A DNA stretch of 10,376 nucleotides from Promethearchaeia archaeon (GTDB lineage Archaea > Asgardarchaeota > Lokiarchaeia > Sigyniarchaeales > SOKP01): the NCBI GenBank assembly GCA_029856045.1, contig JAHQWG010000005.1, positions 1 through 10,376 on the forward strand, read 5' to 3'. Made by a program: the position numbers and the translations under genes. Every line of letters starts with the position of its first letter. The stretch's first letter is position 1. The notes below the pieces were generated by a model. The model was not told where the DNA came from and searched no databases. It was given only the letters and a program-made list of their open reading frames with translations. Of this stretch, positions 1 through 10,376 are shown one piece after another.

Positions 1-953
1 TGCTTTATAGTATTTTCCTTTATCAAACAAACTCCGGATTATTGATGTTTGATAAGAGTTTTCAAAGGATAAGTCATGGAAAAATGGAGTTATTCTCGTC
101 GTTTTTCTCGGCGATTAAAAGCTTTATTCAAGAAATGTTATTAGAGGGCTCAAAGGATTTGAAAAATATTGAGCTAGGAAATTATGTCGTAAAAATTACT
201 ACAATTCCTGGACTTAATGTCGATCTTGTTTTAATTATAGACCAAGAAGATAATAAAAAAGCTAATAAACTTATTCCTAAGATAATTAAAGTTTTACTTA
301 ATCATCAAGAAATTTTTATGGAGTGGAATGGAAATATAAATCTATTTGATATTTTGGATTATCCAGTTACCCAGTTAATTGGTTCTGAAAAATCATTAAT
401 AGATGAGAAAACTCTTACGGATAATCAAATGGAAGTTTTAAAATCAATTTGGGAGCAAAAAGGAGCACTCTCTCCCCAAAAAGTTGAGAATTTATTAAAA
501 GAAAAGCAATTTTTAGAAGATCGATTAAATCAAACCGAAAATTTATTAAGAAAACAAGAGATAATTGATAACATTTTAGAAATTTCTAATCAATTGAAGG
601 ATGATGATGGATATAGACAGTATCAGAAAATGCTCCAGCAGGTAAAAAGAGAGATCGATGATACAAAATTTAAAATTAAATATTATTTACAAAAAACAAA
701 AGAATCTTTAAGTGATTCTTTAAAAATTATAGGCCAGAAATCTCTTATTGAGGGAAATTATAAAGATACTTACTTAAATCTATATTCTTTTGGTTCAAAA
801 GTTCAAAAAATCTCTTCCGGAAATGATTATCTGAAATTTAAAGAAATGGCAAAAATGTTACTTGAAAAAGACGCGAACCGAGAATCAGAATTATCTCAGA
901 TCATAAAGGATATATTAAATTTAAAGGAAGAGGATATTGAAGATTATTTATGA
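1..953 (+). CDS. Longin-like N-terminal domain plus helical/coiled-coil C-terminal region, Asgard-type hypothetical protein (start codon probably cut by the window edge)
   Basis: The frame of ORF 42..953 is open back to the edge: (n)TG-CTT-TAT-AGT... gives (M)LYSIFLYQTNSGLLMFDKSF. This beta-hairpin start is followed by helix ELFSSFFSAIKSFIQEM, strands (LKNIEL, YVVKITT, VDLVLIID) and helices, matching the longin beta-beta-alpha-beta-beta-beta-alpha-alpha layout. The C-terminal half is K/E/Q/L-rich and coiled-coil-like. The fold call is inference. Confidence 0.6.
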   Translation, partial: LYSIFLYQTNSGLLMFDKSFQRISHGKMELFSSFFSAIKSFIQEMLLEGSKDLKNIELGNYVVKITTIPGLNVDLVLIIDQEDNKKANKLIPKIIKVLLNHQEIFMEWNGNINLFDILDYPVTQLIGSEKSLIDEKTLTDNQMEVLKSIWEQKGALSPQKVENLLKEKQFLEDRLNQTENLLRKQEIIDNILEISNQLKDDDGYRQYQKMLQQVKREIDDTKFKIKYYLQKTKESLSDSLKIIGQKSLIEGNYKDTYLNLYSFGSKVQKISSGNDYLKFKEMAKMLLEKDANRESELSQIIKDILNLKEEDIEDYL

Positions 954-971
954 ATAAAGCCTACCTTATAT

Positions 972-2159
972 TTATACCGTAGTAAATATCTCAACAACAT
1001 CTTCATTTTGTAACAAATAATTAATTCCTACTCTTTTTTTTTTCATCTGTGAATCTTTTCTGTAGACTACGGCATATTTAAAGTATTTATAAAAGCTTTT
1101 ATGTATTTTTAATGCGATATCTTTAACAGATGAGTCATTATCTACAATTAAAGGAGGTTCTGCTATTATATTTCCCGATTTTGTAAATATTTTAATCTTA
1201 TTAAGAAAGTTTAAAATTTTTTTACCGAAATCTATGAGCCCTTCATCTTTTATGCCACTAACACCAATAATTAATGGAAATTTATTTTCATATTTCTTTT
1301 TTAATAAATCGAATTGATTTTGGGTATTTGGCAAATCTCCTTTAGTCCCTAAAAGTATTATTTTTTTATAGGCAATTGAAGGATTTAATGCATCTGAAAC
1401 CATTTCTAAATTAATTTTTCCATAGATTTTTACTAATGCATTATGGATGCCACTTTCTTTTACCACTAGTTTAATATCTTCATCCTGATTCAAGTATTTT
1501 TTTGCTTCTTCAGTTAAATAAAGCACTTGAATTTTATTAGAGCCCGTTTTTTCAATATCAATTGGCGGTGGTGTTGTATTAATTCGGATATTTGCATTAT
1601 TTAATTCAGTTAATATTAATTTCATTTGTTTTTTAATATTTCTACCTAAATCTATGCAGATACATATTAAATCCGCGGAACGGATAGCTGATAATATCTC
1701 TAAACCATGACCAACGCCTTTTGAGGCACCTTTCATTAAAGCAGGCATATCTACTATTTGAAATTTAATGTTCTCAAATTTGTAGATTCCTATCTGGGGA
1801 ATAGGAGTAAATTTACCGATATTTTCACATTTTGCTCCTGTTAAATAATGGAAGATTGTTGTTTTTCCCGCTCCCGGCGTATTATAGTCGCTAATTAATA
1901 ATACTTGAATTCCTTCTGATTTTATTGAGAATGGACTAATTCTGGAGCTAAGTTTCTTTTGTCTTTTCTTATCAGACTCCAATTCATCTTTTAATTTCGC
2001 TAATCTTGTTCTATTTAAAGCAACAATTTTTTCCGTTGCCTTATGTTTTGGAACTAAAGATATGAATTCTTCTAATTTTTTGATTTTTTCTTCAAGTGAT
2101 TTTGCATCCAAATATTCTGCATATTTAGCTTTAGCCTCGGGACCGATATTGGAACTCAG
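972..2159 (-). CDS. DRG/OBG-family (RBG1-like) GTP-binding protein with C-terminal TGS domain, archaeal type
   Basis: N-terminal EEKIKKLEEFISLVPKHKATEK resembles the DRG helical domain (PKHKGTE/KNKAT). Other motifs: P-loop-like PGAGKTT, FT (G2), QIVDMPALMKGASKGVGHG (G3 region), RSADLI, TKGD (G4) and TGS-like VKDIALKIH...FKYAVV...RVGINYLLQNEDVVEI. The track starts at TTG 2111. The frame extends to CTG at 2159 (SSNIGPEAKAKYAEYLDAK), which fits the N-termini of archaeal homologs better. Confidence 0.85.
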   Translation of the reverse strand: MSSNIGPEAKAKYAEYLDAKSLEEKIKKLEEFISLVPKHKATEKIVALNRTRLAKLKDELESDKKRQKKLSSRISPFSIKSEGIQVLLISDYNTPGAGKTTIFHYLTGAKCENIGKFTPIPQIGIYKFENIKFQIVDMPALMKGASKGVGHGLEILSAIRSADLICICIDLGRNIKKQMKLILTELNNANIRINTTPPPIDIEKTGSNKIQVLYLTEEAKKYLNQDEDIKLVVKESGIHNALVKIYGKINLEMVSDALNPSIAYKKIILLGTKGDLPNTQNQFDLLKKKYENKFPLIIGVSGIKDEGLIDFGKKILNFLNKIKIFTKSGNIIAEPPLIVDNDSSVKDIALKIHKSFYKYFKYAVVYRKDSQMKKKRVGINYLLQNEDVVEIFTTV

Positions 2160-2201
2160 AGTATTTTTCCCTATATAATTTAATTATTTTTAATTGAATA
2201 T

Positions 2202-2657
2202 TTATAATATTGATTTAAATCGATCTTCTTCTTTTAGCTTCAAATCGCCAAGGATCTCATCGAATAAAGATATAAATTTTTTGAAATATTTAGGCTTTTT
2301 TGAAAAAATATCATTTATTGAATATCTGTTGATAAATCTATTAGAAACTAAATTTAATTGTTCTTGTACACTTTCTACGGCAAGTTTTTTATCAATAATT
2401 GCATAGGAAATTAGAGGTAGGGTATCTTCAGGAGTTGCAACTCCTGGTAGTGCTAATGGAATAGAAACACAAACTAGTTTAAATGAAGCAAGTGAGATCG
2501 TATCGATATCGTCGCCCATGACTTCGTGACTAAATCCATCAAGTGCTTGGAGAAATCCTGCTCTTAAATTTGGATCAAGTTGTTCGGGGGAGCTATAATA
2601 TTGAATTTGAATTAAATTTCTATTTCCTAAATTAATTCCAGTTTCATATATCGGCAT
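2202..2657 (-). CDS. Stand-alone longin-like small protein (Asgard-type hypothetical)
   Basis: 151 aa with ATG start. The pattern MPIYETGI..NLIQIQYY (two strands), DPNLRAGFLQALDGFSHEV (helix), IDTISLASFKLVCVS and LISYAIID (strands), then two C-terminal helices fits longin topology. Co-oriented between folD and the GTPase. The fold call is inference. Confidence 0.55.
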   Translation of the reverse strand: MPIYETGINLGNRNLIQIQYYSSPEQLDPNLRAGFLQALDGFSHEVMGDDIDTISLASFKLVCVSIPLALPGVATPEDTLPLISYAIIDKKLAVESVQEQLNLVSNRFINRYSINDIFSKKPKYFKKFISLFDEILGDLKLKEEDRFKSIL

Positions 2658-2763
2658 AAGGGTCTATTTTATTGAATATTTTAAAATTATAATTAAAATA
2701 ATCAAATAATAAATAAATTATGGTGTTATAAAATATTTCCATTCTGATTCTTTTTTAACCATA

Positions 2764-3639
2764 TTATAATTTAATTAGGTTTTTATAAGCATTATAAGTA
2801 TTTTGCATAAGCATATGAGTCGTCATTGGTCCCACTCCTCCGGGAACTGGTGTTATTCTTGAAACTTTTGGAAGAATATTTTCAAAATCTGCATCACCAT
2901 ACAAATGTCCATCGACGCGCGTAATTCCCACGTCAATAATTACAACGCCTTCTTTAATTTGATCAGCCTTTATAAATTTCGGTTTTCCTACTGCAACAAT
3001 TAAAATATCGGCGTTCTTAATATATTTATTTATATCATTAGTTTTAGTATGGCAAACACTAATAGTAGCATTTCTTTTTAATAGCATAAAAATCAAAGGT
3101 TTTCCAACAAGCCTACTTCTATTGATAATTGTTACATCTTTTCCAGAGAGCTCAATATTATAATATTCCAATAACTTAATAATGCCTTTTGGAGTACAAG
3201 GACTTAAATATTCATTATAATTGAATAAATTTCCTGAATTTATAGGATTTAATCCATCAACATCTTTTTTTGGATCAATTGTAGCTAAAAATTGATTTGT
3301 ATTTTCTATCAGATTTTGTGGGAGTGGTAATTGCAATAAAATTCCATGAATGGAAGGATCAGTATTTAATCGATTTATTTCACTTAATAATTGATTTTTA
3401 TTAATATTTTTATCTAATTCTATGGATACACTTTCAATATTAACTTTGTCACATATTTTTTTCTTAATATTGATATATACTTTGGAAGCCGGATTATCTC
3501 CTACAAGGATAGTAGCTAATTTTGGTTTAATTCCAAATTTCTTGATATCTTTCTCGATCTGCTGCTTCAGTTTTTGATTTAATTCTTCTGCTAATTTTTT
3601 TCCATCTATAATTTTTTCTTTTTGCATATTGATGTTCAT
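2764..3639 (-). CDS. folD: Bifunctional 5,10-methylene-THF dehydrogenase / methenyl-THF cyclohydrolase
   Basis: Motifs IIDGKKLA, ILVGDNPASKVYINIK (YxxxK), HGILLQLPLP, KDVDGL, PCTPKGI, NRSRLVGKP, CHTKT, IIDVGI and TPVPGGVGPMT. An alternative start is Met5 (3627). Confidence 0.97.
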   Translation of the reverse strand: MNINMQKEKIIDGKKLAEELNQKLKQQIEKDIKKFGIKPKLATILVGDNPASKVYINIKKKICDKVNIESVSIELDKNINKNQLLSEINRLNTDPSIHGILLQLPLPQNLIENTNQFLATIDPKKDVDGLNPINSGNLFNYNEYLSPCTPKGIIKLLEYYNIELSGKDVTIINRSRLVGKPLIFMLLKRNATISVCHTKTNDINKYIKNADILIVAVGKPKFIKADQIKEGVVIIDVGITRVDGHLYGDADFENILPKVSRITPVPGGVGPMTTHMLMQNTYNAYKNLIKL

Positions 3640-3670
3640 TTTAAATCTCTTTAAACACTTATTGAGTCTA

Positions 3671-3686
3671 TATTTAAAATTTCTAT
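3671..3686 (-). promoter_or_regulatory. Putative archaeal BRE + TATA promoter for folD
   Basis: The minus strand reads ATAGAAAT-TTTAAATA, a purine-rich BRE-like stretch followed by a TTTAAATA box (3678-3671) about 32 nt upstream of the folD ATG. The AT-rich background weakens the signal. Confidence 0.45.
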
Positions 3687-3909
3687 TAATTCTTAAAGAA
3701 TTGGCTTAATTTAATTTACTTATTTTTTAAACTTTACAATTATGCCACTAATAAAATCAATAATATTTTATTTTTTCTCTGTTAGCAATTATGATATGGT
3801 TATAAACTTAATTCTAATAAAAATCATTAACAATTTTAAAATAATAAGTATTAAATAGAAAATCTAAATAAATTGTTGAAATTGCTAATCGAACCTAACT
3901 TAATAATGC

Positions 3910-3917
3910 TTTAAATA
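3910..3917 (+). promoter_or_regulatory. Putative archaeal TATA box for the lysine fermentation cluster
   Basis: TTTAAATA followed by TATATATC, about 85 nt upstream of the kal ATG. Other TATA-like boxes occur nearby, so the position is uncertain. Confidence 0.3.
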
Positions 3918-3987
3918 TATATATCTTTTATTTTTACTTAAATTATTATAAGTTAAACAATAAGAGAATCAAAAAAAATTAATTATT

Positions 3988-3992
3988 AGGAG
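3988..3992 (+). promoter_or_regulatory. Shine-Dalgarno site of kal
   Basis: AGGAG 7 nt upstream of ATG 4000, conspicuous in an otherwise G-poor spacer. Confidence 0.7.
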
Positions 3993-3999
3993 ATAAATA

Positions 4000-4380
4000 A
4001 TGAGTGCTTTAATAAGAGTTAGAATGAGTCTGCATGATGCTCATTATGGTGGGAATTTGGTGGATGGAGCCAAAATACTCCAACTTTTTGGGGATGTAGC
4101 TACAGAGCTTTTAATTAGAAATGACGGTGATGAAGGACTTTTCAGAGCATATGATACTATTGAATTTTTAGCCCCAGTATATGCAGGAGATTTTATTGAA
4201 GCAGAAGGAAAAATAGTTGAATCAGGAAATACATCTAGGAAAATAAAATTTAAAGCAACAAAAGTGATTACTCAAAAACCTGAGATCAGTGATTCTGCAG
4301 CTGATATTTTGGACAAACCTATAATAGTATGTAAAGCAAGTGGAACTTGTGTTGTTCCAAAAGAAAAACAAAGAAAATAG
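4000..4380 (+). CDS. kal: 3-aminobutyryl-CoA ammonia-lyase (hotdog fold)
   Basis: Signature [20 protein letters not shown]...[23 protein letters not shown]...[14 protein letters not shown]...GNTSRK...[13 protein letters not shown]. First gene of the lysine fermentation cluster. Confidence 0.93.
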
Positions 4381-4392
4381 AGAAGAAATATT

Positions 4393-5217
4393 ATGGAGAA
4401 ACTTATTATTACTACAGCAATATGTGGGGCAGAGGTTACTAAAGAACTAAATCCAAATGTTCCATATACTATTGATGAAATAGCAAAAGAAGCTGAATCT
4501 GCATATAAAGCTGGAGCAAGCATCATCCATTTACATGTGAGAGAAGATAATGGTACTCCTACTCAAAATCTAGACAGATTCAAAGTATGTATAGAAGAGA
4601 TACAAAATCGATGTCCGGATGTTATAATTCAACCTTCTACTGGGGGTGCTGTAGGTATGAGTAATAAAGAAAGACTCCAACCAATTTATCTAGAACCTCC
4701 TCCTGAAATGGCTACTCTTGACTGTGGTACTTGTAATTTTGGGGGAGATGAGATTTTTATAAATACTGAAAATACTATTATAGAATTTGCTAAAAAAATG
4801 AATGAACGGGGTATTAAGCCGGAATTAGAATGTTTTGATAAGGGCATGCTTGATATGGCATTAAAATTGCATGATAAAGGACATATCAAAGATCCGATGC
4901 ATTTTAATTTTGTATTAGGTGTTAATGGTGGTATAAAGGCAAGCGCAAGAGATTTAATTTTTTTAGTTGAAAGTATTCCTAATGATTCGACATATTCAGT
5001 ATGTGCTATAGGAAGACACGAGTTTCCAATGGTAACTTTATCAATAATAATGGGTGGTCATGCAAGAGTTGGATTTGAAGATAATATATACTTATCCAAA
5101 GGGGTTTTAGCAAAATCTAATGGAGAATTAGTCGAGAAGATTGTAAGAATCTCAAGGGAATTAGGAAGAGAAATTGCTACTCCTATAGATGCCAGGAAAA
5201 TATTGGGATTGAATTAA
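4393..5217 (+). CDS. kce: 3-keto-5-aminohexanoate cleavage enzyme (BKACE/DUF849 family)
   Basis: KLIITxAICGAE start, HLHVR Zn motif, STGG, LDCGTCNFG, PELECFD, GGHARVGFEDN and SNGELV. Genomic context with kal, kdd and kam genes. Confidence 0.95.
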   Translation: MEKLIITTAICGAEVTKELNPNVPYTIDEIAKEAESAYKAGASIIHLHVREDNGTPTQNLDRFKVCIEEIQNRCPDVIIQPSTGGAVGMSNKERLQPIYLEPPPEMATLDCGTCNFGGDEIFINTENTIIEFAKKMNERGIKPELECFDKGMLDMALKLHDKGHIKDPMHFNFVLGVNGGIKASARDLIFLVESIPNDSTYSVCAIGRHEFPMVTLSIIMGGHARVGFEDNIYLSKGVLAKSNGELVEKIVRISRELGREIATPIDARKILGLN

Positions 5218-5247
5218 ATTAATTAAATATTAAAATAAGATTGAATT

Positions 5248-5955
5248 ATGTATAGAGAAATTGCCTTATATTATGATTTGATTTATTCATGGAAAGATTA
5301 TAAGAAAGAAGCTAAAAAAGTTAAAAAATTAATTTTTAAATTTAAAAAATCAGATGGGAATGAGCTTCTTGATGTTGCTTGTGGTACTGGAAAGCACTTA
5401 GAGTATCTTAAGGATATTTTTTCTTGTATGGGTGTCGATATTAATGAAGAAATGCTGTATATTGCAAAAAAAAATGCTAGGGGAGTTAGTTTTAAAAAAG
5501 CAGACATGCTTACATTAAATCTCAAAAAGAAATTTGATGTAATTATTTGCTTATTTAGTTCAATTGGTTATGTAAAAACTTATTCAAATTTAAAAAAATG
5601 TATTCAAAATTTTGCATACCATTTAAAAAAAGGTGGTGTTGTAATATTTGAACCATGGCTTACAAAATCCACTTATATAGAAGGTTATCCACATATGGAT
5701 ACTTATGATGGTGAAGATATAAAAATCGCAAGATTAAATATTTCAAAAATTGAAGGAAATCTCTCAGTTCTGGATATGCACTACTTAATTGCGGAGAGAA
5801 ATAAAGAAATTAAATATTATAAGGATAGACATGAATTGGGTCTTTTTGAGGTGGATAGAACTTTAGTATTTATGAAAGAAGTTGGTTTACAATCAAAATT
5901 TTTGAAAAATGGGTTAATGAAAGATAGAGGACTTTATATAGGAGTTAAAGAATAG
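5248..5955 (+). CDS. Class I SAM-dependent methyltransferase, TylM1/DesVI-like N,N-dimethyltransferase family
   Basis: Motif I LLDVACGTGKH, plus YDLIY..KDY..EA, FDVIICLFSSIGY, GGVVIFEPW, HYLIA, RHELGLF and C-terminal RGLYIG. These run colinearly with TylM1/DesVI as recalled (YDL..KDY..EA, LLDVACGTG, CMFSSIG, VVVEPW, HYLVA, RGLFTG). Confidence 0.85.
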   Translation: MYREIALYYDLIYSWKDYKKEAKKVKKLIFKFKKSDGNELLDVACGTGKHLEYLKDIFSCMGVDINEEMLYIAKKNARGVSFKKADMLTLNLKKKFDVIICLFSSIGYVKTYSNLKKCIQNFAYHLKKGGVVIFEPWLTKSTYIEGYPHMDTYDGEDIKIARLNISKIEGNLSVLDMHYLIAERNKEIKYYKDRHELGLFEVDRTLVFMKEVGLQSKFLKNGLMKDRGLYIGVKE

Positions 5956-6030
5956 ATATTTTTTACTTAGGTTAGTGTATGTGAAATATTTTAATTTATT
6001 ATCTTATCTTATATTAATTTGGATGATATT

Positions 6031-7068
6031 ATGAAAAAAGGAAATAAATATGGAACACACAGAGTAGTTGAGCCGCAAGGTGTTCTTCCTCAGGCTGCAA
6101 ATAAGATATCAAATGATATGGAGCTATATGATAATGAAATTTTAATCGATGTTATTTCTCTAAATATTGATTCTGCAAGTTTTTCTCAACTTAAGGATGA
6201 AGCAGGTGGAAATGTAGAAAAAATTAAAAAAAAAATTTTGAAAATTGTAAATGATAAGGGTAAAATGCAGAACCCTGTCACTGGTTCTGGAGGAATGTTA
6301 ATTGGAAAAGTAGAGAAAATTGGAACCTCTTTAAAGGAAAAAATTAATTTGAAAGTTGGAGATAAAATTGCTACATTAGTCTCACTTACACTAACACCGC
6401 TTAGAATCGATAAAATCCTTGATATAAAACCTGATATTGACCGAGTTGATATTAATGGGAAGGCGATACTTTTTGAAAGTGGAATATACGCAAAAATTCC
6501 AGAGGATATGGAAGACACATTAGCATTAGCTATTTTTGACGTGGCAGGTGCTCCAGCTCAAACTACTAAACTTGTAAAACCGGGAGATCATGTCTTAATA
6601 CTTGGAGCAACTGGAAAATCCGGATTAATGTGCTCTTATATGGCTAAAAAAAAAGTTGGACCGCAGGGTAAAGTAATAGGACAAGCACGAAATGAAAAAC
6701 GTGCCAATTTTCTTAAAAGCACAGAATTTTGTCATGAAGTTATTATTGCGGATGTTCTTAAACCTATAGAAGTTTTAAGTGAAGCTTTAAAAGCCAATAA
6801 TGGAAAAGAAGTTGATATTTCGATTAATTGTTTAAGTATTCCTAATACAGAGATGTCTAGTATTCTTCCGGTTAAGGAAAATGGAGTGGTCTACTTCTTT
6901 TCTATGGCAACAAGCTTTACAAAGGCAGCATTAGGGGCCGAAGGTGTGGGGAAAGATGTTGTTATGATAATTGGAAATGGATATACAAAAGGTCACGCTC
7001 AAATAGCTTTAGATGAGTTAAGAGAATCTGATAAATTAAGGAAAATTTTTGAGGAAAAGTTCATTTAA
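6031..7068 (+). CDS. kdd: L-erythro-3,5-diaminohexanoate dehydrogenase
   Basis: MKKGxKYGTHRVVEPQGVLPQ, LNIDSASF, GKMQNPVTGSGGMLIG, ATLVSLTLTPL, DVAGAPAQ, GATGKSG, FFSMATSFTKAALGAEG and IGNGY. ATG 6031 (preceded by GGATGA) fits homolog N-termini better than the track's TTG 6019. Confidence 0.93.
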   Translation: MKKGNKYGTHRVVEPQGVLPQAANKISNDMELYDNEILIDVISLNIDSASFSQLKDEAGGNVEKIKKKILKIVNDKGKMQNPVTGSGGMLIGKVEKIGTSLKEKINLKVGDKIATLVSLTLTPLRIDKILDIKPDIDRVDINGKAILFESGIYAKIPEDMEDTLALAIFDVAGAPAQTTKLVKPGDHVLILGATGKSGLMCSYMAKKKVGPQGKVIGQARNEKRANFLKSTEFCHEVIIADVLKPIEVLSEALKANNGKEVDISINCLSIPNTEMSSILPVKENGVVYFFSMATSFTKAALGAEGVGKDVVMIIGNGYTKGHAQIALDELRESDKLRKIFEEKFI

Positions 7069-7109
7069 TATAAATAAGTATATAAAATGATGAAAAAAAG
7101 GCAGAACAA

Positions 7110-8354
7110 ATGAAGGTATATAGAAGATTTGAACTCTTTAAGGACGTTCCAGATGAACAATGGAATGATTGGAAATGGCAGTTTAAAAATAGAATAACAA
7201 CTTTAGATGAGCTAAAAAAATACATTCCTTTAAGTAGAGAGGAAGAGGAAGGAATAAAGAAATGTTTAGAATCTTTGAGGATGGCAGTGACTCCCTATTA
7301 TTTATCATTGATAGATATCAATGATAAAGATGATCCCGTAAGAAAACAAGCAATCCCTACAGTATTTGAATTAGAAAAGTGTGAAGATGATCTCCATGAT
7401 CCTCTTCATGAAGAAGAAGATGCACCAGTTAAGGGTTTAACTCATAGATATCCAGATAGAGTACTTTTTTTAATCACAGAGAATTGCTCAATGTATTGTA
7501 GACATTGTACAAGGAGAAGATTTGCTGGACATCATGATAAAGCTCCCCCAAAGTCGCAAATCAATAATGCAATTGAATATATTGCCAAAACTCCAGCTAT
7601 AAGGGACGTTTTATTGTCTGGAGGAGATGCTTTGTTAGTTTCTAATAAAGAATTGGAGTATATAATAAAAAAGTTAAAAGAGATACCCCATGTTGAAATT
7701 ATTCGTATAGGTTCAAGAGCTCCCGTTGTAATGCCCCAAAGGATTAATCAAGAATTAGTTGATATGCTTAAAAAATACCATCCGATTTGGTTTAATACTC
7801 ACTTTAATCATCCAAATGAGATTACTGAGGAGTCTAAAAGAGCTTGTGAAATGATTGCTGATGCGGGAATACCTCTCGGGAATCAATCAGTATTATTAAG
7901 AGGAGTAAATGACTGTATTCATGTAATGAAAAAACTAGTCCATGAACTGGTAAAAATAAGAGTTAGACCATATTATCTTTACCAATGTGATTTATCTATG
8001 GGACTTAAGCATTTTAGAACAAGTATCGCTCAAGGTATTGAAATTATCGAGGGTCTAAGGGGTCATACTTCCGGTTTATGTGTGCCTACATTTGTAGTTG
8101 ATGCACCAGGTGGTGGTGGGAAAATACCTGTTATGCCAAATTATGTTATTTCACAGGGAAATACTCGAGTTGTATTAAGAAATTTTGAAGGAGTTATTAC
8201 AACTTATGCAGAACCATCAGATTATCAAGCAACATGTAATTGTGAAGATCGAGAAAAACTAATTGGAGTTGCGGGATTATTAAGTGGACAAAAGGTTACG
8301 ATAGAACCAGAAGATCTAGAACGTAATATAAGGAAAAGGAGTTTAAGTAAATAA
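7110..8354 (+). CDS. kamA: L-lysine 2,3-aminomutase (radical SAM, PLP)
   Basis: WNDWKWQ, GLTHRYPDRVL, CxxxCxxC motif (CSMYCRHCTRRR), LLSGGD, HFNHP, NQSVLLRGVND, PYYLYQCD, GHTSG and DAPGGGGK (PLP lysine). Confidence 0.97.
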   Translation: MKVYRRFELFKDVPDEQWNDWKWQFKNRITTLDELKKYIPLSREEEEGIKKCLESLRMAVTPYYLSLIDINDKDDPVRKQAIPTVFELEKCEDDLHDPLHEEEDAPVKGLTHRYPDRVLFLITENCSMYCRHCTRRRFAGHHDKAPPKSQINNAIEYIAKTPAIRDVLLSGGDALLVSNKELEYIIKKLKEIPHVEIIRIGSRAPVVMPQRINQELVDMLKKYHPIWFNTHFNHPNEITEESKRACEMIADAGIPLGNQSVLLRGVNDCIHVMKKLVHELVKIRVRPYYLYQCDLSMGLKHFRTSIAQGIEIIEGLRGHTSGLCVPTFVVDAPGGGGKIPVMPNYVISQGNTRVVLRNFEGVITTYAEPSDYQATCNCEDREKLIGVAGLLSGQKVTIEPEDLERNIRKRSLSK

Positions 8355-8406
8355 AAGTATAAGCATTGAAAATAATTATTATAATAATATCTATTCTTTA
8401 AATAGT

Positions 8407-8411
8407 GGGAG
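8407..8411 (+). promoter_or_regulatory. Shine-Dalgarno site of the kamB-like gene
   Basis: GGGAG 6 nt upstream of ATG 8418. Confidence 0.55.
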
Positions 8412-8417
8412 AATCCG

Positions 8418-9443
8418 ATGCAACTTCTTGATATGATTAAAGAATATAAAATTATATCAATTATTGGATTGGGTAAAAATACAGGAAAAACGACAACCCT
8501 TAACCATCTGATAAAAAATTTAACCTTAATGGGAAAAAAGTTATCTCTTACTTCAATAGGGAGAGATGGAGAAAAGTATGATGTTATTACTCGTTTACCA
8601 AAACCACGAATTTATATTGAGAAAGGAACTTATGTAGCAACAGCAGAAAAGAGTCTCGATAATAGTAATATTAAGATAGAACTTATTAAAACTACAGGAT
8701 TTAACACGCCATTAGGAGTAGTTAAAATATTAAAGGCAATGAGCAGTGGCTATATTGAACTAGCAGGTCCATCGATAAATAAATATCTATCTAATATCTG
8801 TTTAGAATTAATCAATTTAGGATGTGATATTATTTTAGTGGATGGTGCATTTGATAGAAGATCATATGCGGCTCCTTTAATATCTGATGCTACAATTCTT
8901 TCAACGGGGGCATCTATTTCAGAAAATATGCATAAAGTTGTTGATTTAACCGCTCATACAGTTAAATTATTAACCATAGAAAATGAAAAAGAAGAAGAAA
9001 TACTCAAATTGGCTAATGAAATTTTTAAAAACTCAAAAATTGGGATTATTGATTCAAAAAATTCTATAAAAATGTTAGATATAATAACATCATTGGACGC
9101 AGCTACAGAGATAAATGAAAATTTAAATAGTAACTCAAAATACGTTGTAATAAAAGGACCAATTTCTGATAAATTATTAAGCGATTTAATGGATTCTACT
9201 GATAAATATAAAGGAGTTACATTTTTGGTAGAGGATGGTACAAAATTATTTTTAAGTAAAGGTATAATGGAAAAATTCCAAAAGAAAGGCGGTATTTTAA
9301 AAGTATTAAACCCAATAAAATTAATTGCTGTAACTGCAAATCCAACTTCTCCATTTGAATATGAGTTTGATAAAAATGAATTTCTAAAATTATTAAAAGA
9401 AAATATTAATATCCCTATTTATGATCTTGGATCTAATGATTAA
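8418..9443 (+). CDS. kamB: KamB-like P-loop protein, putative subunit of the lysine 5,6-aminomutase reactivating factor
   Basis: N-terminal SIIGLGKNTGKTT P-loop, TSIGRDGE..D......KPRI, TPLG, IELAGP, LVDGAFDRRS.A.P..SDA.ILSTGA, DGTKLF and NPTSP. About 340 aa and immediately after kamA, as in bacterial lysine clusters. Confidence 0.78.
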   Translation: MQLLDMIKEYKIISIIGLGKNTGKTTTLNHLIKNLTLMGKKLSLTSIGRDGEKYDVITRLPKPRIYIEKGTYVATAEKSLDNSNIKIELIKTTGFNTPLGVVKILKAMSSGYIELAGPSINKYLSNICLELINLGCDIILVDGAFDRRSYAAPLISDATILSTGASISENMHKVVDLTAHTVKLLTIENEKEEEILKLANEIFKNSKIGIIDSKNSIKMLDIITSLDAATEINENLNSNSKYVVIKGPISDKLLSDLMDSTDKYKGVTFLVEDGTKLFLSKGIMEKFQKKGGILKVLNPIKLIAVTANPTSPFEYEFDKNEFLKLLKENINIPIYDLGSND

Positions 9444-9552
9444 CTAAAACCGTTTTGATTAAAAAATGAAAAGATTGGGGGTTTTAGACGTAAATAAAAA
9501 ATTGTAAATATAATCAAAAATATAAAAAAATATCATATTTAAAGTGAAAAAA

Positions 9553-10376
9553 TTGAATGATAAAGCAGTAAATAGCAAATTGAATTTAGATTTCTCAATA
9601 GTAAAAAAGGCAAGAGAGGCAGCAAAAAAAATTGCTTTAGACACCCAAAAATTCATAGATAAACACACTACAACGTCAATTGAAAGAACTGTCTGTAGAT
9701 TACTTGGTATAGATGGGTTAAATGAATTTGGTGTTCCTTTACCGAATTTAGTTGTGGATAATATTAATAAAGCCAAGAAGCTTGGAAAAGGTGTTGCTAT
9801 CTTTATTGGAAATGCAATTCTCCATACAAAATTATCCCCTCAAGAGATTGCTGAAAAAATATCGAAAGATGAACTTGATTTAACAAAACTTCCTATGAAT
9901 GATTTATCTGAAATAAAGGAGAATATCACCAAATTTACTAAACTAACTATTAAAAAAATTATAAATAATAAAGAAAAGAGAGAAGCTTATCTTGAAAAAT
10001 TTGGCGATAAGGAAGGTCCTCTTCTCTATATAATTGTCGCAACGGGAAATATTTATGAAGATATCACTCAAGCAAAAGCTGCCGCAAAACAAGGAGCAGA
10101 TATCATTGCGGTTATAAGATCTACTGGACAGAGTCTTCTTGATTATGTGCCTTATGGTGCAACAACAGAAGGATTTGGTGGTACTTATGCAACCCAAGAA
10201 AATTTTAGGCTTATGAGAAAAGCTTTAGATGAAGTTGGAGAAGAATTGGGAAGATATATAAGATTAACTAATTATTGTTCTGGACTTTGCATGCCTGAAA
10301 TAGCCGCTATGGGAGCATTTGAGAGACTTGATGTGATGCTTAATGATGCTCTTTATGGAATATTATTTAGAGATAT
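9553..10376 (+). CDS. kamD: Beta-lysine/D-lysine 5,6-aminomutase alpha subunit (partial, runs off the window; not in ORF track)
   Basis: Frame 1 has no stop from 9544 to the end. It reads NSKLNLDFSIVKKAREAAKKIALDTQKFIDKHTTTSIERTVCRLLGIDG...PLLYIIVATGNIYEDITQAKAAAKQGADIIAVIRSTGQSLLDYVPYGATTEGFGGTYATQENFRLMRKALDEVG...NYCSGLCMPEIAAMGAFERLDVMLNDALYGILFRD, closely matching clostridial KamD. The start is TTG 9553 or GTG 9544; no in-frame ATG precedes the conserved N-terminus. Confidence 0.95.
   Translation, partial: MNDKAVNSKLNLDFSIVKKAREAAKKIALDTQKFIDKHTTTSIERTVCRLLGIDGLNEFGVPLPNLVVDNINKAKKLGKGVAIFIGNAILHTKLSPQEIAEKISKDELDLTKLPMNDLSEIKENITKFTKLTIKKIINNKEKREAYLEKFGDKEGPLLYIIVATGNIYEDITQAKAAAKQGADIIAVIRSTGQSLLDYVPYGATTEGFGGTYATQENFRLMRKALDEVGEELGRYIRLTNYCSGLCMPEIAAMGAFERLDVMLNDALYGILFRD

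Follow-up and report, generated by a model that had tools for sequence, protein, structure and literature searches.

The methyltransferase gene in the lysine-fermentation cluster

The window, as the whole stretch of DNA analyzed here is called, is a complete contig of 10,376 bp from a genome with a G+C content of about 29%. It carries a run of genes for lysine fermentation and, between kce and kdd, a gene for a methyltransferase (MT; Table 1). Each pathway gene that is complete in the window scores above the equivalog cut-off of its NCBIfam model. The kdd open reading frame (ORF) opens at a TTG codon, and its likely start is the in-frame ATG at position 6031. The other genes of the window encode FolD, a DRG/TGS GTPase and two ORFs that have no family match. 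The initial annotation had described an intact methyltransferase of 235 residues, 30 bp downstream of kce and 75 bp upstream of kdd, in a window devoid of sugar-nucleotide genes. The ORF and both spacers were found as described, and Pfam and NCBIfam annotation detects no sugar-nucleotide gene anywhere in the 10,376 bp.

Table 1. Lysine-fermentation genes, the methyltransferase gene and its flanking spacers in the window
Feature	Description	Positions	Strand	Basis
kal	3-aminobutyryl-CoA ammonia lyase	4000-4380	+	NF052388, 197 bits (cut-off 160)
kce	3-keto-5-aminohexanoate cleavage enzyme	4393-5217	+	NF052387, 446 bits (cut-off 382); Pfam BKACE, E = 2e-107
kce-MT spacer	30 bp	5218-5247	+	read from the sequence
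MT	class I SAM-dependent methyltransferase of the TylM1/DesVI kind, 235 aa, ATG start	5248-5955	+	structure matches and model
MT-kdd spacer	75 bp, AT-rich, run of six T just past the MT stop codon	5956-6030	+	read from the sequence
kdd	L-erythro-3,5-diaminohexanoate dehydrogenase (ORF from TTG)	6019-7068	+	NF052381, 275 bits (cut-off 200)
kamA	lysine 2,3-aminomutase	7110-8354	+	TIGR03820, 625 bits (cut-off 525)
kamB	lysine 5,6-aminomutase reactivase subunit	8418-9443	+	NF052386, 400 bits (cut-off 210)
kamD	lysine 5,6-aminomutase alpha subunit, cut by the contig end	9544-10374	+	NF052384, E = 5e-135, model positions 1-266 of 511

Family and fold of the methyltransferase

General domain libraries say little about MT. 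The Pfam domains recognized in it are all generic ones of class I methyltransferases, none of the NCBIfam models attains its cut-off, and a search of the ESM Atlas returned generic methyltransferase clusters only. The sequences of solved structures gave a full-length match to DesVI (PDB 3bxo; MT residues 6-233, E = 9.6e-41), and matches to TylM1 (3pfg; E = 3.9e-35), KedS8 (E = 3.9e-33) and CalS10 (E = 3.1e-24). An AlphaFold model calculated from an alignment of 22 homologs has a pLDDT of 87 and a pTM of 0.86. It consists of a Rossmann core and a four-stranded antiparallel β cap, as in the TylM1/DesVI class of proteins of about 235-260 residues, and can be superimposed onto TylM1 (4oqd) with a TM-score of 0.93 and an rmsd of 1.6 Å at 31% sequence identity. 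The superposition of the model on 4oqd, 3pfg and 3bxo extends over about 235 columns, with identities to the characterized enzymes of 31-34%. By fold and family MT is a class I SAM methyltransferase of the TylM1/DesVI type, and the original family assignment is thus confirmed by both the full-length matches and the model.

The nearest solved structures - TylM1, DesVI, KedS8 and CalS10 - are all dTDP-amino-sugar N-methyltransferases. They favor a reading in which MT is a canonical NDP-3-amino-sugar N,N-dimethyltransferase that serves surface-glycan synthesis and has its partner genes elsewhere in the genome. The identity to these enzymes is, however, limited to 31-34%, and the genomic evidence given below makes this reading distinctly unlikely.

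A macromolecular substrate was also considered. EftM, the lysine methyltransferase of EF-Tu, is distantly related to DesVI and has been modeled on it. With EftM and the modification enzymes encoded next to mcr genes as models, MT could act as a protein methyltransferase with Kce, Kal or some other protein as its target, and its gene does adjoin genes of possible target proteins. EftM, however, shares only about 19% identity with DesVI, and its substrate channel is enlarged. MT aligns with the sugar enzymes from end to end at 31-34% identity and shares their cap. Furthermore, Kce would not be available as a target in the genomes that carry MT homologs away from kce, as none of the five searched has a Kce above the cut-off. 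Protein methylation is accordingly the reading to which we give the least credence, and it is extremely unlikely.

Conserved residues

Equivalences between TylM1 and MT were taken from the sequence alignment, and the TylM1 numbering was checked against the names of mutants in the PDB (Y14F, S120A, H123A/N). TylM1 residues Phe118, Ser120, Trp152 and Arg177 correspond to Phe103, Ser105, Trp137 and Arg162 of MT, and the arginine of the TylM1 SGRGLF motif corresponds to Arg227. All five MT residues are at least 90% conserved in the subfamily. The counterpart of TylM1 His123 is Tyr108, a position that is also tyrosine in DesVI and falls below 90% conservation, and that of Ser181 is Ser166, which is not among the 53 conserved residues described below. 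TylM1 Tyr14 probably corresponds to Tyr2, which is at least 90% conserved; to pair the two, the alignment has to be shifted by one residue immediately beyond the aligned block. In the SAM site, the LDVACGTG motif, Tyr2 and Ser105 of MT align with the glycine-rich motif, Tyr14 and Ser120 of TylM1, again with at least 90% conservation. Overall, the SAM motif, the FSS(I/V)G loop, the EPW motif and two arginines have been kept between MT and TylM1/DesVI.

These two arginines, Arg162 of the ARLN motif and Arg227 of the DRGLY motif, had been singled out in the initial annotation as retained. They do align with TylM1 arginines and are at least 90% conserved in 79 homologs. We take Arg177, Ser181 and the C-terminal arginine of TylM1 to be ligands of the dTDP-sugar, with the arginines binding its diphosphate. 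Conservation of the MT residues that align with these presumed ligands speaks for the sugar reading. More generally, the pair of arginines suggests that the substrate has an anionic handle close to its amine, and by homology the most likely reaction of MT is the N-methylation of a primary amine of a small substrate with such a phosphate-like handle.

The MTs encoded next to kce (38 sequences) and those encoded elsewhere (41 sequences) have 53 residues in common, each at least 90% conserved in both groups. The sole group-specific differences are D/E42 and Asn164, the latter being invariant in the kce-linked MTs only. The possibility that the linked clade has become neofunctionalized was rejected, as there are no other group-specific conserved substitutions. 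Nothing in the alignment points to a changed substrate pocket in the kce-linked MTs.

Recurrence of the arrangement

Among 40 relatives of the window genome, MT was found in six other genomes belonging to five genera. It lies directly after kce in all six and is directly followed by kdd in five. A profile of 22 MT sequences was then used to search species-representative genomes, and the best 80 loci were analyzed. Kce is encoded upstream of MT in 37 of these 80 loci, and Kdd directly downstream in 22. The kce-MT spacer is 10-34 bp long in 36 of the 37 loci (median 30 bp) and 1.5 kb in the remaining one; none of the 36 short spacers contains five or more consecutive T. In the 22 loci with Kdd downstream, the median length of the MT-kdd spacer is 27 bp, and a T run of at least five occurs in only four of them, so the 75-bp spacer of the window is specific to its lineage. 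MT is on the strand of the pathway genes, with spacers of about 30 bp (36 loci) and 27 bp (22 loci) on its two sides, and it is probably transcribed together with the lysine-fermentation genes.

The extent of the arrangement was defined in a sample of 400 genomes of the phylum, in which Kce was counted at E ≤ 1e-90 and MT at an identity of at least 54%. Kce is present only in the GTDB family of the window genome (f1; 74 of 135 genomes) and in its sister family (f2; nine of 14). MT was found in 51 of the 135 genomes of the window's family and in none of the sister family, and it lies beside or near kce in 50 of the 51. One genome that seems to break the pairing (G202) has a contig that ends inside kce. 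The names Hermodarchaeota and Hodarchaeota attached to some loci are the submitters' NCBI names. The kce-MT arrangement is a feature of one GTDB family and occurs in about 50 species-level genomes.

Several variations on the arrangement were observed. Lysine-fermentation clusters of the Kal variant and of the Kat variant alike retain MT. In some loci kdd is displaced by a his operon, an amine-oxidase-like gene or a flavodoxin gene, while MT stays with kal or kat and kce. These loci belong essentially to one clade of the MT tree and so represent few independent events. Insertions between kce and MT occur at one of the analyzed loci (L087) and in two further genomes (G258 and G275).

The full-text literature searched holds no description of a methyltransferase in a kce-kdd cluster, nor of the cluster itself in Asgard archaea. 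The kce-MT-kdd arrangement is thus real and recurrent, and is not described in the literature searched.

The recurrence counts in favor of a reading in which MT acts on the pathway. According to this reading MT methylates the 3-amino group of β-lysine, of 3,5-diaminohexanoate or of the Kce product, 3-aminobutyryl-CoA, and yields either a methylated β-amino-acid solute or an improved leaving group, and the conserved arginines serve to bind a carboxylate or the diphosphate of CoA. In about 50 species MT strictly keeps its place between kce and kdd, with spacers of 10-34 bp, MT is inherited together with its flanking genes under purifying selection, it is nearly absent from members of the family that lack Kce, and it persists in both cluster variants. 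The spacing of amine and anion in β-amino acids may, in addition, loosely resemble that in a 3-amino-sugar-1-phosphate. On the other side, a branch towards a solute would be expected beside kamA, whereas MT is placed among the genes for the final steps, and the idea that 3-aminobutyryl-CoA could act as an analogue of a dTDP-sugar for MT has no support from the present analyses. Taken with the distribution of MT described below, pathway-coupled methylation is unlikely. We are similarly doubtful of the variant in which the recruited MT gives Asgard archaea an undescribed methylated β-amino-acid product or a methylamine-releasing pathway.

Evolutionary history

A maximum-likelihood tree was calculated for 81 MTs. 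The kce-linked MTs form three well supported subclades and, together with the MTs of two further loci (L082 and L095), occupy one side of a branch in the best tree, although the support for this branch is weak (57). For pairwise protein distances the correlation coefficient r is 0.70 between MT and Kce and 0.71 between MT and Kdd, at least as high as the 0.49 between Kce and Kdd themselves. MT evolves about 1.4-1.6 times faster than its neighbors. The dN/dS ratios are 0.09-0.25 for MT and 0.06-0.14 for Kce. MT is therefore under purifying selection and is co-inherited with Kce and Kdd. Two other histories were considered and discarded: MT as a decaying passenger, in view of its dN/dS ratios and of its being intact at all loci, and repeated insertion at a single site, in view of the linked MTs being one group whose distances track those of Kce and Kdd.

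MT has also been lost without trace. In a genome of the same genus as the window genome (G001), the Kce of which is 93% identical, kce is followed by a 21-bp spacer and then by kdd, with no remnant of MT. Two other genomes (G017 and G018) resemble it at this position. In the simplest history, MT was inserted once in an ancestor of the family, then descended vertically with the operon and was cleanly lost more than once.

The pathway without the methyltransferase and the methyltransferase without the pathway

Kce occurs without MT in 34 genomes, namely 25 of the 74 Kce-bearing genomes of the window's family and all nine of the sister family. Conversely, MT is present in one of the 61 genomes of the window's family that lack Kce. 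Searches of this genome (G220, 94% complete) gave no Kce above the cut-off and no Kdd. Its MT, at locus L095, nests within the linked clade and lies between a RelA/SpoT-TPR-SLOG gene and a 2-hydroxyacid dehydrogenase gene, with a TIR gene also adjoining. It is the one instance, among the 51 MT-bearing genomes of the family, of an MT away from kce.

Outside the family MT is widespread. In another Asgard family (f18), MT with 48-57% identity is present in eight of 12 genomes, none of which has Kce. Of the nine loci examined, three are annotated, and in these MT adjoins ATP-citrate lyase-like genes; in the two of them whose orientation can be read, the strands are opposite. The surroundings of MT in this family and in one more (f31) give no hint of function. 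Homologs with 51-75% identity are found in Bathyarchaeia, Methanosarcinales, Methanofastidiosia, DPANN archaea and CPR bacteria, as well as in Proteobacteria, Zixibacteria, Planctomycetota and Acidobacteria. When the neighbors of 43 unlinked MT loci were clustered into families, none was shared between loci, and a Pfam tally of 150 neighbors contained neither lysine nor sugar genes. Kce is above the cut-off in none of five non-Asgard genomes with an unlinked MT, and a KamA-family gene was found in two of ten genomes with an unlinked MT. The latter result led us to reject β-lysine as the substrate of the whole subfamily.

The initial proposal of a methylated β-amino-acid branch can now be divided into two parts. 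The synteny on which it was built does recur, as shown by the roughly 50 genomes of a single Asgard family, and is not peculiar to the window genome. The role in the pathway is not supported, for the pathway occurs without MT and MT without Kce. The initial annotation had counted orthologs in unrelated contexts among the signs against its proposal, and such orthologs do exist: homologs with 51-75% identity have no conserved neighbor and reside in genomes without Kce (none of five) and mostly without KamA (two of ten). MT is not present wherever lysine fermentation is, nor absent wherever the pathway is absent. It is dispensable for the pathway and exists without it. The distribution thus counts against pathway-coupled methylation on three points: the 34 related genomes that have the pathway and no MT, the genome that retains MT and in which neither Kce nor Kdd was found, and the distant homologs, which share the same 53 residues in genomes where Kce (0/5) and KamA-family genes (2/10) are absent or infrequent. 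A methylated β-amino-acid branch is less likely than a self-contained enzyme within the operon.

The same genomes bear on the sugar reading. DegT-type sugar aminotransferases occur in the window genome and in all 40 relatives searched; being found in all of them, they do not discriminate. Against the reading, neither the window nor any of the 37 linked and 43 unlinked loci has a sugar-nucleotide or glycosyltransferase gene next to MT. A strong match to an FdtA-type 3,4-ketoisomerase exists in one of seven MT-bearing relatives, and the window genome has only a cupin match of 30 bits. DegT was found in six of ten genomes with an unlinked MT; the four in which it was not found include a 1.5-Mb bathyarchaeal record labeled 'chromosome'. 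With these counts, the NDP-amino-sugar alternative is poorly supported too.

The scatter of MT across distant phyla at 51-75% identity, its patchy distribution and the lack of a conserved context could also be signs of a stand-alone detoxification or resistance enzyme. The amine on which such an enzyme acts would come from outside or be a stray one; amino-sugar antibiotics and aberrant nucleotide-like metabolites are examples. The gene would have spread horizontally and landed in the operon by chance. The commonest neighbors of unlinked MTs are of a kind that fits this reading: GNAT (4 of 150), NUDIX (3), HD/YfbR-like (2), APH (2) and nucleotidyltransferase (2) genes; the TIR and RelA/SpoT-like genes at locus L095 fit it as well. 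The counts are small, however, at most four in 150, and are raw numbers, uncorrected for background frequencies. Moreover, the vertical co-inheritance within the family is unlike the behavior of a mobile resistance gene, and we know of no resistance that is based on N-methylation of such amines. We regard this reading as very unlikely.

Function of the methyltransferase

The explanation that we prefer, and to which we give about an even chance of being correct, is that MT is a functional, self-contained N-methyltransferase of the TylM1/DesVI kind that has become a fixed passenger in the operon of one Lokiarchaeial family. The inserted gene would have come from the stand-alone, widely transferred MT subfamily. 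It would have entered between kce and kdd once, in the ancestor of this family of Promethearchaeota, and would since have been inherited and transcribed with the operon and cleanly lost in about a third of the lineages. The reaction catalyzed would be that of the unlinked homologs in other phyla. Since the reaction is probably the same as theirs, MT is probably not a step or a branch of lysine fermentation. A passenger is also likelier than a new step of the pathway because near-identical enzymes occur in organisms that lack the pathway.

Several observations run counter to this explanation. Asn164 is invariant in the linked MTs only, and the NDP-amino sugars, as the other class of substrate, are poorly supported themselves. 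The retention of MT in both cluster variants, and its staying with kce at loci where kdd is displaced, argue for a functional link. It is unusual for an unrelated gene to be kept throughout a family in a catabolic operon under purifying selection. Furthermore, within the family MT is rarely found off kce (1/51) or without Kce (1/61), so that its value to the cell could depend on the pathway. The association between MT and Kce is nevertheless weaker than the raw counts suggest, because the genomes are related to each other and because deletion of the operon removes MT as well, which leaves few independent events.

Lysine fermentation is one route of amino-acid catabolism in syntrophic Asgard archaea, which are close to the origin of eukaryotes. 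A gene that is present in the operon of about 50 species under purifying selection and that has no described role is a concrete and cheap target for biochemistry. If MT were to act on an amine of the pathway, a methylation branch would be added to a pathway that is thought to be fully described. If it does not, the operon is a clear example of an unrelated gene riding stably among others and a caution against deriving function from synteny alone.

Comparison with known systems

Glycine and sarcosine N-methyltransferases, the enzymes of betaine synthesis, likewise combine the class I core with a cap, and the substrate of their N-methylation is a small amino acid. Their similarity to MT is weak and limited to the core (47 bits against an NCBIfam cut-off of 350; E = 1e-6 to 5gwx; TM-score of about 0.7).

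A precedent is offered by AblA and AblB of methanogens, which synthesize N-epsilon-acetyl-β-lysine. In that system the enzyme that modifies an amine of β-lysine, the GNAT acetyltransferase AblB, is encoded adjacent to ablA, the gene of a KamA homolog. In contrast, the additional gene described here encodes a methyltransferase, lies beside kce, and has homologs in genomes where no KamA-family gene was detected.

TylM1 of Streptomyces fradiae and DesVI of S. venezuelae are N,N-dimethyltransferases of dTDP-3-amino-3,6-dideoxyhexoses. These two enzymes, KedS8 and CalS10 match MT over its full length and have the same fold and cap. Unlike TylM1 and DesVI, MT is located outside any sugar or antibiotic cluster and belongs to a subfamily that is spread over many phyla without conserved neighbors.

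The described lysine-fermentation pathway has, to our knowledge, no methylation step. The genes that flank MT are those of the lysine cluster and lie on one strand in the order kal-kce-(MT)-kdd-kamA-kamB-kamD. Compared with the canonical cluster of Fusobacterium and Clostridia (kamA, kamDE, kdd, kce and kal) and with the Kat variant of Cloacimonas, the window has an additional methyltransferase gene between kce and kdd.

Organization of the window and of a genome of the same genus

The spacer between the methyltransferase gene and kdd is AT-rich and measures 75 bp in the window; its median length across relatives is 27 bp. A run of six T's lies immediately 3' of the methyltransferase stop codon, and the spacer (positions 5956-6030) could be a lineage-specific putative terminator combined with a putative internal promoter. 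Two window ORFs without a family match (Table) are conserved, with 89-92% identity, in G004, a genome of the same genus that also carries the methyltransferase. Region 565000-597000 of G004 contig C10, at a distance of 30-55 kb from the lysine cluster of that genome, encodes several DegT aminotransferases together with two strong FdtA-type ketoisomerases. In the window's genome, G000, the search for a strong FdtA counterpart produced a 30-bit match only. G000 also encodes a second paralog of the BKACE family, to which Kce belongs.

Coordinates of genes in the window, elsewhere in G000 and at other methyltransferase (MT) loci
Feature	Position	Strand	Remarks
316-aa ORF	window 3-953	+	no Pfam or NCBIfam family match
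151-aa ORF	window 2202-2657	-	no Pfam or NCBIfam family match
Second BKACE-family paralog	G000:C46:9201-10040 (L035)		42% identical to Kce, under the Kce cut-off
Class-III aminotransferase	L072:5806-7092		upstream of kce, replacing kal
Class-III aminotransferase	L087:4398-5639		upstream of kce, replacing kal
235-aa ORF	L087:6771-7475		between kce and MT; no Pfam match
99-aa ORF	L087:7623-7919		between kce and MT; no Pfam match
~517-aa flavin amine oxidase-like protein	L078:8766-10316	same as MT	directly after MT
~517-aa flavin amine oxidase-like protein	L065:8774-10333	same as MT	directly after MT
~517-aa flavin amine oxidase-like protein	L068:8819-10372	same as MT	directly after MT
TIR-domain protein and RelA/SpoT-TPR-SLOG protein	L095 (G220): 2741-7932 and 8739-9743		neighbours of relocated MT

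Methyltransferase loci in other genomes

Additional genes accompany the methyltransferase at several linked loci. The amine oxidase-like protein of the L078/L065/L068 subclade matches Pfam Amino_oxidase (E 7e-9, from the L078 copy only), and its gene in L078 is situated between the methyltransferase gene and kdd. An amine oxidase beside an N-methyltransferase might hint at a common amine chemistry in this subclade.

The methyltransferase is also found away from kce. Its surroundings in L095 look like a defence island, and searches of G220, the genome that carries this relocated copy, recovered no Kce and no Kdd. At 75% identity, the methyltransferase of L039, titled Methanofastidiosia, is closer to the window's enzyme than any other non-linked copy. 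Two loci with bacterial labels probably represent mis-binned Asgard contigs: L083, titled Nanopelagicaceae, has an Asgard-type kal-kce-methyltransferase arrangement, and the methyltransferase of L082, titled Stahlbacteria, falls within the Asgard clade.

Possible mosaic history and cluster variants

Six kce-methyltransferase-kdd loci (L045, L051, L053, L059, L050 and L076) were compared in close pairs for synonymous divergence. In several close pairs the dS of Kce is 1.1-2.0, whereas that of the neighbouring methyltransferase is 0.17-0.44; Kdd is likewise low (0.23-0.39) in two of three pairs. This disparity suggests that the kal/kat-kce module upstream of the methyltransferase gene has been exchanged by recombination, resulting in a mosaic operon. 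The methyltransferase is present in both the Kal and the Kat variants of the cluster. As in L072 and L087, other loci that lack kal have a class-III aminotransferase gene in its position upstream of kce, and this replacement is the Kat variant of the lysine-fermentation pathway.
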